The position numbers and the translations under genes are program-made. This document shows positions 1 to 57,554 of a stretch of DNA of 57,554 nt, one piece after another; positions within the stretch are counted from its first letter, which is position 1; the number at the start of each line of letters is the position of its first letter. Under the pieces are notes generated by a model. The model was not told where the DNA came from, ran no database searches, and saw nothing but the letters and a program-made list of their open reading frames with translations. Source of the DNA: an uncultured delta proteobacterium (lineage in GTDB: Bacteria; Desulfobacterota; Binatia; UBA9968); contig CAWFJP010000026.1 of NCBI GenBank assembly GCA_963816145.1, forward strand, positions 1 through 57,554, written 5' to 3'.

Positions 1-499
1 GCCGGATCGTCACCGAGTCGGGAGACAGGCCGAGCTTTTTCACGACCGCGCGCGACAGCCGGTCGCTCAAGTCGCCGGCGCGCGCGATCCCTAAAGCTTT
101 GCCCTTGAGATCCTCGGGCCGTCGTACCTCTTTCCGGGTGATCAAAACATAGGGCAGCTTTACCAGCGGCGATGCGACGATTTTGACTTCGATCCCCGCC
201 GCCATGCCGGGAATGATCGCGTCCGAAGCGCAGTAGGTGAACTGCACTTCGTCGGTAGCCAGCGCAGTTAAGTTTTGCGCGCTGCCGCGGATAAAGACAT
301 TCTCTAGTTTGATGCCATACTTATCGAATAGCCCGTTGTCCAGGGCTGTGTAGAGATGGATGAAGCCGCCCGACACGGCGCAGGTAGAGACGCGCATGGA
401 CATAGGCCGCTCACCGGGTTTGGGAAGGTAGGGGTTGGCGCCGGCCAGCGCCGAGGACAGCAACAGGATGACAACGGCTGCGAATAATCTAAACTTCAT
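1..499 (-). CDS. ABC substrate-binding protein, NMT1/THI5/SsuA-like (3' end runs off the window)
   Basis: Manual translation from ATG at 499 gives MKFRLFAAVVILLLSSALAGANPYLPKPGERP...GGFIHLYTALD...SPLVKLPYV...RRPEDLKGK, a close paralog of 547..1575. It is absent from the ORF track because there is no stop in the window. Confidence 0.9.
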   Translation of the reverse strand, partial: MKFRLFAAVVILLLSSALAGANPYLPKPGERPMSMRVSTCAVSGGFIHLYTALDNGLFDKYGIKLENVFIRGSAQNLTALATDEVQFTYCASDAIIPGMAAGIEVKIVASPLVKLPYVLITRKEVRRPEDLKGKALGIARAGDLSDRLSRAVVKKLGLSPDSVTIR

Positions 500-546
500 C
501 GAAAATCGCTCCATTCCGGTGTGTGCGCGACGAATTTACTGCTACT

Positions 547-1575
547 TTATCGCCGATAGTTTTCGTTGCCCCACAGCTCTTTCAGAAATCCACTCTTCTC
601 TAAATTGTTTACAAAACTATTGTCGTAGAGTTCTTCGGGTTTTCTTCTGACGGTGGTGCCGGTGTCGCGGGCGAGCTCCCAGGCTTCGGTGATCGATTTA
701 CCAGGCACGACCATGGTGCGGTCGACGATATCTCGGGCGTACACGTTGTAGGAAGTTTGCAGCGCTTCTTCGTCTTTTACCCGCATGGCTTTGGCGACGG
801 CGGCTTTTGCCTTGTCGGGATTTTTCTCGACGAAATAGACCGCTTCGGCAAGCGCGGCGACCATGCGCTGCACGATCTCCGGGCGCTCGCGCAGCATTTT
901 GTAATTAGTCATCAACGAGCTGTAGATGAACGGGATGTCCAAGTCGATGAGCCGGTAGATCACATTGAAGCCATCGAGTTTGGCGCGGATATCCAACGGC
1001 GGCGTGACCAGAATCGCTTGCACGACGTTGCCGACCATGGCTTGATAGCGCTCCTGCTGACTGCCCCCGATGGGATGGATGGTGACGTCGTCGGTGGTCA
1101 GCCCGAACTTGCGGATCACCTGGCGCGATAACCGCGCGCTCAGGTCGCCCGGCCGGGTGACACCGATGGATTTGCCTTTCAGGTCCTCGGGTCGGCGGAT
1201 GTCTTTCCGCGCCACCATGACGTAGGGGAGTTTGACCAGCGGCGAGGCGATGAATTTGGCATCGACGCCGGCGGCGAGGCCGGGAAGGCTGCCATCGGCG
1301 GCGCCGTAATTGAATTGAGTTTGATCGGCGGCGAGAGCGGCGAGCGCCGGAGACTGGCCGCGGATGTAGATATGTTCCGGCTTGAAGCCATACTTTTCAA
1401 GAATGCCGTAATCCAGCGCCGAGTAGAGATGGATGAAACCACCGGTAACGGCTGAAGTGGCGACGCGCAACGGAATGGGTCGCTCGCCGGACTTGGGTAG
1501 ATAAGGGTTGGCCAGCGCGTTGAGCGCTATCAGTGAGCTGAATAGGAGGATGGTGATTCCCAGTTTCAACTTCAT
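547..1575 (-). CDS. ABC substrate-binding protein, NMT1/THI5/SsuA-like
   Basis: Signal peptide MKLKLGITILLFSSLIALNALA, DLKGKSIGV motif and C-terminal YDNSFVNNLEKSGF. Start moved from 1626 to ATG 1575. Confidence 0.9.
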   Translation of the reverse strand: MKLKLGITILLFSSLIALNALANPYLPKSGERPIPLRVATSAVTGGFIHLYSALDYGILEKYGFKPEHIYIRGQSPALAALAADQTQFNYGAADGSLPGLAAGVDAKFIASPLVKLPYVMVARKDIRRPEDLKGKSIGVTRPGDLSARLSRQVIRKFGLTTDDVTIHPIGGSQQERYQAMVGNVVQAILVTPPLDIRAKLDGFNVIYRLIDLDIPFIYSSLMTNYKMLRERPEIVQRMVAALAEAVYFVEKNPDKAKAAVAKAMRVKDEEALQTSYNVYARDIVDRTMVVPGKSITEAWELARDTGTTVRRKPEELYDNSFVNNLEKSGFLKELWGNENYRR

Positions 1576-1837
1576 AGTGCTGAATGTAAGCGGAACCGCC
1601 CAGGCTTGTAAAGAGCAAAATGGCACGCCTTGACCTGGTGGTTAGCTCTGGCTTATTTAAGCACCAGACGAATGGCGTTGCGTCGTGCGATTTTTCGTTC
1701 GGTTACAGCGAAGACCCGCCGAGGACCAAAATCGCTTTCTGGCAGATCGTTACGGGCTGCGGCAGGCTGTTATCGCCTAATCTGGTGCTCATGATGTAAC
1801 GGATTTTGCTAGGGCGAGAGAAGTACGCGGCAATTGT

Positions 1838-2064
1838 ATCTCTTTCGGGGATGTTTGAATTTCCGCGCAGCTTCGATCTTGCTCAGCGCAGGCTTAAAGC
1901 GAAGAGAAGATTTGTCATGCCGGCGAAGGCCGGCATCCATCTTCGCTTGTGTTGCAAGGCCAATAAAAACCTGGATTCCGGCCTGCGCCGGAATGACGAA
2001 AGGGAGAGTTGACTTACAGTCGATAGATTCGTAACCCGTTGGTTTGAAACCGAGGGTCATTCAG
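1838..2064 (+). repeat. R1 composite repeat copy 1 (two inverted GTCATGCCGGCG.AGGCCGGCATCCA-type REP palindromes, MITE/BIME-like)
   Basis: Aligns by eye over ~200-225 bp with 29676-29903, 48849-49050 and 50278-50481. Confidence 0.9.
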
Positions 2065-2078
2065 CTAAGGAGAAGCAC

Positions 2079-3041
2079 ATGATGGTACGACATGGGCAAT
2101 TGCGGTTAGCGGTACTCGTCGGCACGCTTGCGCTCTGCGCGCTGCCGCCACCGGTTCAGGCGCAGACGCAGAAGATCCGCATTTCGCTGTCGAGCCGGAG
2201 CAACACCAATACGAGCTATTATGTGGCCCAGGCGCGGGGATTTTTCAAAGACGAAGGATTGGAAGTTGAGTTCATTCAAATCAACCCGCGTCTGGGAGCA
2301 CTGGCGGTGCTTAACGGGGACGTGACGTACACGACTTCGTTCGTCAGCACCTTTCGCGGCGTCGTGCAGGGTTTGCCGATGAAGACGGTGTTTATTTTGC
2401 TCAAGAAGGGTACGTACTATTTGATGGTGCGGCCGGAGGTTATCAAGGATGTTCAAGAGCTGAAGGGCAAGAAGCTTGGCGTGACGGCGATCAACGGCGG
2501 CGATCACATCATTGGGCGTGAGCTCCTGCGCATGAAGGGGATCGATCCCAACACGGTGCAAGCGATCGCGGTGGGCGATCCATCGCTGCGCTTTCAGGCG
2601 GTGATGACCGGGATCGTTCAAGCCGTCTCCGTGCCGCCGCCTTACGATGTTCAGTTGCAAGATCATGGCTTGAAAGCGGTCTCGGGTCCGCCGGAGATCG
2701 GCGTGCCGTCCTCCGGGCTGTTTGTCGCTGACCGTCTGATCAAGGAGAATCCGCTGGTCTTGAGAAAGACCATCCGCGCCGCCTTGCGGGCGAATCGCTT
2801 CATCGAAGCCAATCGTGAGGAGACGATTCGGATCATGGCGCAATATGTGCCGCAAAAATTGGATCTGGCCGGGCGTTCCTACGATGTCGAACTCAAAGCC
2901 CTCGCCAAAGACGGCACCATGACCGACGCCGAAATCGACTTTCAAATGGACCGACTGGCGGAAAAGCGCCGACCCCTCGATGAAGTGCGCGATTTTTCGT
3001 TTGCTCGCCAAGCGTTGAAAGAGCTGGAGAGCGCGCGCTAG
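2079..3041 (+). CDS. ABC substrate-binding protein, NMT1/SsuA-like
   Basis: RBS AAGGAG, signal peptide, GFFKDEGLEVE and ELKGKKLGV motifs. Confidence 0.92.
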   Translation: MMVRHGQLRLAVLVGTLALCALPPPVQAQTQKIRISLSSRSNTNTSYYVAQARGFFKDEGLEVEFIQINPRLGALAVLNGDVTYTTSFVSTFRGVVQGLPMKTVFILLKKGTYYLMVRPEVIKDVQELKGKKLGVTAINGGDHIIGRELLRMKGIDPNTVQAIAVGDPSLRFQAVMTGIVQAVSVPPPYDVQLQDHGLKAVSGPPEIGVPSSGLFVADRLIKENPLVLRKTIRAALRANRFIEANREETIRIMAQYVPQKLDLAGRSYDVELKALAKDGTMTDAEIDFQMDRLAEKRRPLDEVRDFSFARQALKELESAR

Positions 3042-3049
3042 CACGCGAT

Positions 3050-3080
3050 ATGGATAATGGAGAATTGACAATGGAGAATG
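3050..3080. repeat. 7-mer tandem tract (AATGGAG/AATTGAC type)
   Basis: ATAATGGAGAATTGACAATGGAGAATG; a similar tract lies at 4053-4086. Confidence 0.7.
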
Positions 3081-4042
3081 ATCGGATCGGGGCTCGCAAC
3101 CTTCTCTCGATATTGTTGATCGTGCTGTTCACGGTTGTCGGCCTCGACGGGAGCGCTTCGGCGCAGACGCAGAAGGTGCGCATCTCGATATCGAGTCGGA
3201 GCAATACCAGCGTGCCGTATTACGTGGCGATGAGCAAAGGATTTTTCCGCGAAGAAGGGATGGATGCGGAGATCATTCAGGCTAATCCTCGCCTGGGGGT
3301 GATGGCGCTGATGAACGGCGACGTGTCGTTCACCGGCACATTTGTCAGCACGGTGCGCGGGATTTTGTCCGGCTTTCCGTTGAAGATCGTGCTCGTCGCG
3401 TTCAAAAAAGGCGTTTATTACCTGATCGCTCATCCGAGCGTGAAAGATGTTCAGGATCTCAAGGGCAAGAAGCTCGGCGTGTCGAGTATCCGCGGTGCGG
3501 ATCATCTGGTCGCCGAGGAACTGCTGCGATCCAAAGGACTCAATCCGGCGCTGATGCAACCGGTGGTGCTGGGTGATACAGCCGTGCGCTTACAATCCGT
3601 TATTACCGGTGCCGTCGAGGTGACGACGCTGTCGCCGCCCCATGATTTGATGGCTCAGAAGGCCGGTGTCAAAGTCCTCGCCGGGCCGCCGGAGATCGGC
3701 ATGCCGGCCTCGGGCATGATTACCTCCGAGCGCTTGATCAAAGAGAATCCAGCATTCGTCCGGCGCGGCGTGCGGGCGATGCTGCGCGCCAACCGGTTTA
3801 TAGACGAGAACCGTGCCGAGACGATCAAGGTGTTGCTCCAATGGGTCAAGCAGACCCCGGAGATCGCCGCGCGCTCCTACGACGTCGAGCTGAAATCTAT
3901 TTTGCGCGACGGCACCATGACCGACGCCGAGATTGAAAGCTTCATCGACAGACTTGGCAATGAGAAAAAACGGTCCATTGACGACGTGCGCGATTTTTCA
4001 TTCGTGCGCCAGGTATGGAAAGAGCTGGAAAGCGGGCGATAG
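3071..4042 (+). CDS. ABC substrate-binding protein, NMT1/SsuA-like (tandem paralog of 2079..3041)
   Basis: Shares ISSRSNT, GPPEIG and DGTMTDAEI with its upstream neighbour. The start is uncertain because it lies in a 7-mer repeat tract. Confidence 0.9.
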   Translation: MENDRIGARNLLSILLIVLFTVVGLDGSASAQTQKVRISISSRSNTSVPYYVAMSKGFFREEGMDAEIIQANPRLGVMALMNGDVSFTGTFVSTVRGILSGFPLKIVLVAFKKGVYYLIAHPSVKDVQDLKGKKLGVSSIRGADHLVAEELLRSKGLNPALMQPVVLGDTAVRLQSVITGAVEVTTLSPPHDLMAQKAGVKVLAGPPEIGMPASGMITSERLIKENPAFVRRGVRAMLRANRFIDENRAETIKVLLQWVKQTPEIAARSYDVELKSILRDGTMTDAEIESFIDRLGNEKKRSIDDVRDFSFVRQVWKELESGR

Positions 4043-4052
4043 CGCGCTTTCC

Positions 4053-4086
4053 AATTGATAATTGAGAATGGAGAATTGAAAATTAT
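4053..4086. repeat. 7-mer tandem tract (AATTGAN/AATGGAG)
   Basis: CAATTGATAATTGAGAATGGAGAATTGAAAATT. Confidence 0.7.
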
Positions 4087-4094
4087 CGGACTGA

Positions 4095-4334
4095 TTAGGA
4101 CGGCCGCACCCTGCTGCTCTGGTCATCCGCGTCAATCTTACGCCGCTGCGACTTCCAGCCGTGCAGGCCCATAGCCAGAAACATCAGGCCGGTGAATAGC
4201 CAGCCGATGGCGACTTTCGATTCGGGATTGGTGAGGATGTCCGGACGGCCCAGAACATCGCAGGCAGTGAAAACCGCGCCGCCGAGAAACGGCAGTGATA
4301 AGATGAGTGCGGTAATCCAGACGAAGGCTTTCAT
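4095..4334 (-). CDS. small hypothetical membrane protein (2 TM)
   Basis: 79 aa with two hydrophobic stretches and a basic C-tail; fills an intergenic gap. Confidence 0.55.
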   Translation of the reverse strand: MKAFVWITALILSLPFLGGAVFTACDVLGRPDILTNPESKVAIGWLFTGLMFLAMGLHGWKSQRRKIDADDQSSRVRPS

Positions 4335-4611
4335 CGGTAGGGTGGCAATTGCCGAAGTCCCGCCAAACTGAAAATCAAGATTGGCGGCCGCTGTCGAACT
4401 GATTGCCTATGATGTTGGCCGCTGTCTTCAGTTCCTCGCGCGATGGTCCGTCCTAGGCATCACGAGATGCCCCGATGATCAGATGCGGCAGCAGGACGAG
4501 CAGGCAAATTTCAATATCACTACCAGCCGGTTAGGTTTTTTTTCTCGATTGCGGCAAGGGCCGATCGTCAAGATTCGGACGGTCATGCATCGGTGCTCAT
4601 AGCGTGGAAAT

Positions 4612-5592
4612 TTATAATGGAATAGATCTTAGAATATCGAGAACGCTCATAGAGTCAAAATCGGGCTTGGTCTTTTTCTTAACGATAACCTGATAGTCCT
4701 GGTGGAGGACGTCAATGTAGTGTCGAAAGACATTCAAAAACGCATCGATCGCCGGCCTTGGTACGAGCGCAGGGGATTGATTTTCGGCCGGGCTTCTTCT
4801 GAGTCCGTAGTCGTCGAAAATAATGATACCGCCGGGTTTGAGGTTGTCCCATACCAGCACAGCGTCGACCAAAACGTCTTTAGCCACGTGAGAACCGTCG
4901 ATATAGACAAAATCAAACTTGTCATTCAGCGTCCTTAGTACAAATTTTGAGTCCCCTTTGAGTTTTATCAGTTTATGGCCTTTCCCCGATGCTTTGACGT
5001 TGTGGTCGAAGGTCGAATCAAAGTCCTCCTCGAAAAGATCAAGACAAGTTATTGTCGAGGCATCGTCAGTGAGAACTTTCGCGAGAAACCAGAGGGCGGA
5101 GCGTCCTTCGTAACTGCCGATTTCTAGAGCGTGGATATTGGGTTTACCGACGAATTCTGCCAAATGCTTCGACCAAATTTGTGCATTCGCACTGACACCA
5201 TCGGTACTAAATTTGTATCGAGATTCAACCGGGAGGGACTCGATGTGCAGTTTCGAGCGGATCTCAAGGGCCGAAGAAGCGACGAAAGCGACCGACATCG
5301 CAAGGATAACGTAGCTTGTCAGGCGCAGTATTAAACTCTGTCGGATTGAAATATGATGCGCGGTCCGCTTCAGCACGATTGCTAGCAACATCAATGCGCC
5401 GGACAAAAGCAGCCCCCGATGAGTTATGGTATGGAGCAACGCCCAATAGGATTCCATACCCCACTGAGTTTGCAGAAAATAGCCGGCCATCACCGAGGTG
5501 ACGGCTAGTCCGCTACTTGACAGCGCTAAGGTGTTCGAAAGCACTTTCTTCTGTTGCTCGTTAACGGTCATTCGTTCTCTCCTACCGGTCAC
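4612..5592 (-). CDS. class I SAM-dependent methyltransferase (Methyltransf_24-like) with N-terminal membrane segments
   Basis: LEIGSYEGRS, FDFVYIDGSH and LKPGGIIIFDDY motifs; about 3 hydrophobic helices N-terminally; visibly lower GC. Confidence 0.85.
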   Translation of the reverse strand: MTGRRERMTVNEQQKKVLSNTLALSSSGLAVTSVMAGYFLQTQWGMESYWALLHTITHRGLLLSGALMLLAIVLKRTAHHISIRQSLILRLTSYVILAMSVAFVASSALEIRSKLHIESLPVESRYKFSTDGVSANAQIWSKHLAEFVGKPNIHALEIGSYEGRSALWFLAKVLTDDASTITCLDLFEEDFDSTFDHNVKASGKGHKLIKLKGDSKFVLRTLNDKFDFVYIDGSHVAKDVLVDAVLVWDNLKPGGIIIFDDYGLRRSPAENQSPALVPRPAIDAFLNVFRHYIDVLHQDYQVIVKKKTKPDFDSMSVLDILRSIPL

Positions 5593-5610
5593 GCTGGATT
5601 ATAGGTCACG

Positions 5611-6681
5611 TCACTGCGAAAGCTTCATCACCCGTTCGATCACCTCTTTCGGCTGGCCCATGACATCGCGCAACTGTGCTTCGACTTCGTCGCCGCTCAG
5701 GAGCTCGAGGTCCATCTTGGCTCGCTTCGCTTCTTCGACGACCATCGGATCTTTGAAGGTTTTTAGGTAAACTTCGCGCAAGAGCTTCACCCGATCGGCA
5801 GGCGTGCCGGGGGTCGTCATCATCGGCCGGCCGACGGTCGCCGACACCAGCAAAACCTTGGCGACGTTGCGCGGCAGCGACGGGGTTTTCTTTTTCTCCA
5901 TGAGTTCCCCGAGGGTCGGCGCATCGGCGATGCGCATGTCTTTCTTCGTGCCGGTCTGGACGATATGGCGGTCGAAACCGCTCTTGTGCCAGGTGAAATA
6001 GGGCTCGCGCGCGAAGTGGGTCGTAATGCCGGTGCCGCGGCAATGAATTTCCCCTTTCTCCAGAGCCAGATCGATCTCCACGCCGCCGGGATAACCGCGC
6101 ACTTCGTGAAACTTGGCGCCGAGGGTGTCGTCCAGAATATTCATCAGGATCGTGGTCAGGTCGGAACTCCCGGTGGCGCCGCACTTGGGCGCTTCCTTGG
6201 CGGCCAGAATATCTTCGACGGACTTCCACGGCGCGTCTGCCTTCATGTAGAGCACCAGATCGCGCTGGTCGACGCTGCCGAGCCAGGCGAATTTTGACAC
6301 GTCGAACATGGCCTCCTTGCGGCCGAGCATCTGGTCGAGGTAGATGCCGCTGCCGGGCATGCCGAGCGTCAGGCCGTCCGGTTTGGCGACGCCGTAAATA
6401 TAGTTGGTCGCGCTGAGCGAGCCCGCGCCGGGCATGTTTTGCACGATGACGGTGGGATTGCCGGGAATATATTTGCCCATATGGCGCGCCAGCAGCCGCG
6501 CGTACTGGTCGTACAGCCCGCCAGACGTGAAGCCGACGATGATGCGGATGGTTTTGTCTTTGTAAAAGGGGACGGGCTGCGCACTCGTTGTCTGCACGTG
6601 TGACAGCATTGGAATGAGCAACGCAACCGCCAATACCAATCGCCGCCACGAGCGGCTGAGAAGTGTTTTCAAACTTGTCAT
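5611..6681 (-). CDS. tripartite tricarboxylate transporter (Bug/TctC-like) substrate-binding protein
   Basis: IVGFTSGGLYDQYARLLARHM, VQNMPGAGS, AKPDGLT, GYPGG and PGTPADRV motifs. Confidence 0.9.
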   Translation of the reverse strand: MTSLKTLLSRSWRRLVLAVALLIPMLSHVQTTSAQPVPFYKDKTIRIIVGFTSGGLYDQYARLLARHMGKYIPGNPTVIVQNMPGAGSLSATNYIYGVAKPDGLTLGMPGSGIYLDQMLGRKEAMFDVSKFAWLGSVDQRDLVLYMKADAPWKSVEDILAAKEAPKCGATGSSDLTTILMNILDDTLGAKFHEVRGYPGGVEIDLALEKGEIHCRGTGITTHFAREPYFTWHKSGFDRHIVQTGTKKDMRIADAPTLGELMEKKKTPSLPRNVAKVLLVSATVGRPMMTTPGTPADRVKLLREVYLKTFKDPMVVEEAKRAKMDLELLSGDEVEAQLRDVMGQPKEVIERVMKLSQ

Positions 6682-6744
6682 GATCTGCCTCCAGGATATG
6701 TTCGCCATTGCTTATACGGTAATTCCTGGATTTGGCGCAATCCC

Positions 6745-6773
6745 TTGACCCTATTTAACCTGCGAATTAACTT
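6745..6773 (+). promoter_or_regulatory. sigma70-like promoter, probably leaderless
   Basis: TTGACC-N17-TAACTT, then 6 nt to ATG 6780; no SD. Confidence 0.55.
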
Positions 6774-6779
6774 CGGCCA

Positions 6780-7484
6780 ATGACTGTTGCTGATCGGCCA
6801 GATGTGGTGACGATTCCCGAGGGCGCGTTTCTGATGGGCTGCGAGGCAGGCCAGGAGAACGAGCGGCCGGTGCATCGCGTGTGGCTGGATCGCTTCGCGT
6901 TGGGCAAGTTTCCCGTGACCAATCGCCAGTACCGGGAATTCCTCGAATCGACCGGCACGGAGCCGCCCCGGTTCTGGTTGGAGCCGATGTTCGCCGATCC
7001 GCGCAAACCGGTGGTCGGCTTGACCTGGTTCGAGGCGGTCGCCTATTGCCGCTGGCTGGAATTGCAGACGGGCGAATCGTTCCGCTTGCCCACCGAAGCT
7101 GAATGGGAACGAGCCGCGCGCGGCGGGCGGGAAGGCACACTTTTCCCCTGGGGCGATGACCTGCCAACCGAAGGGAAAATGATCGGTTGCGATGCGGAAA
7201 ATGGCGGCCCGGCTCCAGTTGGCGCTAACCCGCCCAACGGCTTCGGTCTTTACGACATGAGTGAAGGTGTGCATGAGTGGTGCAGCGATTATTATGAATA
7301 CAATTACTATCGCGACTCTCCCGAGCGGAATCCCCAGGGTGCGGCGTCCGGTGAGCGGCGCGCTTCGCGCGGTGGCTCCTGGCGCCATCAGATCAAGTTC
7401 GCCCGCTGCGCGGCGCGCAGCTCGCTGCCACCGAGCTTCGAATATTCAGATTACGGCTTTCGCGTGGCGGTGACGGTCGGATAA
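6780..7484 (+). CDS. formylglycine-generating enzyme (SUMF1/FGE-sulfatase) domain protein
   Basis: FLMG, PVHRV, PVTN, RLPTEAEWERAARGG, NGFGLYDM, RGGSW and GFR motifs. Confidence 0.92.
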   Translation: MTVADRPDVVTIPEGAFLMGCEAGQENERPVHRVWLDRFALGKFPVTNRQYREFLESTGTEPPRFWLEPMFADPRKPVVGLTWFEAVAYCRWLELQTGESFRLPTEAEWERAARGGREGTLFPWGDDLPTEGKMIGCDAENGGPAPVGANPPNGFGLYDMSEGVHEWCSDYYEYNYYRDSPERNPQGAASGERRASRGGSWRHQIKFARCAARSSLPPSFEYSDYGFRVAVTVG

Positions 7485-7486
7485 GT

Positions 7487-7522
7487 TCGTTCCATAGGTT
7501 CCAGTTGTTCCAATCGTTCCAG
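7487..7522. repeat. 9-mer tandem tract (GTTCCAATC family)
   Basis: GTTCCATAGGTTCCAGTTGTTCCAATCGTTCCAGG between convergent genes. Confidence 0.75.
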
Positions 7523-7533
7523 GTGGCTATCGA

Positions 7534-8496
7534 CTATTTCGCGGTTGCCGGGAGAAATCCGGCGTCGACGAAAGTCTCCCAGGATTTTTTTTCGGGGATC
7601 AAGTTATCCATGGCGAGCAGGCGGATCATTTCGGTCAAACCCACCGGGTCGACTAAGCTTTCGCCGCGATACGAGCGGTTTTCCGGAACCATGAATTTGA
7701 ATGTCCGGGCGGCGACGGTCTCGTCGATCTTCAAGCGCTCCATCATGACGCGCACGGCTTCTTTTTCGTTGGCGGGATCGTTCAACCAGCGCATGGATTG
7801 GCCGATGGCGCGTATAAAGCGCACCAGCACCGGGCGCATTTGAGCCAGCGACTTGTTCGACGCGAAATAGGAACCGTATTGCAGGCTTTTTATTTCGTCG
7901 GAATAATTGAGCAGCACTTTTTTGCCAGCGTCGATGGAGCGAAAGTTGTAGGGCGGCGCTTCGGCGAGAGAGGCGGCGACTTGGCCGGACGCCACGGCTT
8001 GAAATCTTTCCGGACTGCCGCCGATGGATAGAATTGAATAAGCCGAGGGCGGAATGCCTTGGCGCTGCATGACGTCTTTGAAGATCGTCGTGGTGATACT
8101 GGCCACACCGGCGCCGGCGATTTTCTGGCCTTTTAGATCGGCAAGGGATTTGAACTGCGGCTGGCCGATCACTTGATAGGCGTAGCCGTAGGTCGAGGCG
8201 CCGATGATTTTCAACTCTCCGCCGCGCGACGCGGCGATCAGGCCGAAGTGGGTGCCGGATTTTGCTATGTCGACGGTGCCGGCGAGCAGCGCTTTGATCA
8301 CCAGATCGGGCTGCATGTAGGTCGGTTCGAACTCGATGTTTTCCTTGGCGAAGAACCCTTTTGACAAGGCGACGATCTGATCGAGGTCGAAGGCGGTGAT
8401 GTTGGTCGAGCTCATCGTCACCTTGTGGGCGGCGAAAGTCGTCGAGTGAAAAGCGATGGCAGAGGTAACGATAACGATTCGTGTTAAATGGCTCAT
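7534..8496 (-). CDS. ABC substrate-binding protein, NMT1/SsuA-like
   Basis: GFFAKENIE, DLKGQKIA and GGSPERFQAV motifs; paralog of 8808..9777. Confidence 0.9.
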   Translation of the reverse strand: MSHLTRIVIVTSAIAFHSTTFAAHKVTMSSTNITAFDLDQIVALSKGFFAKENIEFEPTYMQPDLVIKALLAGTVDIAKSGTHFGLIAASRGGELKIIGASTYGYAYQVIGQPQFKSLADLKGQKIAGAGVASITTTIFKDVMQRQGIPPSAYSILSIGGSPERFQAVASGQVAASLAEAPPYNFRSIDAGKKVLLNYSDEIKSLQYGSYFASNKSLAQMRPVLVRFIRAIGQSMRWLNDPANEKEAVRVMMERLKIDETVAARTFKFMVPENRSYRGESLVDPVGLTEMIRLLAMDNLIPEKKSWETFVDAGFLPATAK

Positions 8497-8518
8497 TATG
8501 ACTTCTTTAAATTGGGTT

Positions 8519-8793
8519 ATTCACCACGAAGGACACGAAGAGCACGAAGTTAGGAATAATAATTATCCGAGCCCTTCGTGTCCTTCGTGCTTCCTTTGAA
8601 ATAAGGCGCTGTGCGGATAGAGAGCCCTCACCCTTCCCTCTCCCGCACAGCGGGCGAGGGTAAGAAAGTAGACAAAGACGTTCAATGCTCTGCGGCCGAA
8701 AACCCCCTCGCCCATTCCGATGGGAGAGGGTCGGGGTGAGGGCAATTTCATTATCTGTAGACGAGCGTAAGCTCCTGAACACTTCGTGGTGAT
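8519..8793 (+). mobile_element. R2 palindromic repeat (CACCACGAAGGACACGAAG...CTTCGTGGTGA) filled with a 191-bp insert (8591-8781) carrying a CCCTCACCC..CCCTCTCCC REP pair
   Basis: Flanks are nearly identical to the empty copy at 24345-24428; the insert is homologous to 31623-31907. Confidence 0.8.
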
Positions 8794-8807
8794 AAACTCT
8801 GCTCCGC

Positions 8808-9777
8808 CTATTTGCTCCCCGGCAAGAACGCCGGGTCGACGAAACTCTCCCAAGGCTTTTTCTCCGGGAATCATTTTGTCTTCGAAAAGCAGGCGCACCA
8901 TTTCCGCCATGCCGGGGCCGTCGACGGCGCCTTCGAGGCGGAAGGATTTGTTGTCCGGGATCATGAATTTATAAGTTTGTGCCGCTAGCGCCTCGTCGAT
9001 CTTGAGATTTTTTGTCATGAGCTCGACCATGGGCTTTTCATTGGCCGGATCGTTTATCCACCGCATCGCCTGGCCGATGGCGCGCATAAAGCGGGTGAGC
9101 ACCGGGCGGTTTTGCGCCAACGATTTGGTCTGGGCGAAGAAAGACGTGTACTGCAAGTTCTTGATCTCATCGGAATACTTGAGCAGCACTTTGCGGCCGG
9201 CCTCCACCGAGCGGAAATTGAATGGCGGCGCTTCGGCCAGCGATGCTACCGCCGCGCCGGCCGCGACGGCCTGAAATCTTTCCGGGCTGCCGCCGACGAA
9301 AACCAAGGTGTAGGCGGAGGGCGCAATGCCCCGGCGCTGCATGACGTCTTTGAAGATCGTCGTGGTGATGCTGGCCAGCGAAGCGGCAGCGATGCGCTGT
9401 CCCTTCAAGTCCGCGAGTGTTTTGATTTGCGGCTGGCTGATGATTTCATAGGGATAACCGTAGTTCGAGCCGCCGATGATCTTCAGCTCGCCGCCGCGCG
9501 ACACGGCGATGACGCCGAAGTGGGTGCCGGAGCGCGCCAGATCGACGCTGCCGGCGAGTAGCGCCTTGATGACCAGATCGGGCTGCATGAATTGCACATC
9601 GACATCGAGATTTTCCTTGGCGTAGAAACCTCTTTCCTTGGCGACCACATGGTCCATGTCCAATGCGGTCGGGTTGGTCGAGCTTAATGTCAACTTGTCG
9701 GCGGCGTATGTTTGGACCGCCAGACCGATTGAGCCTAACACAGCCAACATGATGAGATTGATCACGGATCGTTTCAT
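8808..9777 (-). CDS. ABC substrate-binding protein, NMT1/SsuA-like; 1-bp frameshift near 8866
   Basis: RBS GGAGG before ATG 9777. Removing one base near 8866 restores EKKPWESFVDPAFLPGSK*, matching the paralog C-terminus EKKSWETFVDAGFLPATAK. Confidence 0.85.
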
Positions 9778-9796
9778 TTTTCTGTCCTCCGCTACC

Positions 9797-9930
9797 AATT
9801 TTAGATTTTGGATTTTCGATTTTAGTTCGCGGGGCCGCTTGTCGGAACCAGAATCGGAAACTTGCTTCAAAGAAAATGCTCTCATGTCTCTTTCTCCCCA
9901 ATCGAAAATCGGCAATCCAAAATCCAAAAT
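9797..9930. repeat. inverted 7-mer tracts (AAAATCC/AAAATCG)
   Basis: ATTTTAGATTTTGGATTTTCGATTTT at ~9798-9823 and AATCGAAAATCGGCAATCCAAAATCCAAAAT at ~9900-9930; also at 10901-10928. Confidence 0.75.
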
Positions 9931-10976
9931 TATTTAATCACCTTATCCGCCCGCGCTAGCACTTGCGGCGGAATCGTCAGACCGATCTGTTTCGCCGCTT
10001 TCAGATTGACGATGAACTCGAACTTCTTCGGCTGCTCGACAGGGAGATCGGCGGGCGTCCGGCCTTTCAGGATCTTGTCCACATACGTAGCAGCACGGCG
10101 AAACAAGTCGGTGAGGCTCACGGCATAGCTCATAAGGCCGCCTTCTTGGACAAATTCTGCATTGGAGTATGCCGCCGGGAGTCGGTGTTTTACCGCAAGT
10201 TCGACAACCTGGGCTCTGTGAGAGTTGAGGACTGCCGCCGTCAGTAGGAGGACGGCGTCAGCGCGTTCCTTGCGTGCGGCTTGATATGTGGTCTCAATAT
10301 CGTTGCCGTCTCGAACATCTAGTAATTGCAGCTTCAGCTTCAACGCCCCTGCGGCGAGTTCCACTTCTTGTAACGTTTGTGCGTTGGCCGGTTCGGTCGA
10401 ACTTCCCAGGACGGCCACCCGCGACAGCCTCGGAACGATCTCCTTCAGAAGCTCCAGTCGTTTTCCGCTTAGCTCCGGGGAAAGAGTTGACAATCCAGTG
10501 ATGTTCCCGCCAGGTCGCGCAAGACTAGCGACAACCCCGCTCCCAACAGGATCGGAGTCCTGCGCCATGATAATGGGAATCGTAGTAGTGGCTGCCTTGG
10601 CTGCACGGGTCACTGACTGGCCAGCCGAGACAATGATGTCGATCTTGAGACGCACAAGCTCGGCGACAAGCGCGGGGAGGCGATTCTGCTCTCCCTCCGC
10701 AGATCGCAACTCAATGACAATGTTTTTCCCATCCACGTAGCCCAGCTCGCGTAGCCCCTGCCGGAACGCCTCGACGCGGGCCGCGTTAGCGGTAAGGGAT
10801 GTGGCACCAAGGTATGCGATCCGGGGGATGTTCGTTGGCTGGGCCCCCACAGCCCCACACATTGCGAATGCGATAACGAGGGCGACAAACCCCACCAGCC
10901 ATTTTGGATTTTCGATTTTAGATTTTGAATTGTCTGAGCAAGAATCCAGAAGTCGGATGGAAATTTTCTCAACCAT
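9930..10976 (-). CDS. ABC transporter substrate-binding protein (ABC_sub_bind, PF04392-like)
   Basis: AFRQGLRELGYVDGKNI, DPVGSGVVASLARPGGNITG, GKRLELLKE and KILKG..PADLPVEQP motifs. Confidence 0.95.
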   Translation of the reverse strand: MVEKISIRLLDSCSDNSKSKIENPKWLVGFVALVIAFAMCGAVGAQPTNIPRIAYLGATSLTANAARVEAFRQGLRELGYVDGKNIVIELRSAEGEQNRLPALVAELVRLKIDIIVSAGQSVTRAAKAATTTIPIIMAQDSDPVGSGVVASLARPGGNITGLSTLSPELSGKRLELLKEIVPRLSRVAVLGSSTEPANAQTLQEVELAAGALKLKLQLLDVRDGNDIETTYQAARKERADAVLLLTAAVLNSHRAQVVELAVKHRLPAAYSNAEFVQEGGLMSYAVSLTDLFRRAATYVDKILKGRTPADLPVEQPKKFEFIVNLKAAKQIGLTIPPQVLARADKVIK

Positions 10977-10998
10977 GTGCGTTCTCCATAATCTAGCC

Positions 10999-11285
10999 CT
11001 ATTTCGCGCGCGCTCGCGGTTTCCTCGTTACCTCGGCAATCAAATCCGCCAAACTTACGAACCGCACTGACAGGCCACTGTAAGATCGCGTGAACGAGCG
11101 CTCGACGTCATTGGCGACCACTAGGTTGTCGCCCTGTGGGTAAGGCTTTCGGAACGCTTGCAGGTTGCCAGCGTCGAAGTCCGACGCGGACCACTTGCAT
11201 TCGATCGCCAACGAGAAGGTTTTGGTGCGAGCCAAGATGAAATCGATCTCGTGGCCGCGTTTGTCGCGCCAGTAGCGAATGGCCG
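10999..11285 (-). pseudogene. C-terminal fragment of an AAA ATPase, DUF4143-like
   Basis: Reads RYWRDKRGHEIDFILAR...AIECK; the N-terminal ATPase is absent because the next gene ends at 11330. Confidence 0.7.
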
Positions 11286-11329
11286 CACTATACGCAATAC
11301 TGCTTGCGTTTAGTACAGCCTCCGAATCA

Positions 11330-12313
11330 TCACCTAATCACCCGATCCGCCCGCGCCAGCACATTGGGCGGAATCGTTAAACCGATCTGCTTCGCCGCTT
11401 TGAGATTGATGATGAACTCAAATTTCTTCGGTTGCTCGACAGGGAGATCGGCGGGCTTGGCGCCGCGCAAAATCTTGTCCACATACATCGCGGCGCGGCG
11501 GAACAAGTCGGCAAAGTTCACGCCGTAGGTCATCAGTCCGCCCGCTTCGACAAATTCTAGAAATGGATACGTCGCTGTCAGCCGGTTTTTTGCCGCAAGA
11601 GCGACAACCTCGGTCCGTTGAAGGTTTAATGGGTTGCTCACCAGCACGATGAGCGCCTCAGCACGGTCCTTGCTGGCGGCTCGAAAGGCAGGTTCAATAT
11701 CCTTGCCATCCAGTATGTCTAGGTACTGAAGCTTCACTTTGAACTCGTTCGCCGCGAGTTTGGTCTCCTTTAACGATTGCTCGTTGCCCGGGTTGTTCGA
11801 TGTTCCGAAGACGGCCACGCGGGCGAGCCTGGGAACGATCTCCTTCAGAAGCTCCAGCCGTTTGCCGCTGAGCTCCGGAGCGAGGGTGGCCAATCCAGTA
11901 ATGTTCCCACCAGGCCGGGCCAGGCTATCGACAAAGCCGTTGCCAACAGGATCGTTGTCCTGGAGCATGACAATAGGAATCGTGGACGTTGCGTCCTTGG
12001 CGACACGAGTCGATGTTCCACCCGCCGTGACGATGACATCTACCTTGAGGCTCACCAGCTCCGCCGCGAGCGTGGGCAGACGATCGATTTTTCCCTCAGC
12101 CCACCGATACTCGATGACAACATGTTTCCCCTCTATGTATCCATACTCGCGCAGACCTTGCCTGAACGCTTCAATACGGGCCGGCAAATTCGCAGCAGAT
12201 GCACCGCCCAGGAGTCCTACGCGAATGACTTTGTTTGGCTGCTGCGCCTGGGCGACGGAGACATTTGTGAGTAAGAAAGTTCCCAGTAAACAGACAAGAT
12301 TTGTTTTGGTCAC
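11330..12313 (-). CDS. ABC transporter substrate-binding protein (ABC_sub_bind, PF04392-like)
   Basis: Same motifs as 9930..10976 (SLARPGGNITG, PADLPVEQPKKFE, ARADRVIR). Confidence 0.95.
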   Translation of the reverse strand: MTKTNLVCLLGTFLLTNVSVAQAQQPNKVIRVGLLGGASAANLPARIEAFRQGLREYGYIEGKHVVIEYRWAEGKIDRLPTLAAELVSLKVDVIVTAGGTSTRVAKDATSTIPIVMLQDNDPVGNGFVDSLARPGGNITGLATLAPELSGKRLELLKEIVPRLARVAVFGTSNNPGNEQSLKETKLAANEFKVKLQYLDILDGKDIEPAFRAASKDRAEALIVLVSNPLNLQRTEVVALAAKNRLTATYPFLEFVEAGGLMTYGVNFADLFRRAAMYVDKILRGAKPADLPVEQPKKFEFIINLKAAKQIGLTIPPNVLARADRVIR

Positions 12314-12355
12314 AGAGTCGCTTTCCTTCCTGTTGCCTCACGCCCGTCGCCTTCT

Positions 12356-13445
12356 TCACTTCTCCTCAAACTCGTCTAGCGCGTCGAAGCGCGGCTCGAG
12401 GCCCAGGCCCGGTGTCTCGGGTAGCGTCACCCAGCCGTTCGACCGGCGCGGGCGGTTCTTTGTAGACCTTGTCGCCGATGCCCCACATCTCGAAATGAAA
12501 CTCGACGCGCCAGCCGTTGGCCATGGCGGCTTGGAGGTGCATGTTGTGATGCGGCCAGCCGCCGCCGTTGGCGATAGGTAGGTTAAACGCTTGCGCCAGC
12601 GCGGCGACTTTCACCGCTTCGGTGTAGCCGCCGACCGAGCAGACATTCGGTTGCGCGATGTCGACGGCGTGGTTGGCGATCAACTCTCGATGGCGAAAAC
12701 GGTGGCCTTCGTTTTGGCCGGCGGCAATGGGAATGCTGGTGTGGCGGCGCAGGTCGGCGAGCAGCAGGGCGTCGTTTTGATAGACCGGTTCTTCGAACCA
12801 GGTGATGCCCAGCGGTTCGACCAGCTTGCAGAGTTCGACCGCGCGGTTGAACGAGAACAGATAATTCGCATCGATCATCAACTCGACATCGTCGCCGACG
12901 GCGTCGCGCACGGCTTCGACGCGCATGGCGTCGACTTTGGGATTCTCCGGGTCGACGGCGACGACCATCTTCAAACGCTTCTCGCCTTGGGCGACCAACT
13001 GCTTGGCGACTTCGACCAACTGCTCTTTCTTGTATTGTTTCAAGCCGAAGGTGATGTAGGCTTGCACCGGGTTCTGCGCCCCGCCGAGCAGGCGCCACAC
13101 AGGTTCTTTGTAGTGTTTGCCTTTGATATCCCAGAGGGCGATGTCGATGGTGCTGACCGCCGAACTCCACATGCCGGTTTGCACCCGGGCATTGAACTGT
13201 TTCAACAGATCGTTCCAAACGCGCTCGGTTTCCAGCGGGTTCTTGCCTCTCAAGAATGGCGCGACTTCGCGGTTGATGAACTCTTTCATGCCGAACCGCT
13301 GTCCACCGCGAGTCAGGCCATGGCCGGTGACGCCTATGTCGGTCTCGACGGTGGTGAAGACGATCGGTGTAACGATCTTTTCTTCGAGCAGCGGCACCTC
13401 GACCGGGACGCGGTGGATGGATGCTTTTACATCGGTGATTTTCAA
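12356..13445 (-). CDS. mandelate racemase/muconate lactonizing enzyme family protein; frameshift near 12440
   Basis: AGGAGG then TTG at 13445; IDIALWDIKGK, KRLKM, MIDAN, WFEEP. The shifted frame restores NGWVTLPETPGLG...EEK*. Confidence 0.9.
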
Positions 13446-13565
13446 GAAATACCTCCTACAAGTTTCGGACTGACAGTTATCCTGGAACGACGTGGAACTG
13501 CAAGCCAAGAGGGAGGAGGAAGTCAGAAGGCAGAAGTCGGGAGTCAGTAGTCAGAAGTCCGGATC

Positions 13566-13592
13566 TGTCATTTCGAGCGTAGCGAGAAATCT
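13566..13592. repeat. R3 REP-like palindrome TGTCATTTCGAGCG.AGCGAGAAATCT
   Basis: Other copies at 14752-14778, 14881-14907, 14922-14949 and 36993-37019. A 7-mer AGTCAGA tract precedes it at ~13520-13560. Confidence 0.8.
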
Positions 13593-13645
13593 GTGTTATT
13601 CCGAGCAGTGACCGAAAACGGGGTTGAACCCTTGGTAAATTGTCC

Positions 13646-13674
13646 TTGACGGCCGGTCGTAACGGCTTTATGAG
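13646..13674 (+). promoter_or_regulatory. sigma70-like promoter
   Basis: TTGACG-N17-TATGAG upstream of RBS GGAGG and ATG 13702. Confidence 0.45.
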
Positions 13675-13701
13675 ATCAGAGCATTGCTGGAGGGCAATAC
13701 T

Positions 13702-14649
13702 ATGTGGCGAATCGGAGTGATTTCAGTTGTTGTTATTCTCGGCAGCTTAAATTTGGCCCAGGCTCAGCCGGTACGCGGCGCGTTTCCTTCGCCGAGCGTG
13801 CAGATACTGCCGATGATGGTGGCTCAGGAGCGCGGCTTCTATAAGCGCGAGGGGTTGGATCTGGAACTGATCTTTGTTCGGGGCGCGTCGACCGCGGTGC
13901 AAGCGCTGATCGCCAATCAGATCCATTTTATTTTTTCCATCGGACCGCAAATGCCGGCGGTGTGGGAAGGCAATGACATCATACTCCTCGCCCAGCAGGT
14001 CGGCCGGCCGACGTTCTCGATGGTGGTGACACCGGATATTCAGAAGATCGCCGATTTGAAAGGCAAGAAGATCGGCGTGACCTTCGGCGGCTCGACGGCG
14101 GCCGGCACAAAGGCGCTGCTCGAACTCAACAAGATCAACCCCGATAAGGATGTCGAGTACATCAGCTTGCCGGGCAACGAGCCGAAGATCGCGGCGATGA
14201 AGCAGGGAATCATCTCGGCGGCGCTGTTGGCGCCGCCGGCGGATTATTTGGCGATGAAAGCGGGTCTCAAGCGGCTAGTGAGTCTGGCCGACATTTTCAA
14301 AGACACGGCCTTTACCGGACTGGCTGCGAATAGAAAAACCATCATCGAAAATCCCCAGATGGTCAAACGCATGGTGCGCGCCATCGTGCGCTCGGTATTG
14401 CACACGCGCGACAATCCGGAAGACGCGATGCAAGTCCTGACCAGGCGGCTGGGCCTCGATCGCGACGCGGCGCAGGATGCCTACCAGATGATCAAAGACG
14501 CGCTGGTGCCGGTGCCGACGGAAAAAGGCGTGGAATTGATGGCCCAGTGGCAAGCGATCGCGCTCAACATCAAGCCCAAGCGCAAACCGGCGGAGTACAT
14601 GGATCTGCGCTTCGTCAATGAAGTCATGGCGGAACTGGGACAGAAGTGA
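13702..14649 (+). CDS. ABC substrate-binding protein, NMT1/SsuA-like
   Basis: Signal peptide, GFYKREGLDLE, DLKGKKIGV and YMDLRFVNEV motifs. Confidence 0.92.
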   Translation: MWRIGVISVVVILGSLNLAQAQPVRGAFPSPSVQILPMMVAQERGFYKREGLDLELIFVRGASTAVQALIANQIHFIFSIGPQMPAVWEGNDIILLAQQVGRPTFSMVVTPDIQKIADLKGKKIGVTFGGSTAAGTKALLELNKINPDKDVEYISLPGNEPKIAAMKQGIISAALLAPPADYLAMKAGLKRLVSLADIFKDTAFTGLAANRKTIIENPQMVKRMVRAIVRSVLHTRDNPEDAMQVLTRRLGLDRDAAQDAYQMIKDALVPVPTEKGVELMAQWQAIALNIKPKRKPAEYMDLRFVNEVMAELGQK

Positions 14650-14751
14650 TGCTTTCACCGGGCTAACGCCATGGCCCTATTGATCTTTTGACCTATTTGC
14701 TACCCATGGCGCTGTCGTGTTGTAGTTTTTTACTATCCCGCCGATTCGAAT

Positions 14752-14778
14752 AGATTTCTCGCTCCGCTCGAAATGACA
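14752..14778. repeat. R3 REP-like palindrome (reverse orientation)
   Basis: AGATTTCTCGCTCCGCTCGAAATGACA. Confidence 0.8.
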
Positions 14779-14836
14779 ACTCTTGAATTGCTGTCATCCC
14801 GAACCAAGAGAGTGGTCGGTCCGAAGCGACCCCTGG

Positions 14837-14969
14837 GTAGTGGTTCAGTTTGAGTCGGGCGGACATTTTCAGCCTGAGAAAGATTTCTTGCTGCGTTCGA
14901 AATGACAGAAGAATAGTCGATTTGTCATCTCGAACGAAGTGAGAGATCTCGGTCTGACTGAACCACTAC
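14837..14969. mobile_element. MITE-like element with 13-bp perfect terminal inverted repeats enclosing an R3 REP pair
   Basis: GTAGTGGTTCAGT (14837-14849) and ACTGAACCACTAC (14957-14969); internal inverted R3 copies. Confidence 0.65.
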
Positions 14970-14994
14970 AGACGCCTGGCGCGAATTGACGCCG

Positions 14995-15023
14995 TTGACA
15001 TCGGTTGTGCATAGACCTAGCCT
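14995..15023 (+). promoter_or_regulatory. sigma70-like promoter, probably leaderless
   Basis: TTGACA-N17-TAGCCT, 8 nt before ATG 15032. Confidence 0.55.
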
Positions 15024-15031
15024 CGGATCGT

Positions 15032-15691
15032 ATGAAGATGGCAAGCAATCTCGCTTGGCTGTCCGTGATTCTGTTGCTCGCCAGTTGTGCGGCGTTTAGC
15101 ACGGGGACCCAGGTGCAGTCGGGCCGGCGCGCACTCTTGGTAAACGATCCCGAACGGGCGCTGCCTTATTTCCTCGAAGCGGCCCAGAGCGATCCCAACT
15201 ACGTCTATCGCTCGGTGTATTTTCACGAAGGCATCTGGACTTACGTCGGCCGTACACAATACGCCACCAAGCGTTATGCCGAGGCGCGCCAATCGCTCGA
15301 ACGCGCACTCTCACTCGATACCACCGATCTCTTAGCTCGGCTTTATTTTGGCCTTACGTTGGCGCGCAGTGGCGATGGCGTAATGGGTACCAAGGAGATC
15401 CTTGAGGGCATGAAGGGTATTTACGATTGGCTTGAATATATGCAGCGCAGCCGGCCGTTCGAAGATTATTGGGATCCGCTGCGGGAAATCCGCAAGGCGA
15501 TCGAGCCATATCTACCGCGCGCGCCGGGCGGTGATTTGGTTGTTCCCGAGGGATTGGTTGCCGATGCTGAGTGGCTTGGAAACAAAATGGAAGACGAAAT
15601 TGAGCGCGTACGCCAGGACGAGCAGCGGCGGTATGATCGCGATTTCGATCGCAGGCAGGGCGGGTCGATCGGATTTGGCATCGGGTTCTAG
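15032..15691 (+). CDS. TPR-containing lipoprotein
   Basis: Lipobox LLASC, TPR-like helices (YAEARQSLERALSLD..ARLYFGLTL) and a GGSIGFGIGF tail. Confidence 0.8.
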   Translation: MKMASNLAWLSVILLLASCAAFSTGTQVQSGRRALLVNDPERALPYFLEAAQSDPNYVYRSVYFHEGIWTYVGRTQYATKRYAEARQSLERALSLDTTDLLARLYFGLTLARSGDGVMGTKEILEGMKGIYDWLEYMQRSRPFEDYWDPLREIRKAIEPYLPRAPGGDLVVPEGLVADAEWLGNKMEDEIERVRQDEQRRYDRDFDRRQGGSIGFGIGF

Positions 15692-15719
15692 GGATGCCGT
15701 TGAGATATGTCTCAACGGC

Positions 15720-15760
15720 CGTTCCAGTCGTTCCAAAGGTTGCAAACGTTCCAATCGATT
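15720..15760. repeat. 9-mer tandem tract (GTTCCAATC family)
   Basis: CGTTCCAGTCGTTCCAAAGGTTGCAAACGTTCCAATCG. Confidence 0.75.
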
Positions 15761-15801
15761 CGTAGCTGACTTCCCGACTCAATTCGAACACGAATACGTT
15801 C

Positions 15802-16563
15802 CTATTTCTCTCCCGCCAGTAATTTTCCCCAGCCTTTGACCGGCGGAATAATGCCGGTGCGGACGAGGTCGTACCATACTTCGGCGCTCATGTTGGTGAA
15901 GGCAGGCTTGCCGAACTCCGCTTCGACTGCCGGAATCACGTGCAGCGCCATCGCCGCGCCGCCGGGGATCGAGATCCCTTCGGCTTGCGGCCACTTGTTC
16001 GCGGCTTCACGACCGACTTCAAGGGCCATTTCCAAGCCTTGCTCCAGGCTCATGGCGAATGAATCCGACGCCCACTGATTTCTTTTGGTGATGCCGACGA
16101 CTTCGATGCCGCCCGAGGCGAGATAGGCGACGATGGCATTGTTGACCGGGTCGGCCCAGCGGCTGCCGACGGCAAGAGTTCGCAAGCCCAGATGTTTCAT
16201 TGCAGCGATCAACGCTTCCAGTGGCGCGTCGACGATGATGCCATAGCGTTCTTTGGTTTGCGCAATGAGTTCTTGAACCCGCGGCCGGGTGAGCATCGCC
16301 GAGATTGGCGCGCCGCTGAAGATGATCAGATCGGCTTTCTCCTTGGCCAGGCGCTCGACGCAGGTCCAATAGTTACCGATGGCCTTTTCGACGCCGTCTT
16401 TGGTGTAGTTCGTCAATCCAAGGCCGGTGGAGATTTCCATGAAGTCATTGGGGACCAGGCGGTAGAGCTGGTAGCAAGGACCGCGCTGGACATCTTCATG
16501 GGCGCGCGGATGGATGACGCCGTAGCGAAAACGGGGCATGAGCAGTTTGGCGTAATCGGTCAT
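15802..16563 (-). CDS. maleate isomerase/arylmalonate decarboxylase (Asp/Glu racemase superfamily)-like protein
   Basis: GVIHP, ALIAAMKHLGLRTLAV, GIEVV, EAEFGKP and GWGKLL fold signatures. Confidence 0.75.
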   Translation of the reverse strand: MTDYAKLLMPRFRYGVIHPRAHEDVQRGPCYQLYRLVPNDFMEISTGLGLTNYTKDGVEKAIGNYWTCVERLAKEKADLIIFSGAPISAMLTRPRVQELIAQTKERYGIIVDAPLEALIAAMKHLGLRTLAVGSRWADPVNNAIVAYLASGGIEVVGITKRNQWASDSFAMSLEQGLEMALEVGREAANKWPQAEGISIPGGAAMALHVIPAVEAEFGKPAFTNMSAEVWYDLVRTGIIPPVKGWGKLLAGEK

Positions 16564-16657
16564 GGTTCACCTCGGGATTTGGATTTGGATCAGTTAACCA
16601 CAAAGAGTACAAAGGACACAAAAGGTTTCAATTGGGTGAGTCATGATTCGCCCTTCG

Positions 16658-17641
16658 TCATATGCTGAGTTTGAGCAACTGAATCACATTGTCACCCAGG
16701 ATTTTATCTTTCTCGCGTTTCGGTATCGGCATCGCTTCGATGCTCGGAACGGCGGCGGGTAGATCACCGATGATGAGCGGGAAGTCGCTGCCGAGCACCA
16801 TGCGGCCGGCGCCGTAGAATTCGTAGGCCATGGCCAACGCCGGTTGATAAAATGACACGGTGTCGCAGTAAAGGTCGCGCAGATATTCCGAGGTCGGCTT
16901 TTTAGTTTTGATGCCGCAAGTGGGATCGTTATAACCGCGGTCGATGCGGCCGGCCAAGAACGGGATGCCCGCGCCGAGATGGGAGATGACGAAATTCAAT
17001 TCGGGAAACTTTTCGAGCACGCCGGCGTAGGCCAAGCGCGTCGCCGACAGGACGATATCGAACTCGAAGCCCAAGATGATCGCCAACCGCCACTCCTGCA
17101 TGACCTGCGCGCCCAGCGGCGTCGTCGGATGAATGAAAATCGGCACGCCGAGTTCTTGGGCGCGGGCGTAGACCGGCAAGAGAAATTCCGAATCGACCAT
17201 TTTGCCGGCGACGTTGGTGAGCATGCACATGCCCTTGAAACCGAGATCTTGGACGGCGCGGTCGAGTTCCTTCAAGGCGAGCTTGGTGTCGATCAGCGGC
17301 AACATGGCGAGGCCTTGGAACTGCTTGGGATATTTTCTGACGGCTTTGGCGATGCCGTCGTTGATGATCCGGCTCATCTCGGCGCTCTCGTCGGGCGAGA
17401 ATCGGTCGACGCCGGGGTGCGGGGAAGATAGGATCTGCATGTCGACGCGGTGCTCTTTGATGCGGTCGACGCGCACGTCGGTGTCGAAAAAGTCGGGAAT
17501 GATCGGCCCGGCTCTGGCGCCCATGCTCAAGATCCATTTCTGCCCTTTGGCGTCGGTCTCGATGCGCACATCGCCGCTGGAGGCTTCGAGCTTTTTCAAA
17601 TAGTCTTCCGGATAGATATGGGCGTGAAAGTCAATGTTCAT
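16658..17641 (-). CDS. amidohydrolase_2 family, ACMSD-like decarboxylase/hydratase
   Basis: IDFHAH, PIFIHP, SHLGAGIPFLAGRID and LGSDFP motifs. Confidence 0.9.
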   Translation of the reverse strand: MNIDFHAHIYPEDYLKKLEASSGDVRIETDAKGQKWILSMGARAGPIIPDFFDTDVRVDRIKEHRVDMQILSSPHPGVDRFSPDESAEMSRIINDGIAKAVRKYPKQFQGLAMLPLIDTKLALKELDRAVQDLGFKGMCMLTNVAGKMVDSEFLLPVYARAQELGVPIFIHPTTPLGAQVMQEWRLAIILGFEFDIVLSATRLAYAGVLEKFPELNFVISHLGAGIPFLAGRIDRGYNDPTCGIKTKKPTSEYLRDLYCDTVSFYQPALAMAYEFYGAGRMVLGSDFPLIIGDLPAAVPSIEAMPIPKREKDKILGDNVIQLLKLSI

Positions 17642-17659
17642 GTTTCGGACTCCTTAACT

Positions 17660-17797
17660 CGTTCCAATAGTTCCAATCGTTCCAGCGGTTCCAATCGTTT
17701 CAGAAATCCGAACCCTGGAACTTTTGAGCCTTGAATCGCAACGCAAGTCGCATCTTGAACCGACCGGAAACCTTGAACTTAGAACCTTGAACCTTTT
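17660..17797. repeat. 9-mer GTTCCAATC tract followed by a 7-mer AACCTTG tract
   Basis: GTTCCAATAGTTCCAATCGTTCCAGCGGTTCCAATCG ... AACCTTGAACTTAGAACCTTGAACC. Confidence 0.75.
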
Positions 17798-18640
17798 CTA
17801 AAGTCCGAGAATCCGCTCGGCGTTGCCGTGAAAAATTTTCTCCATCAATTCGTCCGGGTAGCCGAGCTCGCGCCATTCCTTGAAAATTCGCTCGTACGGG
17901 ATGCTGGGATAATCACTGCCGAACATGACTTTGTCTTTCAGGCGGCTTTTGATATCACGCTTGATCGCGTCGGGAAAATATTTCGGCGCCCAACCGGACA
18001 TTTCCCACGACACGTTTCCCTTGTGCAGCGCCACGGCGATCATTTCGTCGGTCCACGGCCAGCCGGGGTGCGCCGCTACGATATTCAGATTTGGAAAATC
18101 GGCAGCGAGCTGATCGATGGCTGCCGGGTGGGCATGACGAATCACGGCTCCCAAGCCACCGGGCATGCCCGCGCCCATGCCGGTGGTGCCGACGTCGATC
18201 ATCACGGGAACTTTCAGTTCGTTGATCGTCTCCCACAGTGGATAAAGCTTGCGGTCGTCGACGGAGAAATGGCCCATGATCGGATGAAAGTGAAAACCCA
18301 AAAGTTTTAAATCGTTGATCGCTGTTTTTGCCGCTTCGATGGCAACTTCGCCCTTGAGCGGGTCGACGGCGCCCCAAGCTTGGCGAATGACCCCAGAATG
18401 GCGATCGCGCATCTGGGCGACATATTCATTGGTGCAGGGCGGCGAGCCGGTGACCGATTCGATGTCGAATGCTACTAGCAGCGCCTCGACGCCGGCTTGT
18501 TTGAATTCTTCGATGACCTCGGATTCTTGCTTCCAGGTCCAGGCGCGATTCCAATATTTCGCCAGCGCTTCGACGTAGGGCCCTTGCGATTTGATCCAGG
18601 GTTCGGTGTTGGGATAACAGTGCAGGTCGATGATTCTCAC
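17798..18640 (-). CDS. amidohydrolase_2 family, resembles CouO-type aryl-beta-ketoacyl-CoA hydrolase
   Basis: GTG start 2 bp after the ligase stop; IIDLHC, TGMGAGMPGG, DQLAADFP, AHPGWPW, SGWAPKYFP and FGSDYP. Confidence 0.85.
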   Translation of the reverse strand: MRIIDLHCYPNTEPWIKSQGPYVEALAKYWNRAWTWKQESEVIEEFKQAGVEALLVAFDIESVTGSPPCTNEYVAQMRDRHSGVIRQAWGAVDPLKGEVAIEAAKTAINDLKLLGFHFHPIMGHFSVDDRKLYPLWETINELKVPVMIDVGTTGMGAGMPGGLGAVIRHAHPAAIDQLAADFPNLNIVAAHPGWPWTDEMIAVALHKGNVSWEMSGWAPKYFPDAIKRDIKSRLKDKVMFGSDYPSIPYERIFKEWRELGYPDELMEKIFHGNAERILGL

Positions 18641-18642
18641 GT

Positions 18643-20325
18643 TCAGCTCTCTTCCTTCAGCTTCAAGGTAATTTTCTCGGTCAAGTCTTTTTTCGACACC
18701 TTGCCGAAGGGGGATAGCGGAAACTCGTCGACTATTTCCAAGCGCTCCGGCAGTTTGTGCTTGGCGATCTCTTCGTTTATGAGGAAAATGACGAGTTCCG
18801 CCAAGGTTAAAGTGCTGCCGGAGCGCAGGATCGCATAAGCGCACATGCGCTCGCCCAAGACCGGGTCGGGCATCGGCACGCAGGCGACGTTTTGCACCGC
18901 CGGATGGGTCAGAATGAGATTTTCGATTTCCTCGGCGCTGATTTTTTCGCCGCCGCGGTTGATCAGATCTTTCTTGCGGCCTTCGACCATGTAATTCCCC
19001 GAAGGATGGCGCCGCATGAGATCGCCGGAGCGGTAAAAGCCGTCGGTCGTAAACGCTCTGGCGTTGTACTCAGGCGCGCCGAAGTAACCGCGCAATGTGT
19101 AGGGCCCGCGGGCGAGCAACTCGCCGACCTCGCCGGGCGCCACTTCGTTGTCGTCGTCGTCGACCAGCCGAACCTCATCGTCGGGACTCACCGGCCGGCC
19201 GACGGTTTCCATCCTAACCTCGTCGGGGTCGTCGAAGCGCACGAACATCAGCATGCCCTCGGCCATGCCGAAGTTTTCCTGGACGAAGACGCTGGGAATC
19301 AATTCTTTGGTCCGCCGGCGCACTTCCGGTTGCAGCCGCTGGCCGCCGCTCTGCATGACGCGCAGCGAAGAAAGGTCGTATTTCGCAATTGACGGATCAT
19401 TGATCAAACGGATCAGCAGCGCCGGCACGACGGCCATGTGGCTAACCCGGTGGCGCTCGATCAGAGCAAAAATATCATCGCTGCGCGTGGAGTTTCCGAG
19501 CACGACCTTGGCGCCGTGCAAAAAATATCCTTGCAGCCCCGGACAGGCGAGAGGCAGATTGTGCGCCAGCGGCAACACGCTGAGCATGACACTCTCGCCT
19601 CCGACACCCGTCACAGCGGCGGCCATTTTGGAATTATAAACATAGTCGTTGTGCGAACGGGGAATGAGCTTGGGAATTCCGGTCGTGCCGCCGGAGAGCT
19701 GGAAGGTTGCGGGATCTTCGGGGTCGATCGTTAGGTTTCGCAGTTCATCTGGCGCACGCTTGGCGGGCCGCTCCAGCAGTTCGGTCAATGACAAGTAGCC
19801 CGGCGGCGCGTCGCCGAAAATAATTCCCAAACGCAAAGTTTTGCTCGCTGGGCGAATGCGCCGCACTAGTTCGCGGTAGTCAAAGTCTTTGGTCGTGTCC
19901 GGTGTTGCGCAGGCGACGGCGCCGGACAGTTCGATAAACTGGCTCATCTCGCGGAAACGGTGCGTCGGCAGCGCCATGATCGGGATGGCGCCGATTTTTT
20001 GCAGCGCGAAGTAGAGATAAACGAACTCGACGACATTGGGCAGCTGCACGACGACGCGGTCGAGCGGCTTCAGTCCTTCGTCGAGCAGATTGAGCGCTAA
20101 ACGCGTCGAGCGTTGGTCAATTTGCCCGTAGGTTACGGCCTGATCCCGGTCGATTACCGCAACGCGATCGGCATGGCGGGCAAATAATTCGTCGAAAGTA
20201 TCGCGCAAAGACCGATCTTCCCAATAACCCTTGGCACGGTACCGGGCGGCGAACTCGCGCGGGAAACGAACGACACCGTCAACAGGCTGCTGCTCCTCGC
20301 TGGCTCTGCGCTCAGCGTTCCACAT
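18643..20325 (-). CDS. aryl-acid adenylating enzyme, 2,3-dihydroxybenzoate/salicylate-AMP ligase (DhbE/EntE-like)
   Basis: YRAKGYW, FQLSGGTTGIPKLIPRSHNDY, HNLPLACPG, FGMAEG, RGPYTLRGY, NRGGEKI and GKVSKK. Confidence 0.92.
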   Translation of the reverse strand: MWNAERRASEEQQPVDGVVRFPREFAARYRAKGYWEDRSLRDTFDELFARHADRVAVIDRDQAVTYGQIDQRSTRLALNLLDEGLKPLDRVVVQLPNVVEFVYLYFALQKIGAIPIMALPTHRFREMSQFIELSGAVACATPDTTKDFDYRELVRRIRPASKTLRLGIIFGDAPPGYLSLTELLERPAKRAPDELRNLTIDPEDPATFQLSGGTTGIPKLIPRSHNDYVYNSKMAAAVTGVGGESVMLSVLPLAHNLPLACPGLQGYFLHGAKVVLGNSTRSDDIFALIERHRVSHMAVVPALLIRLINDPSIAKYDLSSLRVMQSGGQRLQPEVRRRTKELIPSVFVQENFGMAEGMLMFVRFDDPDEVRMETVGRPVSPDDEVRLVDDDDNEVAPGEVGELLARGPYTLRGYFGAPEYNARAFTTDGFYRSGDLMRRHPSGNYMVEGRKKDLINRGGEKISAEEIENLILTHPAVQNVACVPMPDPVLGERMCAYAILRSGSTLTLAELVIFLINEEIAKHKLPERLEIVDEFPLSPFGKVSKKDLTEKITLKLKEES

Positions 20326-20394
20326 CGTCTCCAGCCGGTCGCGAAGGTGAAAGAGGTCGGGGTGATATCTGAACAGCACGAACATTTTGACGCT

Positions 20395-20447
20395 AGAACC
20401 TCCGAAAACGATTGGAACTACTGGAACGACTGAAACATTTGGAACAT
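20395..20447. repeat. 9-mer tandem tract (reverse of GTTCCAATC)
   Basis: GATTGGAACTACTGGAACGACTGAAACATTTGGAAC. Confidence 0.7.
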
Positions 20448-20456
20448 ATTCTTTGT

Positions 20457-21221
20457 TTAGGTGGTGCTCGCGAACCCACCGTCAACGATAATAATCTCGC
20501 CGGTGACAAAGCGGTTGTGCAGGATCAGGCTCAGCATGCTGTCGGCGACATCGTCTTCGGTGCAGCAGCGTTTGAGCGGCGTGTATTTGGCGCGGCGCGC
20601 CATCAATCCTTGGTAGTTTTCCGCCAGCGTCCGCTTCATCCACTCGCCTTCGATCCAGCCTGGCGCCACCGCGTTGACGCGGATCTGCGGCCCAAGGGCG
20701 TTGGCGAGAGTCTTGGTCAGATTGGCCACCGCCGCTTTGCTGGCAGCGTACGGCAGCGGTTGGGCGCTGGGCCTGAGACCGGCGATGCTGCAAGTGTTGA
20801 CGATGCAGCCATTGGGCGATTGTTTCAGCAGCGGCGCGGCCGCCCGGGTAACCAAGAACAAGCCGAGCACGTTGACGTTGAACACGCGATTCCAGTCTTC
20901 TACTTTCATCGCGTCAAAATCCTTCGGATCGACGTCCACCGTCGTGCCGGCGTTATTGATCAGCACGTCGAGGCGGCCGAATTGTTTTTCCGTCGCCGCC
21001 AGCATGGCGCGCACGCCGTCGTCGTCGCTGACATCACAGCGCTGAAGCAGCGTGCGTGCGCCGGCAGATTCGCATTGCTGCGCGGTGAGCTTAGCGGCGT
21101 CTTCACTGCGGCTAAAATTGACGACAATGTCATAGCCGTTCTTGGCCAGTGTGACCGCCGCGCTGCGGCCAATGCCGGTGGCCGCGCCGGTTACTAGAGC
21201 AACAGGTTTTGGATCGGTCAT
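20457..21221 (-). CDS. SDR family oxidoreductase
   Basis: TGAATGIG, NNAG, YAASK and RVNAVAPG; start set at ATG 21221. Confidence 0.93.
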   Translation of the reverse strand: MTDPKPVALVTGAATGIGRSAAVTLAKNGYDIVVNFSRSEDAAKLTAQQCESAGARTLLQRCDVSDDDGVRAMLAATEKQFGRLDVLINNAGTTVDVDPKDFDAMKVEDWNRVFNVNVLGLFLVTRAAAPLLKQSPNGCIVNTCSIAGLRPSAQPLPYAASKAAVANLTKTLANALGPQIRVNAVAPGWIEGEWMKRTLAENYQGLMARRAKYTPLKRCCTEDDVADSMLSLILHNRFVTGEIIIVDGGFASTT

Positions 21222-21409
21222 AACGGCTTCTGCTTGTAGCAAAAAAGTTGACGCGTCGTCAACGCGATGGGAAAGATCGCCAAGGGGGCGACGGGGCAGT
21301 AAGCGGTAGTCACAAGTCATCTCCGCCAAGCTCTAGCCTTAGTGGATCACCCGCCCTAGACATTTCGATTGCCTTGAAGTATTCGGATCACCTTGGAGGT
21401 GGTCAGCCC

Positions 21410-23122
21410 ATGTTTACACAAAAATGGTCTACGTCCGAACGGAAATACGATATTGTCATCGAACGCGACGTCAAAGTGCGAATGCCGGACGGGACAGTTC
21501 TCGATGGCAATATTTGGCGTCCAGACGCGGCCGAGAAGTTTCCCGTCATTTTGGGCGCCCATGCTTATAACAAGGACCTGCAGTCACCGCCGATGCGGCC
21601 AGTAGGCTTTACGCCGATGCGCGGCTATATGGAAAGCGGCGATTCGACTTTCTTCGCCCGCCGCGGCTACGTGCACGCGGTTTTTAACGTGCGTGGCAGC
21701 GGCAGCTCGGAAGGCTTTTATCAGCTGATGGGACCGCAAGAAGTGCGCGATGTTTGCGACCTGATCGACTGGCTGGCGAGGCAGGCGTGGAGCAACGGCG
21801 ATATCGGCATGTTCGGCGTGTCCTACTACGCGCGGCTGGCAAAAGCTGTCGCGGCGGCCGGGCCCAAACCTCTGAAAGCGATTTTTGCTCCGTTTGCCGG
21901 CACCGACGACTATCGTCATCGCTGTTATCACGGCGGGATCTTGGCGCACGGCTTTATCAGCCACTGGCGCAACAGTTTGCACCGTCCCAACTACCGTAGC
22001 CTGTACAAAGAACAACACGGCGAAACGGCGTATAAAGAAGCCATCGCTCAAGCCATGCATGACCAGGAAATTATCGCGCTGCCGGGATTGCGCGAGGCGC
22101 TGCACAATCCGGACTCCGGCACCAACGCGTTGATTGTCGATTTTATTTTGCATCCATTCGACGGCCCGTTCTGGCGCGAACATAGCGCGCATGACGACCA
22201 GGCGACGATTCCCGCCTATCTAGGCGCGTGCTGGGGCAATTATGGACTGCATCTGCCCGGCGCGTTCTCAGCCTGGAAAAATTGGCGCGGGGCGAAAAAG
22301 ATGGTGATCGGTCCGCCGATTTATCTCGACCGGCCGGTTTATCAATACCAAGACGAAGCGTTGCGCTGGTTCGATCACTGGTTGAAGGGCGTCGAGAACG
22401 GCGTCATGGACGAGCCGCCGATCCGCTGTTTCATTGCGCCGACGGGCGACTGGAAAAATCTCGATGATTGGCCGCCGCCGGAAGCGCGCTGGACGACCTT
22501 CTATTTGCACAAAGACGGCGTTCTCAGCGAGCACGAGCTCTGGCCCGCCGAAGGTTCGGACTCGTTCGATGAATCGAATTTCGAGCACGGTGCGCTGACC
22601 TACGCGACACCCTCGCTGGTGGAAAATACCGAAGTGCTCGGTCCGAGCGTGTTGACGCTCTATGTATCGGTGACTGACACCGATGCGCTCTTGTTCGTCA
22701 CATTATTGCTGATCGACCGGGACGGGCATGAACATGAGCTGACGCGCGGCTGGTTGCGCGCCTCGCAGCGTCGATTGCGCGAGGATAGCACGCCTTGGGA
22801 GCCGGTTCAGGCGCATGAATCGAGGGAACTGCTGGAGCCGGGAGTAATTTACGAATTGAGAATCCCTGTCGTCGCCACCGCGCGCTTATTTCAAGCAGGT
22901 GAGCGCATCGCGCTCCGCATCAAAGGCGCCGATGACGAAGCGGCGGTGAATTCACTGCAAGCACTGGCGCGCAATCACGTGCGCCGACCGCGGCCGGCGC
23001 GGATCACGGTATATCACGACGAATCGCACCCGTCGCGCTTGGATCTGCCGATCACGCGCGGCAATATCATCGGGACGTTTTTTTCCGGCGGAGACATCAG
23101 CTCGTTCGGGCTGTCGCAGTGA
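21410..23122 (+). CDS. CocE/NonD family hydrolase (Peptidase_S15 + PepX_C)
   Basis: RBS GGAGGT; VRMPDG, RGSGSSEG, WSNGDIGMFGVSY, RWFDHWLKG and LTRGWLRAS. Confidence 0.92.
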   Translation: MFTQKWSTSERKYDIVIERDVKVRMPDGTVLDGNIWRPDAAEKFPVILGAHAYNKDLQSPPMRPVGFTPMRGYMESGDSTFFARRGYVHAVFNVRGSGSSEGFYQLMGPQEVRDVCDLIDWLARQAWSNGDIGMFGVSYYARLAKAVAAAGPKPLKAIFAPFAGTDDYRHRCYHGGILAHGFISHWRNSLHRPNYRSLYKEQHGETAYKEAIAQAMHDQEIIALPGLREALHNPDSGTNALIVDFILHPFDGPFWREHSAHDDQATIPAYLGACWGNYGLHLPGAFSAWKNWRGAKKMVIGPPIYLDRPVYQYQDEALRWFDHWLKGVENGVMDEPPIRCFIAPTGDWKNLDDWPPPEARWTTFYLHKDGVLSEHELWPAEGSDSFDESNFEHGALTYATPSLVENTEVLGPSVLTLYVSVTDTDALLFVTLLLIDRDGHEHELTRGWLRASQRRLREDSTPWEPVQAHESRELLEPGVIYELRIPVVATARLFQAGERIALRIKGADDEAAVNSLQALARNHVRRPRPARITVYHDESHPSRLDLPITRGNIIGTFFSGGDISSFGLSQ

Positions 23123-23175
23123 TAGATTGTTCAAGGTTCAACGTTCCGCTCGGTTTCTGGCGTTGAAACATTCGG

Positions 23176-24312
23176 CTAATCGATTCGCCTTCGCTCGATA
23201 TCCACGCGCGCCATGAACTTGGGCGATAGCTCGCGCAGCCGCTCGTCGGTCATGCGGCCGCTGCGGGTCATGTAGTCGTAGGCGAGTTGCCATGGCTGTA
23301 ATTTCATATTTTCCGCTAAGCGCTCATACCAATAGGAGCTGGCATTGGCGGCGGCGACGATTTTTTCGACAATCGGCCGGCGCTCGCGTTCGAAGACTTT
23401 CAGCGCGCGCGGCACGTCTTCGCGTGCTTCAGCGAAAGCGCGGTCGAGGGCGATGGCGTCTTCGAATGCCAGGCGGGTGCCCGAGCCGATGGAGAAATGC
23501 ACGGTGCGCTGGGCGTCGCCCAAGAGCACGGCATTACCAACCGACCATCGGTTGGTGACCAGCAGCGGAAACTGGCGCCAGATGGATTTATTGGATACCA
23601 GCGAGTGGCCGTTTAAGTCCGCTGCGAAGACCCTCTCACAATAGGCGCGGCTGGCATCTTCGGACAGACGATCCAAGCTGGAGCGACGCCAGGTCGCTTC
23701 GTCGCATTCGACAACGAAGGTGCTCATCGTTGGACTATGGCGGTAATGGTGCGCGACAAAGTGGCCGTCCTGGTTGGCGCGGAAGGTTAGGCTAAGACAC
23801 TCGAACAGCTGTGTCGTGCCGTACCAAGCGAATCGATTGGAGAGCCACTCGGTTTGCGGTTCGAATTCCGCTTCGAGGGCGCGGCGCACGAAAGAGTTCG
23901 CGCCATCGGCGCCGACGAGAAGGTCGCAGTTTTTAACTTCATCGATCGAGGCGATGGCGCGATAATATTCAATCTCCACTCCTTCGCCGGCGCAAAGTTC
24001 CTGGAGGAATTGATTCAGCTCCAGGCGCCCTATCGCCGAGAAGCCGTTGCCGTCGATATCAACTCGCTCATCGCGATGGACTATGCGCTGCATCGGCCAG
24101 GATTCCAGGCGCGGAACCAAGAGAGCGTGAAAATCGGCCACGTCGCGTTCGAGAAAGGCGAGGGCATTGCGTGAAAACACGACGCCAAAGCCGAAGGTGG
24201 CTTGCGGTGGATTCTGCTCAAAAACATTCACCCGCCAAGCGGGGAAGCGCCGCTTGCTCAGCAGCGCGAACAATAGGCCGGCTGGGCCGGCGCCGATGAT
24301 ATTTATCTGCAC
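23176..24312 (-). CDS. FAD-dependent monooxygenase like the N-terminal domain of salicylyl-CoA 5-hydroxylase / anthraniloyl-CoA monooxygenase
   Basis: GAGPAG, TFGFGVVFS, GADG, STFVVEC, LLGDAQRTVHFSIGSGTRLAFEDA and YMTRSGR. Confidence 0.9.
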   Translation of the reverse strand: MQINIIGAGPAGLLFALLSKRRFPAWRVNVFEQNPPQATFGFGVVFSRNALAFLERDVADFHALLVPRLESWPMQRIVHRDERVDIDGNGFSAIGRLELNQFLQELCAGEGVEIEYYRAIASIDEVKNCDLLVGADGANSFVRRALEAEFEPQTEWLSNRFAWYGTTQLFECLSLTFRANQDGHFVAHHYRHSPTMSTFVVECDEATWRRSSLDRLSEDASRAYCERVFAADLNGHSLVSNKSIWRQFPLLVTNRWSVGNAVLLGDAQRTVHFSIGSGTRLAFEDAIALDRAFAEAREDVPRALKVFERERRPIVEKIVAAANASSYWYERLAENMKLQPWQLAYDYMTRSGRMTDERLRELSPKFMARVDIERRRID

Positions 24313-24344
24313 CGAAGCGTCGCTCCCATTCTGGCACGGGTTCT

Positions 24345-24428
24345 ATTCACCACGAAGGCACGAAGGACACGAAGGGTTTGGATAATTGTTATTCCTAACT
24401 TCGTGCTCTTCGTGTCCTTCGTGGTGAA
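24345..24428 (-). repeat. R2 palindromic repeat, empty form (~85 bp)
   Basis: TTCACCACGAAGGCACGAAGGACACGAAG...CTTCGTGCTCTTCGTGTCCTTCGTGGTGAA. Confidence 0.85.
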
Positions 24429-24463
24429 ACATCCGTTTCAGCTTTGGCTGCAGCTTCGCAATA

Positions 24464-25384
24464 TTAAGCGAAGCGCGGAAATAGGCGTAGCGCATTTTGC
24501 TCTTCGATGGCGCGGCGGGCGGCGGGGTCAAAGCCGTCGTAGTGTTCCCAGTGTTCGACTTCCCGTTGCAAGCGCGCGCCGTAGACAAACGGCAGGTCGG
24601 AGCCCCATAAAATATGCGCCGGATCGGCGAGCTCCTGGAGTGAACGCAGCGCGAACGCCGAAGTCGTACTGGCGGTTTCGTAGTAAAGCGCACGGATCGC
24701 CGGGATCACTCCGGTCAAATTTTTGGCGCCGCGGTGGCCCTCCATCATGGCGATGCGCTCGGCGAGATACGGCACCGCGCCGCCGCCATGGGCGACGATG
24801 AAGCGAATGTCCGGGCAGCGTTGCAGCGTGCCGGTGTAGATCAGATTGACGATGGCGCGGGTGGTGTCGAAGACATACTCGACGGCGAACGGCGGCGCAT
24901 GCAGGCCGGTGTGCTCGGGCGCTTCGCAGTGGGTCGGATGGATAAAAACCACCGCCTTGCGTCGGTCGAGCTCGTCGAAGACCGGATCGAACAACGGGTC
25001 ACCCAAATAGCGGTCCATGACGCTGGAAAAAAGGCCAACACCGTCGAGGTGCAAGATGTCGAGCGCATAGGTTAATTCTTCCAGCGCGCCGTCAACGTCT
25101 GGCAGGGGAAGAAGAGCGAAGGAACCGAATCGCGCCGGGTGCTCCAGCAAAATTCTGGCTTGGAACTCATTGCAGGTTCGCGCCACTTCACGCAGCCGAT
25201 GGCTGTTTTTCAGAATCACCCGCGGCGTGAGTGAAGTGATGGCGGTGCGAATATGCCAACTATCCATGGAAAGAAGCTGCGCTTCGGTATCCGGCAGCTT
25301 GATCGGCATGGATTCGTCAGCGTACTGCGGCGGCACCACATGATGGTGCACGTCGATCCGCCAGGTTTGCTTTTCCTCGGTCAT
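24464..25384 (-). CDS. amidohydrolase_2 family, 6-methylsalicylate-decarboxylase-like
   Basis: IDVHHH, FALLPLPDVDGAL, YLGDP, VFIHP, FDTTRA, HGGGAVPY and WGSDLPF. Confidence 0.88.
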   Translation of the reverse strand: MTEEKQTWRIDVHHHVVPPQYADESMPIKLPDTEAQLLSMDSWHIRTAITSLTPRVILKNSHRLREVARTCNEFQARILLEHPARFGSFALLPLPDVDGALEELTYALDILHLDGVGLFSSVMDRYLGDPLFDPVFDELDRRKAVVFIHPTHCEAPEHTGLHAPPFAVEYVFDTTRAIVNLIYTGTLQRCPDIRFIVAHGGGAVPYLAERIAMMEGHRGAKNLTGVIPAIRALYYETASTTSAFALRSLQELADPAHILWGSDLPFVYGARLQREVEHWEHYDGFDPAARRAIEEQNALRLFPRFA

Positions 25385-25453
25385 TGCCGCACTGATTCTT
25401 GAGCGCCGCGTTGTCGCGTGGGCTTGGATCCACCGCTTCAACCGTCGCCGCCA

Positions 25454-25483
25454 AACCTAATGGATAACCAAGCGCACTGTCAA
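25454..25483 (-). promoter_or_regulatory. sigma70-like promoter
   Basis: TTGACA-N18-TAGGTT on the minus strand. Confidence 0.45.
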
Positions 25484-25626
25484 CATTTGCCCGTTGCGAA
25501 TCCGTCCTGGAGCGAAAACAGCTGTGGACATTCCACCCGGCTTGGAGTATTCGGGTCCAGTCTGTCAGCGGTAAGACAGCGCCCGCCCGGTGGATTTGCT
25601 GTGGACGCGAAATAAGGAGGAGAGCC

Positions 25627-26635
25627 GTGACTACTTTCCATAAGATCGTTGTATCGGTTGGGATTGTTCTCGGCACTTGCCTGGGCATGGCGCGGCTGGG
25701 CAGCGCCCAGTCATCGACACTCACCGCATTCTACACCGCGCCGGTGGTTTCCATGGCGCCGATGTGGATAGCCAAAGAAGCGGGACTCTTCAAGAAACAA
25801 GGGCTCGACGTCAAGCTCGTGTTTATCGCGTCAGGCCCAATCGGCACCGCTGCGGTGCTCAGCGGCGAAGCCGACGTCGGCATTATCGGCGGTTTTGCGC
25901 CGCTGCGGGCGATGGTCGGCGGTGCTAAGGGCTTGGTGATCATTGGACAAAGCAAGAACCTGATCACGAGCAAGATCGTCGCCAAGAAAGAAATTGTCAC
26001 ATGTCCAAGATCTCCGCGGGAAGCGCCTCGGCATCGACCGCATCGGTTCCAATCCGGATATGTTCGCGCAAGCGGCGCTTTCCCGTTTTCAGATCGATAC
26101 CTTCAAAGATCTGCAATATGTTCAGCTCGGCGATGTCGGCAAGGTCGTTGCCGGTCTCAAGGCCGGGGTAATCGACGCCGCCATCGCCGGCGCGCCGCAC
26201 GATCTATTCGCGCAGAGGCTGGGCTTCAAAGTTATTCTCGACATCGCCGCGCTAAAGATTCCGTTTGCGGCAACGGTGCTCATGTCCGGCCGCGAAACCG
26301 TCGCGCGCAAACAGCCCGAGCTGACGAAATTCATGCGCGCCTACGCCGAGGCGGTGCATTATTTTTTGACCAATCCGGAAGGGACCGCCCAAGTCATTAC
26401 GAAGTACACACAAGTTGCCGATCGGGAAGTGCTTGCTTATTCCATCGACCAAGAGGCGAAGGCCATGGAAAAAACCCTTGAGGTAAATCCGAAAGGGCTG
26501 GAACTCATCCTAGCTTTCATCGCTAAGAGCGTCCCCCAAGCGGCAGCTGCCAAGTCGGAGGACTTCTATGATCCGCGCTTTACCAATGAAATGAGAGACA
26601 GCGGTTTCTTGAAACGACTATGGGGCGAGAATTGA
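25627..26635 (+). CDS. ABC substrate-binding protein, NMT1/SsuA-like; frameshift near 25997
   Basis: ORFs 25627..(KKEIVT) and 25994..26635 (HVQDLRGKRLGIDRIGSNPD) join into a full paralog of 26773..27783; RBS AAGGAGG. Confidence 0.88.
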
Positions 26636-26772
26636 AAGCACGGCATAGTTCGACTAAGGAGTATGGGGGTATACGACCGCGCTTGTAGTGCGTGGTCTGG
26701 CGCGTGGTTATTATTTGTTCTTGTCGGTAGTTCCTAACCCGGCGGATCGCTTTCTAACTAGAGAGAGCAAGT

Positions 26773-27783
26773 ATGACAATCTTCAGACCGATACGCGCGA
26801 TTCTGATGCTCGCTTTGTTCCTGGGCTTAATCTCCCCGCGACAGAGTTACGCCCAGACGCAAAGTCTCACGGCATTTTACACTGCGCCGGTGGTTTCGAT
26901 GGCGCCCATGTGGATCGCGAAGGAGGCCGGCCTTTTCAAGAAGCAAGGCTTGGACGTCAAATTGGTATTCATCGCCTCGGGTCCGCTCGGTACCACGGCG
27001 ATCCTTTCCGGTGACGTCGATGTCGGAGTGATCGGCGGTTTCGCGCCGATACGGGCGATCGCCGGCGGAAATAAGAATTTAGTCATGATTGGCCAGACCA
27101 AAAACCGCATGACCGGCGCCATCGTCGGCAAGAAAGAAATCGCCAGCGTCCAGGATCTGAAAGGTAAGCGTCTTGGCATTGACCGCATCGGTTCCAACCC
27201 GGACATGTTCACTCAAGCATCGCTGGCGCGTTTCAACATAGATCCGCTCAAAGATCTGCAATACATCCAGCTCGGCAGCATCGGCCAAGGCATCCCGGCG
27301 CTCAAGGCGGGAACCATCGACGCCGTTAGCACAAGCACGCCGCACGATCTGTTTGCCCAGAGGCTGGGCTTCAAGGTGATCCTGGATATCACAGCCATGA
27401 AGATTCCCTTGGCATCGACGGTGCTCCTCTCCGCGCGCAACACCGTCGAGCGCAAGCAAGCGGATCTGGCAAAGTTCATGCGCGCTTACGCCGAAGCGAT
27501 TCACTATTTTCTGACGAACAAAGAAGGGACCATCCAGATCGTCGCCAAATACACCAAAGTCGAAGACCGCGAAGTGAATGGCCACGCGATCGAGTCTGAG
27601 TGGGAGGCCGTGGAACGAACCCTCCAAGTCGATCCCAAAGGCATCGAACTGATTCTCGCGCTCATGAGTAAATCGATGCCCCAAGGTTCGGCGGTAAAGA
27701 CCGACGAGTTTTACGATTCGCGTTTCACCAATGAGCTGAGAGACAGCGGCTTTCTGAAGAAATTGTGGGGCGATAAACTGTAA
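26773..27783 (+). CDS. ABC substrate-binding protein, NMT1/SsuA-like
   Basis: WIAKEAGLFKKQGLDV, DLKGKRLG and FYDSRFTNELRDSGFLKKLW motifs. Confidence 0.92.
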   Translation: MTIFRPIRAILMLALFLGLISPRQSYAQTQSLTAFYTAPVVSMAPMWIAKEAGLFKKQGLDVKLVFIASGPLGTTAILSGDVDVGVIGGFAPIRAIAGGNKNLVMIGQTKNRMTGAIVGKKEIASVQDLKGKRLGIDRIGSNPDMFTQASLARFNIDPLKDLQYIQLGSIGQGIPALKAGTIDAVSTSTPHDLFAQRLGFKVILDITAMKIPLASTVLLSARNTVERKQADLAKFMRAYAEAIHYFLTNKEGTIQIVAKYTKVEDREVNGHAIESEWEAVERTLQVDPKGIELILALMSKSMPQGSAVKTDEFYDSRFTNELRDSGFLKKLWGDKL

Positions 27784-27833
27784 GATACTCAATCTATCAA
27801 CCATGGGTGCTTGAACTTTAAACTGTTAATCCG

Positions 27834-27918
27834 ACCCCCTCCTTCATCCTCCCCCGCAACGCGGGGGAGGAAAGAGGTGGGGGCTTGAACGTTTGAAACA
27901 TTTTGAACAATTTGAACG
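27834..27918. repeat. CCCCCTCC..CCTCCCCCGC..CGCGGGGGAGG..GGTGGGGG hairpin followed by a 9-mer TTGAAC tract
   Basis: Nested inverted repeat, then TTGAACGTTTGAAACATTTTGAACAATTTGAAC. Confidence 0.65.
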
Positions 27919-27931
27919 AGAGGAGTTCGAT

Positions 27932-29679
27932 ATGATCGAGACCGAAGGATTGACCGGCGCCGATACTTTATTGCGCGTGTTATCACATATGGGCGTGGAT
28001 CGAATTTTTTCTTCCCCCGGCTCGGAGTGGGCGCCGGTGTGGGAGGCATTCGCCAAAGCCAAGGCGCAAAGCGAGGGCGTGCCGCAGTATATCAGCTCGC
28101 GTCATGAAGAGGTCGCCGTCGGCATGGCCAGCGGCTACGCCAAGTCGACGGGAAAACTTGCCGCGGTCATGATCCACACGACCGTCGGCGCGCTGCACGC
28201 GACCATGGCGCTGCGCGGTGCGCTGCATGAACAGATTCCCATGGTCGTGTTTACCGGCGAGTCGTTGGGCTTCGGCGAAGAGGCGGGTCCGGACGTCGGC
28301 GCGCAATGGCTCGGCGCTTTGGCCGACATCGGCGGGCCGGCGCGTCTCGTCGATCGCTGCGTTAAATGGAGCTACGGCGTCAATGCGAAATCGCTATTGC
28401 CGTCGACGATTCAGCGCGCCTGCCAACTGGCGATGGGCACGCCGAAGGGACCGGTGTTCGTCTCGCTGCCGATGGAATATTTGTTCGACAAAATGACCAA
28501 GAACGCGGCGGCGGAAAATGTCCCGATTCCGGCGCCCATGGCCGATCCGGCCGCGCTCGACGAATTCGCCGCGTCCCTCGCCAGCGCGAAAAATCCGCTG
28601 ATCATCACCGAGGAGGCAGGACGCGACCCTCAGGTGGTCGAACAACTCGTCGAGCTGGCCGAGCTGCTCGGCGCGGGCGTGGTCGAAAGCCGCGCGTCGA
28701 GCTACATCAACTTTCCGCGCACCCATCCGCTGCACGCTGGCTTCGAGCCGATTGAATTCTTGCCGGAATCGGACGTGATTTTTCTTTTGGGAGTGGTTGC
28801 GCCCTGGCATCCGGCTTCGCGAAAATTAAATCCAGGAACTAAACTCGCGGTCTTGTCAGATAATCCGCTGCGTTCGGAGATGCCTTATTGGGGCTATCCG
28901 GTCAATCAAATTCTTACCGGCGAGATCGCCAGCTCGATGAAGCATCTGCTCGAGGCCGTGAAGAAAAAAGTATCCAAGGGAAATGGCGAGGCCGCGCGCC
29001 GCGCCGAAACCTGGCGCGACCGTCACGCGGCGCGTCGGGCGAGCTGGCAGGAGGACGCGCTCAAGCGCAAAGAGCAAAAACCGATCGACACGCGCTGGGT
29101 TACCCACGAGTTGGCGCAAGTCATTCCAGCCGATGCCATCGTCGTCGAGGAAACCATCACGCACGACTATCGATTCACCGCTATCTCGACATGCTCAAGC
29201 CCGGCACCTTCTTCGCCGGCTGCATCGGCGGGCTCGGCACAGGGACGGGCACCGCTCTGGGCGTCAAGGCGGCGTTTCCCAAGCGGCCAGTTTTGTGTCT
29301 AATCGGCGACGGCGCGTTTAACTACGATCCCGGGCTGGCGGCGCTCGGGGTTTGTCAGGAACACAACTTGCCGATCATGATCGTGCTCTTCAATAATTAC
29401 GGCTACCACTCGCAAAAATCCGGCGTGCCGCGTTTCTTCCCGGAGGGCTTCGCAGTGAAAAACCAGGACTTCATCGGTATCTCGATCAGTCCCAGTCCGG
29501 ACTACGCGATGATCGCGCGCGCCTTCGACGGCTACGGCGAAAAAGTCGAAGAGCCCGGCGAAGTGCGCGCCGCGCTCCAACGCGGTCTCAAAGCGATTGC
29601 CAGCGGGCAGGTGGCGCTGATCGACGTTCGCTTGGCGAAAGCGGCGGAGAGTAATGAGCGGCCGGATCGGGCGAACTGA
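27932..29679 (+). CDS. thiamine pyrophosphate-binding enzyme (ALS/benzoylformate decarboxylase-like); frameshift near 29165
   Basis: PGSEW, RHEEVAVGMASGY and PKGPVFV, then GGLG.G.G and GDGAFNY..FNN in the second frame; RBS AGGAG. Confidence 0.88.
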
Positions 29680-29903
29680 ATGACCCTCTGCTTGAAGCGA
29701 GGGGGTTCTGAATTTGTCGACTGGAAGTCAACTCTTCCGTCCGTCATTCCGGCGCAGGCCGGAATCCAGGTTTTCTTTGGCTTTGCAGCGCGAGCGAAGA
29801 TGGATGCCGGCCTGCGCCGGCATGACGAATCCTCTCTTCGCCTGAAGCATGTCCTGAGCGCTGACGAAGGGGCGAGGGATTTCAAATATCCCCGAAAGGG
29901 ACA
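29676..29903 (-). repeat. R1 composite repeat copy 2
   Basis: Its reverse complement aligns with 1838-2064; it overlaps the upstream gene's stop codon. Confidence 0.9.
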
Positions 29904-30030
29904 TAAATCTCTCTCTCGATCAGCGTTGAAATGCCGCGCATTCCGACGGATCGAAAGTTTGTCATGCCGTTGGAAACCGGCAGGTGACGGGAAAACAGTC
30001 CAACGGCGAATCCCGTAAGGAGAAATATTT

Positions 30031-30459
30031 ATGGCCGACGCGCATATTCTAAGAATCGATTCGTTGCCGGTGGTCGACCGCGGGAACGGCATCCAAACGA
30101 CCCCTTTGGTCACGAAAGAACTCGGCTCGAAGCATATCACGACGGGAATTACACGATTTCCCGTCGGCGCTAAAGTTCCCATGCACTCGCATAACTGCGA
30201 TGAGCAGGTGACGATCCTCGAAGGCGAGGCCGACGCGGAAATCGACGGCCAGAGCCATCGGCGGCTGCACGCATACGACACGACGCTGGTTCCGGCTAAT
30301 CAGCCGCACCGTTTCGTCAACGTCGGCACGACGCCGCTGGCGATCCTATGGATCTATACTTCCACTGAAGTGACCCGCACCTTTGCAGAAACCGGCGAAA
30401 CCGTCGCCCATCTTTCCGAGCGGGATCTGGTGAGTCCACTCGCTCCTAAAGCAAAGTAA
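30031..30459 (+). CDS. cupin domain protein
   Basis: RBS AAGGAG; MHSHNCDEQVTILEG and PANQPHRFVN. Confidence 0.9.
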   Translation: MADAHILRIDSLPVVDRGNGIQTTPLVTKELGSKHITTGITRFPVGAKVPMHSHNCDEQVTILEGEADAEIDGQSHRRLHAYDTTLVPANQPHRFVNVGTTPLAILWIYTSTEVTRTFAETGETVAHLSERDLVSPLAPKAK

Positions 30460-30504
30460 AAATTTCCGCACGCCGTGAATCTGCCACAAGCCATGCGGAC
30501 GGGC

Positions 30505-31518
30505 TCAGAGGTGTAGCAAATTTTGCGCATTGCCCTCTAGAATCATTTGCTTCTCGGTTGCCGCACAAGGCAAAGCTTCGACTTTGTCGACGCCCTGCCA
30601 GTCGCCGAGGATATAAGGAAAGTCGGTGCCGAGGATCAGATGGTCCGCTCCGACTTTGCGGCGGAGAAAATCGAGGGTCTCGACGTCGTAGACTAGCGTG
30701 TCGAAGTAGAGGTTCTTGATATACGCGCTTGGCACAGACGCGCATTTTGGCGCGTTGGGCCGGTCGGCACGCCGGGTGGCCTGTTTGCCGGTGGTAAATT
30801 CGCGGTCGAAGCGGCTCACATGATAAGGGAAGAAACCGCCGCCGTGGCAAGTGCATATCTTTAGCTTGGGAAATCGGTCGAAGACGCCGCTGAAGATCAG
30901 CATACCGAGTGACAGTGTGGTGTCAGCAGGGTTGCCGCAGACGAGCCTGAGACCGAAGGAACCCATAAGCTCGGTTCCCGCAGGATTGTCAGGGTGCATG
31001 AAGACGAGCACGTCCAACTCCTGCGCCATGGCCCAGAACACATCGAAGTCTTGGCTGTCGTAGTAGCGGTGATTGACGTTGGTGGCGATGTACGCGCCGC
31101 GAAAATCGAGTTCAGTGACCGCGTGCTCTAAGACTCGCGCCGCCCGGGCTGGCTCTTGAATCGGCACGGCCGCCATGGCGGTAAAACGATCGGGATGTTG
31201 TTTGAGAAATTCTTTGACGCATTCGTTATAGATGCGGCACCAGGTCTCGGCCTGGTCGCCTTTGAGATCATAGCCTAGAAGTTGCGTACTCGGATCGAGA
31301 GCGGCGAGGGCGATCTTACCCTTCTCCATCATTTCTAGCCGCGGTGTCTCATCGCACAAGCCCTGAAGCAGTGGATATCCGGGGCCGCTGTTGAAGGAAA
31401 AGTAACATAGACCGTCTTTGCCTTCCGTGACCGCGATGCCGAGGACGGAACCGTGACGTTTCGCCTCGCCAACGATTTCACTGGGGACGAAATGATGATG
31501 GATATCGATGGCGCCCAT
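30505..31518 (-). CDS. amidohydrolase_2 family, ACMSD-like
   Basis: IDIHHH, VFMHP, GNPADTT, CHGGGFFPY, YFDTLV and GTDFPY. Confidence 0.9.
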   Translation of the reverse strand: MGAIDIHHHFVPSEIVGEAKRHGSVLGIAVTEGKDGLCYFSFNSGPGYPLLQGLCDETPRLEMMEKGKIALAALDPSTQLLGYDLKGDQAETWCRIYNECVKEFLKQHPDRFTAMAAVPIQEPARAARVLEHAVTELDFRGAYIATNVNHRYYDSQDFDVFWAMAQELDVLVFMHPDNPAGTELMGSFGLRLVCGNPADTTLSLGMLIFSGVFDRFPKLKICTCHGGGFFPYHVSRFDREFTTGKQATRRADRPNAPKCASVPSAYIKNLYFDTLVYDVETLDFLRRKVGADHLILGTDFPYILGDWQGVDKVEALPCAATEKQMILEGNAQNLLHL

Positions 31519-31622
31519 GGCTTTTCCGAATAATGGCCTTCGAATTAATAAAGCTCGGATTTTGCGAGCTTCGCGGAAATCTTAGTGTCTCCGACATGCG
31601 CTACTTCATGCGCACAAGACTG

Positions 31623-31907
31623 TTCACCACGAAGTGTTGATGATTTTAGGCTCGTCCACAGATAATGAAATTGCCCTCAGCCCCCTCCCTCTCCCATCGG
31701 AATGGGCGAGGGGGTTTTCGGCCGCAGAGCATTGAACGTCTTTGTCTGCTTTCAATTACCCTCGCCCGCTATGCGGGAGACGGGAAGCGGTCTGAGGGAT
31801 CTCTATCCGCACAGCGCCAGATGTATTTTCAAAGGAGGCACTACGGACATGACGGTTCGGAAAATTAAGTTTCCGGACTTCGTGCTCTTCGTGCCTTCGT
31901 GGTGAAA
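31623..31907 (-). mobile_element. R2 repeat filled with an insert homologous to 8591-8781
   Basis: Same insertion point and insert ends (CTCCTTTGAAAATA...TTATCTGTGGACGAG); the internal sequence matches the 8.6-kb copy. Confidence 0.8.
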
Positions 31908-31956
31908 GCATTTGCGATTCCAGCTCCGATGCAACACGCTTGCGTCGTGCACCTTC

Positions 31957-33042
31957 TCACGCGCCGAACGCCGACGTAACTTTCTGGTGGCCGCCATTTT
32001 CGCTGAATTCTTCTTCGTAGTAGAGACCGAGCGCTTGGAGCACGGGGGCGTCTTGGATCGAGAACAGCACCGCGTCGGCTTTGGCCGAGCTGTTGATATG
32101 TTCGTGCAGCGACCAGGGCGGCAGGGCGATGATGTCGCCCTTGCTCCAGCCGAAGCTCTTCCCATCGATGATCGTCCGGCCTTGGCCTTGGACGACATGG
32201 TAGACCGCGCTGCCGGTGTGGCGGTGCGCTTGGGTGTGTTCGTTGGGCCGCAGCAGCTGGATGCGGCAGCCCATGGTCGGCAGCACCGTGCCGCCGGTTT
32301 GCGGATGGCGATATTCCAGAGAGATGCCGTCGAACGCGCTGCCGGTCTGGCCGCGCAGGGCGTCCAACGCTTTCCAGGTTTGCTCCCATGAGTACAACAG
32401 CAGCGGCGATGCGTTGGTCTTTTCTTTTACCCATGTCGGATTCAATTGCCCGGTGCCGTACAGCGCCAGGGAAGTGTGCGCCGGGCGTGAAGCCGGCACT
32501 TGGGTCTGCGTGTAGAACTGAAAGAACATCGCTTCCAGCGATGCGATCAATGGAATGTCGAGGCCGTCCATCCAGACGATGCGGTCTTTGGTCTCGTTGC
32601 CGTGATCGTGCCAGGACCAACTGGGCGTCAGGATCAAATCCCCCGGCTCCATGTAGACGCGCTCGCCGTCGACGGCGGTGTAGGCGCCGCTGCCTTCGAT
32701 GATGAAGCGGATCGCCGTCGGCGTGTGGCGGTGTGCGCGCGCCACTTCGCCGGGAAGTAACACTTGGACGGCAGCGATCAGATTATTCGTCGTCGCCCAG
32801 CGGCCGTCCAGCCCCGGATTAAATAACTGCAAAGCCCGCCGCTCGTCGCCCACCGGCACGGCTAGGGTCGATTCCGTGACGATCGGTTCCAATGTCGACC
32901 AGGGCCACATGTGGGCGATCATTTTGGGCTGCGGCTGAGAAGTCATTTGGCTGGCGAGTTCCCATAGGCCGTACATGTTGTTGGCGTGCATGCGCTGGTG
33001 AAACGCTTCGCGAGCGGCATCGAATGGCTGTTCGGCTTTCAT
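31957..33042 (-). CDS. gtdA: gentisate 1,2-dioxygenase-like bicupin
   Basis: ERRALQLFNPG, PGEVARAHRHTPTAIRF, WHDHGN, WMDGLDIP, HRHTGSAVY and QALGLY. Confidence 0.85.
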   Translation of the reverse strand: MKAEQPFDAAREAFHQRMHANNMYGLWELASQMTSQPQPKMIAHMWPWSTLEPIVTESTLAVPVGDERRALQLFNPGLDGRWATTNNLIAAVQVLLPGEVARAHRHTPTAIRFIIEGSGAYTAVDGERVYMEPGDLILTPSWSWHDHGNETKDRIVWMDGLDIPLIASLEAMFFQFYTQTQVPASRPAHTSLALYGTGQLNPTWVKEKTNASPLLLYSWEQTWKALDALRGQTGSAFDGISLEYRHPQTGGTVLPTMGCRIQLLRPNEHTQAHRHTGSAVYHVVQGQGRTIIDGKSFGWSKGDIIALPPWSLHEHINSSAKADAVLFSIQDAPVLQALGLYYEEEFSENGGHQKVTSAFGA

Positions 33043-33128
33043 ATTCTGTCCTCTCGATTACGAAATTTCGGCCGGCCATCGCGCGACTCTAGATTCTGGG
33101 GCGCGCCGCCGAGACGTTCTCGCAGAAA

Positions 33129-33157
33129 ACGCTAATACGGTTACCGATGGCGGTCAA
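33129..33157 (-). promoter_or_regulatory. sigma70-like promoter for the cupin dioxygenase
   Basis: TTGACC-N17-TAGCGT on the minus strand. Confidence 0.45.
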
Positions 33158-33389
33158 GGGATGGCACGCAGGAGCGGCTTATCGTGCTGACCGCTAATCC
33201 CTGCGCTAGGGTGAAGCTCTTCACAGACAGTCATCGATAAATTCAGGTCGATTGACCTTCCATTCCGATTCTTTATTGTCGTTGCAGTTATGGTCAATTG
33301 ACGACAACGATGTCAATTCAACGGACTCAAAGACGCAAACCAGCGCCGATAGACAGTTCCTTTGGTTTGGTTGAAGTTTCACGTACTGC

Positions 33390-33405
33390 TGGCACTTTGC
33401 TTGCT
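33390..33405 (+). promoter_or_regulatory. sigma54 (-24/-12) promoter
   Basis: TGGCAC-TTTGC-TTGCT is an exact TGGCAC-N5-TTGCW match about 70 bp before ATG 33478. Confidence 0.7.
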
Positions 33406-33477
33406 GATTGCTATTCCGTTTTTAACGAAGACTCATTCCTCTGTCCGAAAACTGGTTCTGTCAACAAGGAGGTTTCG

Positions 33478-34008
33478 ATGGCCCTGTGGAATCAAGCGAC
33501 CCCTGAAAGCAGTTCAGAAAAGCCGGTGGCGCCGGCTCCAACAGTTACTTCGACCGCTATTCCGGTCGCGACGGTTTCAGCGCCGAATCCGGCACCGGCG
33601 CCGAAGGAAAGCTCAACCGCCAATCGCCGCGAGTCGGTATTCGGTCCCGGCGTGACCATAGAAGGAAAGATCGAAGGCGACGCCGATATTCGCATCGGCG
33701 GCAAGTTCAAGGGCGATATTCATATCAAAGGCGATCTCAACCTCGACAAGGGCGCCAAGGTATCAGCGAAGGTCCATGCCGCCAATGTGACTATCGGCGG
33801 CGAGCTTGAAGGCAACGTGGTCGCCGCCGCTCAAGTGAAACTCCTCGAATCCGGTCAGCTGATTGGCGATCTGAAGGCGGCCACATTGACGGTGGCCGCC
33901 GGCTCGCGCATGCGCGGCAATGTCGAGTTTGGCTGGAGCGCCAGCGAGTCCGCCAAATTCGTCAATGGCCATGCCCACGAACCGGAAAAAGCCGGAGCCG
34001 CCGGATGA
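33478..34008 (+). CDS. bactofilin (polymer-forming cytoskeletal protein)
   Basis: RBS AAGGAGG; Pro/Ala/Thr-rich N-terminus; SVFGPGVTIEGKI..IRIGGKFKGDI..V.IGGELEGNV..GDL.A.TL.V..G...G repeats. Confidence 0.92.
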   Translation: MALWNQATPESSSEKPVAPAPTVTSTAIPVATVSAPNPAPAPKESSTANRRESVFGPGVTIEGKIEGDADIRIGGKFKGDIHIKGDLNLDKGAKVSAKVHAANVTIGGELEGNVVAAAQVKLLESGQLIGDLKAATLTVAAGSRMRGNVEFGWSASESAKFVNGHAHEPEKAGAAG

Positions 34009-34340
34009 AAGCCGGGCAAGTCCTGGCCGGCGAATCGCGCAGCTGCCCTCACTGCAAAGCGACGATACTCAAGAGCGCGGCTAGCTGTCCGATATGCCGC
34101 CACAACTTGCGCTTTGTTGCGCTCGGCGCCGAGCCGCGAGCCAATCCGACGAGTTGCCCGCTCTGGGTCGAAGGCACGCTCAAAAACGCCGGCGACGACG
34201 GGGCGCTGGAATATTTTCTATTGATGGAAGTCCGCGACGAGGCCGGTAATGTAATCTCGCGGCAAAGTGTCGGCGTCGGCGCGATCCCGCAGGCGTCAAA
34301 GAGGATCTTTTCTCTGCGCATCGAAACGACTCCGGCTTGA
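34005..34340 (+). CDS. zinc-ribbon (CPHC..CPIC) protein with an FxLYD-like C-terminal domain
   Basis: ATGA overlap with the bactofilin stop; two CxxC motifs; VEGTLKNAGD...EVRDEAGNVI. Confidence 0.75.
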   Translation: MKAGQVLAGESRSCPHCKATILKSAASCPICRHNLRFVALGAEPRANPTSCPLWVEGTLKNAGDDGALEYFLLMEVRDEAGNVISRQSVGVGAIPQASKRIFSLRIETTPA

Positions 34341-34366
34341 TTGCGCCGCTTACTTGAGGGGACATT

Positions 34367-34658
34367 TATCACCACGAAGGACACGAAGCGCACGAAGGTA
34401 AGAAAGTTTGAGATTCCGAACTTCGTGGCCTTCGTGCGCTCCTTTGAAAATAAGCCTGCGAAGATGATCTACCGAACGAAGAGACCGCCTCGCTCCGTCA
34501 TACCCGCGAAAGCGGGTATCCAGGCTCATTCGGCTCTGAACAAACCTGGATTGCCGCCTGCGCGGGAATGACAATTCGAAGAGAGGATCATGTCAAGGGA
34601 GATCCTCCAATTTTATATTCTGTAGACGAGTGTCAGCTCATGGTTACTTCGTGGTGAA
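34367..34658 (+). mobile_element. R2 repeat filled with a 209-bp insert (34438-34646) carrying a GTCATACCCGCGAAAGCGGGTATCCA REP pair
   Basis: Same insert ends as the 8.6-kb and 31.7-kb copies (CTCCTTTGAAAATAAG...TCTGTAGACGAG) but an unrelated interior. Confidence 0.75.
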
Positions 34659-34691
34659 AAGCGAATTTGCTTCCGCCGCCAGCAGAATCAA

Positions 34692-35792
34692 TTAGCACAG
34701 ATTTGCCAGTATCGGTCTCAACGCTTCGGCGACGCCGTTGGCGATCTGATGCATCCCCGCGTCGTTGGGATGGACGCGGTCGGTGACGAGTAGGAATAGC
34801 GGATCGTTGACCATTGCCAGGCCGTCGGCCAGGTGCAGGTTTTGGTCGGAGTTCTGCCGCTGGCAGACGACGCGGCTGATGCCTTCGCGGTACAACTCCG
34901 GGCGCTCGCCGTTTTGATTGCCGCCGCGTTCTAGATCGGCGCGGTTCAAGATCGGCGTGACGCAGAGGATCGGTTTAGCCGGCGCCACGGCTCTGATCGT
35001 GGCGAGAAAGGCGTCGTACTTCGCCGCATATTGCGCCGCGGTTTCGGCCTTGCCGTAGGCGTCGGTTCCTGCGAAGGAGTTGGTTCCGAGCATGATCGAC
35101 AGCACGTCCCAGTCGTTGCGGCCGGCGATGGTCTGAGCGACGATGTTGTCGGCCCAGGCGGTGCCGCCGAAGCCGAAGTTGATGCCGATGCAGTTCAACT
35201 GCTCGGCGGCCTGCCAGACATAGGTTTCCCGCGGGCTGGTGACGCCATGTCCCTGGGTGATCGAGTCGCCGTGAAAAAACACCCGCGGCCGGGCATCCGG
35301 CGCCGCTTGCTCTAGTGTCGCGCCGGCGTCGATGCCGATGGCGTGCAAAATAATTTCAGAATTACGGTAGTAGAAGGGCAGCAGCACTTGGAGTTCCGCC
35401 AGGCCGGCGATTGCGCGATCGTTGAAGATCGTGACTTCTTGCAGTTCGAAATGGGTCAGCGCCGCCATGCTGGCGGCATACTTACCGTCGCGGTAGAGAG
35501 AGAAGAAATTCGGCCGCGAGCGTTCCCAGCCCGATGCCGGTGTCGCCGGCGGCGTGTCCGGCGCGTCGAAAAACGTGACGCGAAAAACTAATTTCTTGGA
35601 ATCCGTGCGAAAACGCACTGCCATGCCCGCCGAGGACATGGCGCGGCGCGCGGTCTTTTTCGGCCATTGGTTGCGCCAAGTTTTCCCGACGCGCACCGGC
35701 TGCATGCCATCGCCTATAGTTTCCCAATCGGCGACATTGAGCCAATCGAACCGTTGATCGCGCGGATCGAGCCATTGCATCCCGTCAGTCAT
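34692..35792 (-). CDS. SGNH/GDSL hydrolase family protein
   Basis: GDSITQG, NFGFGG, GTN and DRVHP blocks. Confidence 0.9.
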   Translation of the reverse strand: MTDGMQWLDPRDQRFDWLNVADWETIGDGMQPVRVGKTWRNQWPKKTARRAMSSAGMAVRFRTDSKKLVFRVTFFDAPDTPPATPASGWERSRPNFFSLYRDGKYAASMAALTHFELQEVTIFNDRAIAGLAELQVLLPFYYRNSEIILHAIGIDAGATLEQAAPDARPRVFFHGDSITQGHGVTSPRETYVWQAAEQLNCIGINFGFGGTAWADNIVAQTIAGRNDWDVLSIMLGTNSFAGTDAYGKAETAAQYAAKYDAFLATIRAVAPAKPILCVTPILNRADLERGGNQNGERPELYREGISRVVCQRQNSDQNLHLADGLAMVNDPLFLLVTDRVHPNDAGMHQIANGVAEALRPILANLC

Positions 35793-35805
35793 TTTTTACT
35801 TTCTA

Positions 35806-36849
35806 CTAATCTCCCAGCGCCGGCATCACCTTGGCGCCGAACAACTCCAGCGAGTGCATCACCTGCTCATGTTTCAAAGCGCCGAACTGGAACATGCCGA
35901 CCAGGCTGTCGGGCTTGGCGGTTGTGATCATTTGGCGAGCTTTCTTGATCACCGTGTCGGGGCTGCCGATGAGCGAAGTGCCCCATTCGTCCAACCGCTT
36001 GATCGTCAAACCGCCGGGATAGTAGGCGTAGCGTTCGGTAAAGCGCGTCAGATCCGCTTCGGAGACCGTCTCGCCGCGCCAGTAGTTGTCGGTAGCGAGC
36101 TGCCAGAAGCGCATGATCTCGGGTACGGCTTCGCGCCATGCTTGTTCGTCGGTGTCGGCGACGTAGATGTCGCGCACCATGATGGCGTCGCCTTTGCCAT
36201 TGGGATAGCCAAGGTTGGCAAGCTCGCCGCGGTACTTCTCGATGGCTTTGGCGCAGTTCGAGAGCGGCTGGCGTGACAGGGCGAGATTCCAACCGCGCCG
36301 CGCCACCATCGCCGGGCTGTCAGGCGAGGTCGCGCCGTAGTAGATCGGCGGATGCGGTTTCTGCAGCGGTTGCGGCCGGCAGGAGATTTCTTCGTAAGCC
36401 CAAGCTTTCCCCGAGTAGCTGAAGGTTTCGCCGGTCCAAGCGCGCATGAGAATCTCGATGCCCTCTTCGAAACGCGCCTGGGCGGTGTCGCGGTCGAGGC
36501 GATGCTTCATATCGTCCTTGGGCACGCCGCGGCCAAGGCCGATGTTCAGCCGGCCGCCGGTCATGATATCGAGCATGGCGCACTCTTCGGCCAGGCGCAT
36601 GGGGTCGTACAGCGGCAATACGCTGACCAAGTTGCCGAAGCGCAGCCGGACGGTGCGCCGCGCCAATGCGGCGATCATCAAGTTGGGTGACGCCAACATG
36701 CCGTAGTCGGAGTGATGATGCTCGGCAAACCAGGCTTCGTTGAAATGGAGCTTCTCGGTCAGCTCGATTTGTTCGAGCAGTTCGTCAAAGGCCTGCTTCT
36801 CTGGCACCCAAGGGCGCCTTTGATTGTAGCTGAACGTGCCGAATCGCAT
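35806..36849 (-). CDS. LLM class flavin-dependent oxidoreductase
   Basis: WFAEHH, PMRLAEECAMLD..TGGRLNIGLGRG, PLQKPHPP and IGSPDTV. Confidence 0.93.
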   Translation of the reverse strand: MRFGTFSYNQRRPWVPEKQAFDELLEQIELTEKLHFNEAWFAEHHHSDYGMLASPNLMIAALARRTVRLRFGNLVSVLPLYDPMRLAEECAMLDIMTGGRLNIGLGRGVPKDDMKHRLDRDTAQARFEEGIEILMRAWTGETFSYSGKAWAYEEISCRPQPLQKPHPPIYYGATSPDSPAMVARRGWNLALSRQPLSNCAKAIEKYRGELANLGYPNGKGDAIMVRDIYVADTDEQAWREAVPEIMRFWQLATDNYWRGETVSEADLTRFTERYAYYPGGLTIKRLDEWGTSLIGSPDTVIKKARQMITTAKPDSLVGMFQFGALKHEQVMHSLELFGAKVMPALGD

Positions 36850-36886
36850 ATTTTGTCCTCAGTACCAACTAAGATTTGCTTGACGG

Positions 36887-36916
36887 AACCTAGCCGATGA
36901 CTTGCTACGCTGTCAA
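36887..36916 (-). promoter_or_regulatory. sigma70-like promoter
   Basis: TTGACA-N18-TAGGTT on the minus strand. Confidence 0.45.
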
Positions 36917-36992
36917 TGCATGAAGCAGAGACGCAGACTGAACGTTCTGGCCTGATCCATCATGTCACCTGGGTTGACAACCGCTGGACAAT

Positions 36993-37019
36993 TGTCATTT
37001 CGAGCGCAGCGAGAAATCT
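36993..37019. repeat. R3 REP-like palindrome
   Basis: TGTCATTTCGAGCGCAGCGAGAAATCT. Confidence 0.8.
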
Positions 37020-37077
37020 CTTCGGTCCCAAGCAGCTACAGCCAAATTCATCTGAAAGACGACCAAAGGCGGCCAGC

Positions 37078-38052
37078 TTACCTCCCGCTGCCGAGTTCCT
37101 TCACCACCCGGTTGAGCGGGCCGAAGTCGGCGACTTGGCTGAGCGGGATTTCATTTTTTACTTTGAGCAGTTCGCGCTGCTCGTCAATGATGTCCTGGAC
37201 CACAGCGTCGCTGACCCGGCCGTCTGGGCTCATCGCTCTCAGGTAAAAATCCAGCGTGCCGTCGAGCGTATTGCGATCGAGCCCGGGAAACTCTTTCATC
37301 AGGATCGGCAGCGACTCCTGCTTGTGTTCGCGGGTGTAGATCATGCTGCGCACGCTGGCGCGCAGAAAGCGCGCCACTTGATCGGGCCGCTCCGTCAGTT
37401 TCTTCGAGCTCGTGCTCAGGCCATTCGACGGCGTGTCGCCGAGGATGTCGCCCAACCAGACCAGATTGCGCATGCCTTTCTGCTCGGCCATCACCGTGTA
37501 GGGAGGCGTCAGGATCGCCGCCTCGATGGCGCCGGAGAGCAGCGACTGAAAGCGCACACTGGTGTCACCCATGGCGACCAGCGTCACATCGCGCAGGGCT
37601 TCGAGCCCCGCCGGCTTGATCGCTTCGCGCGCGGCCTTGTCGGTGGAGCTGGCGAAGCCGGAGATGGCGATACGCTTACCTTTCAAGTCTTGCACGCGTT
37701 TGATCTCCGGCTGCGCGTAGAGAAAAAAGCTTTGCTTTGTGATCAGCGTCGCGATGACCTTGAGCGGCAAGCCGGACACCGCGGAGCGAATCGTCGAACC
37801 GTAGATCGTCGTGTAGTCGAGCTCGCCGGAGAGCAGCGCCGGGATGATGATGCCGCTGCGCATGACGATGAACTGCGGCGCTAGTCCTTCGCTGCGATAG
37901 ATGCCGGTCTTGATGCCGACGTAGAAAGGCGAGAAGTCGACCAGCTTGCCAGGGATGCCGATGCGCACGGTTTCGAGCGCCGGTTGTGCGGCTTTGCTCG
38001 CCAGGGGAGCTGCGATTATGGATAGAATGAGTAGAACGGCGCGTCCAAGCAT
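37078..38052 (-). CDS. ABC substrate-binding protein, NMT1/SsuA-like
   Basis: Signal peptide, ALLSGELDY, DLKGKRIAI and ILTPPY motifs. Confidence 0.92.
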   Translation of the reverse strand: MLGRAVLLILSIIAAPLASKAAQPALETVRIGIPGKLVDFSPFYVGIKTGIYRSEGLAPQFIVMRSGIIIPALLSGELDYTTIYGSTIRSAVSGLPLKVIATLITKQSFFLYAQPEIKRVQDLKGKRIAISGFASSTDKAAREAIKPAGLEALRDVTLVAMGDTSVRFQSLLSGAIEAAILTPPYTVMAEQKGMRNLVWLGDILGDTPSNGLSTSSKKLTERPDQVARFLRASVRSMIYTREHKQESLPILMKEFPGLDRNTLDGTLDFYLRAMSPDGRVSDAVVQDIIDEQRELLKVKNEIPLSQVADFGPLNRVVKELGSGR

Positions 38053-38163
38053 CTCGGCGATACTATCAATTTTTGTCCGCCGAAGGGAAGGATTCCATTT
38101 GACGGCGCGGTTTTGTTTCGGCTAGGTTTCAGTTTCCATAATGAATGACCGGAGGAATTCCAT

Positions 38164-38778
38164 ATGACTGCTGTCAATAAAATCGACGTGCCGCCCGAGC
38201 ATTGGGATAAGCTATTCGCGCCAAGCGCCTGTCTAGTCATGATCACGACGGCCGACAATGACGGTCGGGTCAACGCGGCGTCTTACGGCACCTGCGTCAG
38301 AGTGTGCCATGATCCGGTGTACATCTCGTTTACCACCGGCGAAGGAAAGGACACGTATAATAATATTCTCGCCAACGGCGAGTTTGTCGTCAACGTGCCG
38401 TCCCACGAGCGGGAGATTCTCGAAAAGGTACGGGTTTGCGGCCTCGAATTTCCGCCGGGAGTGAATGAGCTTGAGAAGGCCGGGCTGACGGCGCTGCCAG
38501 CCAAAGCGGTCAAGCCGCCGCGCATCGCCGACTGCCGTAGCCACTTCGAGTGCAAAGTCGAGTGGACCAAACAGTGGCTACACCGCTTGATGGTCTGCGG
38601 CAAAGTGGTTGCCGCCTCGGTCGACGAGGACTGCATCGAAGCCAGCGGCAAGATCGTCTGGGACAAGTTGAAACCGGCGCATTACTGCGGCAACGCCTAC
38701 AAAAACGGCTTCGTCGCGTCGTACCAGCCGATGTGGATCGACATGATCTATAACCAACCGATCCCGCCGCGAACGTAG
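38164..38778 (+). CDS. flavin reductase family protein
   Basis: RBS GGAGG; MITT..DGRVNAA, KDTYNNILANGEFVVNV, VKPPRI and FECK. Confidence 0.9.
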   Translation: MTAVNKIDVPPEHWDKLFAPSACLVMITTADNDGRVNAASYGTCVRVCHDPVYISFTTGEGKDTYNNILANGEFVVNVPSHEREILEKVRVCGLEFPPGVNELEKAGLTALPAKAVKPPRIADCRSHFECKVEWTKQWLHRLMVCGKVVAASVDEDCIEASGKIVWDKLKPAHYCGNAYKNGFVASYQPMWIDMIYNQPIPPRT

Positions 38779-38790
38779 AAGAGAAAATCC

Positions 38791-38890
38791 GTTCCAATCG
38801 TTCCAAACGTTCAAGCCGTTCCAATCGTTGACGGACGAAGAATCGGATTCGGAAATTTAACCGCAAAGGGCGCAAAGAACGCAAAAAACT
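38791..38890. repeat. 9-mer GTTCCAATC tract plus AACCGCAAAG-type 9-mer tract
   Basis: GTTCCAATCGTTCCAAACGTTCAAGCCGTTCCAATCG and AACCGCAAAGGGCGCAAAGAACGCAAA. Confidence 0.7.
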
Positions 38891-38950
38891 CCGTAGGCAA
38901 TCCGCCGTTGGGCATATTCGTGGATTGGAAAAAATTCGAGAGGACCGACG

Positions 38951-39979
38951 ATGAACCAACCTGCACGCAAAGACAGTGTCGAACAGCTCGATCAGGACAT
39001 GGCGGGGAAAAATCTTTCCGGCTATTGGCGGCTCGGCATGGAGGGTCTGCCGAATCATCCCGTGACCGCCGTCCAGCCTTGTCTGTGGAAGTGGCAGGAT
39101 GTTTACCACAGCTTGGTGCGCGCTGGTGAGGTCATCAGCTTGGAGAACAGCGAGCGGCGCGTCGTGCGGCTGGTCAATCCGGGTCTCGATCGGCAACACG
39201 CTTTTGCCACGCACACAATCCAAGTCTCGTTCCAGTACGTCAAGCCCGGCGAAAACGCGCGGGCGCACCGGCACACGCCGGCGGCGTTGCGATTCGTTAT
39301 TCAGGGCAGGGACGCCTACACGACGGTCAACGGCCAGAAATGCGTTATGGAGCCGGGCGACCTGATTCTCACGCCCCAGCTCACCTGGCACGATCATTCC
39401 AACGACGGCGGAGCGCCGATCGTTTGGCTTGACGGTTTGGACTTTCCGCTGGTGACCGCTCTGCATCAGGTGATGCAGGAGCGCTTCACTGAACGACGCC
39501 AGCCGATCGAGAAGAGCAGTGAAGATGTGATGAGCAGCCTTGGCAGTTCGATCCGCCACGGTCTGCCGCTGGCGGATTTCTTCCACTACAAATGGCGCGA
39601 TACCGAACCGGCATTGCGCGAGTTGGCGAAGACGCCAGCCGCGCGAAATCGTTATGACGGCTATCTGCTCGAATACCGCAATCCGGTGAACGGCGGGTCG
39701 ACGATGACAACGATCCAGTGCGCCGTCCAACTGCTTCCAGCGAACGAAGAAACGCAATCGCACCGACACACGAGCACGGTGATGTATCATGTGTTTCGCG
39801 GCCAGGGGGCAACGCAAATCGGCGAACAGCGCTTTGAGTGGCAAAAAGGCGACACCTTTGTCGTGCCGCTCTGGTACGCGCACCGGCATATGAACTCATC
39901 GGCGGATGACGCGATTCTTTTCACCATGAGCGATGCGCCGGCGCTGAAGGCGTTGGATTTGTATCGCGAAGAGTCTTGA
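38951..39979 (+). CDS. gentisate 1,2-dioxygenase-like bicupin
   Basis: ERRVVRLVNPG, PGENARAHRHTPAALRF, WHDH, WLDGLD and HRHTST. Confidence 0.85.
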   Translation: MNQPARKDSVEQLDQDMAGKNLSGYWRLGMEGLPNHPVTAVQPCLWKWQDVYHSLVRAGEVISLENSERRVVRLVNPGLDRQHAFATHTIQVSFQYVKPGENARAHRHTPAALRFVIQGRDAYTTVNGQKCVMEPGDLILTPQLTWHDHSNDGGAPIVWLDGLDFPLVTALHQVMQERFTERRQPIEKSSEDVMSSLGSSIRHGLPLADFFHYKWRDTEPALRELAKTPAARNRYDGYLLEYRNPVNGGSTMTTIQCAVQLLPANEETQSHRHTSTVMYHVFRGQGATQIGEQRFEWQKGDTFVVPLWYAHRHMNSSADDAILFTMSDAPALKALDLYREES

Positions 39980-40971
39980 GCCGACTGGAGGTAAAGATGT
40001 TTGCTATGGCACGCACTTTTCGGCGCCGGGTCGGAATGCTGGTGAGTCTGCAAGTGATTTGCCTGGTCGCCGCGGCGCAGCCGGCGTTAGCGCTTGAAGA
40101 AGTTCTGATTTCTTACGCTGGCCCGAGCATAACGTTTCTACCGGCCGAGGTGGCGCGCCAACGGGGTTTCTTTCGCGAACAGAACCTTGAAGTCAAATTG
40201 CTGCTCACCCGCACCGAGGTCGACCGCGCGGCGCTCGCCAGCGGCAGCATTTCTTACTCTCTACGCGCTGGGTCGTCATTCGTCTCGGCGGCGCGCGGCT
40301 TGCCGGTGCGCATCGTTTATCTCGGCACCACGAAGCCGTTTTGGGGCTTGGTGGTGCGGCCGGAGATCAAGTCGGTGAGCGAACTCAAGGGCAAATCGAT
40401 GGGCGTGCCGGGCTTGCTCGGTTCGCAGCAGATTTCCGCGAAATTCATTCTGCGCCAAAATGGCCTCGACCCCGACCGGGATGTGATTTATCGCATCGTC
40501 GACACCGGCACGCGCATCGGCGCGATGCTGTCCGGCGCCATCGACTGCTCGATGATGGACTATGGCGAGGCGTTCAGGGCGAAGAAGGTCGGACTGAAGT
40601 TCCTGATCAACGCCGCCGACTACCATGGCTTGATCGCCGGCGGGCTGGGCGTCAACACGGCCCATCTGCGCGACCATGGGGATCAGGTGCGCCGGGTGAT
40701 TCGCGCGCTGCTGCAAGCGCACCGCTATCTGCGCGACAATCCGGAGGGCACGCAGCAGGCGATGATAAACTGGCTGAAGATCGACAAAGAGATGGCCGCC
40801 GACATCTACCAGATGTCGATCAATAACTACACGCGCAACGGCATGGTCGAGGAGGCGACGATGAATGCATTAGTGGGATCGATGCTCGCCGACGCCGGAA
40901 TCAAAGGCGCGACTCCGAGCCAGTTGACCGATTTCACTTTACTGCATCAGGCGCTGAAGCAGCCCCAGTGA
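39976..40971 (+). CDS. ABC substrate-binding protein, NMT1/SsuA-like
   Basis: GFFREQNLEV and ELKGKSMGV motifs; the start may be ATG 39997. Confidence 0.9.
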   Translation: MSRLEVKMFAMARTFRRRVGMLVSLQVICLVAAAQPALALEEVLISYAGPSITFLPAEVARQRGFFREQNLEVKLLLTRTEVDRAALASGSISYSLRAGSSFVSAARGLPVRIVYLGTTKPFWGLVVRPEIKSVSELKGKSMGVPGLLGSQQISAKFILRQNGLDPDRDVIYRIVDTGTRIGAMLSGAIDCSMMDYGEAFRAKKVGLKFLINAADYHGLIAGGLGVNTAHLRDHGDQVRRVIRALLQAHRYLRDNPEGTQQAMINWLKIDKEMAADIYQMSINNYTRNGMVEEATMNALVGSMLADAGIKGATPSQLTDFTLLHQALKQPQ

Positions 40972-41045
40972 TCTGTCTCCCGCGCGAAGATGCGCTATCT
41001 TTCGGCTAGCTTGCAAGCAAAGATGGCGGCGGCCCAGCAGGGCCA

Positions 41046-42283
41046 TCACTGCACGTCGTCATCTTCGACGGGCAATGTCTTTTCGCGCTCGCCGTCGAGG
41101 GTGTAGAGGTCTTGGGGCTTGCTCACGCCGCGCAGGGCGTAGCGGCCGACGGAAACCAGGAGATTTCTTCGGCTCGCCGATGGCGGATGCAAAAGCGGAC
41201 GAGACCAGCAACGGTTGATCGACGGAACGGCATAGGCCGGCGATGCGGCTCACTTCGTTGACCGCCGGCCCGACAACGGTGAAGTCGAGGCGTTCGCGGC
41301 TGCCGATGTTGCCGTAAAAGACCTCGCCGATATGAAGCCCCAAATACATATCGGTGGTCGGCAAATTCTCGCTGGCGCGCCGTCGATTGACCAGCGCCAC
41401 CGCGTTCCTGGCGTTTTCGGCGGCCGCCAGTGCGGCGTGGCAGGCGCCGGCACGGTCGTCGGCGGTAAAAATTGCCAGCGTACCGTCGCCCATCAATTTA
41501 AGCACGTCGCCGCCGCAGTCGTGGATCGCCGATAAGATCGCGTCAGCGTATTCATTCAGTAGCGGAATAATCTGCTCCGGCTCGGCTGAGTCGCTGATTC
41601 TCGTGTAATTGCGCAGATCGCTGAACCACAGAACTGCTTCGATGCGGTCGGCGACCCCGCGCCTGATGCTCCCTGCCAGTACTTTCCGTCCCGCATCGCG
41701 GCCGAGGTAAGTTTCGACCAAGCGTCCCGGCGATACGCGATAGTGATGCCGATTTCATTGCCAATGCAAATGACGGCATCAACCTCTCCAGGTCGCCGAC
41801 AGTTGGATCGTCGAAACCTCGCGGCGCGTCGGTCGCCCAGGAAGAGTACACGCAGTCCATCTCGCCGACGACACCCTCGGCGGCGAACCGGTTCGCCATT
41901 GCGATGTAGTCGGTAATCGCTTCCGTTTTGAGGTCAGCGAAGATCGGAAACTCGTGTTCGGTGGCGGCTGTCAAGCGACGCCTAAAAAGTTGTTCGCCCG
42001 AAATTTCCAAACGGTAAAATGGACTGCGTTCCCAACGATCCTCTCCCTCGTCGCTTCGACCGAACTCCGAAAGTTGTGTCTCCATCTTTTCGCGTTTCCA
42101 TGTGAAAGCGCGGCCCTGGTAAACCGGATGCAGAGTGTCGATGACCACGTTGGCGCGGGCGAGCGGTACGCCGTAGGCCAAAAGGCGTTCGCAAGCGCCG
42201 GTCAATATCGCCGACTCCGCCAATCCCGACAGCCCGGCTTCGGTGATCCACGTCACTGTTTGGTCGACTTGAGTGTCTTTCAT
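41046..42283 (-). CDS. adenylate/guanylate cyclase domain protein; frameshifts near 41720 and 41160
   Basis: Joined frames give TYLG..AG..VL.G.IRRG, WFSDLRNYT, LKLMGDG, GLHIGEVFYGNIGS..RLDFTVVGPAVNE and GRYALRGV...*. Confidence 0.85.
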
Positions 42284-42405
42284 ATGATGTTTCTATATCA
42301 TAGGCGATGCCGACGTGCCGCATGTAGCGAATGCGATAAATTCGTTTCCCTTTGCCAGGCAAATTAGGTTAAAAACTAGGTCGAAATCAACCGAGGAGCA
42401 AAACC

Positions 42406-44127
42406 ATGGAAAGCAACAAGACCGTAACCGTTCAAGTCGAAACCGTCGGCCAAGCCTATCTTGAAGTCCTGCGCGCGCGCGGGGTCAAATACTTTTTCGG
42501 CAACAGCGGCACCGACTTCGGGCCGATCATCGACGCGTTGGCACGGTTCGGCGCGGAGAAGAAAGCCCATCCGATGCCGATCACGGTGCCTCATGAATTT
42601 GTCGCGGTCAGCATGGCGCAGGGCTATGCGATGATTACCGGCGAGCCGCAGGTGGTGATGGTGCACGTCATCGTCGGCACCGGCAATGCCTCGGCGGCGG
42701 TGATGAATGCGTCACGGCTCAATGTGCCGATGTTGTTCTCCGCGGGCAGAACGCCGCTCACCGAAGAGGGGTTGCGCGGCAGCCGGAGCAACTTCATCCA
42801 CTGGGGCCAGGAGTCGTTCGATCAGGGCAGCTTGCTGCGCGAGTTCACCCGGTGGGACTATGAGCTGCGCAACGGCGATCAGGTGGAGACCGTCGTCGAT
42901 CGCGCATTGGAAATGGCGCTCGGCACGCCGCAGGGTCCGGTCTATTTGACGTTGCCGCGCGAGGTACTAGCACAAAAGATGGACTCGATCACGATTCATC
43001 CCAATCGCAAAGCCCAAGCCGAAGCGTTGCAGCCGAGCCCGGCGTCGATCAAACGCACGGCCGAACTGCTGCGCGGCGCGGTCAATCCCTTGATCATCAC
43101 CGGTCGCTTGGGCTCCGATCCGACGGCAGTGAGCGCGATGGTTTCGTTCGCCGAAGCCTTAGTGGCGCCGGTGGTGACGCCGGCGAGCCCGTTCGTCAGC
43201 ATGCCCAACACCCATGATTTTCACCTCGGCGTCAGCTCCTCGCCTTACGTCAAGGACGCCGATGTCATCGTCGTGGTCGAGTCGGACGTGCCGTGGTATC
43301 CGCAGCAGGCCAAGCCGTCGGAGAGCGCCAAGGTGATTCAGATCGCGCGCGATCCCAATTATCAAGATATTCCGATCCGAAGTTTCCCCAAGGATATTTC
43401 CATCGGCGGCGATCCGAAGCTGGCGCTGGAATTGCTGGCAGCGGAATTAAGGAATGGTTCTCGCGACGAGAAAGTCCTCGGCGAGCGCGCCGAAAAGATT
43501 CGCGCCAAGCGCAAGCAGTATCGCCAAGGCTTGCGGAAAAAAATCGACGGCGACGCGAGCCACCGGCCGATCAGCCACACCTGGCTGGCGCACTGCATCG
43601 ATCAAGTGCGCGACCGCGATACCGTGGTGCTGAGCGATCATGGCGTTGGCAGCGAAGTGCTCGGTTTGAGCGAGCCAGCGACTTACTTCGGCGGCTCGCC
43701 GGCCGGCGGCCTGGGCTGGGGCATCGGTGGCGGGTTGGGCATGAAGCTGGCGCACCCGGAAAAAACTTTTATCGTCACCGCCGGTGACGGAACTTATATG
43801 TTCAACAACCCGACCGCCTGCCATTTTGTCTCCGAGGCCTATAATTTGCCGCTGCTGACGATCATCTGCAACAATGCGATCTGGCACGCCAGCAAGGCGG
43901 CGACCCAACAGGTGATGCCCGACGGCTGGGCGGCGAGCACGGGCAATTATCCGCTGACCGAGCTGGCGCCGTCGCCGCGCTACGAAAAAGTCGTCGAGGC
44001 GCACGGCGGCTACGGCGAAATGGTCGACGACCCGCAACAAGTGCTGCCGGCGCTCAAGCGCGCGCTCAAAGTTGTCAAGGAGGAGAAACGCCAGGCGGTG
44101 CTGAATGTGATTTGCGGCAGTCATTGA
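42406..44127 (+). CDS. thiamine pyrophosphate-requiring enzyme
   Basis: GTDF, PHEFVAVSMAQGY, GPVYLTLPRE, GGLGWG and GDGTYMF..NN. Confidence 0.93.
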   Translation: MESNKTVTVQVETVGQAYLEVLRARGVKYFFGNSGTDFGPIIDALARFGAEKKAHPMPITVPHEFVAVSMAQGYAMITGEPQVVMVHVIVGTGNASAAVMNASRLNVPMLFSAGRTPLTEEGLRGSRSNFIHWGQESFDQGSLLREFTRWDYELRNGDQVETVVDRALEMALGTPQGPVYLTLPREVLAQKMDSITIHPNRKAQAEALQPSPASIKRTAELLRGAVNPLIITGRLGSDPTAVSAMVSFAEALVAPVVTPASPFVSMPNTHDFHLGVSSSPYVKDADVIVVVESDVPWYPQQAKPSESAKVIQIARDPNYQDIPIRSFPKDISIGGDPKLALELLAAELRNGSRDEKVLGERAEKIRAKRKQYRQGLRKKIDGDASHRPISHTWLAHCIDQVRDRDTVVLSDHGVGSEVLGLSEPATYFGGSPAGGLGWGIGGGLGMKLAHPEKTFIVTAGDGTYMFNNPTACHFVSEAYNLPLLTIICNNAIWHASKAATQQVMPDGWAASTGNYPLTELAPSPRYEKVVEAHGGYGEMVDDPQQVLPALKRALKVVKEEKRQAVLNVICGSH

Positions 44128-44289
44128 GAATGCTCACGGCGAGCAGTTATAAAGCCTATCGGCGACGGTTCGCATGACGACCCGGCTAATAATAAATGAA
44201 CCGTAATATCCGCGAATGGTTGAATCGATTGTTTCCGGTCAAATGACAACAATGAGTTTTTCGCCAGGCTCACAGTTATAGGAGGCCCC

Positions 44290-45093
44290 ATGGCAAAGTT
44301 GGTTATGGCGGCTGGCGTGCCGCATCCTCCCCGTCTGGTTTTTGAAATGCAGCAAGCGCCGGGAAAAACCAAAGGCGAAGCTTTGATGAAACAGGTGCGC
44401 GAGCAAGTCGAGAAGGCCGAACCTGACCTGATCATAGAGGTCGACAGCGATCATTTCGTAAATTTTTTCTATAACAATCTGCCGTCGTTCTGCGTCGGCA
44501 TGGCCGAAGAAGCGCAAGGTCCCCAAGAGACTTGGTGTCCGATGCCGCGCTACACCGTGCGCGGCCATGTGCCGCTCGCCAAGGCGCTGTTCAAGTACGG
44601 CGTCCGTGAGAAGTTCGATCTTGCCGCGGCTCATGAGCTGCGCTTGGATCACTCATTGGTCGTGCCGCTGCACTTTCTCAATCCTGAAATGCGTCTTCCG
44701 GTCGTGCCGATCTATACCAACGGTTTCGCTTCACCGTTGCCCCTGGCGACTCGCTGTCTAGCTTTGGGGCGCATGGTGCGCCGCTTCATCGACGCTTGGG
44801 AAGGCAAAGAGCGCATCGCGCTCATCGCCAGCGGCTGCTTTGCCATGGACGTCGGTGGACCGCTGCGCGGTTGGATCGACAACGAATGGGCGGAGACGAT
44901 CTCGCGGCTCATGGCGCGCGGTCAATATCCGACACTGGCACGGCGCGCCACCGAAGAACGCATCAACGCCGCCGGCAACAATAGCGGCGAGCTGCTGAAT
45001 TGGATCACTGTCGCCGGAGCGGTCGGCAAAACCAAGCCGCTGTTCTTGGAACCGGATGAAGGCAACGGTTACGCCGTGTGGAAATTCGAATAA
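44290..45093 (+). CDS. LigB-like (type II extradiol ring-cleavage dioxygenase beta subunit)
   Basis: GVPHPP, SDHFVNFF, LDHSLVVPL, LGR and ELLNWI motifs. Confidence 0.82.
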   Translation: MAKLVMAAGVPHPPRLVFEMQQAPGKTKGEALMKQVREQVEKAEPDLIIEVDSDHFVNFFYNNLPSFCVGMAEEAQGPQETWCPMPRYTVRGHVPLAKALFKYGVREKFDLAAAHELRLDHSLVVPLHFLNPEMRLPVVPIYTNGFASPLPLATRCLALGRMVRRFIDAWEGKERIALIASGCFAMDVGGPLRGWIDNEWAETISRLMARGQYPTLARRATEERINAAGNNSGELLNWITVAGAVGKTKPLFLEPDEGNGYAVWKFE

Positions 45094-45346
45094 ATTAGAC
45101 GGCAGAGAACGATGATAAGCCGCAAAGAGCTTGGTTCGACGGGCGCGCCACAGGCGCCGTACGCGAATAGAAGATCGGATGCATGGGGGCCTATGATATG
45201 CTCCCGCGAAGAACGAGAATTTATTTTGCCATGAGGGACACCAAGCGCGCGGAGGTTGGACTGTCAATCATCCGACCGTTTCATGACCGATGTGATGCAA
45301 GGTGTCCTAATGAGCGTATAGCTATTTAGATTAAGATGAGGCTGCC

Positions 45347-45661
45347 ATGAGCGTCTATCAGGTCAACAAACTGCTCTATCTCACCGACAACGATCCGGAT
45401 TTTCGCCGGCGGCTTGTGGAAGATCCCGCGGCGGTGCTTGCCGAATTTCGTCTGACCGATGAAGAGCGCGCGGCATTAACCTCGGGCTCGGTGGGGAAGC
45501 TATTTCAGATGGGTGTGCACACTTTTCTGCTCAACCATCTCTATCGCTACGAGCTTTTCGGCGTGAACCGCGACAATTATCTGGCCCGGATTCGCGAAGG
45601 GATGCCCTATGACCCGCGATTTGAGCAGGGCAATCTGCCGGTGCAGCGGTTTCTCAAGTAA
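45347..45661 (+). CDS. LigA-like aromatic ring-opening dioxygenase alpha subunit
   Basis: MSVYQVNKL...F..DP..VL.EF.LTDEERAAL..G....L...GVH. Confidence 0.78.
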   Translation: MSVYQVNKLLYLTDNDPDFRRRLVEDPAAVLAEFRLTDEERAALTSGSVGKLFQMGVHTFLLNHLYRYELFGVNRDNYLARIREGMPYDPRFEQGNLPVQRFLK

Positions 45662-45713
45662 GGAATATTGGCGCGTTCGCTCATATTGTCCGTTTAGAGA
45701 GTTCAAAATACTC

Positions 45714-46856
45714 ATGAGCTTTCTTTCGATTAGACTGCTGACAGCGATTTCATTCGCAGCTCACATTACGGTATTCGGTTTGCTGGCGGCATTGTTTGGC
45801 GAAATCGCTTCGGCCCAGACGCTTTGGCAGGCGGAGTGGGACAAGACTGTGCGCGCCGCCGAAGTCGAAGGGCAGTTGACGTTGTACGCTTGCTGTTATG
45901 ACTACGAGCGGGTTCTCGAAGGCTTCAAAAAGAAATATCCCAAACTCAAAGTTTCGACGGTGCTTAGCGGCGGCCAGCTGGCGGCGAGGATTCTCGCCGA
46001 GCGGCGCGGCGACAAGTATCTGGTGGACGTTGTCAGCTCTGGCGCCAATACATTGCACGACGCGCTCCACAAGGCGCACGCGCTCGACCCGATCAAGCCT
46101 GCGCTTATCCTTCCGGAAGTTGTCGATCAATCGAAATGGTACGACGGCGAGCACCGTTACATCGACGCGGAAAGGCGTTACATTTTCGCCTTCAACGCCA
46201 ACTCGCAGTCCGGTCAAATCACCTACAACCTCAAGCAGGTCAATCCCGGCGAATTTAAATCCCACTGGGACCTTTTGAATTCGAAGTGGAACGGCAAGCT
46301 GCTCTCCCTCGATCCGACGAGCTTCGGCATGGGGACCACGTTGCAATTTTATTACCATCATCCAGATCTTGGCCCGCCATTTCTCAAGAAACTCTATGGC
46401 GACATGCAAGTCACCATCGGACGCGACTCGCGTCAAATGACCGACTGGCTGTCAACGGGAAAGTTTCCATTGTGCCTTCGCTGCAACGCCGGCGCCGAAG
46501 TAGGGAAAGCGGTGCAACAGCAACTGCCGATCGGCTATTTCGATACCGATGAATGGAAAGAGGGCGGCAGTATCAGCGCAGCGGGCGGCACACTTGGCAT
46601 TCCGACCCGCGCGCCCCATCCCAATGCGGCCAAGGTTTTTATTAACTGGCTGCTGTCGCGCGAGGGACAGATCGCGTTGCAGAAATTGGGGCGCCCCGAC
46701 GCCCACAACTCACGGCGCATCGATATCCCCAAAGACGACGTCGATCCAACCAATCGCGTGGAGCCGGGAAAAAAGTATTTCGATCTCGCCAAGCCCGAGT
46801 ACCAAGATCTGACTCCGATCTTCAAACTGGTCAAAGAAGTGCTGCCGCCAAAATAG
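45714..46856 (+). CDS. extracellular solute-binding protein (Fe/thiamine/polyamine-type ABC SBP)
   Basis: WDKTVRAAEVEGQL, RILAERR, WDLLNSKWNGK and APHPNAAKVFINWLLSREGQ. Confidence 0.9.
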   Translation: MSFLSIRLLTAISFAAHITVFGLLAALFGEIASAQTLWQAEWDKTVRAAEVEGQLTLYACCYDYERVLEGFKKKYPKLKVSTVLSGGQLAARILAERRGDKYLVDVVSSGANTLHDALHKAHALDPIKPALILPEVVDQSKWYDGEHRYIDAERRYIFAFNANSQSGQITYNLKQVNPGEFKSHWDLLNSKWNGKLLSLDPTSFGMGTTLQFYYHHPDLGPPFLKKLYGDMQVTIGRDSRQMTDWLSTGKFPLCLRCNAGAEVGKAVQQQLPIGYFDTDEWKEGGSISAAGGTLGIPTRAPHPNAAKVFINWLLSREGQIALQKLGRPDAHNSRRIDIPKDDVDPTNRVEPGKKYFDLAKPEYQDLTPIFKLVKEVLPPK

Positions 46857-46926
46857 CTTCTCTTCACTCAGGCCCATTTGGGAAAGATCATTCCCGGCAA
46901 TCCTGACCGGCTTCGGGGTGCGCCGT

Positions 46927-46954
46927 GGAACGAAACCGGCTCTCCAGCGTCTAA
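46927..46954 (+). promoter_or_regulatory. possible ECF sigma-factor promoter
   Basis: GGAAC-N17-GTCTAA about 45 bp before the vWA gene. Confidence 0.35.
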
Positions 46955-46999
46955 GCAATATCGTAAGACTGTGCGAGCGACCGACTGGAGGTTTTGACT

Positions 47000-48747
47000 A
47001 TGTCCTATTGCCGTAAGATCGGAACGCCTTGGTACGGGGTTGTGGTGGCGGTGAGCCTCGTCCTAGTCCTCGGTTCCTGCAGCTTGGATAAGGAAATGCA
47101 GACTGCGGCGAAGCAGGAGAATGCTTCGACAGGGCAAGTCCACGACTCCAAGGCGCCGCTGCCGCAGTCCGCGCCTGGCAGGTCAAGTGCGAGCACCGAC
47201 TCGCTACGGCGTTTGCCTGAATCCGCCACGGCACGTGAAGCCGTAATGCCTCCTTATCCGTACCCCCGCCCTCCGTACTTCCCGCGTCCGCCCGTCATTC
47301 CTCCGAGTGCCGACCGTTTCCCTGACAAAGAACCGACGAGCGTGCTCAGCGCTGCTGAGCATCCGGTGTCGACCTTCAGCGTCGACGTCGACACGGCTTC
47401 GTACGCATTCATGCGGCGTAATTTGACCGGCGGCCGCATGCCGCCGCGGGAATCGGTGCGGGTCGAGGAACTGGTCAACTATTTCCCCTATGCGTACCCG
47501 GCTCCTGAGAATCGCGCGCAGCCTTTTCGCGTGACCACGACGGTGCTGCCGAGTCCGTGGGCCGTGGAGAATCAGCTCTTGCACATCGCCATCCGCGGCT
47601 ACGACATCCCGCGCAACGAGCGGCCGCGCGCCAATGTGGTTTTGTTGCTCGACACCTCGGGCTCTATGGCGCCGAGCGATCGTTTGCCGTTGTTGCAACA
47701 GGGCTTTCGGCTGTTAGTCCAGCAATTGCGCGACGACGACCGGGTCGCCATCGTCACCTACGCGGGCCAAGCCCAGACCGCTCTCGATCCGACGCGAGGA
47801 CGGGACAAGCAGAAAATTCTTGATGTGATCGACAATCTGCGGGCGTCCGGATCCACCGCCGGCGGCGAAGGCCTGCAGCGCGCCTACGCGCTCGCCGAAC
47901 GCCACTTCGATAAAGAAGCGGTGAACCGGGTGATGCTTGCCACCGACGGGGACTTCAATGTCGGCATCACCGATCCTAAGGAGCTTGAGCGTTTCATCGC
48001 GGCCAAACGCAAGACCGGAATCTATTTGTCGATCCTCGGCGTCGGCGCGGGCAATCTCAATGACGCGCTTATGCAACGGCTAGCGCAGGCCGGCAATGGC
48101 AACGCCGCATACATCGACTCCGTGCTCGAAGCGCGCAAAGCGATGAGCGAGGAACTGTCATCGACGATGTTTCCGATCGCCGATGACGTGAAGATCCAAG
48201 TGGAGTTCAATCCGGCGCGGGTCGCCGAGTACCGGCTGATCGGCTACGAGACGCGCATGCTAAAGCGCGAGGATTTCAACGAAGACAAGGTCGATGCCGG
48301 AGATATCGGCGCCGGCCATACGGTGACGGCGATTTATGAGATCACTCCGGTCGGCGCGAAGCAGCGCCAGCTCGATCCGCTGCGCTATCAGCAGGAACGC
48401 GAGCGACCGGCGGTGCCAACCACCGCGCGTCCGGATGAGCTGGCCTTCGTCAAGCTGCGTTACAAACTTCCCGGCGAATCCAACAGTCATCTTATCGAGC
48501 GGCCGGTGCGCGCGACCGACGCGCTGGCGAAGATCGATGCCGCGCCGGCCGAGCAGCGCTTCGCCGTTGCTGTTGCCGCCTTCGGCCAGCGGCTGCGCGG
48601 CGAGAATGCAGTGGATGGATTCGAGCTACGGGAGAGATTGCCGAGTTGGCTAACGGCGCTCGCGGTCCCGACCTTGAAGGCTATCGCGCTGAGTTCGTTA
48701 GGCTTGTGCGCATGGCGGAAACCTTGGGCGCGGTTGCGCAGCGGTGA
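47000..48747 (+). CDS. yfbK: YfbK-like vWA-domain lipoprotein (vWF_A + VWA + DUF3520); frameshift near 48622
   Basis: PVSTFSVDVDTASY, VRVEELVNYF, DTSGSM MIDAS, ATDGDFNVG and YRLIGYETR. The shifted frame restores GYRAEFVRLVRMA..*. Confidence 0.88.
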
Positions 48748-48848
48748 GGTAGCGAATTTAACAACCAGTGCGAGTTTGGTTGTCTTTCCCGCGCCGTGAC
48801 TGCGGGCTGCAGAAATCCATCCATCGGTGGTTTAGATGGATTTGATAT

Positions 48849-49050
48849 TGAATGACCTTCGGCTTCAAGTTGAGGTTATGAGTTGGCCGAGTAGAAGTAG
48901 ACTCTTCCTTTCGTCATTCCGGCGTAGGCCGGAATCCAGGCTTTCTTTGCCCGTGCAGTACAAGTGAAGATGGATGCCGGCCTGCGCCGGCATGACAAAT
49001 CTGCTCATTTGCTGAAGGCGACGGATTTCAGTCCACCCCCGAAAATTACA
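48849..49050 (-). repeat. R1 composite repeat copy 3 (lacks the 24-bp internal insert)
   Basis: Its reverse complement aligns with the other R1 copies. Confidence 0.88.
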
Positions 49051-49089
49051 TTAGAGACTGGTTCCACTCCGCTGTCTGAATACGTCGTA

Positions 49090-50064
49090 TCAACGTGCGA
49101 TGCCGACAAAATTCTTATCAATCACGTCGTCGACCGTTAGATCGGGTCTTTTAGCATTGACACCAAGAGCCCGCTTGGCCTCCGCCAGCGCGGTGTCGAT
49201 GACATCGAGCTGGAGCGAGAGATCGCGACGCATGAACGGCCGTTCATATTCGTAGGCGCGCTCGAGCACGTTGGTGTCGGTGAGTTTGAGGCGTCTCATG
49301 ATGACTTTAAATGCCGTCGCTCTATCTTCGCGAAATACTTGCACGGCTTCTTTCATGGCATCGATGTAGCGGCGCGCGGCCTCGGGCCGCTTGGTCAAGA
49401 ATGCCGTTGTCGCGAAATAGGCGGTGGCCGGGAACGGTTGCGGGTTTTTCACGCCTTCGACCAAGAGACGAAAGCCATCGCGCTCCGCTTGGACGTCAAA
49501 GGGTGGACCGAACACGCCGGCATCGACGCGGCCGGATTTGAGCGCGAGAAAGTTCTCCGCCGACGAACTCGTGTGGACAAACTGGACTTGCTGCTCGGCG
49601 AGCTTTCTTTGCCGGGCATACCAGAGCCAGTAGTTATGCGTGCTGCTGCCGAGACTCTGAATGCCCAAGACTTTGATTTGCGATAAGTCTTGGATCGACG
49701 GTTTGCTGACGATGCTCAAGATGCGCGCGTGCTTTTGCAGGGCGAAGATTTTCATGTCGCCGCCCTGAAGCGCGACGCGGACCGGGGCATCGCCCGCGCC
49801 GATGCCGACATCGGCGGAGCCCGAGAGCAGCACCGATGCGACCAGCGGCCCGCCACCGAGCAACACCGCTTCGGCGTCGAGGCCATGTTTCTTGTAGATT
49901 CCCAAATCGTTGGCGATCCAGATCGGCGAAAACGATGTCGCCGTTGAAGCGTAAAGAATCCTCAGGCGCTGAGGAGCACTGCCGTCGGCGGCGTGCATCT
50001 TTTCGACCTGGCAAGCCATCCAAGCGGTGAGGAGACAGCAGACCACAGTGATTTTTCGGCTCAT
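49090..50064 (-). CDS. ABC substrate-binding protein, NMT1/SsuA-like
   Basis: PIWIANDLGIYKKHGLD and ALKSGRVDAGVFGPPF; start set at ATG 50064. Confidence 0.88.
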   Translation of the reverse strand: MSRKITVVCCLLTAWMACQVEKMHAADGSAPQRLRILYASTATSFSPIWIANDLGIYKKHGLDAEAVLLGGGPLVASVLLSGSADVGIGAGDAPVRVALQGGDMKIFALQKHARILSIVSKPSIQDLSQIKVLGIQSLGSSTHNYWLWYARQRKLAEQQVQFVHTSSSAENFLALKSGRVDAGVFGPPFDVQAERDGFRLLVEGVKNPQPFPATAYFATTAFLTKRPEAARRYIDAMKEAVQVFREDRATAFKVIMRRLKLTDTNVLERAYEYERPFMRRDLSLQLDVIDTALAEAKRALGVNAKRPDLTVDDVIDKNFVGIAR

Positions 50065-50277
50065 AGGGTGTTTTCTCCGATGCTGCGCAACCGCCACCGG
50101 CGACCGGGGCGCTTTTGGATCCCTGAAGGCGAAACGGATTATTCTCCGCGCACTCACTGCGACCATAGGACAAGGCTGCGTTAACTTACAAGCGCGCGGT
50201 AAATTTCCGGATTGTTTGATATATTCGAATCGCGGGGCAGATGAGGTAGATAAATCGAATCGAAACACTTTGATTAA

Positions 50278-50481
50278 TGTCGCTCTCAGGCATCGTTGAA
50301 ATCTTTCGCGTTCAGGTGAAGTGAAGGTTTGTCATGCCGGCGAAGGCCGGCATCCATCTTCGCTCATTCTGCAAGGCCGAATAAAGCCTGGATTCCGGCC
50401 TGCGCCGGAATGACGGAAAGAAAAATCGACTTCCAGTCGACAAATTTAGAACCCCTCGGCTCAAAGTAGAGGGCCGATCAG
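50278..50481 (+). repeat. R1 composite repeat copy 4 (lacks the 24-bp internal insert)
   Basis: Aligns with 1838-2064 and ends just before the dinB-like RBS. Confidence 0.88.
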
Positions 50482-50496
50482 TTCGGGAGGAAGTTT

Positions 50497-51030
50497 ATGG
50501 AAGCAGCAGGACTGGTGTTGGATGCGTTGGGCCGGGTGCGCGAAATGGTACGCGAGGCGCTTAAGGATTTGACGCCGGAAGAAATGTTGTCGCCGCCCGA
50601 GCCGCATATCGCGTGGCTGACCTGGCACATCGCCCGGGTACAGGACGCCAACTTTTCCGGCTTGCTCGATCGCCCGCAACTATGGATAACGGATGGCTGG
50701 CACCAGCGCTTCAACATGCCGCCCGAGCCGCGAGATTACGGCTCTGGCCACCGGCAAACCCGAGAACAAGTGGACGCCTTCACCTGCACCGACAAGCCGC
50801 TGCTGCTCGCGTACCATGACGTGGTGTTTGCACAGACGAAAGCTTATCTGTCGACGGTGACGAACGGCGACTTGAATCGCGTCCTCAACGAACCGCAATA
50901 CTCGCCGCTGCCGACCCTCAGCATCCGGCTCGCCAGTGTCATCAACTGCAACACACGCCACGCCGGCCAAATCGAATATCTGCGCGGGCTGGTGAAATTC
51001 AAAGGCTGGTTTCCGGGGGCGGAGAAATAG
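50497..51030 (+). CDS. DinB family protein
   Basis: IAWLTWHIARVQD and RHAGQIEYLRG; RBS GGAGG. Confidence 0.88.
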   Translation: MEAAGLVLDALGRVREMVREALKDLTPEEMLSPPEPHIAWLTWHIARVQDANFSGLLDRPQLWITDGWHQRFNMPPEPRDYGSGHRQTREQVDAFTCTDKPLLLAYHDVVFAQTKAYLSTVTNGDLNRVLNEPQYSPLPTLSIRLASVINCNTRHAGQIEYLRGLVKFKGWFPGAEK

Positions 51031-51114
51031 GACTCGCCAGTAAGGTGGTGGCGTGGCGTTTAGCATCGAAATCAAAATCCCCGATTGTGAAATTGAGCGA
51101 TCGAACCTTGTGCT

Positions 51115-52143
51115 CTACTGGCTCGTCGCCTGCGAGCCGCTGGCGGCAATTCGGCTCAACGCAGGCAGCAGCTCCCGTAAGAATATTTGAAATTGTTCAT
51201 TCAGATCGTCGGCGATGGGACGGATGGCAACATGATCGACGCCGGCATCGATGAAGCCGCGCAGACAATCGACGCAGTGCTCCACCGGGCCGCACGCGGT
51301 CCAGATCTCCACGCCTTGGCGGGTGAAGTCCTTTTGATAGTAGGCATCGAGAAAGGTTTTTGCTTCGCGAAACGCTTGGTCGCGATCGCGGTTTACCGAC
51401 GCGCCATAATACAGCACAGATTTGAACCCCTCGGGATTGCGACCTTCTTCGATGAGCATTTTTCGCAGTCGTCCCTGATAATCTTGAAACATCGAAAGCT
51501 CGATCTGATTGCACATCCAACCGTCGGCATAGTGGGCCATGCGCCGCAACGAGCGCTCTACGCCTTGCTCGCCGATTTGCGCGGCACGCGGTGTGGCCGC
51601 GATATAGATCGGACAGGGATTCTGCGCCGGTTTGGGCAGCAGGTTCACGTCTTTGAAAGAGTAGTATTTGCCGTGAAAGCTTGCATGTTCGTCGGACCAC
51701 AGAAGCCGCAGGGCCTGGATCATCTCGACCAATCGCCCGGGCCGCTCCTTGCTCTGGATGCCCATGACTTCGAGCTCCTTGGCTGCCATCGGGTGCTGGC
51801 TCGCCGGATAACCCATGCAGGCGGCCAGCCATGTGCGTCCGCCTGACAAGACATCGAGACTTGCCCACTGCAGCGCGAGCAGCACGGGATTGCGCTGGGC
51901 GATGGTGGCCATACAGGCGACGCCCAGTTTCACCCGCGACGTATGCGCCGCGATGGCGCCCAATAGCGGAATGCATTCGAGCCGCGGCTTGCTCAAAATG
52001 CTATCGCCGACCCATATCGCGTCGATGGCGCCGCTGTTCTCGGCCTGGACGGCCATGTCGATCAACTCCCGCGCCGGCGTTCCCTTGGTGACCAGCGCCC
52101 GGTTGGACAAGGTGAGACCGAAAGTGGTTTGGTTGTTTTTCAT
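51115..52143 (-). CDS. LLM class flavin-dependent oxidoreductase
   Basis: IWVGDS, AAHTSRVKLG, NPVLLALQWASLDVLSGGR, FHGKYY, PKPAQ and YADGW. Confidence 0.92.
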   Translation of the reverse strand: MKNNQTTFGLTLSNRALVTKGTPARELIDMAVQAENSGAIDAIWVGDSILSKPRLECIPLLGAIAAHTSRVKLGVACMATIAQRNPVLLALQWASLDVLSGGRTWLAACMGYPASQHPMAAKELEVMGIQSKERPGRLVEMIQALRLLWSDEHASFHGKYYSFKDVNLLPKPAQNPCPIYIAATPRAAQIGEQGVERSLRRMAHYADGWMCNQIELSMFQDYQGRLRKMLIEEGRNPEGFKSVLYYGASVNRDRDQAFREAKTFLDAYYQKDFTRQGVEIWTACGPVEHCVDCLRGFIDAGVDHVAIRPIADDLNEQFQIFLRELLPALSRIAASGSQATSQ

Positions 52144-52199
52144 GGCGGCGAGCATAGGACGGCGGCGCGAATGTTTTCAAGTGTGAAGTGAATGAGGCG

Positions 52200-52289
52200 A
52201 TCAACGGCAATACGCGACACGTCTGCCATATCGAGTATCTGCGCGGGTTGGTGAGATACGGTGGCAGGTTTCCCGCAGCTCAGAAATAA
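52200..52289 (+). pseudogene. orphan 3' end of a DinB-family gene
   Basis: Translates INGNTRHVCHIEYLRGLVRYGGRFPAAQK*, collinear with 50941-51030 INCNTRHAGQIEYLRGLVKFKGWFPGAEK*. Confidence 0.8.
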
Positions 52290-52413
52290 ATTGAGCTAGC
52301 GGCTAGGCCTGGCCCGGGATCGCCTTAGTGGGTGCGCCAATCGTGGTTTCGAGATGTCGCGCGATGAATTTGAAGACGTCTTCATTACGCCCGACGCGCA
52401 TCTCGCCGATGAT

Positions 52414-53496
52414 TCACTTCGGCTGTGAGTCCACCTTGCTCGCTCTCCAATCAATGTTGCTTACGCCGGCTTCGCTCTTTTTCAAAGACTCGGCCAACTC
52501 ACGCAAGTATTCATCCTGTTCCTTGGGCGTGTAAACTGCCAAAGAACCGTCGGCGTTTTTCGGGATGCCGCCGATGAAGTGGAACGCGTGGCCGTCCCAG
52601 TCGTAGAATTCGTCGCCGCGCTGGTAGATCTCTTTCCACTTGTAGCCCACCGGACTGCGATGGAGGCCGGTGCGCGCCGGGAAGTTGTCTTCCTTTTCGC
52701 GCGAGTCGTTGAGATGCTCTTTGGCGCCGGCTTCTTCGGGCAGGCCGTCCCACATGCGCCGGTAGTTGGGGAAAAACTCTTCTTCGCGCACGGTGAAGGC
52801 GGTGTGCATATCCCACCACGGGCTGTGGCCGGCGATGCGCTCGTCGAGCTGATCGACCCGTTTGTAAACCAGTCGGGCGCCGGCGCGCATGCGCAGGACC
52901 AGCGTGCCTTCGGCGGTCTTGGCGCTGCGTTCGGATTCCATGCCGCAATATTTTTCGAAAAACGCCGCGGTGCGCGCCAAGTCGCGGGAGCCGTAGACGC
53001 AGTGACTGATGCGGCCGACGTTTTCTGAACTGTGCACTTCCATGGCGCCCTCGGGCATATTTACCGGCGCCCAGAATTCGTACTGGTTGCCGTCGGGATC
53101 GGCGAAACAGATCACTGTGCCTTCCTCGCCGTTGTCGGCGGTCTTGACCGGATCGGTGTGGGGAATCTTGTGCTGGTCGAGGCGGCGCAGGTGTTTGTCG
53201 ATATCTTCGGGCCGGACGTAAAAGCCGCAGCGCGGCATGTCTTTGCCTAGCTCTTTGGCCTTGGGATAGTTCTCCGGCTGGAGGAAGGCGCCGATGCGGC
53301 AGGATTCGTCGTCCCACCACATGAAGCAAAAGATCGGCGTGTTTTTCTTGCGCATGTTGGTGGTCAGTCCATTGATCGGCCGAATCGGCAGGCCGGTGGC
53401 ATGGAGCGCCCAGTAACTCCAGCCCGGCAAGTCGTTGGTGCCGACGACGTAGTGATCGATCCAGTGAACTGCCCCTTTGGGTTCGACGGTAGACAT
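52414..53496 (-). CDS. VOC (glyoxalase/bleomycin resistance/extradiol) family protein, two domains
   Basis: WIDHYVV, FADPDGNQYEFW, ISHCVY..DLART..FF and FYDWDGHAF; RBS GGAGG. Confidence 0.82.
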   Translation of the reverse strand: MSTVEPKGAVHWIDHYVVGTNDLPGWSYWALHATGLPIRPINGLTTNMRKKNTPIFCFMWWDDESCRIGAFLQPENYPKAKELGKDMPRCGFYVRPEDIDKHLRRLDQHKIPHTDPVKTADNGEEGTVICFADPDGNQYEFWAPVNMPEGAMEVHSSENVGRISHCVYGSRDLARTAAFFEKYCGMESERSAKTAEGTLVLRMRAGARLVYKRVDQLDERIAGHSPWWDMHTAFTVREEEFFPNYRRMWDGLPEEAGAKEHLNDSREKEDNFPARTGLHRSPVGYKWKEIYQRGDEFYDWDGHAFHFIGGIPKNADGSLAVYTPKEQDEYLRELAESLKKSEAGVSNIDWRASKVDSQPK

Positions 53497-53569
53497 GGAA
53501 AGCCTCCAGTAGATAAAGTGATGATCGCTCAGTTGAGCTTGGGGTAACAGACCCACGGACTAGGGTCAA

Positions 53570-53660
53570 GGGGTTCCAGGCGCTGGGCGCCGTTCCAATC
53601 GTTCCAGGGTTCCAATTGTTCAAGACGTTTCGCTGTCGATTCGTTCAAAGTTCAATGTCG
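53570..53660. repeat. 9-mer GTTCCAATC tract
   Basis: GTTCCAATCGTTCCAGGGTTCCAATTGTTCAAGACG. Confidence 0.7.
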
Positions 53661-53781
53661 GAACACGTCTGTCCTCATCGACGCGTTTCTAGACGATCTT
53701 CATGTCCCGGCCCGTGACTTTTTCGTCCGAGCGCATTCTACACGGTAAATTCTTGAGAGTCTCGAATTTTTCCGCCTTCGA

Positions 53782-53812
53782 ACTTCGTGATCTTCGTGTC
53801 CTTCGTGGTGAG
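53782..53812. repeat. R2 half repeat
   Basis: CTTCGTGATCTTCGTGTCCTTCGTGGTGA. Confidence 0.7.
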
Positions 53813-53816
53813 TCCT

Positions 53817-54883
53817 TCATTCGGCAATCAAAGCCGGCTTGCGGTTGTGCCACTCGGTCGCGCTTTGGTACGCCGCGGCGGCGTTCAAGACCGTTTGATC
53901 GGCGAACCAGGCGCCGATGAGCTGCATGCCGATCGGTAGGTCTTCCGGATTCACGCCGCAGGGGAGCGAGCAGCCGGGTAGGCCAAGCATGCTCGGGAAG
54001 CGCAGCAGATTGGATTGGTTGTAGCTTACATGCCGGGAGTCGTCGCCGTTGCCCTGAACGCCTTGGGACAGCGGCGGCGCTACCCGCGCCGTGGTCGGGG
54101 TGGCGATGATGTCGACTTTCTCATAAGCCGCTCTGACCGCTTCACGAATGCGGTGGCGCGCGCGCTGGGCGGTCAAATATTCCGAAGCAGTGATCGCCAT
54201 GCCGACGGCAATGCCGCGCGCGACATGGGGCACGTAATCCTGGGCGCGCTCGCGAAACCAGTGGCGATTAATGCCGGCGCTCTCCGCCGAACTTGTCAGC
54301 ATTGAAGTCATCGCCGCGTAACTCAGTTCGGGAACATCGAGGTCGACGACCTGGCAGCCGGCAGCCGTAAAGTTTTTGAGCGCCGCGTGAAATGCTTCGC
54401 GCACCGGCGCGTCGACGCCGTCGAGAAACTTGCGCAGCACGCCGACCCGTATTCCTTTGACGTTCTCGTTCAAGCGCGCAGCGTAAGCTGGCGTATCTTG
54501 GCGCACGCTCGCCGGATCGCGAGGGTCGTAGCCGGCGACCGGGTCGAGCGCCAAGGCGATGTCTTTGACTGTGCGAGCGAACAAGCCGACATGATCTTGG
54601 CTCCAGGCGCCGCGGAACGAGCCTTGGCGGCTGATGATGCCGAAGGTCGGTTTAAAACCGACGATACCGCAATAGGATGCCGGCCGGCGCACGGATGAAC
54701 CGGTCTCGGTGCCGAACGACAGCGGACCGATGCGCGCGGCGACCGCCGCAGCGGAACCGCCGCTGGAACCGCCGGCGATGCGGTCGAGGTTCCACGGATT
54801 ATGCACTGGGCCGAAGTGCGACAATGTCGAAGTGCCGCCGTGGCCGAATTCGTCCAAATTGGTCTTGCCGAAGATCACCGCGG
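53817..54883 (-). CDS. amidase signature family protein (GatA-like), 5'-truncated at the junction
   Basis: GKTNLDEF, NPW..RIAGGSSGGSAAAV, GTETGSSVRRPASYCG and LPIGMQL. The N-terminal ~110 aa with the catalytic Lys are missing. Confidence 0.88.
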
Positions 54884-55620
54884 GCGCACTGGCCCGACGT
54901 GGAGCTGGTGTCGGAAGGACTTCGAGGAGCCGGTGGTGATCGGCACCGACCCGCAGTGGACCGTGATCGTCGACAGCATCGACGGCACTCGTGGCCTCAT
55001 GTACGACAAGCGCCCGGCCTGGGTGCCTCGCCGCCGCCGCGCCGCGGTGGATCGTTGCGTGACGTGGTTGCCGCGGCCATGACCGGACTCCCGACCATGA
55101 AGCAGGGGCTCGCCGACCAACTGGCGCACCGCGGGACGGGCGTGTTCGCGGAACGCATCGACCTGCGTGACGGTCCGCGTGCCGTCCTCGCCGTGCAGCC
55201 GTCGACCGCGGTCGACCTGGAACACGGCTTCGCCGGGCTGGCGAAGTTCTTCGTCCCCGGGAAGATCACGCTGGCCGAACTCGAGACCACGCTGTTCACC
55301 CGGCTCGGCAGCAGCGACGTGTTCGACGACGAGTACATCTCTTCGGGTGGACAGCTGCACGAGCTCATCGCCGGACCGCGACCGCTTCGTCGCCGACCTG
55401 CGCGCCCGCTCGTCGACCCCGACGCCTTCGCGTGCCATCCCTACGACGTGTGCACCACGATGCTGCTCGAAGAAGCCGGCGGCGTGGTCACCGATCCACA
55501 GCGGTGCACCGCTCGACGTGCCCCTCGACGCGACGACCGCGGTCGCCTGGGTCGGTACGCGAACCCTGCGCTCGCCGCCCGCATCGGTCCGATCCTGGCC
55601 GAACTGGTCGATGCCCTCCC
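54884..55620 (+). pseudogene. inositol-monophosphatase-like protein, partial and multiply frameshifted (foreign high-GC segment)
   Basis: Fragments IVDSIDGTRGLMYDKR, FDDEYISSGGQ, CHPYDVCT and EEAGGVVTD in different frames. Confidence 0.6.
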
Positions 55621-56734
55621 TCACCGGTCGCGCGCCGGGACGCCTCGACCTGCTCGGAGGTGTCGCCGACTACTCTGGGCAAGCACGTGTTGGAAGTCGC
55701 AACGCACCTCACGACCGAAGTCGTGGCCGAGGACGACGACGCACTCGTGGTGGGCCCGGGCCGGCATCTCCAGGCCGACGAGGTCTCGACCTCGCCGCGC
55801 TCCCCTATCCCGAGATCCGCGCCGTGCTCTCGACGTTCCACGCTGGACGCACTACGTGCTCGGCGTCACGCTGGTGCTCGTCCGGCACCGCGTGATCGAC
55901 GCACCACGGGCAGGCTCACGATCACGTCCGACGTGCCCACGTCGGTCGGCGTGTCGTAGAGTGCGGCGCTGGAAGTGGCAACAGCCGCACGAGTTGGGTG
56001 CCGACGATCGAACCGCTCCGGCTCGCGGCACTGTGCAGGAGGCGGAGAACCAGGTGGTCGGCGCACCCTGCGGGATCATGGACCAGGTGGTCGTGACCAT
56101 GGGTCGACCCGGAGGCGTCCTGCCGATCCTGTGCCGGCCCGCCTCGGTCGATCCCATCGTCGAGCTGCTCGACGACCTCGAGGTGGTCGGCGTTCCCCCC
56201 CACCGGCGCCCAGCATGATGTGAGCGGCGTGCCCTACCGGCGGGCGCGTGCGGCCGCCTTCATGGGGCAAGCGGATCGTCGAGGACACGACGTCACGGTC
56301 GTGGGGCCATGGGTGAGCGAGCTGCCCGTCGACGCGGTCGTCGACCTTCCGACGCACTCGACGGTGCGACGTTCCTCGATCGCTGGGGCACGACCGACAA
56401 CCCACTGACGACGATCGATCCCGACGAGACCTACCCGGTCCGCACGCGGCGACCACGTTCGGCGTCGAGGAGCGCGCACGGCGCGGCGACCGCGCTGCTC
56501 GACGCCCTCAAGCCGCCGCGCCGTCGATGCGGTCGGCTCGATCATGGCTGCGAGTCACGAGCACCGGGCTACGACGCCATGGGGCTCGGCCACGAAGCCG
56601 CCACCGCTGCAGCCGACCGGGTGCTCGCCCGGCCCGGCGTCCACGGCGCCGCGGTCGAGGCGGAGCGTGCGGGTGGCACGGTCGTCGTGGTGTCCGAGCG
56701 GCACGCTGACGACATCGAGGCGCTCGTTCGCTAG
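55611..56734 (+). pseudogene. GHMP kinase (galactokinase/L-arabinokinase-like), multiply frameshifted
   Basis: MPSLTGRAPGRLDLLGGVADYSG, SDVP..GVS.SAALEVA, ENQVVGAPCGIMDQ, SH..Y and GGTVVV. Confidence 0.65.
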
Positions 56735-57554
56735 CTCAGGACGAACGTGGCCAATCCGGGTGCGGCCTCGACGCGACCGTCGGGCAGCACGACCTCGGCC
56801 TCGGTGTTCGGCGGCACCTGCACCGTGAACGTCGTGCCGGTTAGCGCCGATCGACCATGACGACTCGATGCGTCCGTACGGCGACTCGAGCGGCGCTCGC
56901 CCACGTGAGGCCACCGCCGGGGCGGGGTCCGACGCGGAAGCGGCGGTACACGGGTCCATCGTCCAGGAGCTGGATGCCGGCGACGTAGCAATGGAGGAAC
57001 GAGATCACCGCGCCCTTGCTGTAGTGGTTGAGCGACACGTGGCGACGCCGTCGGCGTCGATCCCCTCCGCCGTGCTCCCAGATCGTGGTCGCGCCCCCGT
57101 CGATGCATCGCCAGCCATGACGGCGGTGTGTTCCTGGAACAGCAACTCGTAGGCGAGGTCGAGGTGCCCGGTGTCGGCGAGTACGGGAGGAGGTAGGGCG
57201 TCGCCAGGAAGCCGGTGTTGAGATGCGTGTCGGCGGCGCGCACCATCGACACGAGCTGGCTCGCCACTGTGTCGCGGGCAGCATCGGGTACGAGTTCGAA
57301 CAAGCCGCGCACGACGTCGGCCTGGCGGTCGGAGCGCACGGTGCCGTCGTCGGCGAGGAGGACTCGCACTCCACGCGTCGGCAGCACGTACGCGGAGAGC
57401 TCCTCGTAGCGAGCTGCGTCGTCGGCACGACGCGGAGAATTCGCGCGATGGCGAAACCAGGGTCCACGTGGTGTACGCGAAGAACACGGTGGCGACGATG
57501 GCGAAGTCGCGGTCCACGAAGTTGGCGAAGTGGTCGTCCTCGAGCAGGTCAGGC
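56731..57554 (-). pseudogene. alpha-L-rhamnosidase (GH78) C-terminal part, frameshifted, runs off the window
   Basis: HLNTGFLATPYLL, PSW..M.DGGATTIWE, SLNHYSKGAV, YRRFRV.PRPGGGLTWA, SPYGRIESSW and VPPNT.A. Confidence 0.75.

Follow-up and report, generated by a model that had tools for sequence, protein, structure and literature searches.

The locus at 8519-8793 of the window, by which we mean the whole 57,554-nt stretch of DNA that was analysed, raises a question with two parts: what is the 191-bp sequence that splits a palindromic repeat at a single base, and by what means could it have been inserted there? The window is contig C26 of a soil Binatia metagenome-assembled genome (7.82 Mb in 31 contigs, 99.5% complete), referred to below as the source genome. 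We call the repeat R2 and the inserted element X. We conclude, with a probability of roughly 0.88, that X is a gene-less miniature of an IS110-group insertion sequence (IS) that inserts at one base of R2.

Element X interrupts the R2 repeat at one base

In the window, X (approximately 200 bp) interrupts the approximately 80-bp R2 repeat at one base, directly 5' of CTTCGTGGTGA. Read along the + strand, 8519-8793 has the order TTCACCACGAAG-GACACGAAG-AGCACGAAG-loop-CTTCGTGTC-CTTCGTGC, followed by 191 bp and then by CTTCGTGGTGAT. The stretch from 8519 to 8590 (+ strand) is the body of the host repeat, made up of the left terminal TTCACCACGAAG, two 9-mers, the loop and two inverted 9-mers ending in ...CTTCGTGC, and the stretch from 8782 to 8793 (+ strand) is its terminal 12-mer, which holds a CT core and the part of the target that is copied by the helper's guide, as described below. 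An empty copy of R2, representing an unoccupied target, lies on the - strand at 24345-24428, and its reverse complement corresponds to the repeat at 8519-8793 without the 191 bp. When the left part of the filled repeat (8520-8590) is compared with 24358-24428 of the empty one, the two are 96% identical over 71 nt. The continuation of the repeat in the filled copy is CTTCGTGGTGA at 8782, and 8591-8781 (191 bp) is an insert at the slash in ...CTTCGTGC/CTTCGTGGTGAA. A CT dinucleotide is common to both junctions of X in R2, and there is no target duplication.

Two further R2 copies in the window are interrupted at the same base, by an insert in reverse orientation at 31635-31837 and by one in forward orientation at 34439-34646. 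All three inserts start with (C/T)TCCTTTGAAA and end in TCTGT(A/G)GACGAG plus approximately 16 nt. A preliminary description of this DNA had reported the 191-bp insert at one base of R2, the interruption of 31623-31907 and 34367-34658 at the same position, and shared insert ends without a direct-repeat duplication. All of this is borne out: the match to the empty copy delimits the insert, the two other repeats are interrupted at the very same base, and CT is all that the two junctions have in common.

X copy 1 (8591-8781, 191 bp) is a miniature IS110-family element whose transposase sense, as defined by its parent IS, is the - strand; its LE terminus (approximately 40 nt) runs downward from 8781, 8591 is the last base of its RE terminus (...AAAGGAA), and between the two lie CCCTC...GAGGG hairpins that form an inverted pair. 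X copy 2 (31635-31837, 203 bp, transposase sense on the + strand) belongs to the subfamily of copy 1, to which it is 87% identical over 202 nt. Its host repeat is on the - strand, with the terminal 12-mer at 31623-31634 and a body at 31838-31907 in which the inner 9-mers are degenerate. X copy 3 (34439-34646, 208 bp, - strand) has the same termini but represents a different subfamily, with an interior that is an inverted pair of GTCATACCCGCGAAAGCGGGTATCC-type hairpins, and the R2 that hosts it has its body at 34367-34438 and its terminal 12-mer at 34647-34658, both on the + strand. At 53759-53811 (+ strand) there is half an R2, consisting of the right arm only and ending in CTTCGTGGTGAG, which is unoccupied.

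The window contains several other repeats. Arrays of 9-mers (nnGTTCCAn) in tandem and inverted order, with an R2-type architecture, are present at 7479-7536, 15711-15768, 17642-17717 and 38781-38829, and also at 20401-20457; at least four such 9-mer families (CACGAAG, CACAGAG, CGCAAAG and GTTCCAA) occur in the lineage. A repeat of approximately 130-230 bp with GTCAT(G/T)CCGGCG...-type hairpins is found in both orientations, at 78-84% identity, at 1834-2064, 29672-29906, 48874-49030 and 50297-50489. A small repeat, TGTCATTTCGAGCG.AGCGAGAAATCT, is located at 13555-13608, 14747-14800, 14881-14965 and 36971-37035 of the window and also in the C1:154666 region. On contig C1 one copy of this small repeat is nested inside an X copy, which indicates layered insertion of different mini-elements.

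X and R2 in the source genome

The exact 10-mer ends of R2 occur 204 and 200 times in the source genome, and 131 of the 157 left-right pairs of exact ends span 67-91 bp, meaning that they are empty. When one mismatch per end is allowed, the empty R2 copies number 176, and the same search finds 15 copies of a sister repeat, R2' (CACAGAG/CTCTGTG). A probe for the right end of X identified 47 inserts and a left-end probe identified 7 more. Both ends could be defined in 49 copies, which are 180-222 bp long with a median of 200. An 18-nt motif from the X end is found 49 times in the genome as compared with 2 times for the reversed control, a difference that is far beyond chance. Both probes gave short copies only, and no X copy longer than 222 bp is present in this genome save those with nested insertions.

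The census of insert ends and junction bases that the preliminary description had called for reveals a junction position that is not random: in 46 of the 49 copies the sequence after the insert is CTTCGTGG or CTCTGTGG, one mismatch being allowed. Overall, 38 copies have a CTTCGTGG-like right flank and 8 have a CTCTGTGG-like one; the right flank of the remaining 3 is of another kind. CT is found at the start of 40 of the 49 inserts and directly after 45 of them, with no longer direct repeat. The CTTCGTGGTGA side of the target is preserved in nearly all copies, whereas R2 is often missing from the other side, and at least four copies (C2:40693, C3:213646, C12:127040 and C3:536861) have no R2 body on the left yet have a CTTCGTGG-type right flank. 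Such one-sided use of the target fits a guide that is long on one side and short on the other.

Three unrelated types of interior are found on the same X termini, namely inverted hairpin pairs of the GTCATACCGGCG... type, of the GTCATACCCGCG... type, or of the CCCTC...GAGGG type, the last being that of window copies 1 and 2. The ends of X are not inverted repeats of each other, and duplication is limited to the 2-nt core. A classical MITE, which was among the candidates, is ruled out by this lack of terminal inverted repeats and of a target site duplication; hence we describe X as MITE-like, as is MITEPpu9.

An autonomous IS110-group partner in related genomes

We searched for a partner of X with a 24-nt right-end pattern, using one genome per species, and obtained 10 loci. 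At one of these, L052 (6111 bp), the X right end is preceded by an opposite-strand ORF that matches DEDD_Tnp_IS110 and Transposase_20. The element at L052:3644-5187 is 1544 bp long and its 422-aa ORF (3674-5092) matches DEDD_Tnp_IS110 (PF01548) with an E-value of 1.9e-29 and Transposase_20 (PF02371) with an E-value of 1.9e-15. As in X, the element starts with CTCCTTCGAAAAT, directly after ...CTTCGTGTG, and ends in ...TCTGTAGACGAGCGTAAGCTCATGAATCA (...GCTCATGAATCA). Adjoining it head-to-tail is a 205-bp X copy, after which comes CTTCGTGGTGAG. Of the 90 genomes of the family, 9 contain homologues of the partner recombinase with 74-87% amino acid identity, and three of these 9 belong to the window's genus.

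Full-length copies of the partner IS are 1.54-1.55 kb long, and the 12 copies that we tabulated range from 1168 to 1552 bp; the L054 copy, which comes from an unpublished genome, was excluded from every claim. In 9 of the 12 copies the 5' flank ends in CCACGAAG, which is the base where X sits, and the other 3 are at other targets, each matched by the copy's own guide. In the recombinase sense the arrangement reads ...CACCACGAAG / TGATTCATGA... recombinase ...AAATTTTCGAAGGAG / GnCACGAAG.... Both the flank and the RE end in ...AG, such that a dinucleotide core is shared and there is no target duplication. Approximately 245 nt lie between the element start and the ATG, and approximately 30 nt follow the stop codon. 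This combination of a long 5' end and a short 3' end places the partner in the IS110 group. The preliminary description had assigned the insert to the neighbourhood of IS110/IS1111 elements, and the first half of that label is retained while the second is dropped: with a right end of approximately 30 nt and guide segments in the left end, the IS1111 group is ruled out for the partner.

The termini of X and of the IS correspond closely. The X 'right end' is the first approximately 40 nt of the IS and the X 'left end' is the last approximately 13 nt; on the LE side the match is 94% over 32 nt, and on the RE side the shared sequence is ATTTTC(T/G)AAGGAG. X has no recombinase, and guide segments A and B, described below, are found in 0 of the 49 X copies. 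The IS110-type, repeat-targeting relatives that the preliminary description had envisaged are therefore represented by an IS with the same termini and the same R2 insertion base. It had also suggested looking for longer copies that enclose a recombinase, and these are absent from the source genome but present in related genomes in the form of the 1.54-1.55-kb IS.

We made several further observations on these ends and loci. The first approximately 40 nt of X and of the IS (for example, window 8742-8781, minus strand) contain a small hairpin, CATGAGC-TTAC-GCTCGT, followed by ATGAAAATG. In a divergent pair of IS copies, L067 and L071, the sequence of the terminal hairpin differs and still pairs (GTACC-AAT-CGGTAC). 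The conserved terminal hairpin extends well past the few bases that a donor guide would read. RE/LE joints in L052 and L056 belong to tandem elements in linear contigs, and no X circle junction was seen among contigs, the only material searched. L052 (JBIMKD010000277.1) carries a full-length IS with up to 87% recombinase identity to the Binatia copies. Its bin is a Chromatiales MAG from another habitat, which reflects either horizontal transfer or mis-binning, and the IS has as neighbours a transposase gene of the IS66 family and an ORF with a match to DruA (Druantia). At L045 (JBGTCC010000598.1, approximately 540-870), an X copy is cut off on the left by an unrelated stretch that contains an ORF and is probably a further insertion sequence. 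At the end of one contig (G046:C4:34-113), the terminal motif is present three times with a spacing of exactly 31 nt, which suggests a tandem array of an approximately 31-nt unit from the IS terminus.

The 5' end of the IS matches both its target and its own 3' end

Segment A, located in the interior of the IS 5' end, repeats the final 6-8 nt of the 5' flank without a mismatch in all 12 copies, which together represent four target types (CACGAAG, CACAGAG, GCAAAG and CAAAGGAG). In nine IS copies a 5' flank of CACCACGAAG is accompanied by a segment A of (A/C)CACGAAG followed by TG. The corresponding flank and segment are ACCACAGAG and ACACAGAG plus TG in L057, GCGCAAAG and GGGCAAAG plus TA in L067 and L071 (51% recombinase identity), and TTTTCAAAGGAG and GCAAAGGAG plus TG in L052, which adjoins the end of an X copy. 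Segment B is identical to the 3' end of the element, with CGAAGGAG accompanying an element end of ...TC(G/T/A)AAGGAG, and CATAAGAG accompanying ...TCATAAGAG in the divergent pair. In IS621, the left target and donor guides equal the top strand of the left target and donor plus the core (PMC11208160), and segments A and B both fit this left-guide rule. An equivalent of the guide for the other half of the target (RTG) was not found in the IS 5' end.

An RNAalifold prediction from eight 5' ends has an outer stem that encloses two stem-loops, with 9 of 50 pairs compensated. Segment B falls in an internal loop of this structure and segment A is partly paired, the loop model being only approximate. 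Guide and target change together among the copies, as do guide and element end, and from this covariation in sequence we infer that the IS 5' end would give rise to a structured RNA of the bridge-RNA type. A handful of copies had at first suggested that a guide inside X covaries with the type of host repeat; the remaining copies did not confirm this, and the idea has been discarded.

The L052 copy differs from the others in its target. At L052:5080-5200, the target-copying segment CAAAGGAG corresponds to the end of the adjacent X and not to R2. This match between segment A and the neighbouring X end suggests that the guide was retargeted and that the insertion was not an off-target one; the L052 guide looks as if it had been redirected onto the junction of a resident element, as judged from this one copy.

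A proposed route for the movement of X

We propose that the parent of X is an IS of approximately 1.55 kb that encodes a DEDD recombinase and would carry, in its approximately 245-nt 5' non-coding end, a structured RNA of the bridge-RNA type. One segment of this RNA would repeat the last 6-8 nt of the target (CACCACGA plus AG in the transposase sense, equivalent to CT plus TCGTGGTG on the + strand of the window), and another would repeat the 3' end of the element itself. Guided in this way, the IS would insert at one base of R2 with no target duplication, leaving the 2-nt core on both sides. X keeps only the two termini that the RNA would read as 'donor', namely approximately 40 nt of the 5' end and approximately 13 nt of the 3' end, placed around unrelated hairpin DNA, and its excision and insertion would depend on a full-length relative as the source of recombinase and guide RNA in trans.

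Since X contains neither a recombinase nor guide segments, it must be moved in trans, and by analogy with IS621 we infer that an RNA guides the recombination by which this would take place. A 22-bp donor is sufficient for IS621 when the bridge RNA is provided in trans (PMC11208160), which makes an element consisting of little more than termini a plausible substrate. The preliminary description's view of X as a non-autonomous, repeat-targeting element is thus supported by the discovery of the partner IS and by the absence of a recombinase and guides from X, while the mobilisation in trans that it also put forward is presumed from the same features.

No cognate helper was found in the source genome. 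A single IS110-family gene is present (on contig C13), with 37% identity and unrelated ends; it was rejected as a mobiliser, and the 12-mer that it has in common with X is due to chance. When three full-length IS sequences were compared with the source genome by BLAST, the only matches were to IS nucleotides 1-40/43. We likewise saw no sign of current X activity, in that no pair at different loci is more than 96% identical, a segmental duplicate aside. With no matching helper and no pair above 96%, the copies look old, and the 49 copies in the source genome are probably relics of past bursts whose helper is absent from it. The eight copies in CTCTGTGG repeats form a subfamily of their own, the youngest, which agrees with the former presence of an L057-type helper.

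The 18-nt terminal motif, with up to two mismatches allowed, occurs in 61 of the 90 genomes of the family, three of which are unpublished, with 49 occurrences in the window's genome and up to 66 elsewhere, as compared with 0-2 per genome for the reversed motif. In the assemblies searched, the miniatures are much more widespread than the recombinase (61 versus 9 of 90 genomes), a contrast that is an upper estimate because IS copies are often lost from fragmented assemblies. A wider scenario can be sketched from these distributions, and we offer it tentatively, as one that may well prove wrong. The IS lineage might retarget by small edits of one guide segment, tracking the 9-mer families (CACGAAG, CACAGAG and CGCAAAG), with one variant reading the end of a resident miniature and building tandem arrays. 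Guide-less miniatures would long outlive and outnumber their helper across the family, each subfamily would record the specificity of a past helper, and some copies may be structured RNA or terminator modules.

Alternative explanations

The same census bears on whether R2 and X spread as one composite unit, in which X would have entered a repeat once and the filled unit would then have been copied by whatever spreads R2. Among the 26 X copies in recognisable R2 bodies, the identity between X copies is uncorrelated with that between host repeats (Mantel r = 0.07, p = 0.27) or host loops (r = 0.10, p = 0.22), in a comparison whose power is limited by the short host sequence. The lack of a correlation argues against one insertion followed by duplication; the preliminary description had named a single ancient insertion, with the filled copies forming one clade, as the outcome that would speak against its proposal, and this is not what we observed. 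Of all 1176 pairs of X copies, only C14:233408 and C22:4065 are identical; these two have their flanks in common as well and represent the segmental duplicate. The next most similar pairs, 95-96% identical and at different loci, sit in hosts that are only 25-65% identical. A composite origin is also difficult to reconcile with the X copies, at least four in number, that lack an R2 body on one side, and with the presence of the full-length IS at the same base at unrelated loci in several genomes. It does find support in the correlation of X subfamilies with the type of host repeat (eight of one subfamily in CTCTGTGG repeats), which different helpers also explain, and in the comparison with related species, where R2 and X are jointly absent from the orthologous intergenic sites examined and no locus was seen at which R2 is empty in one genome but contains X in another. 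The spacers in G003, G004, G007, G021 and G023, genomes with approximately 73-90% DNA identity to the source genome in the flanking genes, either have no R2 or have other repeat families and yielded no empty-versus-filled orthologue; being without R2, they are uninformative on X alone. Spacers orthologous to 8500-8800 turn over quickly between species. The one at L006 (G023:C347) is a nest of repeat families with a CACGAAG-type arm first and a CTCTGTGGTGAA arm last. When 8200-9100 was compared with public metagenome contigs from four runs, one contig, from an independent run, was found to bridge both filled junctions of X copy 1 (8562-8862). No clean empty joint between 8590 and 8782 was found in the four runs, whose contigs cannot exclude an empty allele, and a joint between 8589 and 8743, one side of which spans 25 nt, is most likely derived from other copies. 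On balance, we regard a composite unit as very unlikely.

Elements moved as single-stranded DNA by Y1/HUH transposases (IS200/IS605-type or RAYT) also insert beside a short target without duplication, and X, with its small hairpin close to one terminus and its interior pair of inverted hairpins, could be read as a palindrome-associated element of this kind. The source genome does contain seven Y1_Tnp matches, but none of these genes is flanked by R2 or X termini, TnpB was not found in the genome, and the termini of X are instead those of an IS110-family element, all of which renders movement by a Y1/HUH transposase scarcely credible. Three of the Y1_Tnp ORFs (C29:1577-1903, C3:259404-259727 and C18:98882-99208) are approximately 320-330 aa in length with long C-terminal extensions, and that on C29 is preceded by a duplicate of its own first approximately 200 nt; all three are unrelated to R2 and X. 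A different possibility, compatible with the main explanation, is that X was once mobile and is now kept for a host function as a structured 3'-UTR, a terminator or a small RNA, a suggested precedent being ssr9 in MITEPpu9 (PMC12288879). The persistence of copies without a helper in the genome and the excess of the motif over the recombinase across the family would both be accounted for in this way, as would the recovery of the filled allele at 8562-8862 from an independent metagenome run. Although the filled unit folds far better than shuffled sequences (z = -6.6), strong folding is expected of any nested palindrome, and the presence of three unrelated interiors on the same termini speaks against such a function. 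Rfam likewise gave no match above threshold, with only sub-threshold chance matches (miRNA and frameshift models) in 8300-9000. A promoter scan of the region identified a single weak site, which lies inside R2, and no site at the X terminus. We consider retention for a host function unlikely, and we retain the reading of X as a miniature of an IS110-group IS.

Implications and comparison with known systems

Identification of X as an IS110-group miniature accounts for a conspicuous class of intergenic repeats in Binatia genomes, in which one repeat is nested within another, and it carries a warning for annotation, in that these 200-bp units are relics of mobile elements and should be taken neither for new RNA genes nor for a new recombination system. 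Guide-less, gene-less derivatives are seen to reach approximately 50 copies and to persist where the helper is gone. The series of partner IS copies (51-87% recombinase identity), in which guide and target change together, should be useful for studying how target specificity evolves. IS110-family elements that target REP sequences are said to have been described by Tobes and Pareja in 2006.

The preliminary description had presented the insert as a candidate for an undescribed system, a claim that does not hold given that a MITE-like derivative of an IS110-family element that inserts into REP is already in print in the form of MITEPpu9 (PMC12288879). Like X, MITEPpu9 (the ssr9 module) of Pseudomonas putida KT2440 is gene-less, has two ends that are nearly the same as those of an IS110-family IS, in its case ISPpu9, and is inserted in REP. 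It also occurs both beside the IS and alone, has tandem arrangements, and has been proposed to use the IS recombinase in trans (PMC12288879). The published account gives 8 copies of MITEPpu9 together with 7 copies of ISPpu9 and reports minicircles, whereas X has 49 copies and no helper in the genome (PMC12288879). X further differs from the element described there in having three interiors, no known sRNA gene, uncultured Binatia hosts and a 9-mer palindromic target, and in being known from sequence alone (PMC12288879). ISPpu10 and other REP-targeting elements of the IS110 family, whose insertions as reported all lie in one conserved intergenic repeat, are full-length, unlike X (10.64898/2026.03.19.712850).

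As for the partner IS, it resembles IS621 in its DEDD and Tnp domains, its long 5' and short 3' non-coding ends and its REP-type target, and likewise in the shared 2-nt core, the absence of duplication and the RNA segments that equal the left target plus core and the left donor plus core (PMC11208160). The partner core is AG on the recombinase-sense strand as compared with CT in IS621, and the target sequence differs (PMC11208160). In addition, no guide for the right target half was found in the partner, whose RNA is predicted, in contrast to the IS621 RNA (PMC11208160). The IS1111 group has in common with the partner the recombinase family, site-specific insertion and the absence of target duplication. 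That group is defined by a long 3' end with the guide RNA and by subterminal inverted repeats of 7-17 bp (PMC11208160), whereas the partner has a 5' end of approximately 245 nt and a 3' end of approximately 30 nt.

Tandem accumulation of non-coding units beside IS110 recombinase genes has been reported, as have products of half-matched targets (10.64898/2026.08.14.744561, 10.64898/2026.08.31.748434). The head-to-tail IS/X and X/IS arrangements in L052 and L056 match the tandem IS110 products in those reports, and the tolerance of X for non-R2 sequence on one side of the target fits the half-match products (10.64898/2026.08.14.744561, 10.64898/2026.08.31.748434). L052 departs from the tandem products in that the very segment with which it copies its target corresponds to the adjoining X end (CAAAGGAG). 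To this known kind of element, X adds a high copy number without a helper and several interiors on the same termini, and it also adds a spread over an uncultured Binatia family and a clean natural series of guide and target changes.

Follow-up and report, generated by a model that had tools for sequence, protein, structure and literature searches.

A probable IS110-derived miniature element with two unrelated hairpin-repeat interiors in the R2 hairpins of an uncultured bacterium

Results

Three inserts share their ends and their position in R2

The window analyzed here is a stretch of 57,554 nt from an uncultured bacterium, in which R2, a hairpin with arms of tandem heptamers, is interrupted three times by an insert at the identical position, just before the last CTTCGTGGTG unit. 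The parts of the 34.4-kb copy, the other two copies and an uninterrupted R2 are listed below, with the insert ends named after the full-length insertion sequences (ISs) described further on.

34370-34397, plus strand: R2 left arm, heptamer units read directly as CACCACGAAG-GACACGAAG-CGCACGAAG
34398-34420, plus strand: R2 loop, of a sequence that varies among insert-bearing R2 copies
34421-34438, plus strand: inner two units of the R2 right arm, CTTCGTG GC CTTCGTG CG, left of the insertion point
34439-34440, no strand: left copy of the core dinucleotide CT (AG on the transposase strand), the joint being ambiguous by 2 letters
34441-34458, minus strand: IS right end in transposase orientation, ...TATTTTCAAAGG
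34459-34496, no strand: spacer specific to type B, from the alignment of 50 copies
34497-34524, plus strand: left unit of the GTCAT hairpin repeat, GTCATACCCGCGAAAGCGGGTATCCAGG
34525-34544, no strand: inter-unit spacer, predicted apical part of the long central hairpin
34545-34572, minus strand: right, inverted unit of the GTCAT hairpin repeat, CCTGGATTGCCGCCTGCGCGGGAATGAC
34573-34606, no strand: spacer that differs between copies in the alignment
34607-34646, minus strand: IS left end in transposase orientation, TAACCATGAGCTGACACTCGTCTACAGAATATAAAATTGG, ~40 nt, containing a GAGC-N4-GCTC inverted repeat
34647-34648, no strand: right copy of the core dinucleotide CT, read directly and placed by the empty-site joint
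34649-34656, plus strand: remainder of the outer unit of the R2 right arm, TCGTGGTG
8592-8781, minus strand: second copy of the putative miniature, type C interior with the palindrome CCCTCACCC...GGGTGAGGG, within R2 at 8523-8791
31635-31835, plus strand, which is the transposase orientation: third copy, type C interior, within a degenerate R2 at 31625-31906
24345-24428, no strand: uninterrupted R2 hairpin, empty target ...CTTCGTGTC CT TCGTGGTG

The body of the 34.4-kb insert occupies 34441-34646 (206 bp) and is bracketed by CT at 34439-34440 and 34647-34648; an earlier note on this DNA had recognized a real insert here and had placed it at 34438-34646 with a length of 209 bp. The 31.7-kb copy is oriented opposite to the other two. 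All three inserts share ~40 nt at the right end in the sense of that note (GCAATTTCAT..TCTGTAGACGAGCGTAAGCTC.TG.ACA) and ~18 nt at the left end (CCTTTGAAAATA...). When the whole 8.6-kb copy was run against the genome with blastn, its sole match to the 34.4-kb copy fell at that right end (34608-34654, 47 nt, 81%), and it matched dozens of further copies at the same end with 82-94% identity. The interiors of the 8.6-kb and 31.7-kb copies are 91% identical to each other over ~148 nt, the full copies 88%, whereas the 34.4-kb interior gives no blast match to either beyond the ends, and a forced MAFFT alignment of its copy with the other two reaches only 54-55%. The common termini and the divergent interior reported from the first reading of the window both hold, and the genome-wide profile matches given next rule out chance as the source of the former. 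No gene lies in the 206-bp body, and longer copies contain nested repeats rather than genes.

The GTCAT doublet is the usual filling in the genome

Searching the 7.8-Mb genome with a profile of the right end, in the same sense, returned 59 copies, 57 of them at E ≤ 1e-5. A profile of the left end (22 nt) gave 11 matches in nhmmer, none at E ≤ 1e-5; the census rests on the ~40-nt end because the 22-nt end is too short for nhmmer. From end motif to end motif, 50 copies measure 162-204 nt. By interior, 45 of the 59 copies are type A, eight type B (the 34.4-kb type), four mixed and two type C (CCCTCACCC). Both type C copies lie in the window, and GTCAT-type hairpins are present in 57 of the 59. 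Counting cargo types across the genome therefore confirms that the interiors are distinct but corrects the emphasis of the earlier note: the GTCAT pair is the usual filling and CCCTCACCC the exception. Eight long candidates with these ends were considered as gene-bearing copies and rejected, all of them proving to be degenerate ends, nested repeats or half-replaced copies without a gene.

Both kinds of interior consist of hairpin repeats of which further copies lie outside the elements, elsewhere in the genome. A strict GTCAT-CCSGS pattern finds 274 hairpins, 89 inside miniature elements and 185 outside, where free doublets of the same build as the GTCAT interior pair are found as well; GTCATACCGGCGAA units lie inside miniature elements in 43 of 57 cases, or in 45 of 57 when two copies missed by the pattern are counted on our own reading. 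In every type the interior is predicted to fold into a long hairpin, whatever its sequence. The GAGC-TTAC-GCTC hairpin seen in the conserved end, checked for covariation as GAGC-N4-GCTC, showed no compensatory change: its 4-bp stem is perfect in 37 of the 59 copies, has a wobble pair in 6 and is mismatched in 16, and ten full-length copies are mismatched. The genome's miniature copies are old: between pairs of 41 type A copies the median identity is 80%, and the nearest neighbour stands at 90.5%; the single identical pair reflects a duplicated contig stretch.

The insertion point is fixed, and one site is exactly empty elsewhere

Paired R2 loci number 223 in the genome; 176 of them are ≤110 bp and uninterrupted. 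Directly after the insert, the outer-arm R2 decamer is found with ≤2 mismatches in 54 of the 59 copies, and CT flanks both sides in most. The insert always precedes the last arm unit, even in R2 hairpins with two-unit arms or CTCTGTG units; host R2 copies vary in loop, arm-unit number and genomic context, and the insert position is constant. Terminal inverted repeats between the miniature's two ends were not seen in alignments of the copies and of the full-length element.

Contigs from two public runs, X15 and X1, join 34438 to 34647 and skip 208 nt (34439-34646), with a 2-nt ambiguity. The X15 contig is 609 nt long at ~93% identity and has a short side of 34 nt; in X1 the short side is just 18 nt, and the exact occupied form is present in the same run. 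These empty-site forms derive from other strains. The orthologous spacer likewise lacks the insert in three genomes of the same genus (G002, G003 and G004). At least two independent insertions into R2 had been proposed; with 59 copies in differing R2 hairpins and an exact empty site, there have been many, and the proposed nesting of three levels, from R2 target through conserved-end cassette to REP pair, is real. X15 is an RNA library, in which the high summed depth over 34474-34596 comes from multi-copy repeats of many organisms and is uninformative on transcription. We attach no meaning to the stretches left uncovered in a further run, X3.

Full-length IS110-family elements carry the same ends

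An end-motif scan recovered 20 loci in other metagenome-assembled genomes (MAGs). The locus L029 holds a 1542-bp element with the same two ends and a 422-aa open reading frame (ORF) that matches PF01548 (1.5e-29) and PF02371 (1.6e-15). The ORF also scores 267 bits (cut-off 140) with the model NF033542, 'IS110 family RNA-guided transposase'. Its relatives L030-L038 and L046 are 74-88% identical and have the same architecture, and the same end motifs recur in L030, L034-L036, L038 and L061. Seven full-length loci with both ends span 1542-1549 bp, flanked as CACCACGAAG / element / AG-N-CACGAAG; like the miniature, the full-length elements are bracketed by AG...AG, with an R2 target and the same 2-bp core. 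They were found in other MAGs and in three same-genus genomes, and the left end of a same-genus copy, L061 in G009, is nearer to that of the miniature.

Miniature and full-length elements share only the first 37-42 nt and the last 11-18 nt, with nothing in common between; local alignments of L034 with the miniature cover 32-40 nt at the start and 11 nt at the end. The ~12-18 nt of the IS right end are common to full-length elements and all miniature subfamilies, and the left end at 34607-34646 corresponds to the transposase-proximal end of full-length elements. With sharing confined to the ends, independent internal deletions of autonomous elements, one of the two origins that the earlier note had offered, find no support.

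No cognate transposase was found in this genome, in which the sole IS110-type gene is 37% identical and lacks these ends. Of 30 further genomes from the genus, 3 contain close homologues, the unpublished G005 among them. At L029/L030 a full-length element and a miniature module stand in tandem, and right end-AG-left end junctions involving full-length elements in L075 and L069 could represent circles or tandem copies. A consensus fold of the full-length 5′ region (7 sequences) contains double changes in 3 of 60 pairs and serves for orientation only. Rfam returned nothing for the whole window at the gathering threshold; at permissive E-values, the 34.4-kb region and three full-length loci gave only chance miRNA and sRNA matches below threshold.

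A candidate guide covaries with the left target flank

Among 67 loci examined, 56 could be parsed for the segment between AGCCCG and TGTGATC, which we compared with the last 8 nt of the left flank. Agreement reaches 7 or 8 of the 8 positions in 50 parsed loci and is limited to 4-6 positions in the other 6. Guide and target covary: six guide variants, each with its own flank type, were found (CCACGAAG/ACACGAAG, CCACAGAG, CCGCAGAG, CCACAAAG and CAAAGGAG), and on shuffling the 11 distinct guide-flank pairs, the observed match was reached in 1 of 10,000 trials. Elements with the guide CAAAGGAG sit directly behind an ...TTTCAAAGG-AG end in L030, L095 and L111.

The candidate donor segment GCGAAGGAG-AATCGA is near-invariant and shows no covariation with the element's opening bases (TGATTC, TGGGCC, TGTGTC, TGGTTC). 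Because the segment after GCGAAGGAG fails to follow the element start, we name no right-donor guide, and the putative guide identified from these sequences is that of the left target alone. Reading the aligned type A miniatures by eye, we saw no CACGAAG and no AAGGAG between their ends. Some copies have a CACCAC-like stretch, which was considered as a guide and set aside; it lacks conservation and forms part of the closing stem of the central hairpin.

Discussion

We conclude that the cassette is very probably a non-autonomous, transposase-less miniature of an IS110-family insertion sequence, MITE-like but without inverted terminal repeats. It has its ends, target and core in common with full-length elements in which guide and target covary, and its site at 34.4 kb is found exactly empty. 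The earlier note gave the vehicle no identity, and we would assign it to the non-autonomous elements of the IS110 family, of the bridge-RNA type. Its autonomous partner would be an element of ~1545 bp combining a DEDD/Tnp_20 RNA-guided recombinase with a ~245-nt 5′ non-coding region, and that region would hold the 8-nt guide, equal to the left target flank plus core (CCACGAAG). Recombination would take place at the AG core in the outer heptamer of R2, CACCACGA-AG-GNCACGAAG, leaving the core on both sides. The miniature appears to retain just ~40 nt on the left and ~12-18 nt on the right. As it seems to lack a guide of its own, its excision and insertion would have to be carried out in trans, by the recombinase and bridge RNA that the full-length partner supplies.

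If only the ends are needed, the interior would be free to vary. With short ends alone conserved, the palindromic filling could differ between copies: nearly all contain two of the genome's GTCAT hairpin repeats in inverted orientation, and the other two copies in the window contain two units of another hairpin repeat. Most likely the family in this genome, with 59 diverged copies and no cognate transposase, is a stranded relic of past activity.

How the fillings came to differ is a separate question. The second origin offered by the earlier note, a vehicle spreading different REP families, is partly right in that the filling is swappable, both interiors being hairpin repeats with free copies elsewhere in the genome; active capture and spread are unproven, and one filling dominates in 57 of the 59 copies. 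It is a serious possibility that the different interiors arose in place, with resident repeats or small elements entering an existing copy whose older interior was then deleted. Nested insertions in several copies would make this a simpler route than capture: the copy at C1:154.7 kb has a TIR-bounded TGTCATTTCGAG element in its middle, those at C3:240 kb and L019 have insertions within a hairpin unit, and the left half has been replaced in C24 and at C1:94.8 kb. The ends shared by types C and A (18 and 42 nt) are also slightly longer than those shared with the full-length element. However, no intermediate with both interiors is present among the 59 copies, and the history of type C cannot be traced because it comprises two copies only.

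A more elaborate reading, which we regard as rather unlikely, is that two selfish systems are stacked here, the IS110 vehicle having taken up a doublet of the host hairpin and become the main multiplier of that repeat variant, while some full-length lineages retargeted their guide to the end of the miniature or of a related element. Were this true, occupied sites would become landing pads, on which tandem modules of IS and miniature form, and the cargo swap in type C would be a regular outcome of modularity and not an accident.

Compatible with an IS110-derived miniature, and in our judgment quite improbable, is that the element has been retained for a functional small RNA, such as ssr9 in MITEPpu9, or for a regulatory hairpin. 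On that account both the 40 conserved nt at one end and the long hairpin in the middle would belong to an RNA, beyond any role as recombination sites. The interior is indeed predicted to be a long hairpin regardless of sequence, the one IS110 MITE known to us from print has an sRNA gene (PMC12288879), and the ~40 nt conserved at the left end exceed the need for donor pairing by a bridge RNA. Against it, no Rfam family matches, the end hairpin lacks compensatory change across 59 copies, the interiors are ordinary hairpin repeats found genome-wide, and RNA-library contigs are uninformative for the transcription of a multi-copy repeat.

Two further explanations seem to us highly improbable. A single-strand IS200/IS605 or RAYT-type palindrome-associated element, moved into R2 by one of the genome's Y1 transposases, would suit the REPIN-like doublet, the hairpin target, the absence of terminal inverted repeats and the 7 Y1_Tnp matches in the genome; yet relatives with both ends and the target encode an IS110 recombinase and not a Y1 enzyme, with no Y1 (TnpA) or TnpB gene between these ends, and the 2-bp core stands on both sides. 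Within ~1.5 kb on each side of the 7 Y1_Tnp loci, moreover, neither end motifs nor GTCAT-CCSG are present, the one R2 there (near L003, with its insert) is unrelated, and no RAYT is flanked by GTCAT or R2 repeats. That R2 and insert form one composite repeat, multiplied through duplication or recombination and not through site-specific insertion, could draw on the tracking of R2 variants by insert subfamilies, with copies resident in CTCTGTG-type R2 forming their own subgroup, but this correlation is explained by full-length elements with matching guides, and 176 R2 loci are uninterrupted, host loops and arm-unit numbers vary around a fixed insert position, and the 34.4-kb site is exactly empty elsewhere.

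Judged by features rather than by transposase sequence, the closest precedent appears to be MITEPpu9/ISPpu9 of Pseudomonas putida KT2440, for which a REP target, an AG core, conserved boxes at the ends and circles consisting of just the small module have been described (PMC12288879). As in that account, a transposase-less small module lies between IS end boxes (the A box of MITEPpu9 has ~43 bp with an inverted repeat), a REP-type palindrome serves as target, recombination falls at an AG that is present on both sides, and the module occurs both alone and in tandem with a full-length element, here at L029/L030 (PMC12288879). The two systems differ in content and number: MITEPpu9 contains the sRNA gene ssr9 and is reported in 8 copies beside 7 full-length elements in the same genome, whereas the element here contains a hairpin-repeat doublet, has 59 copies without a partner in the genome, comes with two unrelated fillings and targets a tandem-heptamer hairpin (PMC12288879).

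The comparison with IS621 bears on the putative guide. Both systems combine an IS110-family recombinase with a 5′ non-coding RNA, and in both a guide of ~8 nt, here a putative one, equals left target plus core, while a REP is the target and the element is bracketed by a repeated 2-nt core (Durrant et al. 2024, PMC11208160; Hiraizumi et al. 2024, PMC11208158). The core is AG here in transposase orientation and CT in IS621, and the guide, which in IS621 lies on the 5′ side of an internal loop, would here lie on the 3′ side of a hairpin arm in a poorly supported fold (PMC11208160; PMC11208158). For IS621, a 22-bp donor is described as sufficient when the RNA is supplied in trans (PMC11208160; PMC11208158). 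ISPpu10 is a further IS110 element whose natural targets, as reported, are copies of an intergenic sequence that forms stem-loops (10.64898/2026.03.19.712850), and for ISPa11, ISPpu9, ISPpu10 and ISRm19, all of the IS110 family, Tobes and Pareja (2006, PMC1525189) describe one fixed REP position in every copy. Their account concerns full-length elements only, whereas here there is also a miniature (PMC1525189). The interior itself resembles REPINs as described by Bertels and Rainey (2011, PMC3116915), in having two inverted hairpin repeats with a short spacer; unlike in the REPIN/RAYT system of that paper, the doublet rides inside IS110 ends, and no repeat-flanked RAYT was found (PMC3116915).

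This reading provides a concrete explanation for a three-level nested repeat spread over the intergenic DNA of an uncultured soil lineage in ~59 copies per genome. An element without inverted repeats would otherwise be annotated as unexplained clusters of REPs. The mechanism is a known one and opens no long-standing question. IS110-derived miniatures have barely been described in print, the ISPpu9 study being the only paper we found to combine bridge RNA, miniature inverted-repeat and IS110. Given this sparse literature, the present family, with its high copy number and two unrelated fillings, is an additional natural case, and it suggests that ~40 + 15 nt of IS110 ends are enough for carrying foreign DNA. 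Finally, the full-length relatives offer a compact natural set of guide-target covariation, and its six variants, including guides directed to the element's own end, may be of interest for research on bridge recombinases and for their engineering.

Insertion of cassettes into R2 hairpins

The window holds four copies of R2, a hairpin repeat with heptamer arms, that bear on the analysis, three of them interrupted by a small insert that we call the cassette:

34370-34656, R2 hairpin repeat, interrupted (read directly)
24345-24428, R2 without interruption
8592-8781, second insert, in R2 at the same position as the 34.4-kb one
31635-31835, third insert, in R2 at the same position, opposite orientation

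At the 34.4-kb locus, the left arm of R2 consists of the tandem heptamers CACCACGAAG-GACACGAAG-CGCACGAAG, the loop comes next and the right arm reads CTTCGTG-GC-CTTCGTG-CG...CTTCGTGGTG; a 206-bp body (34441-34646) with CT on each side splits the repeat ahead of its last unit. The three inserts have ~40 nt in common at one end (GCAATTTCAT..TCTGTAGACGAGCGTAAGCTC.TG.ACA) and ~18 nt at the other (CCTTTGAAAATA..). The interiors of the 8.6-kb and 31.7-kb copies are 91% identical to each other, and blastn of these two against the 34.4-kb copy returned no match outside the ends, with a forced alignment giving 54–55% identity. The observation in an earlier note that the inserts combine the same termini with different interiors was therefore correct.

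An exact empty site exists for the 34.4-kb insert. Among public-run contigs aligned to 33900-35100, two join 34438 to 34647, skipping 208 nt with a 2-letter ambiguity, that is, the body and one CT. The contig from run X15 (609 nt, RNA library, 34 nt on the short side) is only ~93% identical and so comes from a relative; the DNA contig from run X1 has two differences in 88 nt and 18 nt on the short side (<30, a weak anchor), and the same run also carries the exact occupied left junction. The orthologous spacer in three genomes of the same genus (G002, G003 and G004) is 80–126 nt long and has no insert, and R2 is absent as well in G003 and G004.

Tandem paralogous gene runs with 73–78% DNA identity occur in the window at 7763-8062/9035-9334, 9935-10541/11335-11941, 25691-26302/26837-27447 and 2159-3046/3160-4047, and one such pair flanks the 8.6-kb R2 with its insert.

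Census of the cassette family and its interiors

The window is an entire contig of a 7.8-Mb genome in 31 contigs (estimated contamination 6.7%). A profile search of this genome with the long end recovered 59 cassette copies, of which 57 score E ≤ 1e-5. The outer decamer of R2 (≤2 mismatches) directly follows the cassette in 54 of the 59, and a degenerate decamer does so in the remaining five; 50 copies with both end motifs have 162–204 nt between the motifs and can be aligned along their full length. Host R2 copies come in variants with different loops, with more or fewer units per arm and with either CTTCGTG or CTCTGTG as the unit, and in every variant the insertion point is the same, ahead of the last unit. 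A strict count of paired R2 loci in the genome comes to 223: 176 are uninterrupted and ≤110 bp, 28 carry the insert, and 19 are longer and lack the insert motif, some of them chance pairs and some hosts to other elements.

Interiors fall into three types, each folding into one long hairpin. Type A, with hairpin units GTCATACCGG...CCGGCATGAC, accounts for 45 of the 59 copies and type B (GTCATACCCGCG...CGCGGGAATGAC) for eight, including the 34.4-kb copy, which best matches C30:224.9 kb at 87.5% identity; four interiors are mixed or half-replaced, and type C, a CCCTCACCC palindrome, is found only in the 8.6-kb and 31.7-kb copies. Two unrelated fillings do exist, as the earlier note had it, but the GTCAT pair that it took for the different cargo is the norm; with two copies in 59, the different cargo is thus the rare CCCTCACCC type. 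The family looks old in this genome to judge by sequence divergence (41 type A copies have a median pairwise identity of 80% and a nearest-neighbour identity of 90.5%), and the sole identical pair (C14:233.4 kb and C22:4.1 kb), whose flanks are identical too, probably stems from a stretch that the assembly contains twice.

The units that make up the interiors also occur outside the cassette. Strict GTCAT-CCSGS hairpins number 274 in the genome, 185 of them outside cassettes, and ordinary intergenic regions also have free inverted doublets with the same spacer, as at C1:365.7 kb and C4:471.1 kb. Cassettes hold 43 occurrences of the variant GTCATACCGGCGAA; another 14 were counted outside them, two of which are cassettes missed by the pattern. 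Pieces of 37–48 nt from the type C interior are present at about seven further loci, in one case as a doublet (C4:522.1 kb). Interiors may differ through in-place turnover by the genome's own hairpin repeats, a reading favoured by those cassette copies that contain nested insertions or have half of the interior replaced. No A/C intermediate occurs among the 59.

Full-length IS110-family relatives

A scan of one genome per species for the end motif turned up 20 loci, most of which have the same small element within an R2-like hairpin; the MAGs concerned carry the labels uncultured delta proteobacterium, Thermodesulfobacteriota, Nitrospira, Binatia, Limnocylindrales and Chromatiales. At locus L029, a 422-aa ORF lies on the opposite strand, 245 nt beyond the long end, with the domains DEDD_Tnp_IS110 (1.5e-29) and Transposase_20 (1.6e-15) and a score of 267 bits (cut-off 140) against the NCBIfam model 'IS110 family RNA-guided transposase'; the short end motif stands just past its stop codon, adjoining CTCTTCGTGTG-CT. 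A search with this protein retrieved relatives at L030-L038 and L046 with 74–88% identity. The seven full-length loci with both ends measure 1542–1549 bp and read, in transposase orientation, CACCACGA-AG, TGATTCATGA.CTTACGCTCG, the gene, CCAAATTTTC.AAGG and AG-N-CACGAAG.

Full-length and small elements are identical in target, insertion point and duplicated dinucleotide. They have only their first 32–40 nt and last 11 nt in common, and the small element is therefore not simply an internal deletion of an autonomous one, an origin that the earlier note had offered. This genome has no cognate transposase; the one IS110-type gene in it reaches 37% identity and lacks all of the end motifs. Among 30 other genomes from the genus, three have close homologues (G009, 74%; G032, 80%; G005, unpublished and used for this comparison only, 85%), and the left end of the G009 element is closer to that of the small copies. 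At L029/L030, small element, AG and full-length element follow one another in tandem.

The L030-L038 transposases, 74–87% identical, come from MAGs labelled delta proteobacterium, Actinomycetes, Verrucomicrobiia, Acidiferrales and Chromatiales, all within R2-like heptamer hairpins. Such similarity across phylum labels reflects either horizontal spread or binning errors.

The guide tracks the target

The small element has IS110 ends, target and core, and the guide of its full-length relatives tracks the target. In their 5' non-coding region, an 8-nt segment between AGCCCG and TGTGATC is identical to the final 8 nt of the left flank, including the core; this match was first noticed among seven genome loci, which showed three variants. 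Fifty-seven metagenome loci were collected by a conserved piece of this region; of 67 loci examined, 56 were parsed, and guide and left flank agree at 8/8 positions in 19, 7/8 in 31, 6/8 in one, 5/8 in four and 4/8 in one. Guides ACACGAAG or CCACGAAG pair with CCACGAAG flanks; CCACAGAG flanks go with guide CCACAGAG (eight loci) or ACACAGAG (one); and CCGCAGAG (three loci), CCACAAAG (one) and CAAAGGAG (three) each occur as both guide and flank. When the 11 distinct pairs were shuffled, the observed match was reached in 1 of 10,000 trials.

Neither a right-target guide nor a donor loop could be named in the full-length 5' region. A candidate donor segment, GCGAAGGAG, matches the right end of the element together with the core. 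It is nearly invariant, however, and no covariation was seen between the bases that follow it and those at the start of the element. The consensus fold of the region shows little covariation, Rfam returned no family match, and neither CACGAAG nor AAGGAG was seen between type A ends when the aligned copies were read by eye. The covariation check proposed earlier for the GAGC-N4-GCTC hairpin of the conserved end came out against it: among the 59 copies, 37 are perfect, six have a G-T wobble and 16 a mismatch; ten full-length copies read GAGCGTAAGATC, which carries a mismatch; and no compensatory change was seen in either set. What is conserved is the sequence. A similar short palindrome within the A box of ISPpu9 is reported to be dispensable for circle formation (PMC12288879).

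One full-length lineage has guide CAAAGGAG in place of CCACGAAG (L030, which is L029 reversed, at 700-1200; L095; L111; L121) and immediately follows a ...TTTCAAAGG-AG end, which is the right end of a miniature copy in L030 and the end of a deleted relative in L111. L069 has TCGAAGGAG at the guide position, behind ...TTTTCGAAGG-AG. With the CAAAGGAG guide, this lineage looks naturally retargeted to an end of its own family, and tandem modules would result. On metagenome contigs L075 and L069, full-length right end, AG and left end are directly joined (...CCAAATTTTCGAAGG AG TGTTTCATGAGC...), which would fit either a circle junction or a tandem dimer.

Proposed mechanism and relation to known systems

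We propose that a full-length partner would supply recombinase and bridge RNA, that these would recognise the ends of the small element, once joined, as donor and the outer unit of R2 as target, with recombination at AG, and that whatever stands between the two short ends would travel as a passenger. The precedent is ISPpu9: its miniature module MITEPpu9, which carries ssr9 between copies of the end boxes, circularises on its own, enters REP sequences at AG and is found either singly or as a tandem with the IS (PMC12288879). L029/L030 likewise holds a tandem.

IS110-family targeting of REP has long been known (PMC1525189), the bridge-RNA mechanism is established (PMC11208160, PMC11208158) and the target stem-loop of ISPpu10 is reported as an extra determinant (preprint 10.64898/2026.03.19.712850). 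The literature searched yielded one description of an IS110 MITE, in the ISPpu9 paper (PMC12288879), with nothing closer among the matches listed. The present family joins these ISPpu9-type MITEs. Unlike MITEPpu9, it has a high copy number with no partner in the genome, and its filling is hairpin-repeat doublets plus a second, unrelated filling.

Other repeats in the genome

A second small element, with inverted repeats at its ends (ACTGTGTCGCAAC...CGACACAG.CT) and TGTCATTTCGAG-type hairpins inside, is another vehicle whose filling consists of hairpin repeats:

C18:249263-249473, inverted-repeat-bounded small element
C30:246220-246434, the same
C14:618333-618556, the same
C1:~154.7-155.2 kb, the same

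It enters R2 elsewhere (after CCTTCGAG) and, once, lies mid-way in an IS110 miniature copy. The genome has 233 TGTCATTTCGAG-like sites, none within IS110 miniature copies by the pattern used.

Seven Y1 transposase-like genes of this genome (L003-L009; three frames of ~165 aa and three of ~325 aa) are candidate RAYTs for the GTCAT repeats, and no repeats were seen beside the seven. Free GTCAT-type repeats (TGTCATTTCGAGCG.AGCGAGAAATC, GTCATGCCGG..) lie in the window at 13566-13608, 14923-14965 and 36993-37035 and also at 29903-29982 and 50273-50352. A 9-base unit (CGTTCCAAT-like) forms short intergenic arrays in the window at 7479-7536, 15711-15768, 17642-17717, 38781-38829 and 53600-53640.
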